Shown here piece after piece: positions 1 to 64,000 of a stretch of DNA of 64,000 nt. Below the pieces are notes generated by a model that had not been told where the DNA came from, did no database searches, and worked only from the letters and a program-made list of their open reading frames with translations. This DNA is from Candidatus Babelota bacterium. GTDB taxonomy: Bacteria; Babelota; Babeliae; Babelales; Vermiphilaceae. Every line of letters starts with the position of its first letter. Position 1 is the first letter of the stretch. The DNA lies in the NCBI GenBank assembly GCA_018266085.1, contig JAFEAZ010000008.1:3278-67277 (forward strand), written 5' to 3'. Position numbers and translations under genes: made by a program.

Positions 1-706
1 GCTTGGTACAATCGAAATTGCATAAGGCCAGACGAAGCAGGTTAGAGACTTCGCGGTGGCGTGGCATGCTCACATAGGCCGCGTACAGTATATGATGCTC
101 ATGTAATGCGGTCAGCGTTGTAACATAGCGGTTGATAAAATAGGTTTTAAAAGAGGCGTCTTTCGATTCTAAGTGCCAAAAAATCAGCGATCCATCAAAC
201 AGCAGCGCCATGCCATCGGTAGCGGTTTCCCGTTCGCGCAGTGCGCGCGCAAGACCGGCTTCAAACTCATACGCTTCGCGTAATGCATTGACGATATCGG
301 TTGATGATGCCAAAAAAGCCGCATCCTCATCGCCGGTGAATACATATGGCTCTGTTGCCACCTGAGCATACGAGTCGGTGGCGCCATAGTTCAACACAAT
401 ACAGCCAACGTTAATTAAATAGCAGCTGGTGCCTTGGTGGCGGTCAGGGTAAATTTGTGATCCGTCCACTGCAATGACGCGATAGATCGCCGATGCTTCT
501 GTTATATCGTATGTTGCATCGAGCGGTCCAGACCATGCAGGAATTGGTAATGACCATTGTTGAGCGATTACGTTGTCGGCAAATGAAGGATCAGTGGTAA
601 TGCGTTGCCAGACTGCGCGTGCGCATGCATACTCATCAGTATAGGAAATAAAGAGCGCGTCAGATACGCGGGTGATCTCTTTGAATAGTTTTGCGCGATC
701 GAGCAT
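1..706 (-). CDS. NurA-like nuclease domain protein, N-terminal 235 codons; gene runs off the left edge
   Basis: Manual minus-strand translation from ATG 706 gives an open frame to position 1 (MLDRAKLFKEITRV...RVIAVDGSQIYPDRH...LLFDGSLIFWHL...AAYVSMPRHREVSNLLR). The IAVDGS and FDGSL motifs are typical of NurA-type nucleases. A GGAG sits 8 nt upstream. It is absent from the ORF track because no stop lies in the window. Confidence 0.55.
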   Translation of the reverse strand, partial: MLDRAKLFKEITRVSDALFISYTDEYACARAVWQRITTDPSFADNVIAQQWSLPIPAWSGPLDATYDITEASAIYRVIAVDGSQIYPDRHQGTSCYLINVGCIVLNYGATDSYAQVATEPYVFTGDEDAAFLASSTDIVNALREAYEFEAGLARALRERETATDGMALLFDGSLIFWHLESKDASFKTYFINRYVTTLTALHEHHILYAAYVSMPRHREVSNLLRLALCNFDCTK

Positions 707-733
707 ATTCGTATACTCCAAGCTCTTGTGTAA

Positions 734-1126
734 TCAGTTCAGTTTCGCGTGAAGAGCATCTCCTCTGCTGAGCAGCCCTTGCTTAAGGGCTTGTAATGGT
801 AATAAAGCACATTTGAGACGCGTTGGTCCAAGCTCTATACCAATCAACTGAAGAACGCTCGCACTGTCAAGAGCCATAATCTGGTCGTGTGATTTACCAA
901 GAGACTGTTCAAAGAGCAGTGAGCCTGTTGCCACGCTGATAACGCAACCGGTAGCTTCAAATCCAACGGCCTGTAATAGTCCATTGGCATCAAAGCGGCC
1001 CGATACGGTTACCTGGTCACCGCATGAAGGGTTATGTTCACGCGAGAGAAAATCGTACTCGGTAAGGAGCCCATGATTGCGCGGGGAACGGTAATGGTCC
1101 ATCAATTCATGTTGGTAGATATTCAT
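734..1126 (-). CDS. sufU: SufU/IscU-type Fe-S cluster assembly scaffold
   Basis: MNIYQHELMDHYRSPRNHGLL...NPSCGDQVTV...ATGCVISVATGSLL matches the NifU N-terminal/SufU signature. Start moved to the internal Met at 1126. Confidence 0.8.
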   Translation of the reverse strand: MNIYQHELMDHYRSPRNHGLLTEYDFLSREHNPSCGDQVTVSGRFDANGLLQAVGFEATGCVISVATGSLLFEQSLGKSHDQIMALDSASVLQLIGIELGPTRLKCALLPLQALKQGLLSRGDALHAKLN

Positions 1127-1205
1127 ACTACAAAGCATACCGCAAAAAAAAGACGATGCATAACACATCGTCTTTTGTAAGATCTGGTTCGATTAGCAAG
1201 GCTCA

Positions 1206-1853
1206 TTAGCCAAGAATAGCGTCTTCAGAAGCAACTTCAGTCACTTCTTCTTGGCAGATTACGCGTTCAATAACTATTTCGTCAGGCGTAACTGCTACAA
1301 CACATACAGCTTCTTCTGGGCATTCTGTAGCGATTTCGTTAGTAATGACTTCTACAGGGGCAACTTCAGCATATTCTTGTGCAGCCTGTGCTAATGCTTT
1401 AGCCTCTTCTTGGCTGGTTGTTATGTAGAAATATACTGGTTCTTCTTGCTCTTCGATCGCTACAGCTTTGGTTGGGCGAGCGAACAATTTTTTGTAAGCG
1501 TAGTAAAGAGCATAGCTTGTTACCAATACAGCAACCACTTTTGCACCTTGAACAAAAACCACTTTAGCTTGACCATCGTTGTCATTGATACCAAAAGTTA
1601 TTGCCTTCGTAGCAAGCTTTGACGCTTGTTCTTGAGCTTTAGCAACAGCAGCGCTGTTCTTAAAGGTTGAAGTAGCGGCGGTCGCTTTTTGTGCAACAAA
1701 TGAGAAAGCTTTTGTACCATTATCTTTAATAGAGCCAGCTGTTTTGCTTGCAGCATCTGTTACTTTACCAAATACGCTTTGTGCCTGTGTGTTGTCAGCA
1801 GCTTGAGCTGAGACAGCAACGAATAGTCCTGCAACGATGAGCAACTTTTTCAT
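1206..1853 (-). CDS. hypothetical secreted/membrane protein with an acidic C-terminus
   Basis: Signal peptide MKKLLIVAGLFVAVSAQA, Ala/Lys-rich region, one internal hydrophobic helix (VVAVLVTSYALYYAY), and a Glu/Val-rich tail. Confidence 0.55.
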   Translation of the reverse strand: MKKLLIVAGLFVAVSAQAADNTQAQSVFGKVTDAASKTAGSIKDNGTKAFSFVAQKATAATSTFKNSAAVAKAQEQASKLATKAITFGINDNDGQAKVVFVQGAKVVAVLVTSYALYYAYKKLFARPTKAVAIEEQEEPVYFYITTSQEEAKALAQAAQEYAEVAPVEVITNEIATECPEEAVCVVAVTPDEIVIERVICQEEVTEVASEDAILG

Positions 1854-2003
1854 GGTATACATACATGAATCCTACGAGTAAGTGATGAATTAAACGATCT
1901 GCCAACGACAGGAGCAAGTATAGGCAGTTCATATCTACGCGTCAAATAAGACTCTTTTTTTAAGTGTCAAAAAGCCTGTTGTTTGCTCATTGTATGACTC
2001 ATC

Positions 2004-2366
2004 TCAGCCAGGGTTGCAGCTGTTTACGCCGAAAGAATAACCGGTCAAGCCTGCCAAAAAAGTCATTGCCCCCACAGCAGCTGCCATGAAGCATGTTTTT
2101 TTGCACGCAGAGACTCTTGGTGGCTGATCAAGCTCCTGCCGCTCCGGCGAATGATGCGGGCTTAACATGACCGTGGCGACAGAACCATACGATGGAGAGC
2201 TGTGCAAACTAGATCGGGCAGAAGGGAGCGTAGGGCGTGGAGATTCGTCTTGCCCTGTCTCAATGCATAAGATCAGTGGTTGTTCGTCCATGGCGGTGGT
2301 TGCGGTGTGCGTGCAGAGCGAAGCAATAAAGAGCATAACTAAAGGTACAGGTGCGTGTACGAGCAT
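2004..2366 (-). CDS. hypothetical small membrane protein
   Basis: N-terminal hydrophobic segment and a C-terminal TM (FMAAAVGAMTFLAGLTGYSF). No recognisable domain. Confidence 0.35.
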   Translation of the reverse strand: MLVHAPVPLVMLFIASLCTHTATTAMDEQPLILCIETGQDESPRPTLPSARSSLHSSPSYGSVATVMLSPHHSPERQELDQPPRVSACKKTCFMAAAVGAMTFLAGLTGYSFGVNSCNPG

Positions 2367-2566
2367 ATAGAACTCTCTTTCTTTGTGTATGAATAAAACG
2401 AGTGTACATCAATGCAGGCCCAGTTTATTGCCAGAAAGTAGCTTGGTCAAATCAGCAGGCAATTATCGCCAAAGCCTGCATAGCATAAGGCCATTTGTGT
2501 CGGTCAGGCATCTAGCGTACACTTGCTACTATGCATGTGATGTAGCCTTAAAACAGGAAAGCAGGT

Positions 2567-3412
2567 ATGGAAACTATACGTTTCAAAGCCGTAGTGCTAG
2601 CCGTATGCTCTTTGACTTTCTCGGTCAGAGCTGGTGATCAAGCAGCACAAAAAGCGGTGATTTTTGATATAGGTGGGGTTTTGGCGGCCTCTGACAAGCT
2701 CCAGGCATTCAAAGCCACTGGGCCGCACCATTTTTTTTACTACTTTAGTGCCAATCCGTGCATGATCTCTGGATCGACTGAAAAAATTCGCAATCAACTG
2801 TTGTACCCCTTTTTGCGCTCCTGTATGCCGTATACGGCTACTGATTGCTTCGCTTATGATGAGTTTGGCCAACGATTGCCACAGCTGATGGTTGAGTGGA
2901 TGACCGGGCGTCTGAGTTGCCGTTCATTGCGCGCGATTTGTAAAGAAAACTGTGCGCTTTATTCGTCGTGGTTCGTCAGTCCCGCCGAGCGTGACCTTAT
3001 GTATGGTATGACCATGATGATGTTCACGCCGCACCATCTGGCGAATACGCAACAGTTGCTGTACAAGAGTCTTGATTTTGTGCGCGCGTGCAAAGCATCA
3101 GGCTATAAGCTCTATATTCTTTCAAACTGGGACTCTGAATCATTTCCTGAGCTGGTCAAAAAGGATCCAGATTTATTTGCTCTTTTTGATGGTATTGTGA
3201 TATCGGGTGATTGTGGGTACGTAAAGCCTGATCCGGCAATCTACCGGCATCTTTTGAATACCTATAATCTTGATCCACACGATACTTTCTTCATCGATGA
3301 TGTTATCCAAAACGTCCAGGCGGCGCGAGATGCCGGCATGACGGCTGCACAGTGCATGTTGTGTGATATTGATAGTATCAAGTCCGCATTTCATGCGTGG
3401 CAAAACGCTTAA
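2567..3412 (+). CDS. HAD-superfamily hydrolase with N-terminal signal peptide
   Basis: FDIGGVL (motif I), LSNWD, and FFIDDVIQNVQAARDAGM (motif IV-like). Signal-like N-terminus METIRFKAVVLAVCSLTFSVRA. Confidence 0.65.
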   Translation: METIRFKAVVLAVCSLTFSVRAGDQAAQKAVIFDIGGVLAASDKLQAFKATGPHHFFYYFSANPCMISGSTEKIRNQLLYPFLRSCMPYTATDCFAYDEFGQRLPQLMVEWMTGRLSCRSLRAICKENCALYSSWFVSPAERDLMYGMTMMMFTPHHLANTQQLLYKSLDFVRACKASGYKLYILSNWDSESFPELVKKDPDLFALFDGIVISGDCGYVKPDPAIYRHLLNTYNLDPHDTFFIDDVIQNVQAARDAGMTAAQCMLCDIDSIKSAFHAWQNA

Positions 3413-3413
3413 A

Positions 3414-4193
3414 TTATTTTTCCTTGTGGCCACGATGAGGTGTCTGCGCATTCTTTGATGCAGTGCTATTCTCAGTGCTCTCTTTATCCTCATCCAAATA
3501 GGCAGATGAACCTTTAAGTCGTTGTATAACGATCGGTATTGCCGCAAGCAATAATAATAAAAGCATCGCAATAATCACCGGCCATGAGAGCATATCTGAC
3601 AGTGAATTGACTTCGCTCAATTCATGCCCTGCAAAGGTGTAGATTAAATAGACGGGAAATGAACCGAGTGCTGTCAGACGCATGAAGGTCATCAGTGACA
3701 TATTCGTCAGCCCTGCAAAGGTGTTGATAATGAAAAAGGGTACAATTGCCAGATAATGGAGCACTAACACATAGTTAGCGCCATACTTCTCAACGCGGGT
3801 ATTAAAGGTTGCAAACTTCTTGCTATACCGTTTTTTGATATAGTTGCCACACAAGTAACGCACAATTAAAAAGGGTACAAGCGCTCCTATTACCGTAGCG
3901 ATTACGGAATAAAGCGCCCCTAAAAAGAGGCCAAACAGGTATCCGCTTGCTATAACAACCGGTATGACGATAGGCAGCGATAGGGCAACGATCAGTATCA
4001 TTGAGCCTATGTACACGGCAACTGAGTGTCCGTAGGTGTAGCCACCCATCTGTTTCAGCGTGTTGCTTGCGCCATCGCTCCACAGCGCGTGATATAGTTT
4101 TTCATAGAGACCGGTTGCATAGAGGAGCAGTGCGAGACCGATTATGAGTGCAATGGTGACCGCTTTACATATCCATGAGCATTTTTTTTTCAT
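3414..4193 (-). CDS. TVP38/TMEM64 (DedA-related, SNARE-associated) family membrane protein
   Basis: Polytopic protein. VVIASGYLFGLFLGALYSVIATVIGALVPFLIVRY is typical of the family. Confidence 0.65.
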   Translation of the reverse strand: MKKKCSWICKAVTIALIIGLALLLYATGLYEKLYHALWSDGASNTLKQMGGYTYGHSVAVYIGSMILIVALSLPIVIPVVIASGYLFGLFLGALYSVIATVIGALVPFLIVRYLCGNYIKKRYSKKFATFNTRVEKYGANYVLVLHYLAIVPFFIINTFAGLTNMSLMTFMRLTALGSFPVYLIYTFAGHELSEVNSLSDMLSWPVIIAMLLLLLLAAIPIVIQRLKGSSAYLDEDKESTENSTASKNAQTPHRGHKEK

Positions 4194-4294
4194 GCTTTCC
4201 CTTTGCTAAAGTAATGGTTTTACCTGCGAAGGTACTACATTCGGTCGAGCGCTGGCAAGAGAATTGCACAAAAACAAGCTTCCACTAGCTCCGG

Positions 4295-4322
4295 GTCATC
4301 CCCATGAAAATGGGGATCCAGG
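4295..4322. repeat. palindromic intergenic element, copy 1 (gtcatccccatgaaaatggggatccagg)
   Basis: Inverted repeat CATCCCC/GGGGATC. Same family as the copies at 6223, 10834, 17710, 36304 and 51076. Confidence 0.8.
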
Positions 4323-4377
4323 CGTCGTGTATTAGTAAAGCTTGCCATTATAAAGCACTTTAGCGCATCGCCACTCT

Positions 4378-4767
4378 CTACTTAGATTCATCTCGTGGAA
4401 AAGCTTTCTCTCTATGAAATGGGAAATCATGCATGTCCTCTTCTGACATGTCTTTATACGTGACGTTGGTGACCGTCATTGGTGTAAAGAGATATCCCCC
4501 ATCTTTCTTTCCCAATGTTTGGTACAATACCAATGCGCTGAGGTCTAGATTTTGCTCTTTTAATCTTGCAAGCGCTTGCCCGCAGTCAGCTGCTGTAAAC
4601 GGCTCTGTTAATGGCGCCATCTCCATTGTGTCTACCACTTGTCGTGTTGTACGCTCCGATGCGCGAGGAGACTCTGTTGCACCCGTTGTGTGCTCGTTGT
4701 CTGACGCTTGCAGCGTCAGTGCAGCGCCTATGACTAATAACAGCAGCGGGTATAGTTTTATGTTCAT
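4378..4767 (-). CDS. hypothetical secreted protein
   Basis: Signal peptide MNIKLYPLLLLVIGAALTLQA. No recognisable domain. Confidence 0.5.
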   Translation of the reverse strand: MNIKLYPLLLLVIGAALTLQASDNEHTTGATESPRASERTTRQVVDTMEMAPLTEPFTAADCGQALARLKEQNLDLSALVLYQTLGKKDGGYLFTPMTVTNVTYKDMSEEDMHDFPFHREKAFPRDESK

Positions 4768-4893
4768 GCTGGTCCTTTGTGTTAGCGAGTTGGGAGATTT
4801 TTGTTTATTAGGGACACAGAATATAACATTGCTTGTGCGGGAGCAAGAAAGAAGAGCAGGCTACCACGATCGGCAGCCTGCGCATGAGTATGT

Positions 4894-5946
4894 CTATTGA
4901 ATGGATCTTGTAGAAGGATTTTGAAATGTCATTCTTTTGTTGCTTTGTAAAAGAAGCGCAGCAAATCCGTGAGCTCCGCTGACAAAGTTATTTAATTGTT
5001 GATTTGTTCTGGTAGAGACATCTAGAAGTCGATCAAGCTTGCCATTAACATCATCGATCTTTCTGGCTTGCTCTGTTGCTACTGATTCCAGTGCAGCGGT
5101 TCTCACAAGGATTTTTTCCAAGACAGATCGAGATTGCTCATTTCTTCCTGCAATATCACTGACCTGCTTTTCTATACTTTGATTCCAAGTGCTAGTTGCT
5201 TTGTCTCGCAGTAATTGCAGTCTTTCTTGCTCTTTTTGTTTTGCTACAATGGTTGCAAGTGATGAGTTAGCGGTAGCGACACCACCGGCCAAGCCATTAA
5301 CTTGAAGTGCAAGCTCATTTACTGAATTCTGGGTTGCTCTGGTAGCAACATCTGTACCTACTGCACTAACGCGTGAGTTTACATCGCTAAACCCTTGGTC
5401 GACTGATGCTTGAGTAGCTCTGGTAGCAACATTTGCTGCGACAGAATCAAGTCTGTTGTTAGCGGCACCGACTTCCTGGCTTAGTTCATCAACCGATGCT
5501 TGAGAAGCTCTGGTATTAACAGCTTCACGTAATTGATTGTCTCTCAGTATGCGTGAACGTTCTCTGAAATAATCAATTCTTTGTTTTCTTCTGTTGCTCA
5601 TTATAAGACGAGTAGCGCAGAACGCAGCAGTAACAGTTGTTCCTATGGCAGTTATGGTCAGTACTGGATGTTGCAGGAAGAATTCCGCAGCAAAACCTCT
5701 ACCAGATTGCACTGTTGGCTGAGCTGGTTGCGGTGCTGGTTGTGAAGGGACAAGATACACAAGTTGTGGTTGGGTGCTTGGTTGTTGCAGAGTGCAAGCA
5801 TTTCCGGGTGGCAGCAAGAGACTGTTTGCAACAGCAGCGCCACTTGTTGCCGCTGTATCGACCGCTTGCAGCATCGGTGCTACGCACAGACAGCATGATA
5901 ACAACACAGTAGTTACATCTATCATTTTGTTGCGTCTAATTTTCAT
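4894..5946 (-). CDS. hypothetical membrane-anchored coiled-coil protein with about 27-aa tandem repeats
   Basis: Start moved to MKIRRNKMIDV (ATG 5946). Signal/TM, Pro/Gln-rich linker, second TM, then repeats NTRASQASVDELSQEV / VATRATQASVDQGFSDV / VATRATQNSVNELALQV. Confidence 0.6.
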   Translation of the reverse strand: MKIRRNKMIDVTTVLLSCCLCVAPMLQAVDTAATSGAAVANSLLLPPGNACTLQQPSTQPQLVYLVPSQPAPQPAQPTVQSGRGFAAEFFLQHPVLTITAIGTTVTAAFCATRLIMSNRRKQRIDYFRERSRILRDNQLREAVNTRASQASVDELSQEVGAANNRLDSVAANVATRATQASVDQGFSDVNSRVSAVGTDVATRATQNSVNELALQVNGLAGGVATANSSLATIVAKQKEQERLQLLRDKATSTWNQSIEKQVSDIAGRNEQSRSVLEKILVRTAALESVATEQARKIDDVNGKLDRLLDVSTRTNQQLNNFVSGAHGFAALLLQSNKRMTFQNPSTRSIQ

Positions 5947-6222
5947 GTGAGATCCTGCATAAATAAAAAAATAGATAAACGAATGGTCTAACATTTTGGT
6001 GTCGGTGTATCAGCTACTTGTGCTTAATGATACATGCAGTATCACGTGAATGTACAGAAAACATGCAGCAGCTGGCACGATTTTTAACAGCATAAAATTC
6101 ATACTGCAACTAAGTGTGACGTGAAAATAAATTAAGACAAGATATTGTGATGATAAAACACATCTAACAAGATGGTAAGAATGCGTTTTTCTCAATCTCG
6201 TCTTTTGTTGTTGTTGTGAGAT

Positions 6223-6247
6223 GGATCCCCGCTTTCGCGAGGATGAC
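6223..6247. repeat. palindromic intergenic element, copy 2 (reverse orientation: ggatccccgctttcgcgaggatgac)
   Basis: Reverse complement matches the GTCATCC-n-GGGGATCC family. Lies just downstream of sufS. Confidence 0.75.
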
Positions 6248-6270
6248 CCGAGGAGGGGCAAATGTCGTAT

Positions 6271-7530
6271 TTAAGGTAGTTTGCTATATAGAGCAGTGTT
6301 TTCTGTCATAAGGCGTGTTAACACAGCTAACAAAAAATCAACTTCGTCTGCAGTGTTGTACCAATAAAAGCTGACACGCACCGATGCAAGAACGCCAAGC
6401 ATTTGTGCAAGCGGTTGAGCACAATGGTGACCGGCGCGTACGCAGATGTTATGCATACTCAAATATGCGGCAACATCATGCGCATGAATGCCTGAACAGA
6501 CAAAACTGACCAAATGGCCACGCGTGCACAGCTCATCGACAGGACCTAAAATCTGTATCCCCGGTATGCGCTGTAATCCATGAATAAGCTGCTTGGTAAG
6601 TGCGGCTTCGTGCGCATGTACCGCTTGTACATCAAGCTGCGTGCTGAAAAAATTGAGCGCAGCAGCAAGCCCAATCGCCTGCGCTACTGGTGGTGTGCCC
6701 GCCTCTAAGCGGTAGGGCATTTCGCGCCATGTGGCAGTTTGATAGGCTGCACTATAAACCATGCCGCCACCCCGTTGATAGGGCTGGAGCTGGTCATGAA
6801 GAGAATGCTTGAGATAGCAGATACCGATGCCGGTGGGCCCCATAATTTTATGGCCAGAAAAGACCAACATATCGCAGTCAAGCTCTTGCACATTAACACC
6901 GCCATGCGGCACCGATTGTGACGCATCGACCAAAATCTTGGCACCAACTTGGTGTGCAAGGTCGGCCAGAGCTTTCACCTCAACGGGTGTGCCCAGCAGG
7001 TTAGAAATATGGCAGAGTGCCACGAGCTTGGTGTGCTTGGTAATGAGCTGTTCGGCTTGCTGCATGTTAAGCGTGCCGTCAGGCAGTATCGGTATAATAA
7101 GTAGCTGTGCACCCGTTTGTGCTGCAATCTGTTGCCACACAAGAAGATTAGCATGATGCTCCAGCGCGCTGATGACGATCGTGTCACCCTGCGCAAGCTG
7201 TGAAGCTGCCCATGCATAGGCGACCATGTTAATAGATTCGGTTGCTCCATGCGTAAAGACGATCTCATCGGCATGCTGTGCACCAAGAAAATGCGCAACG
7301 GTACCACGCGCTGCCTCATAGGCGCTCGTAGCCTGCTCGGCCAGTCTATAAAGACCACGTCCGGTAGTTCCATAGGCGTCAGTATAAAAGCTGCTGATTG
7401 CATCGATAACCGCTTGTGGCTTGTGTGTGGTGGCAGCATTGTCAAGATAGATCAGTGGCTGTCCGTTGTACGGTTTATTGAGCAAGGGAACCATCATACG
7501 CGCTTGTGCAAAAGGATAGGCGTGCTTCAT
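6271..7530 (-). CDS. sufS: cysteine desulfurase SufS (class V aminotransferase)
   Basis: FSGHKIMGPTGIGICYL (PLP-Lys) and RAGHHCAQP (active-site Cys loop). ATGA overlap with the sufD stop. Confidence 0.9.
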   Translation of the reverse strand: MKHAYPFAQARMMVPLLNKPYNGQPLIYLDNAATTHKPQAVIDAISSFYTDAYGTTGRGLYRLAEQATSAYEAARGTVAHFLGAQHADEIVFTHGATESINMVAYAWAASQLAQGDTIVISALEHHANLLVWQQIAAQTGAQLLIIPILPDGTLNMQQAEQLITKHTKLVALCHISNLLGTPVEVKALADLAHQVGAKILVDASQSVPHGGVNVQELDCDMLVFSGHKIMGPTGIGICYLKHSLHDQLQPYQRGGGMVYSAAYQTATWREMPYRLEAGTPPVAQAIGLAAALNFFSTQLDVQAVHAHEAALTKQLIHGLQRIPGIQILGPVDELCTRGHLVSFVCSGIHAHDVAAYLSMHNICVRAGHHCAQPLAQMLGVLASVRVSFYWYNTADEVDFLLAVLTRLMTENTALYSKLP

Positions 7531-8660
7531 GAGCTCTCCTGCAAACGGTGCAACATAGTTTCACATACAGGCTCTAGCATGGCGCATGGGCCTAATGAAG
7601 CAGATAAAAAACCATCTATAAGCATACGGCGTGCCTGCGATTCGGCAATGCCACGGCTGACCAAATAGGCAATTGCATTGACATCGAGTGAGCCTACCGC
7701 GCTGGCATGGACGCAGTGCACGTTGTGAGCGAGTGCTTCGAGCGTTGGTACCGATACTGCGCGTGCCGTATCGCTGACCAGCAGCGTACTGTTGCGTTGT
7801 GCAGCGACGGCATGCTCTGCCGATGTGGCAATATGAATACGCCCTTGGTAATCTGCCGACGCTTGACCAGCTAGGCAGCCATTGAGCTGTATTTCACTGG
7901 TCGTATGAGCAGCTTTATGTACCTGCTCGGCAATAATGTTGAGCTTTGCTGCTTGCCCGAGCGCATAGATGCCGCGCAGGTACGCCTGTGCCTCAGGCTC
8001 TTCAAGCAGCAGATCGAACCAACTATCGTTCTGCAGGCCTGGTTGTATGAGACAGTGCATGTTGAATCTGCTGTGTCCTGCACAGGTGACCAGTTGTGCC
8101 ATTGCCAGCTGCGCCGTGCCTTGTGTGACATGATCTTGTATCACGCTCAGAGTAGCCCGTGTCCCCACGTGATAGGTTGCTGAACGGATGTGCGTGCCTT
8201 GCGTTGCTCGATAGCGGTCAATAATAGTTGCCTGTGCCTGCTTGCCGAGTACAATTTTATATGCTTGGTAGCGATCGATGGCGTCACACGTGTCAAGCAG
8301 GCTGTGCAACGCAATAGGTTCAGCCAAACGCACCTCTGGTGGGATGTATATGACGAGTGTGTGGTTAGCATAGGCGTCGGCATACGCATAGATTTGACGG
8401 TGATTCCATAGCTTTGGCGATCGGTTGAAGATGTAGGTCGCTGCTTCGTGTGGGTACTGCTCAATGAAGCTCTCGAGATCGAGTGCCACTGCGCCACAAC
8501 CGAGCTGCCGCTGCACATGAAATCTACTTGGCGAGCTGGTTGGTATTGGGCGCACAAAAGCAGCTCGACGTGCTTGGTCAGGGTTAGGTGATGGTGTGTA
8601 GCTGCTGTATGCCTGTGCCGCTCGAAGGCGGTAGGTGGCAGCGTTGTGTGGTCCGCTCAT
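7527..8660 (-). CDS. sufD: Fe-S cluster assembly protein SufD
   Basis: Position between sufB and sufS. C-terminal VHASAVGSLDVNAIAYLVSRGIAESQARRMLIDGFL is typical of SufB/D. ATGA overlap with sufB. Confidence 0.85.
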   Translation of the reverse strand: MSGPHNAATYRLRAAQAYSSYTPSPNPDQARRAAFVRPIPTSSPSRFHVQRQLGCGAVALDLESFIEQYPHEAATYIFNRSPKLWNHRQIYAYADAYANHTLVIYIPPEVRLAEPIALHSLLDTCDAIDRYQAYKIVLGKQAQATIIDRYRATQGTHIRSATYHVGTRATLSVIQDHVTQGTAQLAMAQLVTCAGHSRFNMHCLIQPGLQNDSWFDLLLEEPEAQAYLRGIYALGQAAKLNIIAEQVHKAAHTTSEIQLNGCLAGQASADYQGRIHIATSAEHAVAAQRNSTLLVSDTARAVSVPTLEALAHNVHCVHASAVGSLDVNAIAYLVSRGIAESQARRMLIDGFLSASLGPCAMLEPVCETMLHRLQESS

Positions 8661-10048
8661 CCAATAGACCCTTCCATTTCATGGGCAATGAGCCGATTGA
8701 TTTCAACCGCATATTCCATGGGCAGCTCTTTGACAAAATCATTAATAAATCCATTAATAATGAGCGCGCGTGCAGCAGCTTGTGACAAACCACGACTGGC
8801 TAGATAGAGCATCTGTTCGTCACTGATTTTACTTAATGAGGCCTCATGTCCTACATCCACTGGGTGTTGTTCTATGGTTAGCGTAGGGTAGGTATCTGAA
8901 CGGGATGCTGCATCGAGCAGTAATGCATCACATTGAACACGAGCACGCACGTTACGCGCACCTTTGATAACTTTCAGCAGCCCGCGATAACTTGAGCGGC
9001 CACCATCTTTGCTGATCGATTTCGACAGGATGGTTGAGGTGGTGTTGGGAGCGCAATGAATCATTTTGCCGCCAGCATCTTGATGTTGCCCTTTGCCAGC
9101 AACGGCAATCGACAGAATATGGCCATGAGCACCAGGCTCTTTAAGAATAATGGCAGGGTATTTCATGGTGATTTTGCTGCCAAAATTGCCATCAATCCAT
9201 TCAACCGTTGCATTTTTGTAAGCAAGAGCCCGCTTGGTTACTAAGTTGTATACGTTGTTGGACCAGTTTTGAATGGTTGTGTAGCGCAGCCGCGACCCTG
9301 GGCGAGCGACCAACTCTACCACGGCGCTATGCAATGAATTTTTACGATACACAGGTGCGCTGCAGCCTTCGACATAATGCACGCTGCTGTTATCGTCGGC
9401 AATAATCAACGTGCGCTCAAACTGGCCCATCTGTGCAACGCTCATAGCAAAATATGCTTGTAGCGGCATCGTGACCTCGATTCCCTTGGGGATATAGATA
9501 AATGAGCCACCGCTCCATACTGCCGTATTGAGTGCTGCAAATTTATTGTCATGAGCGGGCACGATGGTGCCAAAATATTCTTTAAAAAGATCCGGATATT
9601 CAGATAACCCTTGCGTCATGTCACAGAAGATCACGCCAAGATCGGCCCATTTTTTACGCAGACTTTTGTAGATAACTTCCGACTCCATCTGTGCGCCAAC
9701 ACCGGCTAAAAACTGCCGTTCTGCTTGAGGTATGCCAAGCTTTTCGAAAGTAGTTTTAATGGTGGTAGGCACATCGTCCCATGAGGTCTGTTGTGCCGCG
9801 AGTGGTTTGACATAATAGAAAATGTCATAGGGGTCGAGCTGGCTCAGATCGGCACCCCAGGTAGGCATGGGCATCGCTTCAAAGCGGGCTAATGCTGCCA
9901 GGCGTATGTCGATCATCCAGTCCGGTTCATTTTTCTGCTCAGCAATCTGCAGTACAATTTTCCTGTTGAGCCCTTTTTGCGTGGCAAAATGGTAATCGCT
10001 TCGTTTCTGACGGGTATTCTTTTCAGCTGTTGTGGGTAAAGGCATCAT
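8657..10048 (-). CDS. sufB: Fe-S cluster assembly protein SufB
   Basis: Highly conserved SufB blocks (FIYIPKGIEVTMPLQAYF, HYVEGCSAP, GHEASLSKISDEQMLYLASRGL). Start is ambiguous (10048, 10045 or 10081). Confidence 0.9.
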   Translation of the reverse strand: MMPLPTTAEKNTRQKRSDYHFATQKGLNRKIVLQIAEQKNEPDWMIDIRLAALARFEAMPMPTWGADLSQLDPYDIFYYVKPLAAQQTSWDDVPTTIKTTFEKLGIPQAERQFLAGVGAQMESEVIYKSLRKKWADLGVIFCDMTQGLSEYPDLFKEYFGTIVPAHDNKFAALNTAVWSGGSFIYIPKGIEVTMPLQAYFAMSVAQMGQFERTLIIADDNSSVHYVEGCSAPVYRKNSLHSAVVELVARPGSRLRYTTIQNWSNNVYNLVTKRALAYKNATVEWIDGNFGSKITMKYPAIILKEPGAHGHILSIAVAGKGQHQDAGGKMIHCAPNTTSTILSKSISKDGGRSSYRGLLKVIKGARNVRARVQCDALLLDAASRSDTYPTLTIEQHPVDVGHEASLSKISDEQMLYLASRGLSQAAARALIINGFINDFVKELPMEYAVEINRLIAHEMEGSIG

Positions 10049-10808
10049 ACCCCTTATCTTTAAGAGTTGAGAGCAGGGCATAAGTGCCAGAATGGGTGAG
10101 TTTGCCGTCGGTCACTATATGTACCGCATCAGGGTTCAGTTGATCCAACAGTTGCGGGTTGTGAGTGATGACGACAATCGTTGTCGATGGGGCATCTGCT
10201 CTGAGTGCAGCGATACAGCGGGTAACCAGTTTTAAGGCATCAAGATCAAGACCTGAGTCGATCTCGTCAAGGATGATGCAGCGCGGTCGCAGTACGAGTA
10301 GCTGTAACAGTTCAAGCTTTTTCTTCTGCCCGCCCGAGAACCCTTCGTTGACGTTACGCTCACAAAAATTGGGGTCCATATCCAAAAAGAGCATCTGCGC
10401 TATGACATATTCTTTAAATGCCTGCACCGAACCTATCTGGTTGCCTTGTGCTTGGTAGGCTTCTTTGAGCAGCGTAAAGACGGGCACGCCGGGAAGTATA
10501 CAGGGGTTTTGAAAGGCGAGAAATATGCCTAACCGTGCGCGTTTGTCGGCAGAAAGCTCACGTAATGCTTGACCGTTGTAGGTTAATGATCCTGCCGTTA
10601 CGGTGCATGCAGGGTCACCCATGATGGTGCGGGCGAGGCTGCTTTTGCCTGAGCCATTTTTTCCCATCAGCAGATGTAAGGAGCCTGGTTGCAGGGTGAG
10701 CGAGAGATCGGTTACTACTGGCGCATCCTCAATGCTGACGCTGAGGTTGTCGATATGCAATATGTTGTCTCGAGTATTGTTGGGATATAACAAACCATTG
10801 TTAGCCAT
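10023..10808 (-). CDS. sufC: Fe-S cluster assembly ATPase SufC
   Basis: Walker A GKNGSGKS, signature FSGGQKKK, Walker B ILDEIDSGLD. ATG 10808 is preceded by GGAGAGGAGGAG. Confidence 0.9.
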   Translation of the reverse strand: MANNGLLYPNNTRDNILHIDNLSVSIEDAPVVTDLSLTLQPGSLHLLMGKNGSGKSSLARTIMGDPACTVTAGSLTYNGQALRELSADKRARLGIFLAFQNPCILPGVPVFTLLKEAYQAQGNQIGSVQAFKEYVIAQMLFLDMDPNFCERNVNEGFSGGQKKKLELLQLLVLRPRCIILDEIDSGLDLDALKLVTRCIAALRADAPSTTIVVITHNPQLLDQLNPDAVHIVTDGKLTHSGTYALLSTLKDKGYDAFTHNS

Positions 10809-10833
10809 ACAGAAGAATCTCCTCCTCTCCATC

Positions 10834-10862
10834 GTCATCCCTGCGTAGGCAGGGACCCATGG
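10834..10862. repeat. palindromic intergenic element, copy 3 (gtcatccctgcgtaggcagggacccatgg)
   Basis: Same architecture with a variant stem CCCTGC/GCAGGG. Lies upstream of sufC. Confidence 0.65.
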
Positions 10863-11100
10863 TTAATGTTTTTCAGAATTTTTGAGGATACGTCGGCCAT
10901 GTGCAAATCTTAATGAGCAATTAACTACAGAGCCTTTTTTAACGGTGTATCTTAGTAGATTTAGTATAAGCATTTTGGCAGTAAAAACCACTTTTTGCAC
11001 GCTTTATCTACAATTCTTGTTTTTCTTTTGATCATTCAGTTAGGATTATTGGCAGCAAGGTTTGGCTGAGCGTAAGCGCAAATAGACAAAGAGGGTGCAG

Positions 11101-11589
11101 ATGAAGCGTGCGATCTATTTTTTTGGCTCAGCACTATTCGTGAGTAGTCTGTCTGGGCGTTGTTCGCAACAGCAGGCTTATAAATCGGTCGCAGTGGTTG
11201 AAGAGAAGCTGGTCGTCTGCAAAACGGGCAGTAATACCGAACGTTGGTGTGTGGTGGCGGTCGAGTCACGCGATGGTCAGCCAACGTTGTATACGTATGG
11301 CAGCATAGTTGCGCGTTCTGGCAAAGCCTCTCGGCGTTTGCGCGTCCCGGTAGATGCAGAATTTTTTGTTTGCGTCGATGGCGGGTCCTATCAAAAGATC
11401 AACATTGCTACGTATTGCGCATCAAGAGGCTGTACTCGAGGTAAGAACCAATGCACTATACCTCATGGGCCTATAAAAATTTGGGATATTCAGCTGAACA
11501 TCGATGACGACAAACGCGTTACGATTGGGCCGAGAACTGATGGTTGTTTAGGATGTATACAACGTACAAGGAGTTGTTATGAAAATTAA
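11101..11589 (+). CDS. paralog-array protein 1 (secreted, Cys-rich, one module)
   Basis: Hydrophobic N-terminus MKRAIYFFGSALFVSSL. LVVCKTGSNTERWCVVAVESRDGQ...LRVPVDAEFFVCVDGG matches the module shared with array members 4-9. Confidence 0.7.
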   Translation: MKRAIYFFGSALFVSSLSGRCSQQQAYKSVAVVEEKLVVCKTGSNTERWCVVAVESRDGQPTLYTYGSIVARSGKASRRLRVPVDAEFFVCVDGGSYQKINIATYCASRGCTRGKNQCTIPHGPIKIWDIQLNIDDDKRVTIGPRTDGCLGCIQRTRSCYEN

Positions 11590-11977
11590 AGTATTGGCGG
11601 GAGTTATTCTGTTGTCGGCAGGCTTTGTGCCTGGGCTTCACTCAAAAAATATTAGGATAAAAGTTGTCAAAGAAGAACCTTCTGTAGCATTAGAATACGC
11701 CGTCGACACTGGTACGAATGATCCAAAGTGGCAATCACTCAAAAACAATGCGCAGATTAAGTACGACGACAATAAAACTATAAAAAAGCTCTATGTGAAG
11801 AGGCCTAGCGAGTCGGTTGGTTCGGCTAAGGTTTTGTTCTTGTTGGACGAGGCAGAACAAAAGAGACAGGGACACGATATTATTGTTGTTAACGAGATAG
11901 GGTTTCCCCGTTATTGGAAGCAAGAATACTTTAAAACCTCCCAAGAGAGCAAAGGTAAGAGCAGAAGTCGTCTGTAA
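11579..11977 (+). CDS. paralog-array protein 2 (small secreted)
   Basis: AAGGAG RBS. Signal peptide MKIKVLAGVILLSAGFVPGLHS. IRIKVVKEEP strand opening as in the other members. Overlaps protein 1 by 11 nt. Confidence 0.65.
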   Translation: MKIKVLAGVILLSAGFVPGLHSKNIRIKVVKEEPSVALEYAVDTGTNDPKWQSLKNNAQIKYDDNKTIKKLYVKRPSESVGSAKVLFLLDEAEQKRQGHDIIVVNEIGFPRYWKQEYFKTSQESKGKSRSRL

Positions 11978-12030
11978 AGTTCAATGATAGAGCAAATTGG
12001 TGCCTGCGTTAGCAATAAGGGGTACGTTGT

Positions 12031-12429
12031 ATGAAAATAATAACCGTTCGCTTACTCGCTATCGCCGCACTGTGCGTATGTGGTATACAGATCATCAGGC
12101 CGTATACAGTTGTTATCAAGCTGGTAGCAGAGGATGTGCGTGCGAATTTCTTGTATGCCATCGGCAGCATGGACGAAAACCTCTGCGATTTTCCTAATCC
12201 TATAGAGCTTACCTATAAAGTCATTAATGGTGGGGGTAAAGGTGTGCTCATAGCTTTTGACAATACCCTTATCAACTGGCTTTTTGTACGTGAATCGAAA
12301 GATGTCAAGCCATATCCGCGTTATGGCTTCAACTTAAAAAATACGCAAACACTTCAGATGGGTGGCTACAACTGTGTAGTGATTCGCCGTGATGGCACGA
12401 TTGGGTACGACATGGTTGAGAATTTGTAA
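12031..12429 (+). CDS. paralog-array protein 3 (small secreted)
   Basis: Signal peptide MKIITVRLLAIAALCVCGIQ is homologous to those of members 7 and 8. Beta-rich body. Confidence 0.65.
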   Translation: MKIITVRLLAIAALCVCGIQIIRPYTVVIKLVAEDVRANFLYAIGSMDENLCDFPNPIELTYKVINGGGKGVLIAFDNTLINWLFVRESKDVKPYPRYGFNLKNTQTLQMGGYNCVVIRRDGTIGYDMVENL

Positions 12430-12467
12430 AAGAGTTATGTATTTAAACAAGGTGAAGAAGATACCCT

Positions 12468-13286
12468 ATGAAACGTACCACTAGTTTTATAATCGTTGCT
12501 CTATTGAGTGTCAGTTGTGTGCAGGCTCTGTTGCCAGCCAAGCAGTCGGTTAAAGCATACAAAACCGGTCTTAAAAATGAGACATGGACTGTAGCCGTAT
12601 TTACTCAAGAGAATGATCCGACGCCCTTTTCGCAGACATCATTCAAAAGTACGAGCAGCATTTTGCCAGGCAGAGGGCTCTACTTTAATTTCGATGGCAA
12701 CAGTACCAACTATATCAAGGTGTACCCAGTCGATGCTACGAAGGCAAAAAGATGTCAAGGGCAAAACATGCACTACAGCTGCGGTCAGATTGAGACCTTG
12801 AAAATTACTGAAGAGCAAGCGCTGCCGGGTTCAGTTATTCGCATAGAGGTGACCAGTGCTGATGTGTACAGCATTAAAATCGATCCACCGAAGAAAGATA
12901 GCGTAGAGATTGCGGTAAAAAGAGACTGTGATATTGGTGAAGCATGTGAAGCTTCTTGGACCGTAACAATACATGACGAACAAGACAACCCTACCGGGTA
13001 TACTGCGCAGGTTGGAGATGATAAACCTGCAAAAATACGAGTGCCTGCGAATAAACTATTCTGGGTGCATGTAAAGGCCGGTTCTTCTGAGATAGGAAAC
13101 AAAAAGATTGAACCTACAAAAAAATTAACGAACAAAAATGTGCTGCTTGTTAGTAGTGGCATGGTAGCAGTAGCGACTCAAGGTGACAAGATTGATACAT
13201 TGTTTGATACGGTGAAGGCTGCTGCACCGAAAAAAAGAAAAAAACCTGTACAAGATAGAGAGTTTGAGCAGTTTGGCAGTCTTTAA
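12468..13286 (+). CDS. paralog-array protein 4 (secreted, two modules)
   Basis: Signal peptide ...VALLSVSCVQA. Module A: VKAYKTGLKNETWTVAVFTQENDP. Module B: ASWTVTIHDEQDNP...IRVPANKLFWVHVKAGS. Confidence 0.75.
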   Translation: MKRTTSFIIVALLSVSCVQALLPAKQSVKAYKTGLKNETWTVAVFTQENDPTPFSQTSFKSTSSILPGRGLYFNFDGNSTNYIKVYPVDATKAKRCQGQNMHYSCGQIETLKITEEQALPGSVIRIEVTSADVYSIKIDPPKKDSVEIAVKRDCDIGEACEASWTVTIHDEQDNPTGYTAQVGDDKPAKIRVPANKLFWVHVKAGSSEIGNKKIEPTKKLTNKNVLLVSSGMVAVATQGDKIDTLFDTVKAAAPKKRKKPVQDREFEQFGSL

Positions 13287-13309
13287 GCTATACATAAAAA
13301 GGAGATGGC

Positions 13310-14071
13310 ATGAAGAAGATGAAGAGAGTAGTTGCAGTGGGTGTGATGAGCATGGGCTTGGTGAATGCTGTGTATTGCGAGATACGCAAGCTGGTAGCAA
13401 CGAAAAACAGCGATACGTTTGGTTGGTCGGCGATACAGATCTGGCAAAACGGCAGCCAGGTATCGGCGGCAAAGTTTAAGAAAAGCACTGCATCTGATGC
13501 ACAATATCCACAGGGTCAGAGTAATAAATATCTCTTTTTTGATACAGACAAAGGTGGTGTTGAAGTTCGTTTCTATTGGACTGCTGATGCCTATGCATCT
13601 CCTGGTACAGGAGCCGCTGACGTACCTCTTTTTAAAAATACAACACTATACACTCAAAATGATTTGCCTTTTGGAACTACGATAAAGATTAACTGTCCTT
13701 CTGGTTATAATGGCACAGGAAGCTGCAAGATGGAGGCCGCTAAACCTACGATTAAGTATACGAAAGTAAAGGTCGTCAAGGCTGATAACCAGAATGTATT
13801 GTGGACGGTCAAAGCAGCATCGGGAAAATTGGCTAATCCCAACAAAAGTCAGACCTATGGAACGGTAAACATATTGAAAGAAACTGGGCTTACGAGCAGA
13901 TTGAAGGTTCCCAACAATAAAGATTTTTGGATAGTTGTGAGTTCTAATGATAAAAACGACAAGGTCTTTGTTGGTAACAAAACGGCCGAGATTACTGAAA
14001 TCAAGGCTGGCGCGATAAAGAGCGGTTCTGTGATCAATATTGATGGACAAGGCAAAGCGACTATAAAGTGA
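13310..14071 (+). CDS. paralog-array protein 5 (secreted, two modules)
   Basis: AAGGAG RBS and a signal peptide. Module B: VKVVKADNQNVLWTVKAASG...LKVPNNKDFWIVVSSND...VINIDGQGKATIK. Confidence 0.75.
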   Translation: MKKMKRVVAVGVMSMGLVNAVYCEIRKLVATKNSDTFGWSAIQIWQNGSQVSAAKFKKSTASDAQYPQGQSNKYLFFDTDKGGVEVRFYWTADAYASPGTGAADVPLFKNTTLYTQNDLPFGTTIKINCPSGYNGTGSCKMEAAKPTIKYTKVKVVKADNQNVLWTVKAASGKLANPNKSQTYGTVNILKETGLTSRLKVPNNKDFWIVVSSNDKNDKVFVGNKTAEITEIKAGAIKSGSVINIDGQGKATIK

Positions 14072-14115
14072 ATTTAGAATGTCAGAATAAACGTTTATAA
14101 AAAAAGGAGAATGGT

Positions 14116-14496
14116 ATGAAATTTCTCAATAAAATAATGCTGCTGAGTGCGGGGTTTGTCTGTGCAGCGCAAGCAAATGAAATCAGCATAACAAATACCT
14201 TGTCACAAGAAATGCCGGTTACTGTTACCTTCGCGGTGAGCAAAACTGCAAAAGCAACAAGACCAGCTAAAAAGAGAATACTGTATAACCAAACAGCTTC
14301 TTTCGACCAGCCCATTGACAAAGATTGGGTAACGATTACGGTGTATCACGCTGGTGGGTATAAAACCGTTAAGATCCAGCGGTCATTTAGTCTCAAAAAC
14401 CCTCTTTTTGACAATAGCAGAGCAATTACCATTGAAGGTGTAAGTAGCACACCTACCTTGTGGCTTAATGGCAAAGAGCTTGAGGCAGTACGCTAA
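14116..14496 (+). CDS. paralog-array protein 6 (small secreted)
   Basis: AAGGAG RBS. Signal peptide MKFLNKIMLLSAGFVCAAQA. Beta-rich, 126 aa. Confidence 0.65.
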   Translation: MKFLNKIMLLSAGFVCAAQANEISITNTLSQEMPVTVTFAVSKTAKATRPAKKRILYNQTASFDQPIDKDWVTITVYHAGGYKTVKIQRSFSLKNPLFDNSRAITIEGVSSTPTLWLNGKELEAVR

Positions 14497-14526
14497 AGAG
14501 GCTGAGTAAATAGAAAAGGTAACAGT

Positions 14527-15276
14527 ATGAAGATAATGACACGAATAGTGACCATTGCTGCGTTGTGCGTCGGGGTTGCGCCGATGGTAACGGCGGTCAC
14601 GGTTAAAGTTTTCAAAAATGACCCAGCTACCTGGAGCAAGCCTTGGACTTACCAATTGAGAACACAAAAAGATGCAGGACAAGAGAGCACTATGCAGGGT
14701 CCGTTGACCTCCGCAGGCGTTGCTTCTGAAGTGGCCGTTACCAGAGGAGCATCGACTGTTATGACAGCACAACCAAAAAGGTTTACAAAGACTGTCAACC
14801 TATCAGTTGATCCAGGCAAGCATAAGACTATTTTACGTGTGTATCCTAACACTACTCAAATAGAAAATACTGGTTCAGACTTGCTGTTAAAAGAAGGGAA
14901 TGATGAGCCATTTAAAGGTAAGGCGGTTCTAGCCGACACGAATGGCAAGCTCTCATTCGTAGATCTAGATATTGCTCTTGCCCCAACGCACAAAGTGCCG
15001 GTTGAAAAAGAAGTAAAAGGTCCCTTGTGGACAATAACTGCAAAAGAAGTTGCGAGTGGTCCTAATAATGGTTTTGTCTATGGCGAAGTAAAAATAAAGA
15101 AAGATACCAGCTTTGGCAAAGATCTTGTGGTTCCTACGAATAAAGACTTTATTTTGTATGTAAAAGGACCCGGTTTGTCGGCAGCTAGTCAGTTCTTATT
15201 CAGCGGTGACAACGTAAATAGGCTTCAAAAAATCACAATCGACAAAGGCGGAAAGATCGTGCCGGTACTAAAATAG
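14527..15276 (+). CDS. paralog-array protein 7 (secreted, two modules)
   Basis: VTVKVFKNDPATWSKPWTYQLRTQ (module A). PLWTITAKEVASG...LVVPTNKDFILYVKGPG...ITIDKGGKIVPV (module B). Confidence 0.75.
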   Translation: MKIMTRIVTIAALCVGVAPMVTAVTVKVFKNDPATWSKPWTYQLRTQKDAGQESTMQGPLTSAGVASEVAVTRGASTVMTAQPKRFTKTVNLSVDPGKHKTILRVYPNTTQIENTGSDLLLKEGNDEPFKGKAVLADTNGKLSFVDLDIALAPTHKVPVEKEVKGPLWTITAKEVASGPNNGFVYGEVKIKKDTSFGKDLVVPTNKDFILYVKGPGLSAASQFLFSGDNVNRLQKITIDKGGKIVPVLK

Positions 15277-15296
15277 TGAAGAACTCGTAAAAACAT

Positions 15297-15364
15297 GCCC
15301 TACCACTGTATGCATAAACCCCATACATCCGGTAGGGCTCTTTCATGCCATGCCGCAGGCATGG
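15297..15364 (+). terminator. two stem-loops in the only long spacer of the array (possible terminator or transcript boundary)
   Basis: gccctacc(15297-15304)/ggtagggc(15331-15338), with inner tgtatg/cataca, followed by TCTTTC. Then ccatgcc-gca-ggcatgg (15348-15364). Confidence 0.4.
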
Positions 15365-15471
15365 AACATCGTATGTCATGCTACAGACACAACTCTTGTT
15401 TTGTCGCAACCCAACCGGCTAGAGTTGGTTGCGGCGATACTGTATGACGCTATAAAAAAGAGGTAGAGAGT

Positions 15472-16392
15472 ATGAAGGTAAGATCGAGAATGGTAGTGGT
15501 TGCTGCGTTGTGCATAAGCTGTGTGCAGGTGACGCAGCCAAAAAAGGTGAGCTTAAAGCTCTATAAAACTGATCCGACAACCTGGAACAAGCCTTTTTAT
15601 TATGTGATACAAACTGCAGCAACTGACGTTAGCCAAAGCGTAGGGCTGCCTCCTAGAAAAGATGGCAAGCCGCGCATGTTACAGACGCGGTTAGAAAGGA
15701 CACCGGCAAGAACGGTGACGACTAGCCATTCACTGGCAGCTTATAAACCGATAAAAAAAGATGTGACGATATCCTTTGATGATGAAGATGAAAACATCCT
15801 ATTTATCAACGAAAAACAGGATGGCAAGGGCAAAGGTGGCTCTTTGGTGCTGTCTGACCCTGATGGTAAACATGCAGGCAAACCTGCTTACACGACAGGG
15901 CATGTTATTGCAATAGGAGCCGGAGAAGGTGCCGAAGATATCTACAAACCAACAAGCATGTTGAAGGTAGGCGTAAGCGAGATCATAAAAGAGCGACAAG
16001 GTAAATTTTTTAAGATCCCGGTATATAAAGAAGATCCGGATACATGGGGGCAGAAGTGGACCATCACCTTGGTTGATGGGCAAGGGAGAGAATACCCTGA
16101 TGCTAAAGTAGATATTTACAAAGATTCTACTTTCAAAAAACTGTGGATTGCAAAAGATATAGAGCCAGGCAGTACGTATGTTGAGGTACGTAAGCCTAAG
16201 GCCCCTACCTTGGTAGATACGCCGTTGCAAAATAACCCTGGTGTTTCTTGGGAGCAGGGATTGTTGGTTATTGATGAAGATGGGCATGGGCGCATCGAGA
16301 ATAAGTCATTTATGCAGAGTGCGCCCAAGAAAAAAGCAAACAAAACAGTTCGAGCTGCTGAGAATCAGAAGTCAGAAGCAGAGCTCTTTTGA
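15472..16392 (+). CDS. paralog-array protein 8 (secreted, two modules)
   Basis: VSLKLYKTDPTTWNKPFYYVIQT (module A). IPVYKEDPDTWGQKWTITLVDGQG...LLVIDEDGHGRIEN (module B). Confidence 0.75.
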   Translation: MKVRSRMVVVAALCISCVQVTQPKKVSLKLYKTDPTTWNKPFYYVIQTAATDVSQSVGLPPRKDGKPRMLQTRLERTPARTVTTSHSLAAYKPIKKDVTISFDDEDENILFINEKQDGKGKGGSLVLSDPDGKHAGKPAYTTGHVIAIGAGEGAEDIYKPTSMLKVGVSEIIKERQGKFFKIPVYKEDPDTWGQKWTITLVDGQGREYPDAKVDIYKDSTFKKLWIAKDIEPGSTYVEVRKPKAPTLVDTPLQNNPGVSWEQGLLVIDEDGHGRIENKSFMQSAPKKKANKTVRAAENQKSEAELF

Positions 16393-16438
16393 CTCTATGT
16401 CCAATGAGCGTTGGTTTACAGAAAAAAGGACATAAAAT

Positions 16439-17695
16439 ATGAAAAAGATGTTGTGTTTAGTGAGACTGTCGGTTATCAGTTGCAGCATTGTATGCAGCGT
16501 GCGCGCAGCAACCGTTACGGTAAAGCTTTTAAAAACTGACCAAGGCACGTGGGACAGGCAGTTCGCCTATTTCATTTCGACGCGAACCAGTGAAAAAAAG
16601 AGCAAGATTGGAGTGGGGCCACTTGTTATCAGAGAGGCAACGTTAGAGATGCCGACAAAATATTCGGCCGAAAAATTTATAAGAAAAGATGGCAAAGTAA
16701 CTTTTGAAAGAGAAAGTGAAGACACCGTACTTTATGTCTGTACAAAGCTTAATGTGAGAGAACCTGAAAAAGCGCTAGATGTTTGTAAATCGCTTAGTTT
16801 AAATGATTTTGCGACTCGTGGCACTAGCTCTAATTTGGTCGTTGGCATCGACAAAAATGGTGTTCCATCGGTAATGACGCAGGCTGAAGCGAATAAAAAA
16901 ATTGCCGATAGTGGAAAACCACCAATGCATGCTGTAAAGGTGAGAAAAGTCGGTAATAATACTGCTGCATGGACCGTTAAGGTGATACGCTCTGACGATG
17001 GCGTACCAGCACCGGATGTTATTTTAAGTCGAATTACCATAAAAAGAAATTCTTCATTCAAGTTAGACTCGTTAAAAGTTCCAAGGAACAGAGAATTTTT
17101 TATTACGGTCAATGACGAAGCGCCACAAAAATTTAAGAACATTGCTGTCGATGCAGTGTTGAACATTAATGATGATCGCATTGTGGAAATCGGTGGCATG
17201 ACGGCAGCAGTGCTTGCGGCGCAAGAAGAAGAGCGTAAAAAGAAAAAGGCAGAGCATGATGCACAAGTTGCTCAAGCAAAAGAGAAACAAGATAAAGCAA
17301 AAGAAGAAAAACGGGCGAAAGAAGAAGCGCTTTTAGAAAAAAAAGTCCGTTTTGCTCAAGCAAATCTCATAAGAGCTCAATCAAAAAAACTCTCTGATCA
17401 TGACCAAGCCGATGCCTTGGAACTATTGGCAAATCATAAACGCGACAGCGGAGATACAGAGGGTGAAAGTCGTGTTCGCCCCGCAATAGATACTATAGAA
17501 GCGCGCAAAAAGCTTACCAAAGAAGACAAAGAAGTTGCACTTAATTTACTGCTCGAGCAGAGAGAAATACAACTCGAAACGGCTCAGTTGAATTTGCAGC
17601 GGGCACAAGTCTCTGCTCGTATACACTTACCAGGTGAATCAGGAGCAGCTTTGACACCACCGACGGGTGCAAAAGAAGTACATGTTAAGCGATAA
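16439..17695 (+). CDS. paralog-array protein 9 (secreted, two modules plus a Lys/Glu-rich coiled-coil tail)
   Basis: VTVKLLKTDQGTWDRQFAYFIST (module A). VKVRKVGNNTAAWTVKVIRSDDG...LKVPRNREFFITVNDE...LNINDDRIVEIGG (module B). The C-terminal ~170 aa read AAQEEERKKKKAEHDAQVAQAKEKQDKAKEEKRAKEE... Confidence 0.75.
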   Translation: MKKMLCLVRLSVISCSIVCSVRAATVTVKLLKTDQGTWDRQFAYFISTRTSEKKSKIGVGPLVIREATLEMPTKYSAEKFIRKDGKVTFERESEDTVLYVCTKLNVREPEKALDVCKSLSLNDFATRGTSSNLVVGIDKNGVPSVMTQAEANKKIADSGKPPMHAVKVRKVGNNTAAWTVKVIRSDDGVPAPDVILSRITIKRNSSFKLDSLKVPRNREFFITVNDEAPQKFKNIAVDAVLNINDDRIVEIGGMTAAVLAAQEEERKKKKAEHDAQVAQAKEKQDKAKEEKRAKEEALLEKKVRFAQANLIRAQSKKLSDHDQADALELLANHKRDSGDTEGESRVRPAIDTIEARKKLTKEDKEVALNLLLEQREIQLETAQLNLQRAQVSARIHLPGESGAALTPPTGAKEVHVKR

Positions 17696-17709
17696 TAATG
17701 ATTTTCTGA

Positions 17710-17737
17710 GTCATCCCCGCTTTATGCGGGGATAACC
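17710..17737. repeat. palindromic intergenic element, copy 4 (gtcatccccgctttatgcggggataacc)
   Basis: Stem TCCCCGC/GCGGGGA. Lies between the convergent array gene 9 and the ligase gene. Confidence 0.8.
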
Positions 17738-17803
17738 TGCGATAGAGAGTCTGTGTAGGAACGAGAGCATGGCGTGCAAGAGCATACGCTTGCCAAAAGA
17801 GCT

Positions 17804-19540
17804 CTATTTCACAAACTGATCTTCATACAGTCGCACAATCTCATCACTGGTGGTCGCCTCGCCAGGCCCTTTGTCAGGCCTGTAATCAACAAAGCGAGGA
17901 AAGCGCAATGCATAGCCAAGTGTCGTGTCGGTACTGCCCGCCTTATGCGTTGGCGATTGCGTAATCTCTTCGGCAAGAATGCTCACCACCAGCTCAGGAG
18001 CTACCCACACATCGGGGTAGAGTTGTGGTGCACACGCAACATTCTTTGGTTGTTGCTGCACAGCAAGGCTATCACAGCGCCTGCGCAGTTCTATCCAATC
18101 AGCATCCTTAAGTCCAGTCCCAACCTTTGCTAGTGTCTGAAACGAGTCATCATGCTTGTTGTAAACGCCAACCAGAAAGGCGCCAATGCCAAAGGCAGCA
18201 CGTTTGCCAGAACCGGCATAGTAGCCAAGCACGACAGCATCGATGGAATCTTCCAGTTGCCCCATTTCATGCCGCTTGAGCTTGATCCAATTAAAATTAC
18301 GCTTACCCGCTTGGTAAGGAGCATGCGGGCGCTTGACCACAAGCCCTTCAAGACCTGCTGCAATGCAACTCAAAAAATAGCTTTCTAAAGCCTGTACATT
18401 CTCTATAGGCTTTTCTTCAATGACACGCATCGCTGAGGATCGATCACCGACCAGATCCAACAATAATGCGCGACGTTGCTCATGACCGGTTGACAACAGA
18501 TCTTGGCCGTTTAAGTACAGAAGATCGAAAAAGATTATTTGGAGTGGAAATTCTGCTGCTTTGGCTTCAATATCATGCTTGCGTCGACGTTTCATAGTTT
18601 CTTGAAACGGCAAAAATGATTGGGTGTTTGGGTCATAGGCTATTGTTTCACCCTCTGCAATAAAGCTCTGTTTGCCCAGCTTCACAATCTCCTGCACGAG
18701 GTCAGGAAACATTGCCGACATATCGGTCAAATGGCGAGAGAAGAAATGAATTTTCGGTGTGGGGCCGGTTGCATCATAATGAATCTGCAAGCGAAAACCA
18801 TCAATTTTTGGTTGCGCAACACACCTGCCCATCTTGTCGATAATTGCCTGTGCGCTTGGCAACCGCTCTGCGCCAGCAGGTCTGATGGGTGATCCGATTC
18901 GTATCGCCACATGCTGTATAGCATCAATACCAGATTCTTTCAGCAAGCGCGCGGTATAACCAATATCAGCGCAGAGATTGTAAGCCGATTCGATGGTCTC
19001 GTGTAATGATTTGTTGCCACAGATCATCCATGACAATGCATCGATAATGGTCATATCAGAAAAGCCGAGTCGCAGCTTGCCGATAATGATACGTACAATG
19101 AATTTTGCCGATACTGGATCTACTTGACGCAGTAACGCGACTGTCTTATTCCGTTTCTCTTCATGGGAGCCACTGCCGGAAATCTCTTCAAGCGCGCATA
19201 GGTTACCATACACCTGCGCAACGGTCAGCTCTTGCGTTGTCCGATCGGCATACTGCTCAATCACAAGCCCCAGATCTCCCAATTTTTTTGCTTGCTGCGT
19301 AACAGTGTCGACATTTTGTTGCGCAATATCGGCAACAATATGGGTCATCAACGTTTCTGCCAGCGTAAATTGGGTACCAATAAAGGGTGGGTGCAGTTGC
19401 CCTAACGCAAGATTGCATATGATGTCGGCTTCGTTGGCAGATGCTTGGCTCAAGAGTTGCGCAAGCAAACGCGTCATATCAAGGCGGCCCGGTGTAGATT
19501 CTATCTGTTGAAAATAGTCGCTTACTACTGAAAAATTCAC
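17804..19540 (-). CDS. lig: ATP-dependent DNA ligase, Lig1/archaeal-type three-domain architecture
   Basis: Motif I KIDGFRLQIH, motif III FIAEGETIAYD, motif IV EGLVVKRP, motif V NWIKLK. An N-terminal DNA-binding domain of about 230 aa. GTG start with an AAGGAT RBS. Confidence 0.85.
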   Translation of the reverse strand: MNFSVVSDYFQQIESTPGRLDMTRLLAQLLSQASANEADIICNLALGQLHPPFIGTQFTLAETLMTHIVADIAQQNVDTVTQQAKKLGDLGLVIEQYADRTTQELTVAQVYGNLCALEEISGSGSHEEKRNKTVALLRQVDPVSAKFIVRIIIGKLRLGFSDMTIIDALSWMICGNKSLHETIESAYNLCADIGYTARLLKESGIDAIQHVAIRIGSPIRPAGAERLPSAQAIIDKMGRCVAQPKIDGFRLQIHYDATGPTPKIHFFSRHLTDMSAMFPDLVQEIVKLGKQSFIAEGETIAYDPNTQSFLPFQETMKRRRKHDIEAKAAEFPLQIIFFDLLYLNGQDLLSTGHEQRRALLLDLVGDRSSAMRVIEEKPIENVQALESYFLSCIAAGLEGLVVKRPHAPYQAGKRNFNWIKLKRHEMGQLEDSIDAVVLGYYAGSGKRAAFGIGAFLVGVYNKHDDSFQTLAKVGTGLKDADWIELRRRCDSLAVQQQPKNVACAPQLYPDVWVAPELVVSILAEEITQSPTHKAGSTDTTLGYALRFPRFVDYRPDKGPGEATTSDEIVRLYEDQFVK

Positions 19541-19553
19541 GGGTAGATCCTTT

Positions 19554-20336
19554 TTATTCGGTTAATCGCTCAAGCCCTTTGTTTCTATTCGCTTCAAAGG
19601 CTGTCTTAAAGATACATAACGAAAGAACGAGGTAGATGCAGTTTAATATAAGACCAATAATGAGGTTCGAGAGAGGCAACTGCTTCAGGATGACGAGAGA
19701 TCTCATCGCCTCAAAGGTGTAACTCATGGGCAGCAGGCGTGCAATGGCCTGCGCAAAGGGCGGTAACACCTCGATGGCATAATAGACGCAACTAAATGGG
19801 TCGAAAAGCCAACCGACAATATAGATCAACGCACCTGCTCGCTTACCGCGATAGGAAACGAGCGAAGCACATAAAAAACCTACCCATAACCCGGAGAGAA
19901 TAAGTTGTGCAATGATAGGAGCTAGCCGCCAGCCAAGGGTCGTGATCACAAAACCATATAAAAAGTAGATGATGATCGACAGGAAAAGACAGACGACACA
20001 GGCAACAGCAATTGCCAGGAGCAGTGTTGCCAACATCCATTCAGAGAGTCGTAAGGGTGATGCGAAAAGATTGACCAGATTTTGAGACCAGACCTCTTCC
20101 AAAAAGCTGAATGAGATTTCATAATTAATACGTGTCACTAAATGCCACAATAATGCACCAATTAAAATAGAGGATGCTGAGCTCTGTTGCGTCTCGGTCC
20201 AGACGCTGGCATAACCCCATGAGATAAGATCCATTAAGGGCCAGTAAAAGACCTCTATAAAACGGAGTGCATCTTGTGTCATATGACTTATGTGCCCCAA
20301 AATGACCGCTCTTACACGATAGAACGATATGTTCAT
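19554..20336 (-). CDS. ABC-2 type transporter permease
   Basis: Six predicted TM helices. 4-nt overlap with the upstream ATPase gene. Confidence 0.7.
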   Translation of the reverse strand: MNISFYRVRAVILGHISHMTQDALRFIEVFYWPLMDLISWGYASVWTETQQSSASSILIGALLWHLVTRINYEISFSFLEEVWSQNLVNLFASPLRLSEWMLATLLLAIAVACVVCLFLSIIIYFLYGFVITTLGWRLAPIIAQLILSGLWVGFLCASLVSYRGKRAGALIYIVGWLFDPFSCVYYAIEVLPPFAQAIARLLPMSYTFEAMRSLVILKQLPLSNLIIGLILNCIYLVLSLCIFKTAFEANRNKGLERLTE

Positions 20337-21295
20337 AGAACTCCAGACGAAGTACGCAAAAGGTGTAAGAAATAATCTTCTAACGTAGGTTTCTCAATCG
20401 AAATTTGACAGTATTCAACATTGCTACGAGACAGACTTGTCAACAACTGTGCAATTGCTTGTTCATTGACCGTAATTTCAAGGGTATTACTCGTGACGCT
20501 ATAGGGCAGCTCTTGTTGTTGCGTGTAGGTGATAGCAGCATCTAAACCATGCTCAATCTCTAAGACAACGCGTGTATTGCCTATGCGGTGCGCAAGCTGT
20601 GCCGGTGTGCTGTCATCGATAATGCGTCCGTTTTTCAGAATAAGTACGCGATCACACAGCTGGCTTACCTCAGTCATATTGTGTGACGTGATTAAAAATG
20701 AGGTGCCGAACTCCTGGCGCTGACGTAAAACAAAATGGCGTACATCCTGTGCTACCTCAGGATCAAGAGAGGCGGTAGGTTCGTCGAGAATAACGATTTT
20801 TGGGTTAGCTAGAAATGCTTTTGCGAGCACAACGCGTGTGGTCTCACCAGCAGAGAGTACGCCAACTTCGGTATCGGCCCGTTGTTGCATACCAAAAAAG
20901 GTTAAACAGTGATCGATACGCTGTTCGATGTGGCGCGATGATAAGCCGTACAGACGTCCATACATGCGTAAATTGGAGCGTACGGTAAGCCGCTCAGGGA
21001 GCTTTGCGTAGGTACTTGCAAAACCGACAGAACCTAAAATTTCGGAGCGATGAGTGGTAAAATCTTGATCAAAATAGAAAATATTTCCTGAGGTAGGTTG
21101 CATAGTACTCAAGAGCATCTGCACCGTCGTCGTTTTTCCAGCACCATTAGGACCCAGGAGGCCGAGAATTTCAGCTTCCGCTACGGTGAATGATATGTCA
21201 TCGACAGCAGTATGAGCAGCTCTATTGGGTCCAAAAAAACGTCTAACACTAGGAAATGTTTTTTTGAGATTTTCAACACGTAAAACGGCCACCAT
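20333..21295 (-). CDS. ABC transporter ATP-binding protein
   Basis: Walker A GPNGAGKTT, signature LSAGETTR, Walker B ILDEPTASLD. Confidence 0.85.
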   Translation of the reverse strand: MVAVLRVENLKKTFPSVRRFFGPNRAAHTAVDDISFTVAEAEILGLLGPNGAGKTTTVQMLLSTMQPTSGNIFYFDQDFTTHRSEILGSVGFASTYAKLPERLTVRSNLRMYGRLYGLSSRHIEQRIDHCLTFFGMQQRADTEVGVLSAGETTRVVLAKAFLANPKIVILDEPTASLDPEVAQDVRHFVLRQRQEFGTSFLITSHNMTEVSQLCDRVLILKNGRIIDDSTPAQLAHRIGNTRVVLEIEHGLDAAITYTQQQELPYSVTSNTLEITVNEQAIAQLLTSLSRSNVEYCQISIEKPTLEDYFLHLLRTSSGVL

Positions 21296-21376
21296 TACCT
21301 CTGAAAAAAGAGTGATTTAGCTCAACTATCTACTTATAATCGCAGCATACTTAAGTAGAGTGCCATGAACGAAAAA

Positions 21377-21955
21377 TCAATCAATAGGCAGCTGTAAGAA
21401 TCTCTTAATATTATCCAGATGGCGCCAGATTCCCCACAAGCCCATGACCACAAAGGCAGAGGCAATCGATGTCTGCGTGGACAGCAAATAAACACCACTG
21501 ACGACCAGACCAAGACAGGTGGTAGCCGATGCAATACCGACCGTACGCACGAGCATAAAGGTTGTTATCCAAAGACAGAACAGTAAGATCGTTAAGCACG
21601 GTTTGAAAAACCACATGATACCCGTTACCGTCGCAAATCCTTTACCGCCCGTAAAGTGCAAAAAGAGGGAATATCCATTGCCGACAAGTACTGTGATGGC
21701 ACAGCCAAGCAGCACCGGCTCGCTTGCACCATACCATGCTGCCATCCGTAGGTACAGCAGCGCTTTGAGCGCATCGATGACAAAGACGGGAACAAAATAA
21801 TGAGCTCCTAAAATGCGTGCAACATTGGTAGCGCCAATATTACCAGAACCATGACGTCGAATATCATGAATGCCGCCAGCATAGGCAAACAGATAGCCGG
21901 TCGGTATTGATCCCACTATATAAGCTCCAAGCAGAAGCAATTGTAGATCAACCAT
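21377..21955 (-). CDS. plsY: glycerol-3-phosphate acyltransferase PlsY
   Basis: GSIPTGYLFAY...RRHGSGNIGATNVARILG signature. Start moved to ATG 21955 (MVDLQLLLLGAYIVG), overlapping the pgsA stop. Confidence 0.85.
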   Translation of the reverse strand: MVDLQLLLLGAYIVGSIPTGYLFAYAGGIHDIRRHGSGNIGATNVARILGAHYFVPVFVIDALKALLYLRMAAWYGASEPVLLGCAITVLVGNGYSLFLHFTGGKGFATVTGIMWFFKPCLTILLFCLWITTFMLVRTVGIASATTCLGLVVSGVYLLSTQTSIASAFVVMGLWGIWRHLDNIKRFLQLPID

Positions 21956-22553
21956 TACGCGCCTTACTGCCGGAAAGCCTGTAGGCATTGACGACGGTGC
22001 GGTAGTACTGGTAGCCAGAGAGTACAGACAAGCATAAGGCAAGAGCCAATAAGATGGTCTGTATCCCATTCCAATAGGGCGCACCAGATAAACCATACGC
22101 TTGGTACGGATTGAGCAGCGCAACGGTGATATAGGAGAATTGAAAGAACGTTTTTATTTTAGCTGACCAGCAGACACGTAATGACAATGTATGTTCAAGC
22201 GCTATGTGGCGCAAGCCCATCACGAAAAATTCACGACCAATAAAGATAAGCACCCAGTAGTAATATATCTTGCCAACGACGAGTAAGCCAATCAGTGCGC
22301 TATACATAAGGAATTTGTCGGCCAATGGATCTAAAATAGCACCCAATACCGTTTGTTGATTATATTTGCGCGCAAAATAACCGTCGAAGAAATCGGTGAG
22401 TCCAAAAAAAACAAAACAAGCAGCGACAAAAAGATTAATCAACACCGCATTATACGGGCTGAGATGCACGATTAAAAAAGGAATGCTGCAGGGAGCAATT
22501 ACAAGTCTGATTAACGTAAGACTGAGAGGAAGGTTTGGGAGGGAAAGGATCAT
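21948..22553 (-). CDS. pgsA: CDP-diacylglycerol--glycerol-3-phosphate 3-phosphatidyltransferase
   Basis: CDP-alcohol phosphatidyltransferase motif DFFDGYFARKYNQQTVLGAILDPLADK. Confidence 0.8.
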   Translation of the reverse strand: MILSLPNLPLSLTLIRLVIAPCSIPFLIVHLSPYNAVLINLFVAACFVFFGLTDFFDGYFARKYNQQTVLGAILDPLADKFLMYSALIGLLVVGKIYYYWVLIFIGREFFVMGLRHIALEHTLSLRVCWSAKIKTFFQFSYITVALLNPYQAYGLSGAPYWNGIQTILLALALCLSVLSGYQYYRTVVNAYRLSGSKARNG

Positions 22554-22595
22554 GTACGCTACCTACCGTTGGTAATCATCGATTGCCAACTATTT

Positions 22596-22672
22596 TGGTA
22601 GCGGCGCAGGGACTCGAACCCCGGACCTACGGATTATGATTCCGCCGCTCTAACCAGCTGAGCTACGCCGCC
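22596..22672 (-). tRNA. tRNA with anticodon CAT (elongator Met or lysidine-Ile2; not distinguishable by eye), encoded CCA
   Basis: Manual cloverleaf: GGCGGCG/TA/GCTC-AGCTGGTTA-GAGC/G/GCGGA-ATCATAA-TCCGT/AGGTC/CGGGG-TTCGAGT-CCCTG/CGCCGCT-A-CCA. Confidence 0.85.
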
Positions 22673-22697
22673 ACATCTATGCAGAACTAAGTATAGC

Positions 22698-24251
22698 TTA
22701 AATTCTTAATTTTTGAATATTAAAAACATCTAAAAATAAATTAAATAGAGATCTCAAGAAAAACAGACCGCTAATCAGTGTCGCAACGATGCCGAGCATT
22801 AAGGTGATCGCAAAACCACCAATAGGACCGGTACCAAATGTATAGAGAACAAGACCAACAATAAAGGTGGTGAAGTTCGAATCTAAAATAACACGCATAG
22901 CATCTGCAAAACCATCACTGACCGCTTTGCGCACATTGATGCCAGCAGCGAGCTCCTCTTTGATGCGCTCAAAGATCAAAATAGAAGCATCGATCGCCAT
23001 ACCGATCGTTAACACAATACCCGCAATACCTGGCAACGTGAGTGTTGCTTGCATCCATGACAAACCAAGCAAGATCAACAATACGTTATACAGCAATGCG
23101 ATAAAGGCAAGTAGACCCGATACACTATAGTAGTAGAGCGCGAAAAAGAATACTAAGGTCAAGCCGATGATACATGACAAAAGCCCCTGTCTGATCGATT
23201 CTGCACCAAGTGATGGACCAACTTGACGCTCTTCTTCAAAGGTTACGGGTGCAACAAAAGCGCCGGAACGTAACAAGACTGCCAATTCTTTGGCGCTGTC
23301 TTTGGTGAAGTTGCCAGAGATTTGGCCGCGATCTTTAATTTCATCTTGGATAACCGGTGCGCTGATAATCACATCATCAAGCACAATAGCCAGCTGTTTG
23401 CGATAGTTGTTGCTCGTAATAGCATGGAACTTTCTGCCACCTTGCTCAGATAATACAAAGGATACGATCCATTGCGCATGCTCTTGATCGATCACAGCAG
23501 AGGCATCACGCAAATCTTTACCCGATACATCGGCAGATTTTGGCACCAAGTAATATATTTTTTCACCCGCATGGTCGCCACGGCCCGACAGAATCTCCAT
23601 GCCGTTTGGTAATACGCCATCATATTCATATAAAATATCTTCGGCAGATTTGCCCATTTTTTCTACCAGCTTAAATTCAAGCACAGCAGCGGTGCCGATC
23701 ATAGCCTTTGCTTTTTGTGGGTCTGAAACATCAGGTAGTTCGATCACAATGTTGCGATCGCCGTGTGCGGCAATAGAGATTTCAGCAACGCTCAAGCCAT
23801 CTAAACGTGCGCGAAGCACTTCAATGTTACGAGCAACGGCATCAGTCTCTATCTGTTTGATAGCGGCTGCGGTTGGTTGCATGCGCACGGTCGTGCTATG
23901 TACGTCTTGTGTGTATGCAGAGTCACGAATTGCCGATGCGGCAACTTGAGCGTCATCATTTGACGCGAAGATTAATTCTATAGAGCCATCTTTAACATCG
24001 TAGGAGGTTGGGAGCTGTTTGTTGGTGCTGCGTAATTCGATCAGTATAAGATCCAGTTTGGAACGCATCTGAGCTTCGACCGCTTTGTTTGTCTGTACGC
24101 CGAGTGTAATGTAGGTGCCACCAACAAGATCGATACCAAAGCGTAGTTTCTGACGCAGCGGAAACAACAAGTAACAGCTGACGATTGCGAGAACAATCCA
24201 TGGGGTAAAACTAGAAAATGCGATTCTGCGTAGTGCAACACTCATGCTCAA
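22698..24251 (-). CDS. secD: protein translocase subunit SecD
   Basis: N-terminal TM, large periplasmic domain, C-terminal six-TM block (GIAGIVLTIGMAIDASILIFERIKEE). No secF adjacent. Confidence 0.8.
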   Translation of the reverse strand: MSMSVALRRIAFSSFTPWIVLAIVSCYLLFPLRQKLRFGIDLVGGTYITLGVQTNKAVEAQMRSKLDLILIELRSTNKQLPTSYDVKDGSIELIFASNDDAQVAASAIRDSAYTQDVHSTTVRMQPTAAAIKQIETDAVARNIEVLRARLDGLSVAEISIAAHGDRNIVIELPDVSDPQKAKAMIGTAAVLEFKLVEKMGKSAEDILYEYDGVLPNGMEILSGRGDHAGEKIYYLVPKSADVSGKDLRDASAVIDQEHAQWIVSFVLSEQGGRKFHAITSNNYRKQLAIVLDDVIISAPVIQDEIKDRGQISGNFTKDSAKELAVLLRSGAFVAPVTFEEERQVGPSLGAESIRQGLLSCIIGLTLVFFFALYYYSVSGLLAFIALLYNVLLILLGLSWMQATLTLPGIAGIVLTIGMAIDASILIFERIKEELAAGINVRKAVSDGFADAMRVILDSNFTTFIVGLVLYTFGTGPIGGFAITLMLGIVATLISGLFFLRSLFNLFLDVFNIQKLRI

Positions 24252-24312
24252 CTCCTTTTTGGGGCGTGTATTTTTTTACTAGGCTTAAAAAATGAGAGAT
24301 GATGCTTTATAT

Positions 24313-24362
24313 GGCGTAGCCCGGCGTAGCTTGCCGAGCCTGAAGGCCCGGATAAGCGTAGA
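24313..24362. repeat. tRNA-trailer hairpin element (core 24324-24358)
   Basis: gcgtagcttgccgagcctgaaggcccggataagcg is the reverse complement of the near-identical units at 58858-58892 and 58910-58944. Lies immediately 3' of tRNA-Leu. Confidence 0.75.
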
Positions 24363-24364
24363 CG

Positions 24365-24451
24365 TGGTGCCGAGGAGGGGACTCGAACCCCTACAGGATT
24401 TCTCCCACAGCCACCTCAAGGCTGCGTGTATACCAGTTTCACCACCTCGGC
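24365..24451 (-). tRNA. tRNA-Leu(GAG), long variable arm, encoded CCA
   Basis: Manual fold: GCCGAGG acceptor, anticodon stem CAGCC/GGCTG with loop TTGAGGT, variable arm, T-arm AGGGG-TTCGAGT-CCCCT, then CCTCGGC-A-CCA. Confidence 0.85.
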
Positions 24452-24526
24452 TTGTGCATGTCAAAAGCAACCAGGCAAAGATACCACAAGAAATGGCAAT
24501 TTTCAAACTCTGATATGCTTTTTTCT

Positions 24527-25735
24527 TTATTCCTTAGAAGTCCAGAAACTACGTATCCATTGATAGACAGAGTCCCATGCGCTTGAGAGCCAGCTGAACA
24601 TGCCATGATCGCTATTAGCTTCAGCGTTAGCAGGCTCCGGCTGCTCAGTATTTTCAAGAGCACAGCTTTTGGTGCGTAGCGTTTCTACCTGTTTTTTGAC
24701 ATCAACACCATGCTCTTTCAGCGTGGCAAGCGCGATCATCACCGCATCAATATGCTCTTTTGTTTTGTTGGTGAGCGTCGTGAAATAGGTGGCAAAATCA
24801 GCTTTAATGTACTGCTCTATGGTGATAATATTTTCAAAAGAGGTGCGCATCTGATGGTACGATTCTTTGGCTTGTTTGTCGCTGAGCTCCCGTTCTATTT
24901 CGCGCAGCTGCTGGCTAGCCTGTTGTTCATAGGTTGAGCAGAGCGCAACTTGATGATTAAGCATTTTGAGCGCTTCATCAAAAAGGAGTGCTAATTTGTC
25001 TATTGCCTGAGACTCTGTTTGCAGCTGATCAAGCTGCTCTTTTTCTTTTTCGAGTGCAGCAAAAGCCGCACGCTCTTGCTCATTTAATTCACCAACTCTT
25101 TTACGTTGCTCTTCTAGCTCCGTTTTGAGCATGGTAAGTGCTGCAGCAAGTTCGCCTTGTTCATAACCACTTTTTCGGTAAAAATCGGCAAAAGTGGTCA
25201 TAAGGATGCTGCTGTAACGTTCGGCAAAAGCGTCGCGCTCCGCATCCACTATTTTTACACGATTGATGATTTCATCATACAGCTTGCGCGCACGCTCCCA
25301 CCAATGGCGTTTGAAAAGCCAGTTTCCTTTTGTTTCCCCTTTAACGTCCATGGTGTCAATCCCTGCTGCCGCATCCTCTGTTTGCTCCTGCACGACTGCT
25401 GTTGCAGCAGGCTGAGTTGCTGGTGGGGTTGCACTTAGTGATGCAGTGCTGGATTCTGCCACCGGTGGTGTAGGTAAGGCAGGAAATGATGCAATGGTCG
25501 CCGTCGCTGTCTCTGGTATCGTGATAGGGATAGTTGCTGAAATAAGTGGCCTTTCATCGGCCTGAGGCATGCTTGTTACGGGGGTAGCAGCCTGCACGTG
25601 TTGAGAATTTGAACCAGGCGGGAGCATTAATGTATGGCTTTGGTCGGTAGAGAATTGACCCATGCTGGTAGAGCCGGTCAACATTGATACCATACCGATT
25701 CCTAATTTCAAATGGTTACGGCACATGCAGGACAC
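24527..25735 (-). CDS. hypothetical secreted protein: Pro/Ala/Thr-rich region plus long coiled coil
   Basis: Low-complexity N-terminal third (PATQPAATAVVQEQ), heptad-rich central part, Trp-rich C-terminus (FSWLSSAWDSVYQWIRSFW). Confidence 0.55.
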   Translation of the reverse strand: MSCMCRNHLKLGIGMVSMLTGSTSMGQFSTDQSHTLMLPPGSNSQHVQAATPVTSMPQADERPLISATIPITIPETATATIASFPALPTPPVAESSTASLSATPPATQPAATAVVQEQTEDAAAGIDTMDVKGETKGNWLFKRHWWERARKLYDEIINRVKIVDAERDAFAERYSSILMTTFADFYRKSGYEQGELAAALTMLKTELEEQRKRVGELNEQERAAFAALEKEKEQLDQLQTESQAIDKLALLFDEALKMLNHQVALCSTYEQQASQQLREIERELSDKQAKESYHQMRTSFENIITIEQYIKADFATYFTTLTNKTKEHIDAVMIALATLKEHGVDVKKQVETLRTKSCALENTEQPEPANAEANSDHGMFSWLSSAWDSVYQWIRSFWTSKE

Positions 25736-25738
25736 TCC

Positions 25739-26200
25739 TTATAATATTTTTGAAAGCTCTTTTAACTCATCCAAAAGCGCTTGAGAGAGCTCTTGTGCTT
25801 CTGGTGATGTATAGCTCCAGCGCACGCCAGCATCGACTTTTGTCAGGGGCGAACGATCGCTTTTGATGTCGATGATATCAATTCGCACGAGATTCATCAA
25901 TGGATGTACTTGTGAGGGAGCGCGCACCACACCAGCTCTTCCTAAAATACTGTAAGCAACATTCCCTTCATCTAAAAAGCAGATCATTACCTTTTTTTGC
26001 CACACCATATTATGGTAGCCAGTATGATCTTTATGGATAGAAATCAAGATGCTTTCTTGCCCTTTAGGGTATATCGATTGGATAGGAGTCGTATGTGGTA
26101 ACCCTTTTTCTGAAAAAGTAGCCAAAACGCCTACCGTCTTTCCCTCTTTAAGTACTTGAAGAATATCATCAGGAAGTTTAACACCAACATGTTTTGCCAT
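25739..26200 (-). CDS. pyridoxamine 5'-phosphate oxidase-like (FMN-binding split-barrel) family protein
   Basis: Size and pattern (GKTVGVLATFSEKGLPHTTPI...MICFLDEGNVAYSILGRAGVV) resemble the PNPOx-like fold. Not verified. Confidence 0.4.
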   Translation of the reverse strand: MAKHVGVKLPDDILQVLKEGKTVGVLATFSEKGLPHTTPIQSIYPKGQESILISIHKDHTGYHNMVWQKKVMICFLDEGNVAYSILGRAGVVRAPSQVHPLMNLVRIDIIDIKSDRSPLTKVDAGVRWSYTSPEAQELSQALLDELKELSKIL

Positions 26201-26295
26201 GCAGTCCCTATCAGTTAATAAATAGATATGATGTACGCTATTTTACCAAGTTCTTGTTGCGCCCTAGCTTTTTTAAGCAATGGCGGGCACGCAGG

Positions 26296-27462
26296 TTATA
26301 AAGATAAATGAGATGCAATACCATTTTCTACAGATATGCCTTCTGATGTTAATATAAGGTAACCATCTACATCTTTTATAAGTCCGGCGTGCATCAACGA
26401 TGCTATTCTGTCTGTTATTTGCCGATGTTCGTCAGCAGTGAGTCCGTCCAGAATATCTTTGCATATTACTCCAGTAGACTGTCGTAATCCAAGCATAACT
26501 TTTTCAAGATGTATCTGTTGACGTGTTAACGTCTCCCATGAGGCTTGAACAGACCCTTTTTTTTCAGCTGCTTGCAGATAACGCATAAGATTTTTCTCAT
26601 TTTGGGTACGAATCGTACCGTCAAATGAACAGGCCCCAAGACCAAAGGCTTTGTAGGGCTTGCGCTGCCAATATACTTTATTATGGCGCGATTGATGGCC
26701 AGGTTTTGCAAAGTTTGAAATTTCGTACTGCTCAAAGCCGTGCTCTACGAGGATATGGCGTGTCCAGGTATACAGATCAACCAAATCATCATCAGGGGTC
26801 AAGGTGACCTCTTGTTTCTTGACCTTGAAATAGAGAGGGGTGTCTTCATGAACCGTCAAGAAGTAGACAGAGATATGTTGTATAGGCCATTGAACAATCT
26901 GATGAATCATGCTGCGCCATTCATCCGCATCAACACCAGGTAACCCTACGATCAAATCGACCGAAAGTGATTCGAAAAATTCTGACGCTTGTGTGAGCAA
27001 CGGAAGCACATCGCGAGCCGACTGGTGACGATTAAGCCCTTTGAGCACCTTGTCATTCAGCGATTGCACGCCGATGCTTAAGCGCGTGATACCCAGTGAC
27101 TTCCAGAATGCCAATTGGCCTGGCATGACGGTACCGGGGTTAACCTCAAGGGTGATTTCGGCGCCGTTGGCAATGCCGAATAAGCGGCGCACGGTTGTTA
27201 TAGTCTCTTGCAAAAGCTCGTTAGGGTAGGTGCTTGGCGTGCCCCCTCCAAAGTAGATAGTTTCTAATGGGGTTCTGGCAGCGGTCTCGCTGGTTGAGCG
27301 TGAGGCATACTGTTCAATTTCTGACAAGAGCGCGCGGTGATACTGTCCCATGAACTGATCGTGAGATGCCAAAGCCACAAAGGGGCAAAAATGGCATTTA
27401 TAGGGGCAAAATGGCCAATGGACATACATACAACGAACAGACTCTGGGGCATAAAATTCCAC
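26296..27462 (-). CDS. hemW: radical SAM heme chaperone HemW (HemN-like)
   Basis: YVHWPFCPYKCHFCPF (CxxxCxxC), GGGTPS, and a HemN C-terminal-like domain. Confidence 0.85.
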   Translation of the reverse strand: MEFYAPESVRCMYVHWPFCPYKCHFCPFVALASHDQFMGQYHRALLSEIEQYASRSTSETAARTPLETIYFGGGTPSTYPNELLQETITTVRRLFGIANGAEITLEVNPGTVMPGQLAFWKSLGITRLSIGVQSLNDKVLKGLNRHQSARDVLPLLTQASEFFESLSVDLIVGLPGVDADEWRSMIHQIVQWPIQHISVYFLTVHEDTPLYFKVKKQEVTLTPDDDLVDLYTWTRHILVEHGFEQYEISNFAKPGHQSRHNKVYWQRKPYKAFGLGACSFDGTIRTQNEKNLMRYLQAAEKKGSVQASWETLTRQQIHLEKVMLGLRQSTGVICKDILDGLTADEHRQITDRIASLMHAGLIKDVDGYLILTSEGISVENGIASHLSL

Positions 27463-27480
27463 AAATCCTCACAGGCTCAG

Positions 27481-28014
27481 TTATTTTTTCTGAGGGATAG
27501 TTTTATCAATAATGGTACGGCTCGCGGCAAAATCAGACTCAATCTGAGCTTTAATGGCGCAGGCATTCGAGAATTTAATAATAACACTTCCGCTAAAAAT
27601 AGCCCGTATTGATTCTAAAAGATCGCTCGGGAACTTATTTTTTTCTAAAAAAGCGATCGCTTCATCGTCAGTTTTACCTATAATATCCAGGCCGTATCGT
27701 TCATAAATATACCGTTTCAAAAGTCCGGTTAGCGCGGTGTAGAGCTCTTTGCTGTAGACGACCGATAAAAACCCTTCTGTCTCCAGCCTGTCCAGCTCGT
27801 CGATAGCCTTCTGCCAGGGGGTCAGGACCCGTTTTCTTCCAATAACTGCTCGTGCACTGTACCAGAGTATGCCCAACAGTAGGAGCACTATGGCTATATA
27901 AGCGCAATAGGTGAGCCATGACTGTTGCCACCATGGGGTATGGCTCATGTCGTAAATGTCGTAGAGTTGTTGCGCAGGATCATGTTGACTGTAGCTGACC
28001 ATGTTTCTCGCCAC
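27481..28014 (-). CDS. hypothetical single-pass membrane protein (possibly DUF4381-like)
   Basis: TPWWQQSW followed by TM YCAYIAIVLLLLGILWY. Confidence 0.4.
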   Translation of the reverse strand: MARNMVSYSQHDPAQQLYDIYDMSHTPWWQQSWLTYCAYIAIVLLLLGILWYSARAVIGRKRVLTPWQKAIDELDRLETEGFLSVVYSKELYTALTGLLKRYIYERYGLDIIGKTDDEAIAFLEKNKFPSDLLESIRAIFSGSVIIKFSNACAIKAQIESDFAASRTIIDKTIPQKK

Positions 28015-28384
28015 ATTTTTGTAGGTTTATGAGCATGTTTTGTAAGAGATTCACACTCGTAGGATAAAAGTAGTCATTGAAAAGGTCAATATAGCAGCCG
28101 GTTGCCTGCCGCATTCTTCGCGGTTGCCCATCGCTGTTGGTATGTCGACTGTCCACTTGTAACAGACGTCTGGCAAGAAGTTTTACAAAAGCTTTATCTA
28201 AAACTTGATTCATTGCTTTATGAATTTATACTTACCATGATATAAAAAAGAAATGCAACAACAAGTTCTGCGTATGTGGTTGATAAAAACTCTATTTTTT
28301 TTCAGCGACATTCAGTAAGGTTGTTGCTTGTGATACATTGCGTATTTTACACTATCATTCTTTATTAGCATAAGGAGCTAAGAC

Positions 28385-28588
28385 ATGGCGTACAGCGTTA
28401 AATCGAAAAAGAGCGGAAAGACTTACTTCTTGCATACAAAAGAAGTTGAATTGGCTGCAGGTCGTAAGCAAAGAATCTACTACTTTGCAGGCGAAGCTGC
28501 AGATAATGCTATCGCTGCATTGCCTGCTGGCTATGAAGTAATGGAAAATGAACGCACTGGCTTGCCAATGTTGCGTAAGAAAAAGTAA
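28385..28588 (+). CDS. small conserved hypothetical protein (67 aa)
   Basis: AAGGAG RBS 7 nt upstream. The pattern KSGKTYFLH...RIYYFAGE...LPAGYEVMENERTGLPMLRKKK recalls a widespread small-protein family. Confidence 0.6.
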   Translation: MAYSVKSKKSGKTYFLHTKEVELAAGRKQRIYYFAGEAADNAIAALPAGYEVMENERTGLPMLRKKK

Positions 28589-28623
28589 AATACTGGTAAC
28601 AGAGATCACAAGAGGTTCAAGCT

Positions 28624-29772
28624 TTACTTGAGCCTCTTTTTTGTGTGTATAGCCATTTCATATACCGCGATTAGGTCTTGTGCATGTGTTTCAAGTGTGT
28701 AGTTGTTTGCTGTTGTGCGTGCGCCACGAGATAGTTTTTCTAGCAGCTGTTCGTCATGAGTGAGTCGCTCTATTGCTGCAGCCATCTCATGCACCGTCTC
28801 AACAATATACCCATTGTAACCATTGTTGATGATAGAGCGCTGGCCAGGCCCATCAAGAGCGATAACCGGCGTGCCGGATGCCATTGCTTCTGCAAGCACT
28901 AACCCTTGCGTATCGCTCGATGAAGGGAAAAGAAAAAGATCGGCCTGCCGATACCAAGCAACCAAGCTCGCCTGATCAGCTTTGTGATGAAACCGCACAT
29001 GCGCGGGATTTAACCCAAGTGTGTCATACGCATAGGTTTGTATCTCATGCCAAAGCTGTCCGTACCCAACAGCATCAAGTTCATAGCTGCCATGCGGCAG
29101 CAGCGCGACGGCCTCAAGCATTGCAGGCATATTTTTTTCGCGGACAAATCTGCCCACATACAAAAGTTTGCGTGGTTGTGTGGTGGTACTCAATGCTTTT
29201 TCTGGCGTAAAAAAACAGGAGCGTATAGGGCTTGCGACGATCGATATCGGAGTCTCTGTTTGATCTGTATTGATCGCCTGCGCAACCGCCTGACTTGGTG
29301 CAATAATATGATCAACCTGCGCGTAATAGGTACGCAAGCGTTGCGTAATCAAGAAGGAGGTAATCTTGTGTGGTAATGGCACATAATGTGTGTAGGCATG
29401 GTAGAGCGTATGATGTGTAAAGACCACGGGGCAATCGCGCATGCGGGCTATTTTAAGCGCTGCGTGACCCAGTAACCACGGATGATGAGCATGTATGATA
29501 TCCGGTTGCACCGTTTCTATGAGCTCTTTCAAGTATGCGTGCGTGCGCCATGGCACCGCAATCGGATTGTTCTTAAATTCCATGGGCAATACGGTTGGCA
29601 GGCGGTGTACATAGTCAGGATCTTGATCGGCACCTGCAATATTGAGCGTGACGATCTTCACGTTGTAACCGCATGCAAGCAATGCTTGTGTTGAGGCATG
29701 TACCGATTGGGCAACGCCACCTTGATACGGGAAATAGTTGTTGGTGACCATGAGTACTGTGCGCGGCGTCAT
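28624..29772 (-). CDS. glycosyltransferase family 4
   Basis: MTPRTVLMVTNNYFPYQGGVAQSV N-terminus. C-terminal ...FLFPSSSDTQGLVLAEAMASGTPVIA (E-x7-E region). Confidence 0.8.
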   Translation of the reverse strand: MTPRTVLMVTNNYFPYQGGVAQSVHASTQALLACGYNVKIVTLNIAGADQDPDYVHRLPTVLPMEFKNNPIAVPWRTHAYLKELIETVQPDIIHAHHPWLLGHAALKIARMRDCPVVFTHHTLYHAYTHYVPLPHKITSFLITQRLRTYYAQVDHIIAPSQAVAQAINTDQTETPISIVASPIRSCFFTPEKALSTTTQPRKLLYVGRFVREKNMPAMLEAVALLPHGSYELDAVGYGQLWHEIQTYAYDTLGLNPAHVRFHHKADQASLVAWYRQADLFLFPSSSDTQGLVLAEAMASGTPVIALDGPGQRSIINNGYNGYIVETVHEMAAAIERLTHDEQLLEKLSRGARTTANNYTLETHAQDLIAVYEMAIHTKKRLK

Positions 29773-29776
29773 CCTT

Positions 29777-30805
29777 TTACACCGAAGCATTTAATGCGCG
29801 CATGATGCTCAAAACGCTGCCAACACCGATTTTTGGTTTGCAAAAAATAAGATAAGTTGATTCTTTTTTAGGACGAAATTTTTTCCAATATCGTTGTCGT
29901 TCTTCATCTCCAAAATTGAATATTTTTTTCGATACACCATACGCATGCCGCGCAAACCATGTGGTGAGATATCCCAAGCCTTCAATGCGATTCAGTTCGT
30001 TGCTCGGTACTGAACCGATTGAAAAAAATGAACAGCCCTGTTTTGCCAGCAGTTCAAACGCGCAGACGAGCAGCAGCTCAGAGGTTCCTTTTGGTGCAGT
30101 ATCAGGCACCATCGAGAAGCTCAATACCCATCCTTTTGGTATGCCGATTGCGTTCAAGATCAGCACGCCGATAATGACGCCATCCTGCTGCGCATAAAAA
30201 TAACGCTTATGTTCACGGTCGGCAAAAATAGCGACATGTTGTAGATATATTTGTGGGCCTTTGCGATTCTTTATCCATGACTGACCGATTGCTTCAATCA
30301 TCTTTTCTTGCTCAGCATTATATTCGATATACTCGAAGATCTGCACCCCTTGGCGTGCTGCTTGGTTGCATTTTCTGCGCAACAGTGCAGCCTTTTCTCC
30401 TGGTCCAATGCGTGGGTCGTGTGATGGATCGATAATCAGTTCGTGCCCGAAGCTGATAGCTGCTTTGTTCAATTTTTGGAGCGACCAGTTGGTAAATCGT
30501 TCAGACGCAGCAACATAGATTATGTTCTTCACGCTCTTTTCAAACTCAGCATGAAATGCTGCAGTCAAATCGGCGATATGTTCTGGCGGGCAGAGTGGGT
30601 CGCCGAATACGATAATATTATTCGATTCACGGCGATAGCCGATAATGCCCGGTATGGTCGGTTTGCTAAAAATTTTACAGGCAGGGTCGAGCAGTGCAAT
30701 CGATGCTGAATTTCCCCACAGCGTTATGCAATCGGCAACTGAGTACTGTTCGTTGCACATACTCAACTGTTTTTCTTGCGTCAGTGTTGTTGTTTTTGAA
30801 AGCAT
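29777..30805 (-). CDS. DUF2156 / MprF C-terminal-like (aminoacyl-phosphatidylglycerol synthase domain) protein without a flippase domain
   Basis: IPGIIGYRRESNNIIVFGDPLCP and overall size fit the LPG-synthase C-domain. Start uncertain (30859, 30805 or 30760). Confidence 0.5.
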   Translation of the reverse strand: MLSKTTTLTQEKQLSMCNEQYSVADCITLWGNSASIALLDPACKIFSKPTIPGIIGYRRESNNIIVFGDPLCPPEHIADLTAAFHAEFEKSVKNIIYVAASERFTNWSLQKLNKAAISFGHELIIDPSHDPRIGPGEKAALLRRKCNQAARQGVQIFEYIEYNAEQEKMIEAIGQSWIKNRKGPQIYLQHVAIFADREHKRYFYAQQDGVIIGVLILNAIGIPKGWVLSFSMVPDTAPKGTSELLLVCAFELLAKQGCSFFSIGSVPSNELNRIEGLGYLTTWFARHAYGVSKKIFNFGDEERQRYWKKFRPKKESTYLIFCKPKIGVGSVLSIMRALNASV

Positions 30806-30963
30806 GTACGATCTTAATTTCTTTTGAAAATGGTGAGAATTACTATGCGATAGGCACAATAATACTGAAAGAATGGTGTACGTGCAAAAAAGAGATACGT
30901 GTGTGTGAATGCTTTGCGCTCATCAGTCTATTGGCGCGGACAATGCGTGATACAGTGTGAGCA

Positions 30964-30998
30964 CAAAAAAAGAGGCCTGATTGTTACATCAGGCCTCT
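30964..30998 (-). terminator. rho-independent terminator downstream of the 31024-31776 gene
   Basis: On the minus strand: agaggcctgat-gtaaca-atcaggcctct followed by TTTTTTT. Confidence 0.75.
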
Positions 30999-31023
30999 TG
31001 CGAATTAATAAGAAATTCGAGAT

Positions 31024-31776
31024 TTAGTCAATAGAGTCTTCGATAAGAAAGTGCAATCTCTCTGCGGCTTCTTTGTCTGTGCCATGACTGTCGCGCAGTT
31101 TTTCGTAAACAGGGCTTCCAAGTATTTTCAGATTCCAGAGTGTCGGTACACTAGCGAGTCCACGGTTTTTAACACTGCTACTTCTTCCCATCATGTAGGG
31201 AGTTTGGCCAAGACAACCAGGCCAAGGTTCATTCTCAAGCTCTTGAAGGCGCTCGCGATTTTCATTGCCATAGGCATCAACTAAGCTATCTATGCCTGTT
31301 CCACACGAATATTTTTGTATCAAATAAGCCTTGACTCTCATTCTTATATCCAGGTTCTTACATTTCCTCTCAATCAAATCATAGCTAGCTTCTGGCATAG
31401 GAGCTCGTTTTTCGTCTGCCCAAGTAATAAATGCTGCCTCTTTGTCACTCTCGTTAGCAGTCGTTTGGATGCCAGGGGCCAAAGCCAAAACAGCTAATGT
31501 GGAAGGCTTTGGAAATGAGGCTTGAGGTGTTGCAGTCTTGACATTATTTAGATTGCGAGAATAAGAACACCTTTCCGTAATAAGACATGTTTTATACACC
31601 GGTTCTTCGTCACGGGGCTTTAGTTTACGAAAAATTGGCCATGTGTCTCCATCTAATCCGCGCTTTCCTTGGGCTTGAGAGCCAGCCTCTTTTTGATCTC
31701 CACTGGCTTTGATTTCAAATGTGCTGCCCGAGGCAAAAGCCAAAACAACTAATAAGGCTAATTTTAAGTTCTTCAT
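31024..31776 (-). CDS. hypothetical secreted protein
   Basis: Signal peptide MKNLKLALLVVLAFASGSTFEIKA. No recognisable domain. Confidence 0.55.
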   Translation of the reverse strand: MKNLKLALLVVLAFASGSTFEIKASGDQKEAGSQAQGKRGLDGDTWPIFRKLKPRDEEPVYKTCLITERCSYSRNLNNVKTATPQASFPKPSTLAVLALAPGIQTTANESDKEAAFITWADEKRAPMPEASYDLIERKCKNLDIRMRVKAYLIQKYSCGTGIDSLVDAYGNENRERLQELENEPWPGCLGQTPYMMGRSSSVKNRGLASVPTLWNLKILGSPVYEKLRDSHGTDKEAAERLHFLIEDSID

Positions 31777-32084
31777 AGAAACATCCTTTATCTATATAAA
31801 AGATTAAACATACTAGTTTCTCAGGTTTGAGTAGGCAATCCCTTTTGCTCTATTCTTGACTAATTGTACTATAGTCAGCGGTATTGTCAAAGGAGGTAGG
31901 GGTAAGGGGGAAGACAGGGGAAAGAGGTGTTTTTTGGGTTTTTCAGGTTGGCATGCCATAAAAATTTTATTCCAGCCATCTTTGTTAATACGTAAACCCT
32001 GCCCCAAGTAGGTGGCATCTTACGCTCAATCTGCTACACTAAGAGCTCATATAACTATTATTGTATTACCATGAGTTTGACCGT

Positions 32085-33089
32085 ATGAACAACCTCGAAT
32101 ACTGGCGCGGATCTATAACCATAGGTTCGCTCAAATTCCCCCGTTTTATAGGTGGCCCTTTAGACGGCATCACCGATTCACCCTTCAGAAAGCTGGTGCG
32201 TGATTTCTCGCCTACCGAACTCCTCTATACTGAAATGCGTCATGTAGCCTGGGTCGCCAATGACAAAGGTGGGGTAAAGGCGCTCGATTTTGAGCAGATT
32301 GAACGACCAATAAACTATCAAGTTGCTGCAAACAGCATCGACTTTATCGAAAAAGCATGTGACAAGATTCTTGCAGCTGGTGTGGACATGCTTGATCTCA
32401 ACGTCGGCTGCCCAGCACGCAATGTGATCGGCTCAGGGTCAGGATCGGCATTGATGGCGGACCCTGAACGCTTAGAGCGTATTTTAAAGACATTCCGCGC
32501 ACGACTGCCAATACCTTTTACCGTAAAAATACGTGCCGGTTTCAAAACTTGTAATGCGCTTGATATTGCACAATTGGTGCAAGATTGTGGTGCCGATGCG
32601 CTGGCAATCCATCCACGTTTGCAAACACAACATTTTGAAGGCCGACCCGATTATGCTTTAGTAGCACAGGTAAAAAAGGCGGTATCGATTCCGGTGATTG
32701 TGTCGGGTGGGGTGGTTAATTTTAAAACAGCAGCACTTGTCTACGATCAGACCGGCGTTGATGGCTTTTTGATTGGCCGTGGTATCTGGGCGCAACCATG
32801 GAAGCTGCATGAAATGGCAGAGCATAGTCAAGGGCGTGTGTATGTGGTGCCGCGTGATACCGTGTTGTTATACGCGTTGAAACATTTAGAGGCGATGCTC
32901 ACCTATTATGGTCCAAAAGGGTTATATGCATTCAGAAAGCATCTGCCTTTCTATATTCGTGGCGTGCAGGATGCGTCTCACCTTCGTAAAAAATTAGTCG
33001 TTGCCGAGTCGAGTGATGAAGTGCGGCAACTCTTGTTGTCTGCTTTAGGGAGTGTGCCAGATGAAGCATCCGGTCTATCAAGGGCGTAG
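32085..33089 (+). CDS. dus: tRNA-dihydrouridine synthase
   Basis: PLDGITDSPFR, DLNVGCPARNV, FTVKIRAGF, ALAIHPR. ATG at 32085 preferred over the TTG at 32061. Confidence 0.85.
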   Translation: MNNLEYWRGSITIGSLKFPRFIGGPLDGITDSPFRKLVRDFSPTELLYTEMRHVAWVANDKGGVKALDFEQIERPINYQVAANSIDFIEKACDKILAAGVDMLDLNVGCPARNVIGSGSGSALMADPERLERILKTFRARLPIPFTVKIRAGFKTCNALDIAQLVQDCGADALAIHPRLQTQHFEGRPDYALVAQVKKAVSIPVIVSGGVVNFKTAALVYDQTGVDGFLIGRGIWAQPWKLHEMAEHSQGRVYVVPRDTVLLYALKHLEAMLTYYGPKGLYAFRKHLPFYIRGVQDASHLRKKLVVAESSDEVRQLLLSALGSVPDEASGLSRA

Positions 33090-33903
33090 ACTTTCGTCCC
33101 TTACCATATTCTTGCTGATGTTCGGCTGTTTGGGTGCTGCAGTCTGTGCTCCTCAGCTGGTAAAAAAGGGCGCATCAGCATGCGTCTACCCATTTTTCTA
33201 TATCCAACATCGTGTCGTTGAGTATGGCAATGCGCTGAGCATGCAGCGTGCAACGGTTCATGAGCTTGAATCGACGGTAGGGCAGTTACGGCAAGAGAAT
33301 CATCAGCTCATGGCACGCATCATTGAGCATGAATCTGCTGCGCACTATATGCAGGGAATTCAGGAGCTGCTGGCATTCAAGCAACGGTATGCATTAGATG
33401 GCGCGCATTGTGTGAAAATAGTGTCTACAACTATCTCAGAGCAGTCTCACTCAATGGTGATCGACGCTGGCAGCGCGCAGGGCATAGAGCCTGATATGAT
33501 CGCCCTCTATAATAATGTGCTGCTTGGGCGCGTCACGCATGTCTATCCTCATTATAGCAAGGTAGTTCTGGTCTCAGATCGTGGCTGCAAGGTTGCGGCC
33601 TATTGTGCGGCAACAGGAGCACATGGCATTCATGAAGGGTGCAATGGCGTCACTTCATTGTTGTCAAAGGTGAGCCATCTAGAAAAGGTTGACGAGCAGG
33701 ATCTTGTTATATCAAGCGGGCAAGGGCTTATTTTTCCACAAGGCTTTGCGCTTGGGCGCATTGTAAAGGTGCAGCAGCAGGATCTCTTTTATGCCGTCAC
33801 CGTTGCGCCACTCATTGAGTTGGAAAAGCTCTCTTATTGCATGATCATTAGCAAACAGATGATTAGTCTACCGCGACATAAAAACGGTATATCCTCTTTG
33901 TAA
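33061..33903 (+). CDS. mreC: rod shape-determining protein MreC
   Basis: N-terminal TM, coiled coil (LESTVGQLRQENHQLMARI), and VISSGQGLIFPQGFALGRIVKV, typical of MreC. Confidence 0.7.
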   Translation: MKHPVYQGRRLSSLTIFLLMFGCLGAAVCAPQLVKKGASACVYPFFYIQHRVVEYGNALSMQRATVHELESTVGQLRQENHQLMARIIEHESAAHYMQGIQELLAFKQRYALDGAHCVKIVSTTISEQSHSMVIDAGSAQGIEPDMIALYNNVLLGRVTHVYPHYSKVVLVSDRGCKVAAYCAATGAHGIHEGCNGVTSLLSKVSHLEKVDEQDLVISSGQGLIFPQGFALGRIVKVQQQDLFYAVTVAPLIELEKLSYCMIISKQMISLPRHKNGISSL

Positions 33904-34611
33904 AGAGGCATACAGCGAATCTATGATGCTGGGGTTATAATCGATTATGCTCACATAGGCAATATCACCCTCTATAAGTGCTCTTTTTTTCATGATCTGT
34001 AGAGCGTCATATTCGGAGCCGAGCGCGTCGACAAGGCCAAGAGTAACCGCTTTTTTGCCAGAAAAGAGTTTGCCGTCTGCCCACTGGGTCGACTGTGAGC
34101 GTGCTAGATGCCTATTGGTAGCAACATCGGCAACAAACTGTTGGTACGCATCATCTACCAGCTCTTGCGGCAATGGTGTGTCCGGCGACATGCAGCCATC
34201 GATCTTGCCGATTAAGGCCATGCCGGGAGCAACGATAAAATCTGCTATGCATGCTATGTAATAACCGCCCGATGTGCAGTTATTTTCTACTAATACACCT
34301 ACCGGTTTTTGGTAGTGATGCTTCAGTGCTTTAATCTCATTATGTATTGCTTGTGCGGTGCCTGCGGCGGTTTCCGCGCTGTCGAGTATCATCAAGATGC
34401 CCTTAATCTCTTTATCTTTAAAGAGCATATTGAGTGCTTGAATAGGCGCAGTTGCATCGTTGATGTCCCCTTTCAGCGAGACGAGACCGATTTTAGCCTT
34501 TGGTTTGAGATAGGCTTTGTACTCTTTCTCAATGCCTTCAAGAAGTGCTGGAGCAAGACGTATCAGAATCAGTAGCAGAAGAATATTTTTCAGAAGATTG
34601 AACAAGCTCAT
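33868..34611 (-). CDS. sppA: signal peptide peptidase SppA, 36K type (S49 family)
   Basis: N-terminal TM. CTSGGYYIACIADFIVAPGMALIG matches the S49 block containing the nucleophile Ser. Confidence 0.7.
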   Translation of the reverse strand: MSLFNLLKNILLLLILIRLAPALLEGIEKEYKAYLKPKAKIGLVSLKGDINDATAPIQALNMLFKDKEIKGILMILDSAETAAGTAQAIHNEIKALKHHYQKPVGVLVENNCTSGGYYIACIADFIVAPGMALIGKIDGCMSPDTPLPQELVDDAYQQFVADVATNRHLARSQSTQWADGKLFSGKKAVTLGLVDALGSEYDALQIMKKRALIEGDIAYVSIIDYNPSIIDSLYASLQRGYTVFMSR

Positions 34612-34779
34612 GGTGGTCCTTATAGCAGAGATATAATTGTTACTTCATGCTACTGCAAAAATAGGTAGAGTGCTACCATTTTAAAGATGTGATGAGCGAA
34701 CAATAACACAGCTCTTGGGCCGGCCTCTTTTCTATGGTAGAATGGAATTGTTGAGGATAAAAACGAAAGATTTTTATAT

Positions 34780-35217
34780 ATGATACTGTCTGTTTTTTGG
34801 TGTGCTGTTGCCATCCTTTTCTTTCTGTTTGAATTGGGTCATCCAGGTCTATTTTTTTGTCTTGCCTTTTCGTGCGGAGCTGTCGCTGCTTTGATAGCTA
34901 CGCTGTTTGATGCACATGAGCTTTTGTTGCAAGCAGTGAGCTTTTTTATGGGCACCATGGTATCGCTGTGTGTGTTGCGTTACTTTATACGCAAAAATCT
35001 GCACCAGAAGGCTCATCGGACAAATATCGATGCTTTGGTAGGGCGACATGGTTTTGTTATTGTAGCCATAACACCCATGCGGCCGGGTTCTGTTAAAATT
35101 GGAGGTCAGCTATGGATGGCTGTTTCTGCGCACCAAGAGGATATTCCGGCCAATACAGTGATTGAAATAGTGTATGTACGTGGTGCGCATCTGGCGGTAA
35201 AACCTGTCGCGCAATAA
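34780..35217 (+). CDS. NfeD family membrane protein
   Basis: Three N-terminal TMs plus a C-terminal OB-like segment (GSVKIGGQLWMAVS). Located upstream of an SPFH gene. Confidence 0.75.
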   Translation: MILSVFWCAVAILFFLFELGHPGLFFCLAFSCGAVAALIATLFDAHELLLQAVSFFMGTMVSLCVLRYFIRKNLHQKAHRTNIDALVGRHGFVIVAITPMRPGSVKIGGQLWMAVSAHQEDIPANTVIEIVYVRGAHLAVKPVAQ

Positions 35218-35256
35218 GCTGTTTTTTAAACCAATTAGGATAAGAGAGGTTTCGTT

Positions 35257-36243
35257 ATGTTATTAACGCTTGGCATTGTTATGTTTGTATTCATAGCCTT
35301 TGCTGCCTTTGTGTTTTTATTATCATCATTCTTTCTCGTCAATCAGGCGGAAGTTATTATTATTGAGAGACTCGGTAAATTTGATCGCATCTTAACGCCT
35401 GGATTGCATCTCGTGACACCTTTTATCGAACGCCCTCGTCGTGTCTTGTGGAGTTACGTAACCGAAGGAGACAACAAGCGATATAATCGTGTTACCAGGT
35501 TGTTCGAGCGACTTGATTTGCGCGAGTCGGTATACGATTTCCCACGGCAAAATGTGATCACAAAAGATAACGTTACCATGGAAATCAATGCATTATTATA
35601 TTATCAGATTACCGATCCTAAAGCGGCAGTCTATGAAATTGATAACTTGCCACAAGCAATTGAGCAGCTGACACAAACAACATTGCGTGATGTTGTTGGA
35701 TCTCTTACGCTTGATGAAACATTAACTTCGCGCGCACAAATTAATGATCGCTTACGGTTGATTCTTGACGAAGCTACTGACAAATGGGGAGTCAAGGTTA
35801 ATCGTGTTGAACTTAAAGAGATTAATCCGCCTGCCGATATTCGCCATGCAATGGAAAAAGAGATGCGAGCAGAGCGTGATCGCCGTGCCATCATTTTAGA
35901 GGCTGAAGGTGTTAAGCAATCGGCCATTTTACAAGCAGAAGGTGCACGTGAATCACAGGTGCTGCGTGCGCGTGGTGAAGCTGATGCTAATATCTTGCAT
36001 GCTGAAGGTGAAGCGCAAGCGCGTTTAAAAATTGCAACGGCCGAAGCACAAGCAATCGAAATGATTAAGCGTACGGTTCCTGAGGGAGATCCGATGCCGT
36101 ATATGATTGCTATGCGTTACATCAATGTTCTGCCAGAAGTTATGCAAGGCAAAGACAACAAAATGATTGTTATTCCGTATGAAGCAAGTTCACTGGTGGG
36201 CTCATTGGCAACGGTTAAAAAGCTCTTTGAAGAGACAAAATAA
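35257..36243 (+). CDS. SPFH/band-7 (stomatin-like) protein
   Basis: FLVNQAEVIIIERLGKF, ITKDNVTMEINALLYYQITDP, and an Ala/Glu-rich C-terminal helix. Confidence 0.85.
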   Translation: MLLTLGIVMFVFIAFAAFVFLLSSFFLVNQAEVIIIERLGKFDRILTPGLHLVTPFIERPRRVLWSYVTEGDNKRYNRVTRLFERLDLRESVYDFPRQNVITKDNVTMEINALLYYQITDPKAAVYEIDNLPQAIEQLTQTTLRDVVGSLTLDETLTSRAQINDRLRLILDEATDKWGVKVNRVELKEINPPADIRHAMEKEMRAERDRRAIILEAEGVKQSAILQAEGARESQVLRARGEADANILHAEGEAQARLKIATAEAQAIEMIKRTVPEGDPMPYMIAMRYINVLPEVMQGKDNKMIVIPYEASSLVGSLATVKKLFEETK

Positions 36244-36303
36244 GCATCTTTAAAGCTATCAATAGAACAAACCGTATTTAATCAAGTTAAGACACCTGCT
36301 GGG

Positions 36304-36330
36304 GTCATCCCCGTGAAAACGGGGATCCAG
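36304..36330. repeat. palindromic intergenic element, copy 5 (gtcatccccgtgaaaacggggatccag)
   Basis: Perfect stem ATCCCCG/CGGGGAT. Lies between the convergent SPFH and ppsA genes. Confidence 0.85.
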
Positions 36331-36380
36331 CGTGCGAACCTTAGTGCGACTTGCTATATATGTTCAAAGACAAGCAATTT

Positions 36381-38825
36381 TTATACCTTCCTTTGGTGCA
36401 CTCGCATCAAAAAAGGTACAATCGAATCATCATTGAGCGATAGCGAGTCGATCTTTGCATCGATTAAAAAGTCGGCAAACTCAGGGTAGTCTGATGGTCC
36501 TTGGCCGCAAATACCGATCGGTTTGCCAGCTTTATGTGCACCAGCAATTGCTCTGCTGATGAGCAGTTTAACGGCTGGATCACGTTCGTCAAATAGCCTG
36601 CTCAGCTGTGGGGCGTCACGATCGACGCCCAATGTCAGTTGAGTCAGATCGTTAGATCCGATAGAAAAACCATCAAAATAATGTGCGAACTGCTCGATTA
36701 ACAGTGCATTTGATGGTATTTCGCACATCATAAAAACTGCAAGATCATTCTGCCCACGCGTGAGGCCCTGACGAGCCATCTCCTGTAATACGAGTTCAGC
36801 CTCTTTGGTTGTGCGTACAAAGGGTATCATCACTACTACGTTAGTGAGCCCCATGTGATTGCGCACGATCTGCAATGCTGAGCACTCTAAGGCAAACGCA
36901 TCGGTAAAGGCCGCATCATAAAAGCGGGCTGCGCCGCGGAATCCGAGCATCGTGTTTTCTTCGACCGCTTCAAAAAAAGTACCACCAAGGAGGTTGCGAT
37001 ATTCGTTCGTTTTAAAATCTGATAAGCGCACAATCACCGGGCGTGGATAGAATGCGGCGGCAATCATACCAATGCCCTGCGCAAGAGTCTGTGTATAAAA
37101 ATCTGCGGGCGTTGGATAAGGGCCTTTCTTTGCCGACAGGAGCGTTGCCGTTGCTGCATCGACACGCTCAGGATGAGCACAAGCCATTGGATGCACACCA
37201 ATGTTGTTGGTAATAATAAATTCAATGCGCGCAAGACCGACACCATCGACCGGTAGCTGACAGAGCGTGAACGCGCGATCAGGGTCGGCGCAATTGACAT
37301 ACAGGGTTAAGGGCAGCTGTATGTCGGGAATTTCGAGCTGGTCTGTTTCAAAAGGGAGTATGCCCTCATAGACGTACCCCGTTGTTCCTTTGCTGCAATC
37401 GATGGTGACCTGCATGCCATCGCGCAAAGAATCAAAAGCATTATGCACGCCGACTAACGCAGGGATTTCTAACTCGCGACTCACAATGGCCGCATGACAG
37501 GTGCGACCACCTTGTGCGGTAATCAGTGCAGCGGCACGTTTCATAACGGGAACCCAGTCAGGGTTGGTCATCTGCGTGACAATGATGTCGCCCTCCACCA
37601 CCTCATCTATATTTTTTACATCATGAATAACCTTGACGCGTCCTGCAGCAATACGTTGCCCAATACTTTGCCCTGTGGTGATGATGGTAGGGTGTGGGCT
37701 TGCCAGTCGGTAGAGCGTATGGACGGTGCGTTTGAGATGAATCGTCTCAGGACGTGCTTGCACTATGTAGAGCAGGCCATCAACACCATCCTTTGCCCAT
37801 TCGATATCCATGGGAGACCAGCAGTTTTTGAGCGTTGAGTAATACGCTTCAATTGCCAGTACATACGTGGCAAGCTCAACTAGTTCAGCATCCGTTAAGC
37901 TGAATTGCTGTTGGAGTTCTCGAGGGACTGGCTCGATTGCAGTCGGTTCATCAGCATGGTTAACATAGATCATACGCACCGTTTTTTCACCGAGCCGTTT
38001 GCGTATAATAGAGGCATACCCTTGACTCAATGTAGGCTTGTGGATGATATATTCGTCAGGTACGACGCTCCCTTTAACGACCAGCTCACCAAGACCATAG
38101 CTGCCATTGATAATGATGGCATCTTTGTAACCGGTTTCGGTGTCGATGGAAAAGGCAACGCCAGCAGATGCTTTGTCTGAGCGCACCATTTTTTGCACAC
38201 CAACAGACAGAGCAACTTTGTCATGGGCAATCTTCTGTTCTGTGCGGTAGACGATAGCGCGATCGGTAAAGAGTGATGCCATGCTTTTGATGACCGCCTG
38301 CAGCAGCTGTGTGTGTCCTGCGATGTTGAGATAGGTTTCCTGCTGACCAGCAAATGATGCGGTGGGTAGATCTTCAGCCGTTGCCGATGAGCGTACCGCA
38401 ACATCACAGGTTTTCACACCGTACTGTTGAGACAGTGCATCATAAGCGGCGAGAATCTGACGAGCCAGATCATCGGGAATGGTTGCTTGTTCAATGAGCG
38501 CACGTAGTTGCGATCCAGCCTGTTGCAGCTGTTCGAGTGTATAGGTGTCGCCCAATGTTGCTAACAATCTTTGTATCGGTCTGCGCAATCCGTTACGGTC
38601 AATGACATACCAGTATGCGTCCGTGGTAATGGCAAAGCCATCAGGGATGCGGATGCCTTGTGCGCTGAGCTGACTTATCATCTGACCGATTGAAGCATTT
38701 TTGCCACCTACGGTTGAGATGTCGGTTAGGCGTATTTCAGCAAATGGACGTATATAGTTCATCAGAGGACCCTTTTGTAACGATGCTTTCAGGGCATCAT
38801 ACTCAAGTGGCTCCATACTCTGCAA
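36381..38825 (-). CDS. ppsA: phosphoenolpyruvate synthase
   Basis: VGGKNASIGQM, phospho-His region GGRTCHAAIVSRELEIPALVG, and a C-terminal PEP-utilising TIM barrel. Start ambiguous (TTG 38825, ATG 38816 or ATG 38762). Confidence 0.9.
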   Translation of the reverse strand: MQSMEPLEYDALKASLQKGPLMNYIRPFAEIRLTDISTVGGKNASIGQMISQLSAQGIRIPDGFAITTDAYWYVIDRNGLRRPIQRLLATLGDTYTLEQLQQAGSQLRALIEQATIPDDLARQILAAYDALSQQYGVKTCDVAVRSSATAEDLPTASFAGQQETYLNIAGHTQLLQAVIKSMASLFTDRAIVYRTEQKIAHDKVALSVGVQKMVRSDKASAGVAFSIDTETGYKDAIIINGSYGLGELVVKGSVVPDEYIIHKPTLSQGYASIIRKRLGEKTVRMIYVNHADEPTAIEPVPRELQQQFSLTDAELVELATYVLAIEAYYSTLKNCWSPMDIEWAKDGVDGLLYIVQARPETIHLKRTVHTLYRLASPHPTIITTGQSIGQRIAAGRVKVIHDVKNIDEVVEGDIIVTQMTNPDWVPVMKRAAALITAQGGRTCHAAIVSRELEIPALVGVHNAFDSLRDGMQVTIDCSKGTTGYVYEGILPFETDQLEIPDIQLPLTLYVNCADPDRAFTLCQLPVDGVGLARIEFIITNNIGVHPMACAHPERVDAATATLLSAKKGPYPTPADFYTQTLAQGIGMIAAAFYPRPVIVRLSDFKTNEYRNLLGGTFFEAVEENTMLGFRGAARFYDAAFTDAFALECSALQIVRNHMGLTNVVVMIPFVRTTKEAELVLQEMARQGLTRGQNDLAVFMMCEIPSNALLIEQFAHYFDGFSIGSNDLTQLTLGVDRDAPQLSRLFDERDPAVKLLISRAIAGAHKAGKPIGICGQGPSDYPEFADFLIDAKIDSLSLNDDSIVPFLMRVHQRKV

Positions 38826-38833
38826 GAATCGCC

Positions 38834-40801
38834 TTAACGATAGGTACGGGTGCGCTGACAGAAGCGTGCTTTTGCCAGTGCTCGTTTCTTGCTTTGACGT
38901 TTATACACCGTACATTTTTTCTGTAGTGGTTTACGTGTAGAGGCTGCCTGCTGTTTCAGCGTTGCTATCTTTTTCTCTTGTGCTTGTTGGATGGCGGCAG
39001 CTGTTTCTGTGGTGAGATATGTATGCTCAGGTTCTAGTTGTTTGAGTGTGCCATGCTTGCCATATTTCTTGAGCAGCGATTCATAAGCGGCTCGTTGCTT
39101 CTCGTTTGCTACGGCGGGTAGCTGCTCGGGACCAAAATCCTCATCATCTTCTTGTGCACAACCAAAGGCTATGTATACGGTGCCTTGATAGGTGAAATAT
39201 GTGGTGCACGTGCCTTTGGCGATAGACACCATCACGTTGGTGAGCGTGCCTGATGGTGCATCAGTAGAGAGTGCTTTGCTCATCTGTGCAGAAAAGGGAG
39301 CAGTCAGCTCATCAATACTAAAGAGTTTTGGGTAATAGAGCTCTTCAAGATAAAAGTTTGCCATGATATCGAGTGCCGTGTTGCATGAAGAGGATATTTT
39401 TTTTAACGTGTGCACAGCACGACCAGGAATCATAGAGACGAAGATAGGAACATAACAGTTGCCGGTGGTTGCTAATGAAGGATCGTTAGCGGCTGTTGTC
39501 GGCATCTTCGTGTCGATAATGAGTTCGAATGGGATATCGTGAGCGTATAGTAGAGTTGCATAGGGGGCTGCCCGTTTGCCCTGTTTTGCAAAAAATGTGG
39601 CAATATTTAACGGTTGCGTGCGCGTTTTGGCCATAATGCCACCGATCGAGGCGACGATATCATAATCGAGTATCGAAAACCATGGCAAGCCTGGGTACCG
39701 TATTTGGGGGATATTACTTTCGAGCAACGTTGGCTCAATACAGCGTATAGCTTTGCTGTACTCTATCATGTCTGAGGCGGTAATCGCAGCAACAAAACAG
39801 CTATAATCGGTTGCGATATATGGCTGCATTACGCCTTGTTTCAGCATAAGAGCTATAGAATTAGTGCGGGTAGGAGTGTCGGTAAGTGCTATAGTTATAA
39901 TGGGGAAGCTATAGGTTGCTTGAGCTCCTGCTGTGGCATCTTGGTATATAAGGCTTGTATTGGTGCTTGCAGCATAGCATGATTTATAAATCAATAGTTT
40001 GGTCTGGATTTTTTCAAGAAATGATAAGAAGATTTTAAATTGATTAAGCGATAGGTCACATATTTCTGTCCTTAAAAAGCCATGACCATGAATAAAAACC
40101 GACATATTAGGAATCATTGCCTGGTTAGGATATTCTTTGGTAGTAACAAAAATATCGTTGAGAGCGTCAATAAAATAGTCGGCCACCTCTGGGCTATTTA
40201 TAGGATCTGCGATACTCTTTGTTTCGACCGTGGTCAAGTGATTAACTTTCAAGCCTAAAGCTTTTTCAGTATCGGTTACCGTGTTGGCGGAAGAAAATTG
40301 CTGTACTTTATCTGGAGTTATATTTTTTGATAGCAGATAATCATTGGGCAAAAGCAGATAGAGATAGTCATTTATCTTCTTGATGATCCATTTGTTCGCA
40401 GCCTGTTCGTCGAATTGTATCGTTGATGCGATAATCCCTTTAATAATTGCTTTTTCTTGGGCGGTTGGTGTTTCTTTTTGATATAGCTCTTTAGCGGTAG
40501 CAAATAGTTTAAGGGGATCTTTCTCTGAAGGCTGTACTGTCGAGCGAATATTATTAATAAGAGATGTTGATACGATGATCGGTGCGGCTTCCTGTGTAAA
40601 CGCCGCCAAAAAGCCGCTTGTTATAGAATAGATTTCCTCTTTTTCGGTGTCATCTAAAAATATAAGCACCGCGTTGGTGGCAGCAGGTGTCGCGCTATTA
40701 TTAAGAAATTCCGTTGGCGGTTGACCATTAACCGCTTGATATGCAGTCGATGGCATAACATATCCACAGAGAACGAAAAGAACTAGCGCTTTGCGTATCA
40801 C
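38834..40801 (-). CDS. large hypothetical secreted protein (655 aa) with a possible clan-CD peptidase-like His/Cys core
   Basis: GTG start with an AGGAG RBS. Signal peptide MIRKALVLFVLCGYVMPSTA. MSVFIHGHGF ... KLLIYKSCYAAS spaced about 36 aa apart. Basic C-terminal tail. Confidence 0.6.
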   Translation of the reverse strand: MIRKALVLFVLCGYVMPSTAYQAVNGQPPTEFLNNSATPAATNAVLIFLDDTEKEEIYSITSGFLAAFTQEAAPIIVSTSLINNIRSTVQPSEKDPLKLFATAKELYQKETPTAQEKAIIKGIIASTIQFDEQAANKWIIKKINDYLYLLLPNDYLLSKNITPDKVQQFSSANTVTDTEKALGLKVNHLTTVETKSIADPINSPEVADYFIDALNDIFVTTKEYPNQAMIPNMSVFIHGHGFLRTEICDLSLNQFKIFLSFLEKIQTKLLIYKSCYAASTNTSLIYQDATAGAQATYSFPIITIALTDTPTRTNSIALMLKQGVMQPYIATDYSCFVAAITASDMIEYSKAIRCIEPTLLESNIPQIRYPGLPWFSILDYDIVASIGGIMAKTRTQPLNIATFFAKQGKRAAPYATLLYAHDIPFELIIDTKMPTTAANDPSLATTGNCYVPIFVSMIPGRAVHTLKKISSSCNTALDIMANFYLEELYYPKLFSIDELTAPFSAQMSKALSTDAPSGTLTNVMVSIAKGTCTTYFTYQGTVYIAFGCAQEDDEDFGPEQLPAVANEKQRAAYESLLKKYGKHGTLKQLEPEHTYLTTETAAAIQQAQEKKIATLKQQAASTRKPLQKKCTVYKRQSKKRALAKARFCQRTRTYR

Positions 40802-40950
40802 GACTAAACTCCTCTACCATGGCTTCGTGCTGTTAATTTCAATTGTAAACTTTAAACAATTTAAAAAGATAGGGTTTACGGGTTTATTGGCAGCAAGTGG
40901 CGAGGCATAGGCTTTTTTTGATTTTAGATGCTAAATCGGGCTCTTTTTTA

Positions 40951-41013
40951 ACTATATGTAAAGTGCGTTTTACATTTGGAGTTACTATATGCTAAAATGA
41001 CTTTACATATAGT
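40951..41013. promoter_or_regulatory. 14-bp perfect inverted repeat pair upstream of the DUF4143 ATPase gene
   Basis: actatatgtaaagt (40951-40964) and actttacatatagt (41000-41013). A third partial copy, actatatgc, lies at 40984, and TAAAAT at 40993 could be a -10 box. Confidence 0.4.
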
Positions 41014-41165
41014 ATGACTTTTGGCCGTTTGGATCTCTTCGGATACTATGTCAATCTTGATTCGACGGTAGCGCAATCATCAGAGGTAGTATTTGGTTTG
41101 ATCACGTCATGTGGCGTGCTCTCTCTTCGAAGAGCTCTATTTTTAACAAAAAAGGGGTTTTCTCA

Positions 41166-42341
41166 ATGTTGGTACAAAGACCTTTTTGGAAACAATTAAT
41201 TGAAAACGCCTGGCAAGAGAAAAGTATCATCTGGCTAATGGGGTTAAGGCGGATCGGCAAAACCAGTTTGTGCCATAGCTTTGAAGGTATCGAATATCTT
41301 GATTGTGAGCGTCCTCGGGTGCGCCAGTTGATGGCTGATCCTGAAGGCTTTTTGGAGTCAAAAAAAGGCGCTTTGTTAGCGCTTGATGAGATTCATCGCC
41401 TTGATAACCCTTCGGAGTTGTTAAAGTTGGCGGCAGATCATTATCCCTCTATTAAGATTATTGCAACGGGATCGTCAACCTTAGGCGCAAGTGCCAAGTT
41501 TAAAGATACGCTTACCGGAAGAAAGCGTGAGATTTGGTTGACGCCGTTATTGTTGCAAGAGATAGAAGATTTTGGCAATCCCGATATTCGCCATAGATTT
41601 TTATTTGGTGGTCTCCCGTCATTTTTTGCAAGAAAGCAGATATCGGAAATCGATTTTCAAGAGTGGATCGATGCGTATTGGGCAAAGGATATACAGGATC
41701 TGTTCAGTGTTGGCAAAAGAAGCTCCTTTCAGAAGTTTGCTGAACTATTGCTTGCGCATAGTGGCGGTATGTTCGAAGCAGCTAAGTTTGCCATTCCGTG
41801 CGAAGTGACAAGGCCAACCATTGCCAACTATTTACATGTGCTTGAAGAAACATTTGTTGTGCATGTTATTAGGCCCTATTCTACCCATCGGACCACTGAA
41901 ATCGTTATGGCACCAAAAGTCTACGGTTTTGATACTGGCTTCATCTGTTATGTAAAAGGGCGCAAAGAGTTACGTGCTGAAGATATGGGCTTTATGTGGG
42001 AGCATTGCGTTTTAAATGAAATACAAGGGCATTTGCAGACGCGGGCAATCAATTATTGGCGCGATAAGCAAGGGCATGAGATCGACTTTGTCCTTAATCG
42101 TCGTTCAGAAAATGGGCTTGTCGCTATAGAATGTAAGTTTAATACCGTTCTTGAGGATATAACGTCGACAAAGCTTGCTGGCTTGGGTAAAAACTTCCAA
42201 GCTTTTCGTGATCTGTATCCCAATGGCTGCAACTTTATAGTTTCGCATAATGTTGATACCCCATTCATGAAAAAGCATCAAGACTTGGATATCTGGTTTG
42301 TTAATCCAAAAGATTTGATTAAAAAATTGCAGGAGAAATAA
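41166..42341 (+). CDS. AAA-family ATPase with a DUF4143-type C-terminal domain
   Basis: MLVQRPFWKQL..., Walker A GLRRIGKTS, Walker B LLALDEIH. C-terminal ...INYWRDKQGHEIDFVL is typical of the AAA_14/DUF4143 family. Confidence 0.7.
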   Translation: MLVQRPFWKQLIENAWQEKSIIWLMGLRRIGKTSLCHSFEGIEYLDCERPRVRQLMADPEGFLESKKGALLALDEIHRLDNPSELLKLAADHYPSIKIIATGSSTLGASAKFKDTLTGRKREIWLTPLLLQEIEDFGNPDIRHRFLFGGLPSFFARKQISEIDFQEWIDAYWAKDIQDLFSVGKRSSFQKFAELLLAHSGGMFEAAKFAIPCEVTRPTIANYLHVLEETFVVHVIRPYSTHRTTEIVMAPKVYGFDTGFICYVKGRKELRAEDMGFMWEHCVLNEIQGHLQTRAINYWRDKQGHEIDFVLNRRSENGLVAIECKFNTVLEDITSTKLAGLGKNFQAFRDLYPNGCNFIVSHNVDTPFMKKHQDLDIWFVNPKDLIKKLQEK

Positions 42342-42426
42342 GATGGTGGTGCCTATCAAGCCATAATGCGTTGGTGATATAATCTATCTCTGTAGCTGTT
42401 TTTTTCAAGGCGTAGAGGTTTTTTCC

Positions 42427-42816
42427 GTGAATAATAGATTGTTGATAACGCTGCTTTTGTTCACTACTATTTCGCTACAGGCCGTTGAACCAACGACGTC
42501 GCCGGTAGAAGAAGAAAGCAAGGAGCCCTATGCATACGAGATTTCCATAAGTCCTTGGCCGCCCTATGTGCGTGGAGCTTATGACTATGAGTCTTCTGAA
42601 GATGAAGCGCTGAAGCCAGACTCTCATGGTGTGAGACCTATCATAGATCTTGCGCTCAGAGAGGCAATTATGAGTGGGCAGATAAAGGCGCGCTCTACAA
42701 CCTATCGTGCAGTTAGTGCGCTTTTTGAGCAAGAAAAAGAAGAGAAAAAAGGTACAAAAAAGGTACGCAAGCAATTAGCCCTTAGACTCAAGAAACAACG
42801 CCTTGGTAGTGCTTAA
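42427..42816 (+). CDS. hypothetical small secreted protein with a basic C-terminus
   Basis: GTG start. Signal peptide NNRLLITLLLFTTISLQA. C-terminal KKVRKQLALRLKKQRL. Confidence 0.45.
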   Translation: MNNRLLITLLLFTTISLQAVEPTTSPVEEESKEPYAYEISISPWPPYVRGAYDYESSEDEALKPDSHGVRPIIDLALREAIMSGQIKARSTTYRAVSALFEQEKEEKKGTKKVRKQLALRLKKQRLGSA

Positions 42817-42919
42817 CTTACTGCATAATCTGCGTAACACTAGCGACTTGGTGGTTTTTTTTGCTTCGCTATACTGTCGCGCGTATTCTCATAAGTACTC
42901 ATCTTCTCAGGAGTTTTGT

Positions 42920-43303
42920 ATGAAGCAACAGATTTCCTTTGCATTAGCTGCTCTTTTGTTAACCACCGGAGCGTTACTCGTTGCGAGTGAGCCCAGCAAC
43001 ACTGGCGCCACTAGTGGCTCTGGCTATGATCTTCTGGTGCGATTTGCACCCGACTATGTTGGCTTTTGTCCTGAAAGTGTTACTGTGCGCACTGAAGATC
43101 TTGCCTTTGAGTTGGATAAAGATCCCTGTTTTAACGAAGCGATTGAGCTAGCGAGTAAAAGAATGCGAGAGCTGGATGTTGTGGTGAGTCGACGTGCCGA
43201 CCAAGAGCACCGAGCTACACTGGCACAACGCCAGCGAGAAGTCAGCGCTGCTAAACGTCAGCGCCGCCTAAAGTATCAGCTCGCCTGGAGCTTGAAAAAG
43301 TAA
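42920..43303 (+). CDS. hypothetical small secreted protein with a basic C-terminus
   Basis: AGGAG RBS. Signal peptide MKQQISFALAALLLTTGALLVA. C-terminal KRQRRLKYQLAWSLKK resembles the tail of the preceding gene product. Confidence 0.5.
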   Translation: MKQQISFALAALLLTTGALLVASEPSNTGATSGSGYDLLVRFAPDYVGFCPESVTVRTEDLAFELDKDPCFNEAIELASKRMRELDVVVSRRADQEHRATLAQRQREVSAAKRQRRLKYQLAWSLKK

Positions 43304-43523
43304 ATAAGAGCATACCACTGCTTAACAATCTCAAGCTCGATGTCAAACTCGGGTTTTTCTCTGTCGATGCCTATAGAAAAACCGGCTCAATTGCACTTAT
43401 GCCCAAATGCTCCTATACTAAACGTTTGAGTTGCACATAGTGCGTCAAGAACAGTGAAAGTATTCATAACGCATACAGGTAAAAACAAAATATATACACC
43501 ACCCACGGAGGTTAGGGTTTTTC

Positions 43524-44756
43524 ATGACCAAGTTATTACAGTCGACAACAGTTTCTACCGGGCTAGCGATCTTTTCTATGCTCTTTGGAGCCGGGAACCT
43601 TATGTATCCTCTCCAAGTTGGTATGACGTCGGGCGATAAGATAATCTGGGGTATTGGGTGTTTTATTTTAACTGCGGTTATTCTACCTGTGATGGGCTTT
43701 GTGGGTATGATTCTCTTTAATGGTGATTATCAGAGCTTCTTCTATCGCCTTGGCAGACCGGTCGGATCGGCTGCAATCTTTTTATGTATGCTTGTTATAG
43801 GCCCTTTGATTGCCATTCCGCGTATTACCACCTTGTCTCACACGATGATTGCGCCATTTTTAGCAGGCACACCACTTGGCACGATCACCTATTTCTCTTC
43901 ATGCATCTTTGCTTTGCTGTTCTTAGGTATAACCTTTTTAGTTACCTACCGTGAAAATCGCATCATGAGCATATTGGGAACTATCATTAGCCCATTGCTC
44001 TTACTTTCGCTGGCAATTATCATCATCAAGGGTTTGCTGTTCCATGATGGTATAACCCATACTGATGCATCGATTTTATGCGTTTGTAAGACGAATTTTA
44101 TGTTAGGGTATGAGACCTTAGATTTGGTTGGTGCGTTATTTTTGTCATCGATCGTTTTAGGGTTGATAAAAACGAATGTTGATGCAGCTATCGCCAACAA
44201 TCCACGGTTATTGGCCTATGTAGCGCTTAAAGCAAGTATGATAGGCGTTGGCCTGTTATCGCTGGTATATGTTGGTATGGCGCTGTTGGGTATGTATCAT
44301 GGTTATGGTCTTGAGCATATCAACGCTGGTGAGCTTTTTAGAGCAATATCACACAGAGTCTTGGGAACGTCTGGTGCGATTGTTATCGCAACGGCAGTAC
44401 TGATGGCCTGTTTGTCAACCGCTATAGCGCTCAGCGCAGTGGTTGCTGAATATCTGCAAAAAGAGCTGTTCAACAAACGCATTAGCTTTATTACAGCACT
44501 TATTATGGTATTAGTTGCTTCGTTGCCTTTGTCGATTGCAGGGCTTACTGCAGTACTCAAACTGACTGGTGGCCTTATCACTTATATTGGGTACCCGGTG
44601 CTCATCGTGCTGACGATGGTGAACGTGTTATACAAGCTTTTTGGTTTTCGTTGGGCAAAGCTACCGGTTGCACTTACCTTTGTAGTGGTCGTTTTGTTCC
44701 ATCCTGACATGCAGGAGCATGTGCAGCGTATTATACAGGGTTTTTGCAGCGCATAA
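43524..44756 (+). CDS. brnQ: branched-chain amino acid transport system II carrier (LIVCS family)
   Basis: GLAIFSMLFGAGNLMYPLQVG signature and 12 predicted TMs. Confidence 0.85.
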   Translation: MTKLLQSTTVSTGLAIFSMLFGAGNLMYPLQVGMTSGDKIIWGIGCFILTAVILPVMGFVGMILFNGDYQSFFYRLGRPVGSAAIFLCMLVIGPLIAIPRITTLSHTMIAPFLAGTPLGTITYFSSCIFALLFLGITFLVTYRENRIMSILGTIISPLLLLSLAIIIIKGLLFHDGITHTDASILCVCKTNFMLGYETLDLVGALFLSSIVLGLIKTNVDAAIANNPRLLAYVALKASMIGVGLLSLVYVGMALLGMYHGYGLEHINAGELFRAISHRVLGTSGAIVIATAVLMACLSTAIALSAVVAEYLQKELFNKRISFITALIMVLVASLPLSIAGLTAVLKLTGGLITYIGYPVLIVLTMVNVLYKLFGFRWAKLPVALTFVVVVLFHPDMQEHVQRIIQGFCSA

Positions 44757-44787
44757 ACTGTACTGAAGATCATACGCTTAAAAATTA

Positions 44788-44820
44788 AAGCCCCAGCACG
44801 TAAAATGCTGGGGCTTTTGC
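44788..44820 (+). terminator. rho-independent terminator between the convergent brnQ and htrA genes
   Basis: aagccccagca-cgtaaaa-tgctggggctt followed by TTTG. Confidence 0.75.
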
Positions 44821-44845
44821 TGTCTAAAAGAGTGTACTCAAGCAA

Positions 44846-46531
44846 TTACGTTACAACCGTATTCAAAGCACCTGGCTTTGTCACAGCTGGTGCAATTTCA
44901 CTCAGCGACTTGTGCGTGTCGAGCATCGCTTGCATCGTTGGTGACAAATGATAATGGTAGGTGGATGCCAATACCGTTTCTTCAGCAAGGACCTTAGGAT
45001 ATGGCAAGGCAACAAACACATTGTCTGATGCGCGCGCTACGTTGTCCGTTGCGCGGATGGTCAAGAATTTACCCGCAATCGGTTTTTGCAATGCAGCACG
45101 AAACTCTTGCAACGTATGCACAGGCCGTCCATTAATTTCATTGAGTGTTGAGCCTATTGCAATAGAGCGTGAGCGATAGAGCTGCGAGTTGGGGAAGATA
45201 TGGGTGACAATAAGCGTTGGTTCTGTTTGATGCTTTAATTCAGCAAATTTTGCAAGGCCAGAAACGCTTTTCGACAGCCCAGCAATATGGTTGAGCGTGA
45301 GTGGCATTACCACCATGCCGGCAGCAACTTCGAAATCGATCTCTTCATAGCCAGGATAGAATTTACGTATGGCGGGTAACTCTGCTTGGTTAAATTGAGC
45401 AGCAAGCTCTTTACGTTCACCGTTGCGATAGACGACTAAATGGACCTGTTCACCAACTGACAGACGTGCGACATAATCGACGATCGATATCTTATCTTCC
45501 GTCCATGGTACCTGCATTTCACCATAGCGGTCGATAGGCAGATGATTGATCTCATACAACATATCACCACGTTTAACGCCCGCCATCGACAAGGTACTCT
45601 TGTCTACTACTTCAACGACATAACAACCGCCCGGTTCTGGGTTGCCGAGCAGTTCGGTCAAGCTTTCAGTCGCATTATTAAATAGCACCCCCAAAAATGG
45701 TTTACGTACCAGTTTCATAGTGCGCATGTCAGACAGGACATTTTTTAAATCGTTGATGGGAATAATATAACCGACGTTCTGAGCATCGGGCACATTGGCG
45801 GTATTAATACCGATCACCTGCCCTGATGCGTTGAGCAAAGGGCCGCCAGAGTTGCCGGGGTTAATTGGAGCGCTCATCTGTATCAATTGGCCTTCTCTGC
45901 CGCTAATAACACCACTGGTGCTTTTGAGTGATTGTTGCCCCAATGGGTAACCCAAAGCCAACACTTCTTCAGAGCGTTTGATTGCATCAGAATCGCCAAA
46001 AGGAAGATAGGGAATAGTGCCAAGGACTGCACGTATTGTTTTAAGACATTCCGGTTTGACGCGTAATAAGGCCAAATCTCGTTCAGGGCTTACGCTTAAC
46101 ACGTCAACGTCAATAATCTGTTTGCCCAGTGAAGGAATTTGGATCCATACGGTTGAGGCCTGATTGACCACGTGAGCGTTGGTGATCAGATCACCTTCGT
46201 CACTGATAAAAAAAGCGGTTCCCGTTGCAGAGTATTGATTAGGGGTTTTGTAGGGTTCAAGAAAATTAAATTCTAAAATTTGTGAAAAGACTTGAGCGAC
46301 AGTGTCTTTCACGCGTTCTTGAATTGGCCGCCACAGCTCTGATTTGGTAACAACACGCTCGACAGGTTCAGGTATGGCAGGCTGCTGTTGGTCGGACGTT
46401 GTTGGTGTTGTTGGCAGGCGATGAGTGAGTTCGTCAAGCTTGCGCTCTTGTCTGATCAGGATGAATGCTAGACCGACACAGGCAAGCACAGTGAAGGCTG
46501 ACACAAGGGCAAGTAAGATATTTTTTTTCAT
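44846..46531 (-). CDS. htrA: HtrA/DegP-family serine protease with PDZ domains
   Basis: TNAHVV (His), DLALLRV (Asp), GNSGGPLLN (Ser). A C-terminal region of about 250 aa is consistent with two PDZ domains. N-terminal signal anchor. Confidence 0.85.
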   Translation of the reverse strand: MKKNILLALVSAFTVLACVGLAFILIRQERKLDELTHRLPTTPTTSDQQQPAIPEPVERVVTKSELWRPIQERVKDTVAQVFSQILEFNFLEPYKTPNQYSATGTAFFISDEGDLITNAHVVNQASTVWIQIPSLGKQIIDVDVLSVSPERDLALLRVKPECLKTIRAVLGTIPYLPFGDSDAIKRSEEVLALGYPLGQQSLKSTSGVISGREGQLIQMSAPINPGNSGGPLLNASGQVIGINTANVPDAQNVGYIIPINDLKNVLSDMRTMKLVRKPFLGVLFNNATESLTELLGNPEPGGCYVVEVVDKSTLSMAGVKRGDMLYEINHLPIDRYGEMQVPWTEDKISIVDYVARLSVGEQVHLVVYRNGERKELAAQFNQAELPAIRKFYPGYEEIDFEVAAGMVVMPLTLNHIAGLSKSVSGLAKFAELKHQTEPTLIVTHIFPNSQLYRSRSIAIGSTLNEINGRPVHTLQEFRAALQKPIAGKFLTIRATDNVARASDNVFVALPYPKVLAEETVLASTYHYHLSPTMQAMLDTHKSLSEIAPAVTKPGALNTVVT

Positions 46532-46553
46532 AGACAGTACCTTTTTTTATAAG

Positions 46554-46581
46554 CAGGCCTGCTCATGTGTAAGCAGGCCTG
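46554..46581. other. 10-bp stem-loop formed by a duplicated AAGCAGGCCTG motif between ssb and htrA
   Basis: caggcctgct (46554-63) pairs with agcaggcctg (46572-81). No canonical T-tract on either strand. Confidence 0.4.
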
Positions 46582-46602
46582 AGAGTTGTTTCGTATACTC
46601 GT

Positions 46603-47148
46603 TTAAAAAGGAAGCTCGTCTTTAAAAGGAGCTTCATCATTAAAAGCAATTTCGCCTGTTGCAGGCATTTCTGCAGGAGCCTTTTTCTTTGCAAGTGATT
46701 TTGCGGCCATTTTTGCTTTTAGATCACCAATTTGATCAGCTATCTCTTTATTGTTTTGTGCAAGAGACTCAAATCGTTCATCAACCGGCTCTTGTTCTGT
46801 AATGTCGGCAGATGCTCCAGAGCCTAAGAATACGACGCGGTCGGCTACTACAGAGTGTTTATTGCGCGTTTGGCCAGCCTGATCTTCCCAACTGTCGAAT
46901 TTCAAGCGTCCTTCGATCAGCACCGAACGACCTTTTTGTAGATATTGACGGCAGCTTTCTGCTTGCGCTCCCCATACGTCGATATCGATGTAGCAGACTT
47001 CTTGTACCATTGCACCAGTCTGCCTATTTTTAAACTGACGGTTGGTTGCAATGCCAAGACGACATACTGCTTGTCCTGAGGTTAGTTGGCGATATTCAGG
47101 ATCTCTGGTGAGATTGCCTACTATAATAATGCGATTAAAACCGGCCAT
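46603..47148 (-). CDS. ssb: single-stranded DNA-binding protein
   Basis: MAGFNRIIIVGNLTRDPEYR OB fold. Flexible acidic tail ending DELPF. Confidence 0.9.
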   Translation of the reverse strand: MAGFNRIIIVGNLTRDPEYRQLTSGQAVCRLGIATNRQFKNRQTGAMVQEVCYIDIDVWGAQAESCRQYLQKGRSVLIEGRLKFDSWEDQAGQTRNKHSVVADRVVFLGSGASADITEQEPVDERFESLAQNNKEIADQIGDLKAKMAAKSLAKKKAPAEMPATGEIAFNDEAPFKDELPF

Positions 47149-47187
47149 GGTGCAAATCCTTTCGATTGCATGTACAGAGGGAATAAT

Positions 47188-47619
47188 TTAGTAACACAAT
47201 GCTTCAAATTCTTTGAGCTCTGCTTTGATCTGCAGCAACTCACGGTTGAGCCTGTTGCTTTCATCACAAGCCTTTTCGTACCGTTTTTTTAATGAGATCA
47301 GAGCGTCTCGTTTAGTCATAAGCGCAGTTTTTGATGCGCCTGCTAGCCCTTGCTCATCAGCAATCCATGCACGCATTGTTGTAGTGATGCTTTTTTGTGC
47401 GTCAAGTAATGCATGTGTGCACGTATCAAGGAGTCGGTGTAAACAGCTCTGTGATAGCTCGAGCATATCGGCCATAAGAGTGGCACATTCCTCTTTGAGT
47501 GTGGCAGTTGATGCGGTGCGTTGCTTGCGTGGTTTTACGAGCGATTCATCAGATGTGCGTATGGCGCTACTGACGGTGATGAGTAACAATGCACCAAAAA
47601 GGGGATAGTTTTTTTTCAT
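47188..47619 (-). CDS. hypothetical secreted coiled-coil protein
   Basis: MKKNYPLFGALLLITVSSA signal peptide. ATGA overlap with the stop of the upstream phosphatidyltransferase gene. Confidence 0.5.
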   Translation of the reverse strand: MKKNYPLFGALLLITVSSAIRTSDESLVKPRKQRTASTATLKEECATLMADMLELSQSCLHRLLDTCTHALLDAQKSITTTMRAWIADEQGLAGASKTALMTKRDALISLKKRYEKACDESNRLNRELLQIKAELKEFEALCY

Positions 47620-48218
47620 AGGGTAGCCCGTCTGTTGTGGTTCTTTTGTTGATACCATGTCGATACATAATGAAGATAGGAGCCTATCGTCATGAAGCTA
47701 GTGCCATAGAGCATCACGTAGTACGCAGTTCCCAGCGAGTGGTTGCACCAATAGCTGGTCACGAGCAACATAACGAACAGCACTTGAGCAACGGTTGTCA
47801 GCTTCGCTAGCCGCGTCGGTGCTATTGTTACCGAGCCATACCACAGATAGAGAAGCATAACGGAGCTCACCAAAAGCAGCTCTTTGCTCACCATAAGCCA
47901 CACAAACCATGCAGGAATAACAGGAGAAAGCTGTTCAGTGCGTGATAACTCTGCTACGCTGGAGATAATGAGCAGTTTGTCGGCGATCGGATCCAAGCAT
48001 GCGCCAAAGACTGTTTTTTCATTACGCAGACGGGCAAGCATGCCATCAAGAACATCAGTAATTGCCGCTACACCAAACAATATAAGGACCTGTCCCCACG
48101 ATTCAGCAGCAATTGCTGTTACCACACATGGTACCAATGCAATACGCATAAAGGTGATGCAAGTAGAGAGCGTTAAGATGCGCTCTAAGCGAGGCTGTAC
48201 GAAAGATGGTCTGCTCAT
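47616..48218 (-). CDS. CDP-alcohol phosphatidyltransferase family protein (second paralog)
   Basis: DVLDGMLARLRNEKTVFGACLDPIADK motif. Confidence 0.75.
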   Translation of the reverse strand: MSRPSFVQPRLERILTLSTCITFMRIALVPCVVTAIAAESWGQVLILFGVAAITDVLDGMLARLRNEKTVFGACLDPIADKLLIISSVAELSRTEQLSPVIPAWFVWLMVSKELLLVSSVMLLYLWYGSVTIAPTRLAKLTTVAQVLFVMLLVTSYWCNHSLGTAYYVMLYGTSFMTIGSYLHYVSTWYQQKNHNRRATL

Positions 48219-48410
48219 GAATATCCAACAGGTATCAATATATATATATAACCATAGATACTATAATAACAGCACGCAGTTGTCTGGCAACTATGAGTTT
48301 GTAACGGAGACATGTCTTGACGTGCTATTTCTTTTTTTGCTTAACTCTGCTTGCCGCAATAGGGATGATGACGTTTTAAGATGCGCATTTTTCACTCATA
48401 AGGAATATCT

Positions 48411-48689
48411 ATGCATAAAAAGATCTCTTTTGTAACGCTCTTGCTTATGAATTCTATCGGCCAGTTGTCTGCGGTGACAGCAGGAGTCCTAGACACGACA
48501 TTTAATCCTGGCGGCGTACAGCCAGGCACCGCAACGACGACGGTAGATAATAGTACCGGTGAGCAGGTGTGGATGGTTGCGATACAAGCAGATGGCAAAA
48601 TAGTTGTTACTGGTGAGGCTGCGGGATTAGATAAGTTTGCTGTGGCCCGTTTTTTAGCAACAGGTGGAATAACGGACATTTGTGTATAG
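48411..48689 (+). CDS. short secreted protein carrying a single delta-60-type repeat (possible gene remnant)
   Basis: Signal peptide, then LDTTFNPGG...AIQADGKIVVTGE...FAVARFLATGG, the pattern of the delta-60 repeat family. Only one repeat before the stop. Confidence 0.45.
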   Translation: MHKKISFVTLLLMNSIGQLSAVTAGVLDTTFNPGGVQPGTATTTVDNSTGEQVWMVAIQADGKIVVTGEAAGLDKFAVARFLATGGITDICV

Positions 48690-48718
48690 GTCTTGACGCA
48701 GTAAAGAGCTGTTACCTG

Positions 48719-49789
48719 TTACAGAATCTGACAAATGGTACCTGAGCCTAAACAGGTAGTTCCATCGTAAAAGACAGCAAACTGGCCAGAAGCAATGCCC
48801 TGGTCTTGTGTAGCCAATGTTACTGCTATCGTATCGTCATTATTGTAGAGGAGGGTTGCTTCATGGAACATCGCGCCATGACGTAACTTTATTCGGCAGG
48901 ATCGTAGTGTTGGTTGACGATGGGTGATCCAGTTACAGTGATTGACGGTAAAATGTCTGCGATCTTTGTCGGTGTCATGGTAATGGCGTGATATGAAAAC
49001 GGTATTGCTGTTGATCTCCTTTGCCACCACATACCAAGGGCCACCTGCAAGGCCGATGCCTTGACGTTGACCGATGGTATAGAACCAAAAACCTTTATGT
49101 TCGCCAACCGTTGCTCCGGTCTCATATTCGACCAATCGGCCTGGCTTCTCACCCAAATGATGAGCGATGAAGTCACGGAAGCTGATTTTTCCCAAAAAGC
49201 AGATACCTTGGCTGTCTTTACGCTCTTTATTTGGCAGATCGAAGCGTTGGGCTTGTTCACGTACTTGCGCTTTATTCAAGTGCCCAATAGGGAATATGAT
49301 TTTGCTGAGCTGCTCTTGTTTGAGGTATGAAAGAAAATAGGTTTGGTCTTTGATCGGATCTGGCGCACATGCAAGGTGAGTAATGCCGTTTTGATCATAC
49401 ACTTGTGCATAATGGCCTGAGGCGATCTTATCGAATTTTTCGTGGTAGCGGGCAAGATAGTCACAAAAAAAGCCAAATTTGATACGGCTATTGCAGAGCA
49501 CGTCAGGGTTAGGCGTGTTGCCTTTTTTGATCTCCGCGATGGTATAGGTAACGACGTGCTCCCAATACTCTTTTTGCAGAGAAACGACTTCTAGTTGCAC
49601 CTGTGCCTGATCACAGACTTGGCGTACGTAGGCAAGATCCTCCTCCCACGGGCAGGTGCCCATGAAAGCAAGCTCATCTTCAAGCCAGATTTTTAGATAA
49701 AACGCGGTTACATCATGCCCTTGCTCTTGCAGTAACCGCAGAGCTACTGAGCTGTCGACACCGCCTGATACAAGCATAGCTATCTTCAT
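48719..49789 (-). CDS. mnmA: tRNA 2-thiouridine(34) synthase MnmA
   Basis: MKIAMLVSGGVDSSV PP-loop. NPDVLCN and KDSQGICFLG motifs. Confidence 0.9.
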   Translation of the reverse strand: MKIAMLVSGGVDSSVALRLLQEQGHDVTAFYLKIWLEDELAFMGTCPWEEDLAYVRQVCDQAQVQLEVVSLQKEYWEHVVTYTIAEIKKGNTPNPDVLCNSRIKFGFFCDYLARYHEKFDKIASGHYAQVYDQNGITHLACAPDPIKDQTYFLSYLKQEQLSKIIFPIGHLNKAQVREQAQRFDLPNKERKDSQGICFLGKISFRDFIAHHLGEKPGRLVEYETGATVGEHKGFWFYTIGQRQGIGLAGGPWYVVAKEINSNTVFISRHYHDTDKDRRHFTVNHCNWITHRQPTLRSCRIKLRHGAMFHEATLLYNNDDTIAVTLATQDQGIASGQFAVFYDGTTCLGSGTICQIL

Positions 49790-49863
49790 AATAGAGCCAG
49801 TATACTACAAAACAAAGCGTCTGCGAACGCTTACGTATGTACAGTACATGTAAAGGAGGAGCG

Positions 49864-51045
49864 ATGAAGCAGAATCGTGGCGTGGTATACAAAGGGCCTA
49901 ACCTTGTTGAAGTGCAAACAATCGATTACCCAAAGCTAGAGCACAATGGCCGAAACTGTCCGCATGGTGTTATTTTAAAGGTTATAGCAACCAATATCTG
50001 CGGAAGTGACCAGCATATGGTTCGAGGGAGAACCAGCGCGCCATCAGGACTTGTTCTGGGGCACGAAATTACCGGTGAAGTTATTGAAATAGGCTCCGAT
50101 GTTGAATTTATTAAACAGGGAGATCTTGTATCGGTCCCTTTTAATATAGCATGCGGTCGCTGTAGAAACTGCAAAGCAGGGCAGACCAGCATATGCTTGA
50201 CTACTAATGAATCGAGCATTGCAGGGGCAGCTTATGGGTATGTTGACATGGGTGGTTGGATTGGCGGGCAAGCAGAATATGTTATGGTTCCCTACGCAGA
50301 TTTTAATCTTTTAAAATTTCCAAACAAAGAACGTGCTATGGAGAAAATAAAAGATCTAGCGTTGCTTTCAGATGTTTTTCCTACCGGTTTTCATGGCGCT
50401 GTCCAAGCGAATGTTGGTCCAGGATCGATTGTCTATGTTGCTGGAGCGGGTCCTATTGGTTTGGCATGTGCGGCGTCATGCCAACTGCTTGGAGCGGCCT
50501 GTGTTATTGTAGGAGATTTAAAAAAGGCACGACTTGCGCAAGCCAGCAGTTTCGGCTGTTATACCGTAGATCTGTCTACAACCGACAGCCTGCCCGATGC
50601 GATTGAAAAGATTGTTGGTGTCCGTGAAGTGGATTCTGCTATCGATTGTGTTGGCTTTGAAGCGAAGAATAACAGTTTTGAAGAGCATGCACCGGCGGTA
50701 CTTAATACGATAATGAGGGTGGCAAGAGCAGGTAGCTCGCTCGGTATTGTTGGCTTGTATGTACCAAATGATCCTGGATCTCATGATGCATCTGCTCGGC
50801 AAGGAGAATTGGCAGTTCGTATAGGATTGGGATGGGCAAAGAGTCTTTCGTTGCATACAGGTCAAACTCCTGTTATGCGCTATAATAGACAGTTGATGAA
50901 CTGTATTTTGTATGACAAAATTGAGATAGCAAAAGCGGTTAATGTGGAAGTTGTCTCTCTTGATGATGCCGTAAAGGCTTATCATGAGTTTGATAATGGT
51001 GCACCAAAAAAGTTCATTGTAGACCCACACGGTCTTATCCGATAG
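49864..51045 (+). CDS. fdhA: glutathione-independent formaldehyde dehydrogenase (Zn-dependent MDR family)
   Basis: AGGAGG RBS. NRGVVYKGPNLVEVQTIDYPKL...HGVILKV.ATNICGSDQHMVRGRT...GQAEYVMVPYADFNLLKFP...HTGQTPVMRYNRQLM closely tracks my recollection of Pseudomonas FdhA along its whole length. Confidence 0.8.
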   Translation: MKQNRGVVYKGPNLVEVQTIDYPKLEHNGRNCPHGVILKVIATNICGSDQHMVRGRTSAPSGLVLGHEITGEVIEIGSDVEFIKQGDLVSVPFNIACGRCRNCKAGQTSICLTTNESSIAGAAYGYVDMGGWIGGQAEYVMVPYADFNLLKFPNKERAMEKIKDLALLSDVFPTGFHGAVQANVGPGSIVYVAGAGPIGLACAASCQLLGAACVIVGDLKKARLAQASSFGCYTVDLSTTDSLPDAIEKIVGVREVDSAIDCVGFEAKNNSFEEHAPAVLNTIMRVARAGSSLGIVGLYVPNDPGSHDASARQGELAVRIGLGWAKSLSLHTGQTPVMRYNRQLMNCILYDKIEIAKAVNVEVVSLDDAVKAYHEFDNGAPKKFIVDPHGLIR

Positions 51046-51068
51046 ATCTATAACAAAGGCAAGTACAG

Positions 51069-53384
51069 TCACGAAGATGTCCCCGCTTGAGCGGGGATCT
51101 TTTCTATTAACGGTTGAACCTCTGGGATGGTATCATTGGCAGTAGGCGCAGCTGGAATGCTGTCTAGTCTTTTCTCTATCCAATCGGATGATTCATCCGT
51201 TACAAGCCAGAGAGATTCGGCAAGAGAGCGCGTCTTTGGGTTAAAGGTGAAGAATAGCCCTTTGAGTGAATAATGACGTAAAGATTCCAGAGCGCTCATG
51301 ATACTTTCTCTGGTAAATGGTACGTTCAGTTTTTGTGCTACATCAAAAAAGAGGCTCATTCCAATATAGGATTCGAAAGAGAACCTATCATAGCTTTTTT
51401 TTATGTTATCCATCGCTTTGCGATATTCTCGTGCTATGGGCAGCTCACTATTTAACGGATTGGGAACGGGAGAGCCACATATAAAACGTAACCCATTTGC
51501 TTCGATGAAATATTGGAACGGCTTTTCAGCGATGAATGAAATAGCAAAGAAATATTTGTTTACGCATTGTTCGATTCCCATCTGCAAGATAAGAAGGCGT
51601 CCTGCTTGTGCCGTTGAGAAAAAGCCTATAGCATCGGGCTGGTAACTTCGTATCTCTTTCACTTGTTGTTCAAAATTGACTGTGCCGCGCGTGTAGGCAA
51701 GATCTATCCATGAAGTACCTTCTCTTTTTTTCAACTCAGCATGCGCTGCTTCAGCTGCTCCTATGCCATACGAATCATTTTGGTAAAAAAAGGCAAATTT
51801 TTTAGCTCCTATTGTAGTCGTTAGATATTCGAGTAAAAAGTAGATTTCTTCATCATAGGTTGGGCGTAGATGCATGATACCAGGCGCTGTAGAGGTGCGA
51901 AAAATAGAAGCTCCGGTTATCGGGAAAAATACTGAGATGGTATTATTTTTTACATAATCAAAATAGAGACTTAAGGTAGGACTTCCGACAGGAAATAATA
52001 TCAGATCTATCGATTCTTTGATGAGCTTTTGGATGTTTTGTAATGCCATATTAGGTGAATAATCATCATTATAGATATTGCTCTTAACAAGTCTACCTTG
52101 TATGCCTCCACTGTTGTTTTCAGCGTTAATACGGTTCATCATTCCCTGTTTTATTTCGTTGCCAATATGTGGCACGCCACTGATAAGCGACATTGTAGAG
52201 CCAATATTGATAGGATTAGTTAACGGCGTTTCGTTACGTGTGCCGACGGTAGTCGTTCCTGTCATCAGATTAAAAGTAGCTTTTGTTGCAAAATCCATTG
52301 AGTTTTCATTTCGCTGCCAAAATGATATAAGGCTTGTTCTCAACGATTTTTTGAGCGTTATTAAGGTATATGAATCTATGGCGCTCGTTACATCGGGCGA
52401 ATCGTTAGGAAAAATTGCAGGTAAGATGTTCCAATAAGAGGTCTCTAGATTATGCTCTACAAATGAGAGACCGAATATGCCAGCAGGTTCGAGATAGAGA
52501 TTGTCACTATTGATATCTACTCTCAGTGTGATCGGCTTGGTGCTCTCGTTTGCTTGTTCTTGGTTGAAAAAAACCAAAGGCTCTTTATTGTCTGTATTGA
52601 AAAGCTCATGGATGTGCGCTTCATCCATAATATCACCTTCGTCGAAGTTGGAGGATATTTTCATAAAATCTTGCGGTTGAGAGCTGATAGCAATATAGAT
52701 CGCTTTTGGCAACGAGCTGAAAAAAGTATTGAGCTCTTTTCTAAGTTCAACCACATCAAAGCTCTGCGCGCGCGTCTTTATCTCTCGATTCAAAGCGAAA
52801 TCGTTCCAATAGTTGTTGAGCTCCTGTCGAGAGCGGATCATAAAACAGTTGTCTGGATTGAGATCTAAAAGTGCCATTATAAGAGTGAGTGTTTCTAGGG
52901 CATAGGCCGATCCATTAATCGAGTAAGCATTGAACAACAGATAGATATCTTTGCGTAGTTTCAGCCTTTCATCGATTAACCCTTCTTTATTAAGCCATGT
53001 TAAGGTGCGTACGAGTCTATGGAAATGGCCACGCAAGCTACTGATAAGAATGATTGAACTATTTTCATTACATTGCAGACGAGAGGCGATCGTATTGATT
53101 TGACGATTAGCCTTTTTTGCTTCGATCGTCTTTTCGAGTAACTCCTTGAAATAACCGATTGTAAAGAAGTCGTGGAATCGATAGCCCCACGAGTCGAGCC
53201 AAGCGATAAAGGTATTGGGTAGATGTTTGTTATGAAATAAAGTGAAATCGGTGTTGCCCCACACTTTTGTTGCAGGCGGGTATTCTGGCATCTTCGCTGC
53301 ATAATCGGTCACCGTTTTTAACGTTATAGCATTGTTAAAGGTTCCTGTCAGCAAGCAACAAACAAGTAATGATCTTTTTTTCAT
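51069..53384 (-). CDS. secreted two-domain protein: degenerate PPP-type metallophosphatase-like domain plus type-1 periplasmic binding (LivK/ANF-receptor-like) domain
   Basis: Signal peptide MKKRSLLVCCLLTGTFNNA. PPP-like blocks carry substituted metal ligands (ILISSLRGHF, YLLFNAYSINGS, FMIRSRQE). The C-terminal half has PBP1 blocks (INIGSTMSLISGVPHIGNEIKQGMMNRINAENNSGGIQGRLV..., KFAFFYQNDSYGIG). Confidence 0.65.
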   Translation of the reverse strand: MKKRSLLVCCLLTGTFNNAITLKTVTDYAAKMPEYPPATKVWGNTDFTLFHNKHLPNTFIAWLDSWGYRFHDFFTIGYFKELLEKTIEAKKANRQINTIASRLQCNENSSIILISSLRGHFHRLVRTLTWLNKEGLIDERLKLRKDIYLLFNAYSINGSAYALETLTLIMALLDLNPDNCFMIRSRQELNNYWNDFALNREIKTRAQSFDVVELRKELNTFFSSLPKAIYIAISSQPQDFMKISSNFDEGDIMDEAHIHELFNTDNKEPLVFFNQEQANESTKPITLRVDINSDNLYLEPAGIFGLSFVEHNLETSYWNILPAIFPNDSPDVTSAIDSYTLITLKKSLRTSLISFWQRNENSMDFATKATFNLMTGTTTVGTRNETPLTNPINIGSTMSLISGVPHIGNEIKQGMMNRINAENNSGGIQGRLVKSNIYNDDYSPNMALQNIQKLIKESIDLILFPVGSPTLSLYFDYVKNNTISVFFPITGASIFRTSTAPGIMHLRPTYDEEIYFLLEYLTTTIGAKKFAFFYQNDSYGIGAAEAAHAELKKREGTSWIDLAYTRGTVNFEQQVKEIRSYQPDAIGFFSTAQAGRLLILQMGIEQCVNKYFFAISFIAEKPFQYFIEANGLRFICGSPVPNPLNSELPIAREYRKAMDNIKKSYDRFSFESYIGMSLFFDVAQKLNVPFTRESIMSALESLRHYSLKGLFFTFNPKTRSLAESLWLVTDESSDWIEKRLDSIPAAPTANDTIPEVQPLIEKIPAQAGTSS
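51076..51099. repeat. palindromic element, copy 6 (gatgtccccgcttgagcggggatc), overlapping the 3' end of the 771-aa CDS
   Basis: Stem TCCCCGC/GCGGGGA. The minus-strand frame through it encodes the protein C-terminus ...IPAQAGTSS. Confidence 0.75.
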
Positions 53385-53404
53385 TTGAGCACCTATTCCT
53401 CTTT

Positions 53405-54439
53405 TTAAATAACGAAATAGATGTTGAGCATAATAATCAGAAGATGCAACACGACGATGAAAGTTTTTCGATACAAAAGCCCTATGCCTTGTGAGAATTC
53501 ATCAAGCAGCAGAAACACGAAAGCAATAAAAATCGCAGCTAAGAAAATAAAGAACAGGTAATCTGAAAGCATAAAATAGCCTACCGCTGGCGAAAGCCTA
53601 TCGATAATGAAGCGGAAACTGATTAAAGCGGTAAGACCTACCGTTGGCAAGTAAAATTGGGAAGAGCTGCTGGTTGAAAAACCGAATAAAGAAAGATAGA
53701 AGAAGGTCAGCATAGGGAAAATGATCGATATAATGTAGCGATAGCTTGTTCTTGTGAAATCGATAAAGAAATCAATACAGGGGTCATAATTAGAGCGTTC
53801 ATGATCGGTATGTTCTACGGAATCGAAAGAAATCTTTCGGTACCCATAACGAACATATCTGTCGAGCATAGTCCAGCCGAAAGGTTGCGCATTGGCAGTA
53901 ATGTTAAAGTACCGATGCTCTGATACGAAGATTATCTCTTCAGGATCTAAGAAGATGTTGGTGAGTCTCAGGGTGACTCGATGCTCATCTAAAGGGAAAT
54001 AGGTATATGATAAAGGAGTTGAGAATTGAAGTCGTATACGATATTGTACCAACAGTTTTTTTTTCTCTAAAGAGATGATCGGTTCAGAAACGGACAATAA
54101 AGTGCCTCGTTGAAAGCTGAACTTATTCAACCTTTCGAGGTTGATAATGCTTGGGTCTGCAAGAAACCATAATGTGCCGACAATAACAAAATTATTGTTG
54201 ATAACATCGAATGTTTCATACTGTTCAATGGCAAGCCCGGTGAGAATCTTTGTATAGAAATCGCCAAATCTGGCCAGTGATATAGGATTATAGTCATTCA
54301 AAATTTCAATAGGATCTACCGGATCAAAGTTGCGGAGCTTATGGAGATAGATACCGGACAAGATGGTAATACTCAGAGCAATAAGCACGAGCTGGAACGG
54401 TATAGATACAAACAGTTGCGGTTTTTTTGATGCTGACAT
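53405..54439 (-). CDS. prokaryotic pentameric ligand-gated ion channel (Cys-loop receptor family) homologue
   Basis: YFPLDEHRVTLRL (F/Y-P-x-D loop without cysteines). M1 YRYIISIIFPMLTFFYLS. M2-M3 LSPAVGYFMLSDYLF. Four C-terminal TMs with a short M3-M4 loop. N-terminal signal anchor. Confidence 0.7.
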   Translation of the reverse strand: MSASKKPQLFVSIPFQLVLIALSITILSGIYLHKLRNFDPVDPIEILNDYNPISLARFGDFYTKILTGLAIEQYETFDVINNNFVIVGTLWFLADPSIINLERLNKFSFQRGTLLSVSEPIISLEKKKLLVQYRIRLQFSTPLSYTYFPLDEHRVTLRLTNIFLDPEEIIFVSEHRYFNITANAQPFGWTMLDRYVRYGYRKISFDSVEHTDHERSNYDPCIDFFIDFTRTSYRYIISIIFPMLTFFYLSLFGFSTSSSSQFYLPTVGLTALISFRFIIDRLSPAVGYFMLSDYLFFIFLAAIFIAFVFLLLDEFSQGIGLLYRKTFIVVLHLLIIMLNIYFVI

Positions 54440-54652
54440 GATTACAGACCTTTTTTTGAGTCGCTTATGAGTATAGTTATCTACTTACCATGTGCAAAAC
54501 AGGCTTGTCAATGATAATGGTGGCAGCGTAAGTGTCATGTCAAAATGAGCCATAGATGAACTCCTAGAGTGCTCGTTTCTTGAGAAATTCTCACGCTTTG
54601 TTACTGTAATAAAAAGCACGTATATCCTTTTTAACGCTAACAAAGGTTTTTT

Positions 54653-55192
54653 ATGCACGAACAGGATCTTCGACCACAGACCAACCAAGGAGAAACAGAT
54701 AATGAAAGCGTACAAACGCAGGAGACTGTCACCCTCGGGCTTGATCAATGCCGCCAAGAAATGGCTCAATGGAAAGAGCGATGCATGCGCATGACTGCCG
54801 ATTTTGAAAATTACAAAAGGCGCACAGAGAAAGAGCAGTCTTCATGGATGCGTTCAAGCAAGATGATGACATTGCGCGCCCTTTTACCAGTAATCGATAT
54901 TGTTGAGTTAGCATTGCTTGATTGCGCAAAGCGTGATCGCACTCCTGAAAATGAATCTTTTATTGCGGGTATTCAGATGATGGGTGCCGCTTTTCATAAG
55001 TTTTTAGAATCATCAGACGTGACAGACATCAAGCAAGTAACGCAGTTTGATCCTCTATTGCATGAAGCGATTGTACAGGTTGAATCTGATCAGCATCAAT
55101 CGGGTGATATTGTTGCTGTGCTACAAAAGGGATACCTGTTTGGCAAAGAGCAAGAAGTATTGAGACCTGCAAAGGTAAGCGTTGCCAAATAA
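54653..55192 (+). CDS. grpE: nucleotide exchange factor GrpE
   Basis: RMTADFENYKRRTEKE and the C-terminal LQKGYLFGKEQEVLRPAKVSV signature. Confidence 0.9.
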   Translation: MHEQDLRPQTNQGETDNESVQTQETVTLGLDQCRQEMAQWKERCMRMTADFENYKRRTEKEQSSWMRSSKMMTLRALLPVIDIVELALLDCAKRDRTPENESFIAGIQMMGAAFHKFLESSDVTDIKQVTQFDPLLHEAIVQVESDQHQSGDIVAVLQKGYLFGKEQEVLRPAKVSVAK

Positions 55193-55204
55193 GGAGCTAT
55201 CCAG

Positions 55205-55807
55205 ATGCATACAATTTTACTTGGTTCCAGCTCCCCATCACGCAAGCAGCTTTTGATGGATGCGAAATTCTCTTTTCGGGTGATCGGTCATTCTGCCGAT
55301 GAGACCGCCTGCGACTGGGGGCAACCGTTACAGAAATTGGTAGAATCCATAGCGCTCAGCAAAATGGAGCATGTCGATATCAGGCCGGGAAAGACGGGTG
55401 GCTACTGTTTTGTCTTGACGGCAGATACCTTGTCACAAGATAGTCAAGGTGTTATCAGTGGTAAGCCGCTTGATCGTGAAGATGCTCGGACCAAGCTCAA
55501 AGCGGCTCGTAATGGTATGTATACAGGCACCGCATTCTGTCTTGATCGACGCGTATGGCACAATAACGCGTGGCGCGTTGACAAGCGCATTGTTCGGTTT
55601 GTCGGAGCGCAGTATACATTTGTCGTGCCTGATGAATGGATTGAGACCTATCTTGATGCCTCGTTGGGTCTTAACGCATCGGGTGCTATTGCCATCGAAG
55701 GGTATGGCGGTCTTTTCTTGCAAGAAGTGCAGGGTTCTTATACAACGATCGTAGGGCTTCCTCTTTTTGAACTGCGCCAAGCATTGACCGAAATTGGATT
55801 TTTTTAA
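55205..55807 (+). CDS. maf: Maf-like nucleoside triphosphate pyrophosphatase
   Basis: ILLGSSSPSRKQLL, TADTL, GAIAIEGYGGLFLQEVQGSYTTIVGLPL. Confidence 0.85.
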   Translation: MHTILLGSSSPSRKQLLMDAKFSFRVIGHSADETACDWGQPLQKLVESIALSKMEHVDIRPGKTGGYCFVLTADTLSQDSQGVISGKPLDREDARTKLKAARNGMYTGTAFCLDRRVWHNNAWRVDKRIVRFVGAQYTFVVPDEWIETYLDASLGLNASGAIAIEGYGGLFLQEVQGSYTTIVGLPLFELRQALTEIGFF

Positions 55808-55813
55808 GGTAGT

Positions 55814-56377
55814 ATGATGGATAAAATAAAGAAATTGGAAAATCAGAATATCGATTTAGTGCCGCTTGAGCGAGAGAATCTTGATGAGTTGGTCAACAAT
55901 TTTACCTTTGCGTGGGTTGGCGCAGAAAAAACAGGCGCTCGCTGGCAGGAGTGGTACGCACAACATGAATCGGGCGAACGATTTGTCTGTTTAGTCAAAA
56001 AAGATGGTCGTATTGTTGGCTACGGATCGTTGCTTGCAGAATCAACCTACAAGCCTTTTGAAGAGGATGAGGTATTTGAGATAGCTGATGTATGGATTGC
56101 CAAGCCAGAACGAGAACAGGGGCTTGCTACGTTACTCATAACCTATTTCGAATCTATTGCTCACGATGAAGAGGCTACGTACATCGGCATGGGTGTTCCA
56201 CTCTATGCTGCTTATGCGGCGGCGCAGTGTCTGTGTGTCCGTCTTGGCTATCTGCCTGATGGCCAAGGCATGACCTACAAAGGAGTGCCGGTAGTGCCGG
56301 GCAAGCAGTATTCTGTCGATGATGATTTGCGTCTATGGTTTATTAAAGATCTTTCTGCTCAGCAGGACGAAGAGTAG
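55814..56377 (+). CDS. GNAT-family N-acetyltransferase
   Basis: ADVWIAKPEREQGLATLLITYFESIA resembles the acetyl-CoA binding motif A region. Confidence 0.55.
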   Translation: MMDKIKKLENQNIDLVPLERENLDELVNNFTFAWVGAEKTGARWQEWYAQHESGERFVCLVKKDGRIVGYGSLLAESTYKPFEEDEVFEIADVWIAKPEREQGLATLLITYFESIAHDEEATYIGMGVPLYAAYAAAQCLCVRLGYLPDGQGMTYKGVPVVPGKQYSVDDDLRLWFIKDLSAQQDEE

Positions 56378-56382
56378 GCTTT

Positions 56383-56655
56383 TTAAAAAAGATCACTTTT
56401 GAGCGGTTGCCATGAACAGCATGAGCCCAAGCGCCGCACGATTGCCCAGATCGCTTTCGGCACCGACTGTGAGCGCAGCTGGGCTACGGCAAATGACGTG
56501 CAGCCACGCTGGTAGCGGCAACGGGCAGGCCCGAAGAGCGGTCTTATGCAGACCAACAAGACACAGACCATTTCTACAACAAAGCTACGATTATCAAAAG
56601 GTTGTGTATTTTGTTCGTAGGCTAGGCAGTTTGCAGGATTTTTTAAAGGGATCAT
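56383..56655 (-). CDS. yidD: membrane protein insertion efficiency factor YidD
   Basis: CRYQRGCTSFAVAQL (compare the CRF-x-P-x-CS-x-Y core). Position after rnpA with an ATGA overlap. N-terminal extent uncertain. Confidence 0.6.
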   Translation of the reverse strand: MIPLKNPANCLAYEQNTQPFDNRSFVVEMVCVLLVCIRPLFGPARCRYQRGCTSFAVAQLRSQSVPKAIWAIVRRLGSCCSWQPLKSDLF

Positions 56656-57005
56656 GCCTCATGAGCCTCTATGCGTCCCGAATAGCTACTTAATGATGCA
56701 GCAACAAGAGCAACCAACTGATCAAAAGGCAGAGTCATACCAGCTTTCTTGATTACAAAAGCGCAATCATAGGACGAGCTTAAAGGTTGCTGCTCGTGGA
56801 AAATTGCTTTGATGCGTCGACGAATTCTGTTTCTTTGTACGGCATTGCCAGTGCGGCGTGAGGTGACGACAAGGAGTTTTGGGTGCTGCGTGGCGCGATT
56901 GGCCAGCAGGATATCGAAGGCAGGGTGCCGCACGATTCGTCGAGCTTGACGAAAAAAGAGAGCGGCCTCCTGCGTATTGAAAGATTCTCTAGGCGCGAAC
57001 TGCAA
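56652..57005 (-). CDS. rnpA: ribonuclease P protein component
   Basis: [24 protein letters not shown] signature. The TTG start overlaps the rpmH 3' end by 17 nt, so the true start is uncertain. Confidence 0.75.
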
Positions 57006-57132
57006 GGCGTTTTCTACCTTTAGCGCGACGACGGTTGATTATTTTTCTGCCATCATGGGTTGCCATGCGCGCGCGGAATCCGTGCTTACGATTACGTTTT
57101 TTACGGCTTTTTCTAAAGAAAGTAACTGACAT
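56989..57132 (-). CDS. rpmH: 50S ribosomal protein L34
   Basis: Manual translation: [47 protein letters not shown]. At 47 aa it is below the ORF-track cutoff. Matches the L34 consensus HGFRARM...GRK...[10 protein letters not shown]. Confidence 0.9.
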
Positions 57133-57388
57133 ACTGGTCCTATGGGTAGGTGGCTAGCGCCACGATACGATCGATTTTGCTTTCAATAAACTATGTTTAG
57201 TGTACGACTAAATCGTTTCTTTTTCAATCGGTTTTTATGAGATGTGCTATCAGGAAAGTTTCGGAGGCATAGATAGTAATTAATTGCTCTAGGAATGAGG
57301 TTTTTGGGTTGACAAACTGGATTGAGACCAGTAGCTTGATGCGGTCGAATAAGTATATGTTACATCTTTATGGAAGAAGGTATTTTTA

Positions 57389-57862
57389 ATGATACGCGCA
57401 CGCTCTAACAAACTAGCTTTGTACCTACTTTTGGCAGCAACCTGTTTTGGTCAACTATCGGCTCAGACTCCGCGCTGTACCAGCGATTGGCTAAAAGGGA
57501 AAAATGGTTTAATTTTGGCCCTCGCTGCAGTCTGTACAGCAGGCTTGGTGGCAAAACCGACAAAGGGCGACCATGCACTTTCACCAGAGCTCTTTTTTAA
57601 AGATCCAGCTACCTGGTGCAGAAATGCATTTGGCTGGCGCTCTAAAGCTCCAAAGATTAAATCTATTGATGAAGAAACCGGGCTACCAATCTACAAAGCA
57701 GGGTATGATGGACAAGGCTTTTTAGGTTCTGTGGAAGAACTAGGCAAAGCATTGGCCCCCTTTGCAGGGTTGGCGTTTTTTACGAAGGCGCTTGATCCGC
57801 TCTGCTGGACCTTTGGTACCGTGAAAGATGCTCTTGTGCAAGATGGAGCGATTGTTGCATAA
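57389..57862 (+). CDS. hypothetical secreted protein
   Basis: Signal peptide MIRARSNKLALYLLLAATCFGQLSA. No recognisable domain. Confidence 0.5.
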   Translation: MIRARSNKLALYLLLAATCFGQLSAQTPRCTSDWLKGKNGLILALAAVCTAGLVAKPTKGDHALSPELFFKDPATWCRNAFGWRSKAPKIKSIDEETGLPIYKAGYDGQGFLGSVEELGKALAPFAGLAFFTKALDPLCWTFGTVKDALVQDGAIVA

Positions 57863-57976
57863 CAAGAGATAGATTGCATCATAACGCGAGACTATTTAAA
57901 CTGGTGGCATAGCTGTTTTGAGCCTATGCCACCAGTTTTTTTGCACGAAACCAGTTCGCCCTGAAAGGATCTGCCC

Positions 57977-58711
57977 ATGTCCAAAAAAGAACGATTAGAT
58001 CTCTTACTCCAAGAGCGTATGCCTGAGCGCAGCAGGCAGCAGATTCAGAGCTGGATCATGCAAGGCAAAGTGCGGGTTGATGGACAGGTAATTACTAAGG
58101 CGGGCACACATGTTGCTCCCGATCTGTCTCTTGAGGTTGATTCCTATGAGCCGCCCTATGTCAGCCGTGCCGGCTTCAAGCTCGAAAAAGCGCTTGCCGA
58201 TTTTGGTATTGCCGTTGCCGGGTGCACCGTACTCGATGCAGGGCTTTCTACCGGTGGTTTTACCGACTGTTTGTTGCAGCAGGGTGCGCGTAAGATTTAT
58301 GGCGTTGATGTTGGCTACGGGCAGGCGCATGAGAAGATACGGGCCGATGAACGAGTCGTGGTCATGGAGCGCACGAATCTGCGTGAGTTGCGCACGGTAG
58401 GTGAACTGGTTGACATGGTAACGTTAGATCTCTCGTTTATCTCGATTCTTAAGGTGATAGAGGCTGTACACAGCCTGTTAAAGCCTGGTGGCATCCTGGT
58501 CACGCTTATTAAACCGCAATTTGAAGCTGGCCGCCACGATGTAGGCAAGGGTGGTATTGTCAAAGATCCTGCCGTACATGAGCGTGTTATCGATGAGATA
58601 ACGCGCGGCGTCTGTCAGCAGGGTTTTGTCTACAAAGGTTGTATACCATCCCCTATTTTGGGCACAACGGGGAATAAAGAGTTTTTGGCCTACTTTATTC
58701 GTAACGATTAA
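57977..58711 (+). CDS. tlyA: TlyA-family rRNA 2'-O-methyltransferase
   Basis: S4 domain (RLDLLLQERMPERSRQQIQSWIMQGKVRVDGQ), YVSRAGFKLEKAL, SAM motif LDAGLSTGGFTDCLLQQGA, DLSFISI. Confidence 0.9.
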   Translation: MSKKERLDLLLQERMPERSRQQIQSWIMQGKVRVDGQVITKAGTHVAPDLSLEVDSYEPPYVSRAGFKLEKALADFGIAVAGCTVLDAGLSTGGFTDCLLQQGARKIYGVDVGYGQAHEKIRADERVVVMERTNLRELRTVGELVDMVTLDLSFISILKVIEAVHSLLKPGGILVTLIKPQFEAGRHDVGKGGIVKDPAVHERVIDEITRGVCQQGFVYKGCIPSPILGTTGNKEFLAYFIRND

Positions 58712-58775
58712 AAAAGCAGGTTTTTCTGGTGCTTTTTCATTTTTTTTGTTACAAACTATAGAGTCTTTTTGTAAT

Positions 58776-58852
58776 GCGCCCGTAGCTCAACTGGATAGAG
58801 TATCAGACTTCGAATCTGAGGGTTGCAGGTTCGACCCCTGCCGGGCGCACCA
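58776..58852 (+). tRNA. tRNA-Arg(TCG), encoded CCA
   Basis: GCGCCCG/TA/GCTC-AACTGGATA-GAGT/A/TCAGA-CTTCGAA-TCTGA/GGGTT/GCAGG-TTCGACC-CCTGC/CGGGCGC-A-CCA. Confidence 0.85.
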
Positions 58853-58857
58853 TGTTT

Positions 58858-58944
58858 CGCTTATCCGGGGCTACCGCCTCGGCAAGCTACGCATGGCTAC
58901 GCCAGTCTACGTCTATCCGGGCCTGCAGGCTCGGCAGACTACGC
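58858..58944. repeat. two tandem tRNA-trailer hairpin elements (58858-58892 and 58910-58944)
   Basis: cgcttatccggggctaccgcctcggcaagctacgc and cgtctatccgggcctgcaggctcggcagactacgc. Same family and same orientation relative to the tRNA as the copy at 24324-24358. Confidence 0.75.
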
Positions 58945-59001
58945 CGGGCGCGGCCAGTCAAATGAGTGATTTCTTAAAATATTTTAGATTCGTAACATTT
59001 T

Positions 59002-59075
59002 GTGCCCGTAGCTCAGGTGGATAGAGCGGTAGATTCCTAATCTGCAGGCCACTGGTTCGAGTCCAGTCGGGCACA
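59002..59075 (+). tRNA. tRNA-Arg(CCT), no encoded CCA
   Basis: GTGCCCG/TA/GCTC-AGGTGGATA-GAGC/G/GTAGA-TTCCTAA-TCTGC/AGGCC/ACTGG-TTCGAGT-CCAGT/CGGGCAC-A. Confidence 0.85.
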
Positions 59076-59094
59076 ATAAGTTATATTAAATTGT

Positions 59095-59222
59095 GTGTTC
59101 GTAGCTCAGGTGAAAAGAGAGAATAGATTCCGTAATCTGCCGTCAGTCCTGCGAAGCTTGCCAAGCCAGAAGACATGGATAAGCGCAGAAGGAAGGCCAC
59201 TGGTTCGAGTCCAGCGTTTAGC
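59095..59222 (+). pseudogene. decayed duplicate of tRNA-Arg(CCT) interrupted by a tRNA-trailer repeat copy
   Basis: Shares cgtagctcaggtg...tagattcc(g)taatctgc and aggccactggttcgagtccag with the gene 20 nt upstream. It has an 8-nt anticodon loop, a ~56-nt insertion at the variable-loop position, and non-complementary acceptor arms (gtgttcg / cgtttag). Confidence 0.7.
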
Positions 59223-59297
59223 CCTCTGTAGTTTTAACGAAGTACGGGCGACAGTTTGTGTGTCTGCCTAAGCGCTCCTCATTTTCAACAATGAATA

Positions 59298-60227
59298 TTA
59301 CGATCGATTCGGTGCGTGATAACCGTTGCCCAACCGATTTTCCAGTGCAACAGCACGCTCTCGAAAGCGATTAGCTCGTGCAAGATGTGTTGGGTGTGTT
59401 GAAAACCAATTGGAGATAGCGTGAGTATTTTTTTTATCTACTTGCTTACTCTGTTGTGTAGCATACTTATTCAGCGCAAGTCTCATTAATGCATTATTGT
59501 GTTTTTTTTCGAATTCCTTGGCCTTTGCGTGCAAAAGATCAGGTTCATTGGGTACGCACTCATCCGCTTCCCATTCACACTTACGAGAAAGTGCTCGTTC
59601 TGCTAAATCACCTATTTTTTCTTTGGCCAGAATAAATGGACCAGCGCTTAATAGTAATAAAATTTTCATAGGCGAAAGAGGTGTTGTACGACAAACTTCT
59701 CTCATTGCTGTAGCTAACACACTTGTTACAACACAACCATCTATGGTCCTGGCTACCTTTAAAATATTTTTATTAAACTGTTCCTTTCTATCGCGATGCT
59801 TACACGATAAATGACCTGCTTCGTGATAAATGGAACCCTCTGCTTGTAGGTAATTTTGTCTGACTTGTTCTTCGTATCGCTTTTTAATCGTATCAATAGA
59901 GGCTGTAGAATCTAAATTATTTTTTTCGCAAATAATAGTATTTAACTGATCATAAGGCACAAGTATTTCTTCTCTGGAAGCCGTATATCTATCTGAAGAC
60001 CCAACCTTAATCGACTCAGGATTCTCCACTGAGCTCTTTTTCAATACCTGCCTAACGAATTCAATAACCTGATCTTTTGTTTCTGGCTGGTTTTTTGGTT
60101 GCTCCTGGGTTGAACTCTTACCAAACGGCCACAGAGTATGTGTCATAGGCGCATAAGTTACCGAAAGCCCCAAACAAAGCACTATATGCTTACATGTGTT
60201 CATAGAAGACAGGATGAGTTTCTTCAT
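59298..60227 (-). CDS. M48-family zinc metallopeptidase-like secreted protein
   Basis: Signal peptide, HEAGHLSCKH (HExxH), and the distal FSTHPTHLARANRF, typical of M48. Confidence 0.65.
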   Translation of the reverse strand: MKKLILSSMNTCKHIVLCLGLSVTYAPMTHTLWPFGKSSTQEQPKNQPETKDQVIEFVRQVLKKSSVENPESIKVGSSDRYTASREEILVPYDQLNTIICEKNNLDSTASIDTIKKRYEEQVRQNYLQAEGSIYHEAGHLSCKHRDRKEQFNKNILKVARTIDGCVVTSVLATAMREVCRTTPLSPMKILLLLSAGPFILAKEKIGDLAERALSRKCEWEADECVPNEPDLLHAKAKEFEKKHNNALMRLALNKYATQQSKQVDKKNTHAISNWFSTHPTHLARANRFRERAVALENRLGNGYHAPNRS

Positions 60228-60849
60228 AAGAATAAATCTCCATTACTTTGACACTCTTTAAGAAAGCTTCCCTACAGGCCACCCGCAAGATATTATAATT
60301 TTGTTATATATTGCTAATTGTAACTCTTTTGGCCAAAAAATCAATAGGATAGGGGCTTTTTAGGTTTGAACCAAGGAGGTTATGGGGGAATCCCCTGTAC
60401 TCTAGGGCGAGGCTTGAAGGATAGGCGCTGCAGTAAGTAATATTCAGAATGCAGCCCGCTTGCCAATTTCCTGTGCTACATAGTCAGGATCAAGAGCTGA
60501 GCCTTCCAGTTCTCACCATACGGTGTCATCTACTTTTTCCAAAAGGCGAGAAAAGCGATTAAACCAAATACCATCATTGGTAGTGCATACTTGCTCAGTT
60601 GAGGAAGCATCATAACGGGCAAATAATGAGCGTATATGTCCAGTTTTTGTAAATGAGGCTTGTGGAGATACGCATCATTGTTAAAACTCGCAAGCAGTAT
60701 GGAGCGGTCTGGTGTGCTTAAGCCTGCGGTAATGCCTTCTATAAAATAGGTTGCCGGGAGTGTTGGTGCATAATACCATTGATCGCTATACTGTAATATA
60801 GTATAATGAGATTAGAATTTTACCAAATTTCCAGAAAGTTGTGCTGTTT

Positions 60850-61005
60850 ATGGCTGTTAAATGGGTAATAAAGTATTGGCCGCCAAAAGATAAGCATGTT
60901 GTTGTTTTGTTAACTGCTGGTGATAAATCGACGCAAGAGAACGATATAAAAATAGCCCGTTTACGATTGTCTGAAGTGCTTGAGCGCGGAGAAGAATTGT
61001 TATGA
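60850..61005 (+). pseudogene. addiction-module killer (RelE/ParE superfamily) C-terminal fragment
   Basis: Manual translation: MAVKWVIKYWPPKDKHVVVLLTAGDKSTQENDIKIARLRLSEVLERGEELL. The block VVLLTAGDKSTQ..DI..A matches the C-terminal part of killer-protein toxins. Only about 51 codons, with an in-frame stop at 60799. ATGA overlap with the antitoxin. TATAAT at 60802. Confidence 0.4.
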
Positions 61006-61310
61006 AATTGAAGAATTTTAAGGATTTGGTTGAGGAATGTCTCACCAAGCAAGAGATCGCCGAAATTGAGCAACAGGCCCAGTTAGAACTGCAAGCTATG
61101 CAGTCATTGCAAAGTTGCCTCAAGAAAGCCATGGATGATTACATGAAAAAGAATAAGGTGGGTTTTAATGAACTGGTCAGAAGGCTGAATTCAAATCCTA
61201 GACAGGTTGCCAAGATACAACAAGGCAAGGCTAATTTAACATTGGCTAGTATTGCACACATAGCAGCGTTGCTTGGGCAAGAGCCGACTATTGTTTTTAA
61301 AAAGAAATGA
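61002..61310 (+). CDS. XRE-family helix-turn-helix antitoxin-like protein
   Basis: GFNELVRRLNSNPRQVAKIQQGKANLTLASIAHIAALLGQEPTIVF is a typical HTH_XRE domain. Confidence 0.65.
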   Translation: MKLKNFKDLVEECLTKQEIAEIEQQAQLELQAMQSLQSCLKKAMDDYMKKNKVGFNELVRRLNSNPRQVAKIQQGKANLTLASIAHIAALLGQEPTIVFKKK

Positions 61311-61346
61311 TGTTCAGTTTTAAATCATTTAGCTATCTTCCCGTAT

Positions 61347-61661
61347 TCATTCTTTTGCTGGCATATTTCCCCATGATAGGAACAGAATCTCTTTCAACTC
61401 AAAACCAATGATGGGCAAGCGATGCATCTTATCGATGATTGTACGCTTATAGTGTATCCCTTCATGTTCTTCGACAAAAAGACCCGTGCTTTCAATCTGG
61501 GTGATAGTTGCACTACAACTATTCTTTGAGCCAATATATAGGTAATAATCATATCCAAAATGAATGCGCATGTTTTTTGCTTCAAGCTTACACCAGAGAT
61601 CTTCTCTTAATGCTAATCGTCTAACGCTCTTTATATAGTGCGACCATACGTTTGAGTACAC
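61347..61661 (-). CDS. hypothetical protein
   Basis: GTG-start ORF of 104 aa with protein-like composition. No recognisable domain. Confidence 0.3.
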   Translation of the reverse strand: MYSNVWSHYIKSVRRLALREDLWCKLEAKNMRIHFGYDYYLYIGSKNSCSATITQIESTGLFVEEHEGIHYKRTIIDKMHRLPIIGFELKEILFLSWGNMPAKE

Positions 61662-61859
61662 TGTTTTAAAGGAGAGCCATTCTCATACGTGCAGATCCCG
61701 TTCTCTTGAAAGCATTCTTCTGCTATACTTTTTCATGTCACGCCAAACAGCTGGCTTAAAACTAACTGTGGAGCTCTGCGTATGCTCATGCTACTTGTCA
61801 CTATTGCACCGATGGTAGTATCTTTCGCATGCTTCTCACCTTTATTTGAGGAATAAATT

Positions 61860-62291
61860 ATGAACTTTTTAGATAATCTTCATGCAGTTTTGATTTCAAT
61901 AAGTATAGCTATTCTATTGCCTATAACGGTCTATTGGGGCGTCAGTAGTGTCTATGCCTGCCCGAATTGGCGAGACTTTAACCTAGAATATACACAAGAA
62001 CCTGACGCTGATGAGGCGCAAAACGATATACGGTTGGCAGCATGGGAAGAAGCAAAAAAACCCTTCAATAAGGCTCTTTTTTCCACAGCAACTTTGATAG
62101 GGCTATTGCTTATTGTCGTCGGCTCCTATAGCCCTATTAAGGCTCTTTCAATCGGATTACTTGCGGGCGGTTTATTCACTTTTTTAATGGGATTAACGGT
62201 CAATCCGGGCATAGCGCTCTTAAATTTTGTTATAGCAGCGCTTATTTTAATGATTATTATTGTTTCGTTAATGATACAGAGAAAAAGTTGA
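61860..62291 (+). CDS. hypothetical membrane protein (three or four TMs)
   Basis: GAGGA RBS. TMs AVLISISIAILLPITVYWGV, LIGLLLIVVGSY, LLAGGLFTFLMGL, LLNFVIAALILMIIIVSLMI. Confidence 0.5.
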   Translation: MNFLDNLHAVLISISIAILLPITVYWGVSSVYACPNWRDFNLEYTQEPDADEAQNDIRLAAWEEAKKPFNKALFSTATLIGLLLIVVGSYSPIKALSIGLLAGGLFTFLMGLTVNPGIALLNFVIAALILMIIIVSLMIQRKS

Positions 62292-62335
62292 CATCATCTT
62301 AACGGTTGAAGCAGCCGTTGATCTGCAAAAAAATA

Positions 62336-64000
62336 TTATTCTTGCCGAAGAGTAAATCCAATCAATCGGCTTGCGTTCAATAAGATAAGCACGTCGGAAA
62401 TGGCATGGAAAAAAGCGGCTTGAATCGGATTGATAAGATGCATCAAGGTTAAGGTGAATCCAAGAGCATGCATGAGCAGAAACCCAATAATAAGATTCTG
62501 TTTTATTATTCTAAAAACCTGTTGCGATAATTTTCGTACAAAATAGATATTGCCTAGCTGATTGGTCATGAGTACGATGTCGGCAGCTTCAATAGCAGGC
62601 TCCATACCCATGGCGCCCATGGCGATCCCAACGTTTGCTTGCTTGAGCGCTGCAACATCATTAATCCCATCCCCAATCATGGCGACGCTCATTCCTTGCT
62701 CTTGCAGCTGGTCAAGGAGCTTCAATTTGTCTTCGGGAAAGGCTTGCCCATAGGCGCGGGTAATACCAAGCTGTTGAGCGATAGTTTCAGTTATCGCTGT
62801 GCTGTCACCACTGAGCAGTATCATCTGGCTAATGCCAGCTTTTTTGAGACGTTCGATGGTAGCTTGTGCGTCAGGCCGTAGTGTGTCCATAACGGTTATC
62901 ATGCCAATAACCTTGCCATTGCAGGCAAGATAATGATTGCTGTAGCTATGTTGATTGGCAATTCTGTCGAAAGGAATGGGGCTATTGCCATGTTCTGGTG
63001 CTTCTATGAAATGCTCATTGCCAAAGAAATATCGCTTGCCGCCGAAAAGAATCTCAACACCATGACCGACCAGAGACACGTAGTTCTCTGGTTGATCAAG
63101 ATGTATATGAAGTTCAGCAGCCTTTTTTAAGAGCGTTTTTGCTATTACATGATCTGCTCTCAATTCCGAAATAGCCGCTATTTTTAGTATCTCTTGTTGT
63201 GTGTAGCCTGCATCAAATGAGTGAATATCGACGATGGTAGGTTCGCCGAGGGTGAGGGTTCCTGTCTTGTCAAAAATCATCGTAGTGACCGATGCGAGCT
63301 GTTCTAGTGCGCGACCCCCTTTAATTAGGATGCCGTGGCGAAATGCGGCGACAGTGCCTGCCAGTACCGTAAGCGGCGTTACTAATGAAAGTTCGAGCGG
63401 TGAGCCAAAGATGAGGAGCGTAATGACCAATTCAAGATTACCCGTGACGAGCCATACAATGAAAATGAGCAGCAAAATACTGGGGACCAAGATGAGCGCA
63501 ATTTTATTGGTCAGGAGTGTGATTTTTGCTTTTTTTTGTTCAGCCTGTTCAAACAATGAGGCCATTTTGCTAAACAAGCTCTCTTGATGCACTTTTTGTA
63601 CCTGGACAATGATGCTGCCGCTTTCAATAAAAGTTCCTGCAAAGACTTGATTGTTGATCCTTTTTTCTCGGGGCATGCTTTCGCCGGTAAGCGTCGCTTC
63701 GTTAATAGTCCCATTCCCCTCAATAATAAAACCATCAACTGGTATGCGGCTTCCTGTTTTTACCAGCACCTGCATGCCAGGCCGTACCTGTTCAATGGCA
63801 AGAACGGTCTCTCTGTTGTTTTCTAACACGATAGCCGTTGAAGGCATAAGTTTAATAAGGTTTTCAATGGCGTGATGCGTATGTTGTTCGATGATAATCT
63901 CAATATAGCGAGCAAAGAGCATGATTAGCAAGACATACATGATAGCTATTTCTTGTTTGCCAATCACGGCTACGATGGTTGCAAAAACGAGGAAGAATTC
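62336..64000 (-). CDS. P1B-like P-type ATPase, C-terminal about 555 codons; gene continues beyond the right edge
   Basis: TGES, DKTGTLT, GDGINDVAAL. The frame stays open from 63967 to 64000 (EFFLVFATIVAV...). The TM6 motif reads SPL instead of CPC/SPC. Confidence 0.85.
   Translation of the reverse strand, partial: EFFLVFATIVAVIGKQEIAIMYVLLIMLFARYIEIIIEQHTHHAIENLIKLMPSTAIVLENNRETVLAIEQVRPGMQVLVKTGSRIPVDGFIIEGNGTINEATLTGESMPREKRINNQVFAGTFIESGSIIVQVQKVHQESLFSKMASLFEQAEQKKAKITLLTNKIALILVPSILLLIFIVWLVTGNLELVITLLIFGSPLELSLVTPLTVLAGTVAAFRHGILIKGGRALEQLASVTTMIFDKTGTLTLGEPTIVDIHSFDAGYTQQEILKIAAISELRADHVIAKTLLKKAAELHIHLDQPENYVSLVGHGVEILFGGKRYFFGNEHFIEAPEHGNSPIPFDRIANQHSYSNHYLACNGKVIGMITVMDTLRPDAQATIERLKKAGISQMILLSGDSTAITETIAQQLGITRAYGQAFPEDKLKLLDQLQEQGMSVAMIGDGINDVAALKQANVGIAMGAMGMEPAIEAADIVLMTNQLGNIYFVRKLSQQVFRIIKQNLIIGFLLMHALGFTLTLMHLINPIQAAFFHAISDVLILLNASRLIGFTLRQE

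Follow-up and report, generated by a model that had tools for sequence, protein, structure and literature searches.

A divergent five-helix homologue of the pentameric ligand-gated ion channels in Dependentiae and its periplasmic partner: a candidate two-component sensor-channel

The window analysed here, a 64,000-nucleotide stretch of contig JAFEAZ010000008.1, encodes a 344-residue protein that is almost certainly a homologue of the pentameric ligand-gated ion channel (pLGIC) superfamily. It is followed, on the same strand, by the gene of a 771-residue protein that combines a predicted signal peptide, a domain with a phosphatase fold and a type-I periplasmic binding domain. The reading that we favour, with reasonable but by no means full confidence, is that a divergent five-helix Pro-loop pLGIC and its co-transcribed periplasmic partner constitute a two-component sensor-channel, with ligand binding falling to the partner.

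Results

The initial annotation had assigned a 344-residue product to this locus but had not given its strand; an ATG-to-stop reading frame lies exactly there on the minus strand (Table 1), and the plus-strand frame across the same interval is full of stops. The open reading frame does not reflect chance: homologues with identities from 87% down to 30% are present, and an identical protein has been deposited as 'hypothetical protein JST99_01475 [Candidatus Dependentiae bacterium]'. No second copy of either the channel gene or the partner gene occurs within the window. By eye, the divergent gene on the far side of the channel gene looks like grpE, and the region between the two is presumed, on weak evidence, to hold the promoter of a two-gene operon. 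A TTGACA-18-CATTAT match is located at 54543-54514, upstream of the channel gene; since neither promoter-like sites (13 vs 10.8) nor terminators (5 vs 3.2) were enriched over shuffles, the scans lend no real support to the operon boundaries.

Table 1. Positions of the channel gene, the partner gene and their parts in the window
Feature	Position	Strand	Basis
Intergenic region, channel gene / divergent gene 54653-55192	54440..54652	minus	gene layout
Channel CDS, 344 aa, including stop codon	53405..54439	minus	ATG-to-stop ORF, homology, AF2
M0, extra N-terminal transmembrane helix, aa 13-36	54332..54403	minus	AF2, family conservation
Periplasmic β-sandwich domain, aa 37-232	53744..54331	minus	AF2 strands 63-230, Foldseek alignment to GLIC
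Pro-loop motif Y147-F-P-L-D-E-H153, Cys-loop equivalent without cysteines	53981..54001	minus	sequence, conservation
Four-helix transmembrane domain M1-M4	53411..53740	minus	AF2 and alignment to GLIC
Pore helix M2 and M2-M3 loop, aa 260-290	53570..53662	minus	alignment to GLIC
Intergenic spacer, 20 nt, Shine-Dalgarno-like GAGGA at 53397-53401	53385..53404	minus	sequence
Partner CDS, 771 aa	51069..53384	minus	ORF; downstream in 23/24 loci
Predicted Sec signal peptide, aa 1 to about 21, MKKRSLLVCCLLTGTFNNA	53322..53384	minus	sequence reading
PPP-type (PP1/PP2A/PP5-like) pseudophosphatase domain, aa about 22-385	52230..53321	minus	profile, AF2 fold
Type-I periplasmic binding (Venus-flytrap, LivJ/ANF-receptor-like) domain, aa 391-728	51201..52214	minus	Pfam, PDB

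The pLGIC assignment made in the initial annotation is borne out by both profile and fold. Searched singly against the PDB, the channel sequence finds pLGICs only (best E 1.5e-5), and a profile of 24 family sequences matches GLIC at E 3.8e-12 through profile positions 139-342, i.e. from the Pro-loop to M4. The same profile reaches 155 PDB sequences at E<=0.01, the best 60 of which are all GLIC or ELIC chains. The single-chain AF2 model (pLDDT 87, pTM 0.78) has a β-sandwich, with strands between residues 63 and 230, plus four helices. In Foldseek the model matches GLIC at 6e-16 with TM scores of 0.62-0.72 over about 310-330 columns, in an alignment that covers the whole extracellular domain, and it also matches sTeLIC, GluCl and GABA-A at E about 1e-15; the best 50 of the 1107 matches at E<=0.001 are all pLGICs. 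Over M1-M3 the channel and GLIC align without gaps. The protein may form a pentamer and conduct ions with some selectivity.

The domain models in current use are blind to these similarities. The suggested Pfam search with Neur_chan_LBD and Neur_chan_memb yields no match to the channel at E<=1, only one of the 24 family members matches the Pfam LBD model, below threshold (E 0.031), and NCBIfam LIC and LGIC_1 score 11.6 and 12.2 bits (E~0.08) against cut-offs of 280 and 500. This is a sensitivity limit of the models, not a defining biological feature, and to take the Pfam result as a refutation would have led to the pLGIC identity being wrongly rejected. The missing Pfam match and poor NCBIfam scores are what could be cited for an unrelated membrane protein that lies beside a binding-protein gene by chance, but the strength of the profile match, the separate fold match, the superfamily hallmarks among the family invariants, and the partner gene adjacent in 23 of 24 loci, together with natural fusions, effectively refute both spurious likeness and coincidental adjacency, to which we attach next to no probability.

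The channel belongs to a family of 388 clusters (50% identity) at E<=1e-30; the named genomes that carry it are all Dependentiae, Babeliales or TM6, and its members are annotated as "hypothetical". Conservation was calculated over 172 family representatives, and the motifs quoted in the initial annotation proved to be the most conserved positions. In the Pro-loop, F148 (97%), P149 (100%), D151 (73%, with a further 13% Glu) and H153 (97%) are conserved; the pre-M1 residue R230, which aligns with the GLIC pre-M1 Arg, is Arg in 65% and Lys in 18%; and from M1 to M3 the same holds for P242 (98%), P284 (100%), Y288 (98%) and D293 (99%). Of all the channel segments, the M2-M3 loop varies least (1.19 bits). 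Conserved positions in the β-sandwich are G68, F77, D78, W91, F92, W189 and G199, and the highly conserved extracellular aromatics are W91, F92, Y133, W189 and Y200.

The peptide that had been picked out as the Pro-loop, YFPLDEHRVTLRL, is present at aa 147-159, but it does not end the β-rich domain as had been proposed: the FPLD loop occupies aa 147-153 and the extracellular domain continues to about aa 232. As stated there, the loop has no flanking cysteines, none being found around aa 140-158; the disulfide-bonded cysteine pair, 13 residues apart, that flanks the β6-β7 loop in metazoan-type Cys-loop receptors is thus absent, and in this regard the channel resembles other prokaryotic pLGICs. 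The proline-containing M1 segment, YRYIISIIFPMLTFFYLS, was found at aa 233-250, where P242 is the conserved proline, and the M2-M3 junction with the pattern L-P-x-x-x-Y-x-x-x-x-D, LSPAVGYFMLSDYLF, at aa 282-296. In the AF2 model, M1 spans residues 234-255, M2 260-282, M3 291-315 and M4 321-343, so that the short M3-M4 loop and terminal M4 are confirmed, with 5 residues separating the last two predicted helices.

The extra N-terminal hydrophobic segment, thought to be a signal anchor, can be described more sharply as a fifth transmembrane helix, M0, for which conservation in the channel family and retention in the protein are supported. AF2 models a helix at residues 13-36 with a block pLDDT of about 87-94. 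The uncharged stretch has a median length of 23 residues and is at least 19 residues long in 83% of 163 members; in N-extended family variants it lies internally, and Q16 (76%) and Ser/Thr at position 23 (79%) are conserved.

The pore lining is atypical. With M2 numbered from the GLIC alignment (Q261=0', T270=9', F277=16', P284=23'), the 9' residue is Thr in the window protein and Thr (58%), Ser (18%) or Ala (10%) in the family, 86% in all; the Leu/Ile ring at this position, which is near-universal in pLGICs though not strictly defining, is absent. Conserved hydrophobic residues occur instead at 16' (Phe, 92%) and 17' (Val, 89%). In the window protein, Tyr occupies 2' and Pro occupies 4'. Neither a conserved acidic ring at -1'/-2' nor a Pro-Ala-Arg motif was found across the family, and since conservation is lacking in the M1-M2 loop and from -2' to 0', ion selectivity cannot be inferred; in view of the atypical lining, conduction and selectivity should not be assumed.

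These features could be taken to indicate a pLGIC-fold protein that does not conduct ions and whose five-helix membrane domain anchors the periplasmic sensor, composed of the phosphatase-fold and binding domains, or carries its signal across the membrane. The unusual lining without a recognisable selectivity filter, the bulky Tyr 2' and Phe 16' rings, which could occlude the pore of the window protein, and the degenerate enzyme domain of the partner, which makes degenerate function elsewhere in the module plausible, would all fit such a role. However, conservation peaks in the M2-M3 loop and the Pro-loop, at the pre-M1 Arg and at M2 positions 15'-18', the pattern expected under selection for pore gating; the cytoplasmic loops comprise just 4-5 residues, leaving no obvious intracellular output surface; and family-wide the residues at 2', 6', 9' and 13' are small and polar, as a pore filled with water would allow. 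We regard loss of conduction as improbable.

As the initial annotation had noted, a same-strand gene for a binding-domain protein begins after a 20-nt gap, counted from the channel stop codon. The N-terminus of its product, where a hydrophobic core comes after a basic N-region and AF2 gives residues 1-17 a pLDDT <50, reads as a Sec signal peptide, which predicts export. The C-terminal part matches Pfam Peripla_BP_6 (aa 391-728) at E 2.7e-31, scoring 109.9 bits where the gathering cut-off is 31.7. Among solved structures it is closest to 'Leu/Ile/Val-binding' proteins from structural genomics, the nearest being 4kv7, a 'probable Leu/Ile/Val-binding protein' (E 2.5e-20).

Assignment of the N-terminal domain of the partner depended on its family. 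As a single sequence it has no Pfam match, gives noise and one PPP match at E 1.1 against the PDB, and retrieves nothing when used alone in a word-indexed homologue search, the search with the full-length partner returning at least 8 proteins. The family profile matches the PP2A catalytic subunit (E 2.8e-7), and 11 of 17 orthologues, the window copy not among them, match Pfam Metallophos. The AF2 model of the window N-domain, built on 9 sequences, has pLDDT 74 and pTM 0.82 and matches PP5, PP1 and PP2A at E about 4e-9, with the top 50 matches in the fold search all being PPPs. The motifs are degenerate: the window copy has SSLRG for GDxHG, NAYSING for GDxxDRG and RSRQE for RGNHE, so that none of the metal-binding or catalytic residues in motifs I-III, which supply the metal ligands and the general acid, is left unchanged. 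Alignment A3, read by eye, contains no orthologue that keeps all three N-terminal PPP motifs together; the L007 copies are among those in which they are best preserved. Because its catalytic motifs are substituted, the domain is predicted to be a pseudophosphatase, not an enzyme.

The pairing of the two genes is conserved. In 23 of 24 loci, over which channel identity ranges from 30 to 83%, the next gene on the same strand encodes a protein with a signal peptide, a PPP-type pseudophosphatase domain and a type-I periplasmic binding domain; the genes flanking the pair differ between loci, and in other loci the channel and partner genes abut or overlap. Near one channel homologue (P0021, at locus L005) there is no partner gene, and several loci have unequal channel:partner copy numbers (1:2, 1:3 and 2:1). 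Four representative clusters at 50% identity (P0046, P0116, P0125 and P0137) fuse channel, Metallophos and Peripla_BP_6 into a chain about 1,100 aa long, that of P0116 being a single continuous ORF on a 38-kb contig, and two further clusters fuse the channel to Peripla_BP_6 with the binding domain alone. The fusion point follows M4, at its periplasmic end, in agreement with the signal peptide that the partner carries when unfused; in the fusions the hydrophobic signal segment is lost. Physical association of channel and partner is, we consider, likely.

Programmed read-through between the two genes was considered and rejected, an in-frame single stop being present in 5 of 20 loci where about one-third would be expected by chance. 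No ABC-transporter Pfam families were found among the neighbours in the annotated loci (L001-L004 and L025); the permease and ATPase genes that would accompany an ABC-importer receptor are thus not nearby in these loci.

Discussion

In the mechanism that we favour, the 344-residue subunit would act as a cysteine-less Pro-loop pLGIC, with M0, M1-M4 and a periplasmic β-sandwich, and the partner, exported to the periplasm, would dock on it at a 1:1 subunit ratio through the catalytically dead PPP-phosphatase-fold adaptor. The Venus-flytrap domain would capture a small solute, probably an amino-acid-like host metabolite, and its closure would be relayed to the coupling interface of the channel, comprising a β1-β2 Asp, the FPxD Pro-loop, the pre-M1 Arg and the M2-M3 loop. 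The pore would then open, the main hydrophobic constriction probably being the Phe ring at 16'. Docking of the unfused proteins, the attribution of ligand binding to the partner and the nature of the ligand are all conditional on this scheme. A broader proposal, that Dependentiae as a lineage possess a hitherto unrecognised class of five-transmembrane-helix channels whose gating depends on a dedicated periplasmic protein ligand, the Venus-flytrap sensor kept in place by the dead PPP-phosphatase adaptor, and not on a small molecule bound within the channel's extracellular domain, is put forward tentatively and is, on present evidence, somewhat doubtful. On that proposal, the pair would represent a two-polypeptide (sometimes fused) bacterial receptor-channel linking the sensing of host metabolites to ion flux in an obligate intracellular symbiont.

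Of the loops of the classical ligand site, loop C is variable and occupied in only 124 of 172 members, which makes it the part of the extracellular domain with the poorest conservation and occupancy, and loop F is also variable. This fits a gating input that is independent of one conserved orthosteric pocket; it could equally reflect each paralogue binding its own ligand directly. One alternative is a self-contained classical channel, in which the β-sandwich binds agonist at the subunit interface and the partner concentrates or presents solute or tunes kinetics. The complete fold with its retained coupling residues, the highly conserved extracellular aromatics and the one homologue without a neighbouring partner gene favour such an arrangement; a pre-concentration role was proposed by Tasneem et al. 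(2005) for bacterial pLGICs linked to periplasmic binding protein (PBP) or Cache proteins, and the accessory periplasmic domain of DeCLIC shows that such domains can be modulatory only. Against it stand the poor conservation of loop C and the linkage in 23 of 24 loci with six independent covalent fusions, which enforce a 1:1 ratio and imply more than loose cooperation. Pre-concentration would, moreover, leave the roughly 360-residue dead-phosphatase adaptor between channel and binding domain unexplained. A self-contained channel is, overall, an unlikely although serious alternative to the sensor-channel that we prefer.

The Dependentiae channel shares with the structurally characterised prokaryotic pLGICs GLIC, a proton-gated channel of Gloeobacter, and ELIC/sTeLIC the fold (Foldseek E about 1e-15, TM 0.6-0.7), the lack of Cys-loop cysteines, the FPxD motif, the M1 Pro, the pre-M1 Arg, the 23' Pro and a very short M3-M4 loop. 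In ELIC, a Phe at 16' is a pore constriction, as it probably is here. By contrast, identity to these channels is only 14-17%, beyond the reach of the Pfam/NCBIfam models; the Dependentiae channel has a conserved additional N-terminal transmembrane helix and not a cleaved signal peptide, Thr/Ser and not Ile/Leu at 9', and no -2' Glu. Three invariants are peculiar to the family, namely the Pro-loop residue H153, R276 at 15' and the junction SPxVGYFMxSD, and there is an obligate partner gene, adjacent in 23 of 24 loci.

Dependentiae are believed to be generally non-motile intracellular symbionts. Association of bacterial pLGICs with solute-binding modules has a precedent in the work of Tasneem, Iyer, Jakobsson & Aravind (2005; PMC549065), who described pLGICs with an N-terminally fused PBP-I domain and conserved operons with stand-alone PBP genes, the operon partners being PBP-II or Cache proteins, and who proposed roles for the solute-binding partners in pre-concentration and for the systems in chemotaxis. 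The shared elements are a pLGIC core and a periplasmic solute-binding module, type-I PBPs being among the partners. In Dependentiae, by contrast, a separate and presumably secreted protein carries the PBP-I domain, or else the domain is C-terminal, after M4, and not N-terminal, and a PPP pseudophosphatase domain of roughly 360 residues usually lies between it and the channel. Given the presumed lack of motility, the chemotaxis role appears unlikely in this lineage.

DeCLIC, a Desulfofustis pLGIC, has an N-terminal two-lobed periplasmic domain that has been likened to calcium-binding regulatory regions of prokaryotic proteins. As in the Dependentiae system, accessory periplasmic domains roughly double the mass of this prokaryotic pLGIC, and in DeCLIC they modulate gating; by contrast, the DeCLIC domain is N-terminal and in the same chain, whereas the Dependentiae accessory consists of PPP-fold and Venus-flytrap domains that are separate or C-terminal.

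Within the literature searched, the architecture found here, which combines an extra transmembrane helix with a pseudophosphatase adaptor and with periplasmic domains placed in trans or at the C-terminus, is undescribed. No paper was found linking Dependentiae with a ligand-gated ion channel, a Cys-loop protein or a periplasmic binding protein, or combining the terms pentameric ligand-gated, metallophosphatase and periplasmic, and TM6 is not mentioned in Jaiteh et al. (2016). Few prokaryotic pLGICs have a known physiological ligand or role, and DeCLIC is the sole accessory-domain pLGIC studied structurally. Hundreds of sequences are missed by current domain models, with the result that superfamily inventories and evolutionary scenarios are incomplete. 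The soluble binding domain can be screened alone, which opens a direct experimental route to the ligand, and the naturally occurring single-chain fusions offer ready cryo-EM targets for the coupling of an accessory sensor to the gate of a pLGIC. The pair points to a signalling system that Dependentiae have conserved in their reduced genomes, next to nothing being known of how these bacteria sense the host.

If the proposed mechanism is right, closure of a clamshell domain would drive the activity of a membrane domain, as in ionotropic glutamate receptors and mGluR/ANF-type receptors; the comparison is one of analogy only, since the core here is a pentameric Pro-loop receptor and not a tetrameric P-loop pore or a 7-TM domain. 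The N-domain of the partner has the fold of PP1, PP2A, PP5 and calcineurin, with many orthologues passing Pfam Metallophos. It differs from these PPP Ser/Thr phosphatases in being motif-degenerate, periplasmic (as predicted) and attached to a solute-binding domain.

Identity of the channel

The open reading frame that the initial annotation assigned to a pLGIC homologue is present on the minus strand and its product contains every peptide quoted there; on the plus strand the interval is interrupted by many stops. The deposited identical protein is named 'hypothetical protein JST99_01475 [Candidatus Dependentiae bacterium]'. It has no precomputed Pfam domain, and nor does any of the 23 other homologues retrieved (87-30% identity). 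The gene is real and conserved.

The curated pLGIC models do not pick out the channel. The suggested Pfam search gave no match at E<=1, Neur_chan_LBD was matched by one of 24 relatives (E 0.031), and the NCBIfam models LIC and LGIC_1 scored ~12 bits versus cut-offs of 280 and 500. Searching the PDB with the single sequence returned pLGIC chains only, headed by an ELIC/GLIC chimera (E 1.5e-5), and a profile of the 24-sequence family alignment (A1) matched GLIC at E 3.8e-12, unbroken from Pro-loop to M4. The AlphaFold2 (AF2) model built on A1 (pLDDT 87, pTM 0.78) has the anticipated beta-sandwich plus four helices, and Foldseek aligned it to GLIC (6e-16; TM 0.62-0.72; ~310-330 columns; 14-16% identity), ahead of sTeLIC, GluCl and GABA-A receptors. 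Together these results are clear evidence of pLGIC homology; spurious similarity is effectively excluded.

Features of the channel-partner module, in window nucleotides (nt) or protein residues (aa)
Feature	Position	Strand	Remark
Channel ORF, ATG to stop	53405..54439 nt	-	344 aa; ORF listing
Partner ORF	51069..53384 nt	-	771 aa
Convergent gene	49837-51045 nt	+	
Hairpin	51079-51098 nt	+	
Channel N-terminal helix	13-36 aa		AF2
Channel beta-sandwich	63-230 aa		AF2
Channel Pro-loop	147-153 aa		
Channel helices	234-255, 260-282, 291-315, 321-343 aa		AF2
Partner Peripla_BP_6	391-728 aa		E 2.7e-31

Conserved coupling residues and the pore

When 172 family representatives were aligned to the A1 profile, the most conserved residues proved to be superfamily hallmarks, and the FPxD loop, M1 proline and M2-M3 P...Y...D motifs named in the initial annotation are 73-100% conserved. 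Its placing of the end of the beta-rich domain at the FPLD loop was wrong, the domain extending in the AF2 model to ~aa 232. D78, at the end of beta1, is 79% conserved; D78, D151 and R230 are presumably the counterpart of the GLIC Asp-Asp-Arg interface triad, R230 being placed by the PDB-search alignment and D78 solely by its position in the model. No segment varies less than the M2-M3 loop (1.19 bits); loop C varies, and only 124 of the 172 members have it. The apparatus coupling the extracellular and transmembrane domains is intact and strongly conserved. A classical self-gated channel, for which the partner would be a pre-concentrator or modulator, has such an apparatus to draw on; set beside the partner linkage described below, we consider it unlikely.

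Conserved residues and M2 pore positions in the channel family (172 representatives)
Element	Window protein	Family
Pro-loop	F148	97%
Pro-loop	P149	100%
Pro-loop	D151	73% (+13% E)
Motif before beta9	W189	97%
Pre-M1 Arg	R230	R/K 83%
M1 Pro	P242	98%
M2 2'	Y263	S/T/G
M2 6'	V267	G/A/S
M2 9'	T270	T 58%, S 18%, A 10%
M2 13'	S274	A/G/S
M2 15'	R276	R 85%
M2 16'	F277	F 92%
M2 17'	I278	V 89%
M2 20'	R281	N/S/R/K
M2-M3 Pro (23')	P284	100%
M2-M3 loop	Y288	98%
Start of M3	D293	99%

The M2 numbering follows a gap-free alignment to GLIC (Q261=0', P284=23'). Position 9' is mostly Thr, Ser or Ala, so the family lacks the girdle of hydrophobic residues usually found there; its conserved ring of hydrophobic residues lies at 16'/17'. 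The family alignment has neither a conserved acidic ring at -1'/-2' nor a Pro-Ala-Arg motif, and the proposed comparison of pore-lining residues gives no inference as to cation or anion selectivity. A non-conducting transducer or anchor would be compatible with such a pore; we regard it as very unlikely.

The N-terminal helix

The N-terminal segment, which had been proposed as a signal anchor, looks less like a signal peptide that is cleaved off than like a retained fifth transmembrane (TM) helix, M0, because its uncharged stretch is long (median 23 residues; >=19 in 83% of members), its polar face is conserved (Q16 76%, S/T23 79%) and it is internal in N-extended variants. These (P0123, P0143, P0149 and P0163, 541-577 aa; P0175 and P0180, ~447 aa) carry ~3-7 additional predicted TM helices ahead of M0, without a Pfam match; P0123 comes from a Candidatus Dependentiae MAG. 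'FF(G/A)(I/T)SH' motifs recur, which points to internal duplication.

The partner protein

The periplasmic binding-domain protein predicted next to the channel is borne out by its Peripla_BP_6 match, as is the tight linkage: the partner starts 20 nt past the channel stop on the same strand, with a Shine-Dalgarno-like GAGGA in the spacer. Its N-terminus, basic and then hydrophobic, resembles a Sec signal peptide (AF2 pLDDT <50 for residues 1-17). The nearest solved relative of the binding domain is 4kv7, a 'probable Leu/Ile/Val-binding protein' (E 2.5e-20).

The ~360 residues ahead of the binding domain have no Pfam match in the window protein; Metallophos was passed by 11 of 17 orthologous N-domains, the window copy not among them. 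A profile of these 17 (A3) matched PP2A, PP5 and PP1 catalytic subunits (E 2.8e-7 to 1e-5), and the model of the window N-domain (pLDDT 74, pTM 0.82) matched PP5, PP1, PP2A and calcineurin at E ~4e-9, the best 50 matches all being PPPs. The best structural matches are all eukaryotic-type enzymes. The PPP motifs GDxHG, GDxxDRG and RGNHE read SSLRG, NAYSING and RSRQE in the window copy, and, by eye, none of the A3 orthologues retains all three; on this motif evidence the domain is a predicted pseudophosphatase.

Linkage and fusion of the two genes

In a tblastn search of 24 loci containing channel homologues with the two partner halves, the two-domain partner gene lay directly downstream on the same strand in 23, which span 30-83% channel identity, the genes abutting or overlapping, while flanks varied (EF-P/NusB beside one module, both a peptidase and a PALP enzyme beside another). 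The sole exception, P0021 (L005:8001-9062), has no partner gene nearby; it is the most divergent homologue examined, and a secA gene running convergently overlaps it at the 3' end. No ABC-transporter genes lie beside the module in the annotated loci.

Among the top 150 representatives, P0046, P0116, P0125 and P0137 (~1,100 aa) join channel and partner region in one chain, in the order channel-Metallophos-Peripla_BP_6 except in P0125, whose intervening ~400 aa have no Pfam match; P0130 and P0166 (~750 aa) are channel-Peripla_BP_6 fusions. P0116 is an unbroken ORF of 1,103 codons within a contig of 38 kb. In pLGICs M4 ends on the periplasmic side, and it is after M4 that the partner region is attached; the fused linkers have lost the hydrophobic signal segment, as expected if both parts are already periplasmic. 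The channel and a secreted pseudo-PPP plus Venus-flytrap protein are genetically locked together, in some cases as one covalent chain with a 1:1 ratio.

At five of 20 loci (L001, L009, L011, L019, L020), about the chance expectation, channel and partner share a frame with one stop codon between them, a route by which point mutation could yield the observed fusions. Tandem layouts (channel-partner-partner, channel with three partners, channel-partner-channel, channel-channel-partner) are common, occurring at L004, L007, L010, L011, L014, L016, L017, L018, L020, L022 and L023, a striking amplification for Dependentiae chromosomes of ~1.2-1.7 Mb.

Distribution and possible mechanism

An exhaustive search with HMMER and the A1 profile, covering 1.84 billion representatives at 50% identity, gave 388 clusters with E<=1e-30, 823 with E<=1e-10 and 2663 with E<=1e-3 (median family length 348 aa); scanning one genome per GTDB species gave 19 loci. 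Meaningfully named records are all Candidatus Dependentiae, Babeliales or candidate division TM6, others including generic 'uncultured Pseudomonadota' labels. Members are named 'hypothetical protein' at source, one fusion being labelled 'branched-chain amino acid transport system substrate-binding protein'.

We propose that channel and partner form a complex in which the flytrap would capture the physiological ligand, possibly an amino-acid-like host metabolite since the binding domain belongs to a LivJ-like family; the dead phosphatase domain might act as a rigid adaptor, and clamshell closure would be passed to the gate, probably the F16' ring. Dependentiae are generally non-motile intracellular symbionts of protists, so a chemotaxis role is unlikely, host-environment sensing being, speculatively, more plausible. 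Chemotaxis was proposed for PBP-linked bacterial pLGICs, known as N-terminal PBP-I fusions or in operons with PBP-II or Cache proteins (Tasneem et al., PMC549065). In those fusions, and in DeCLIC, whose accessory domain has been studied, the added domain is N-terminal, whereas the Dependentiae family has its sensor C-terminal or in trans and adds a PPP-pseudophosphatase adaptor. No description of the family, M0, this sensor placement or the adaptor was found in the literature searched, which is absence of evidence only, because most subscription-journal papers lie outside it.

Further observations

The module (window 51000-54500) has a G+C of 0.39-0.41 versus 0.44-0.51 in its flanks, a difference that might stem from foreign origin or from the composition of membrane and secreted proteins; another low-GC stretch spans ~59-62.5 kb (59000-62500). 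Directly past the convergent gene, a GC-rich hairpin leads into a T-run (GTCCCCGC-TTGA-GCGGGGAT CTTTTCT); it overlaps the partner's final codons and may be a terminator shared by both genes. Beside the P0116 fusion gene, L025:1-4657 (-) encodes a protein of >1,680 aa with a weak match to Peptidase_C48 (SUMO/Ulp-like protease), a eukaryote-like domain typical of the effectors of intracellular bacteria.
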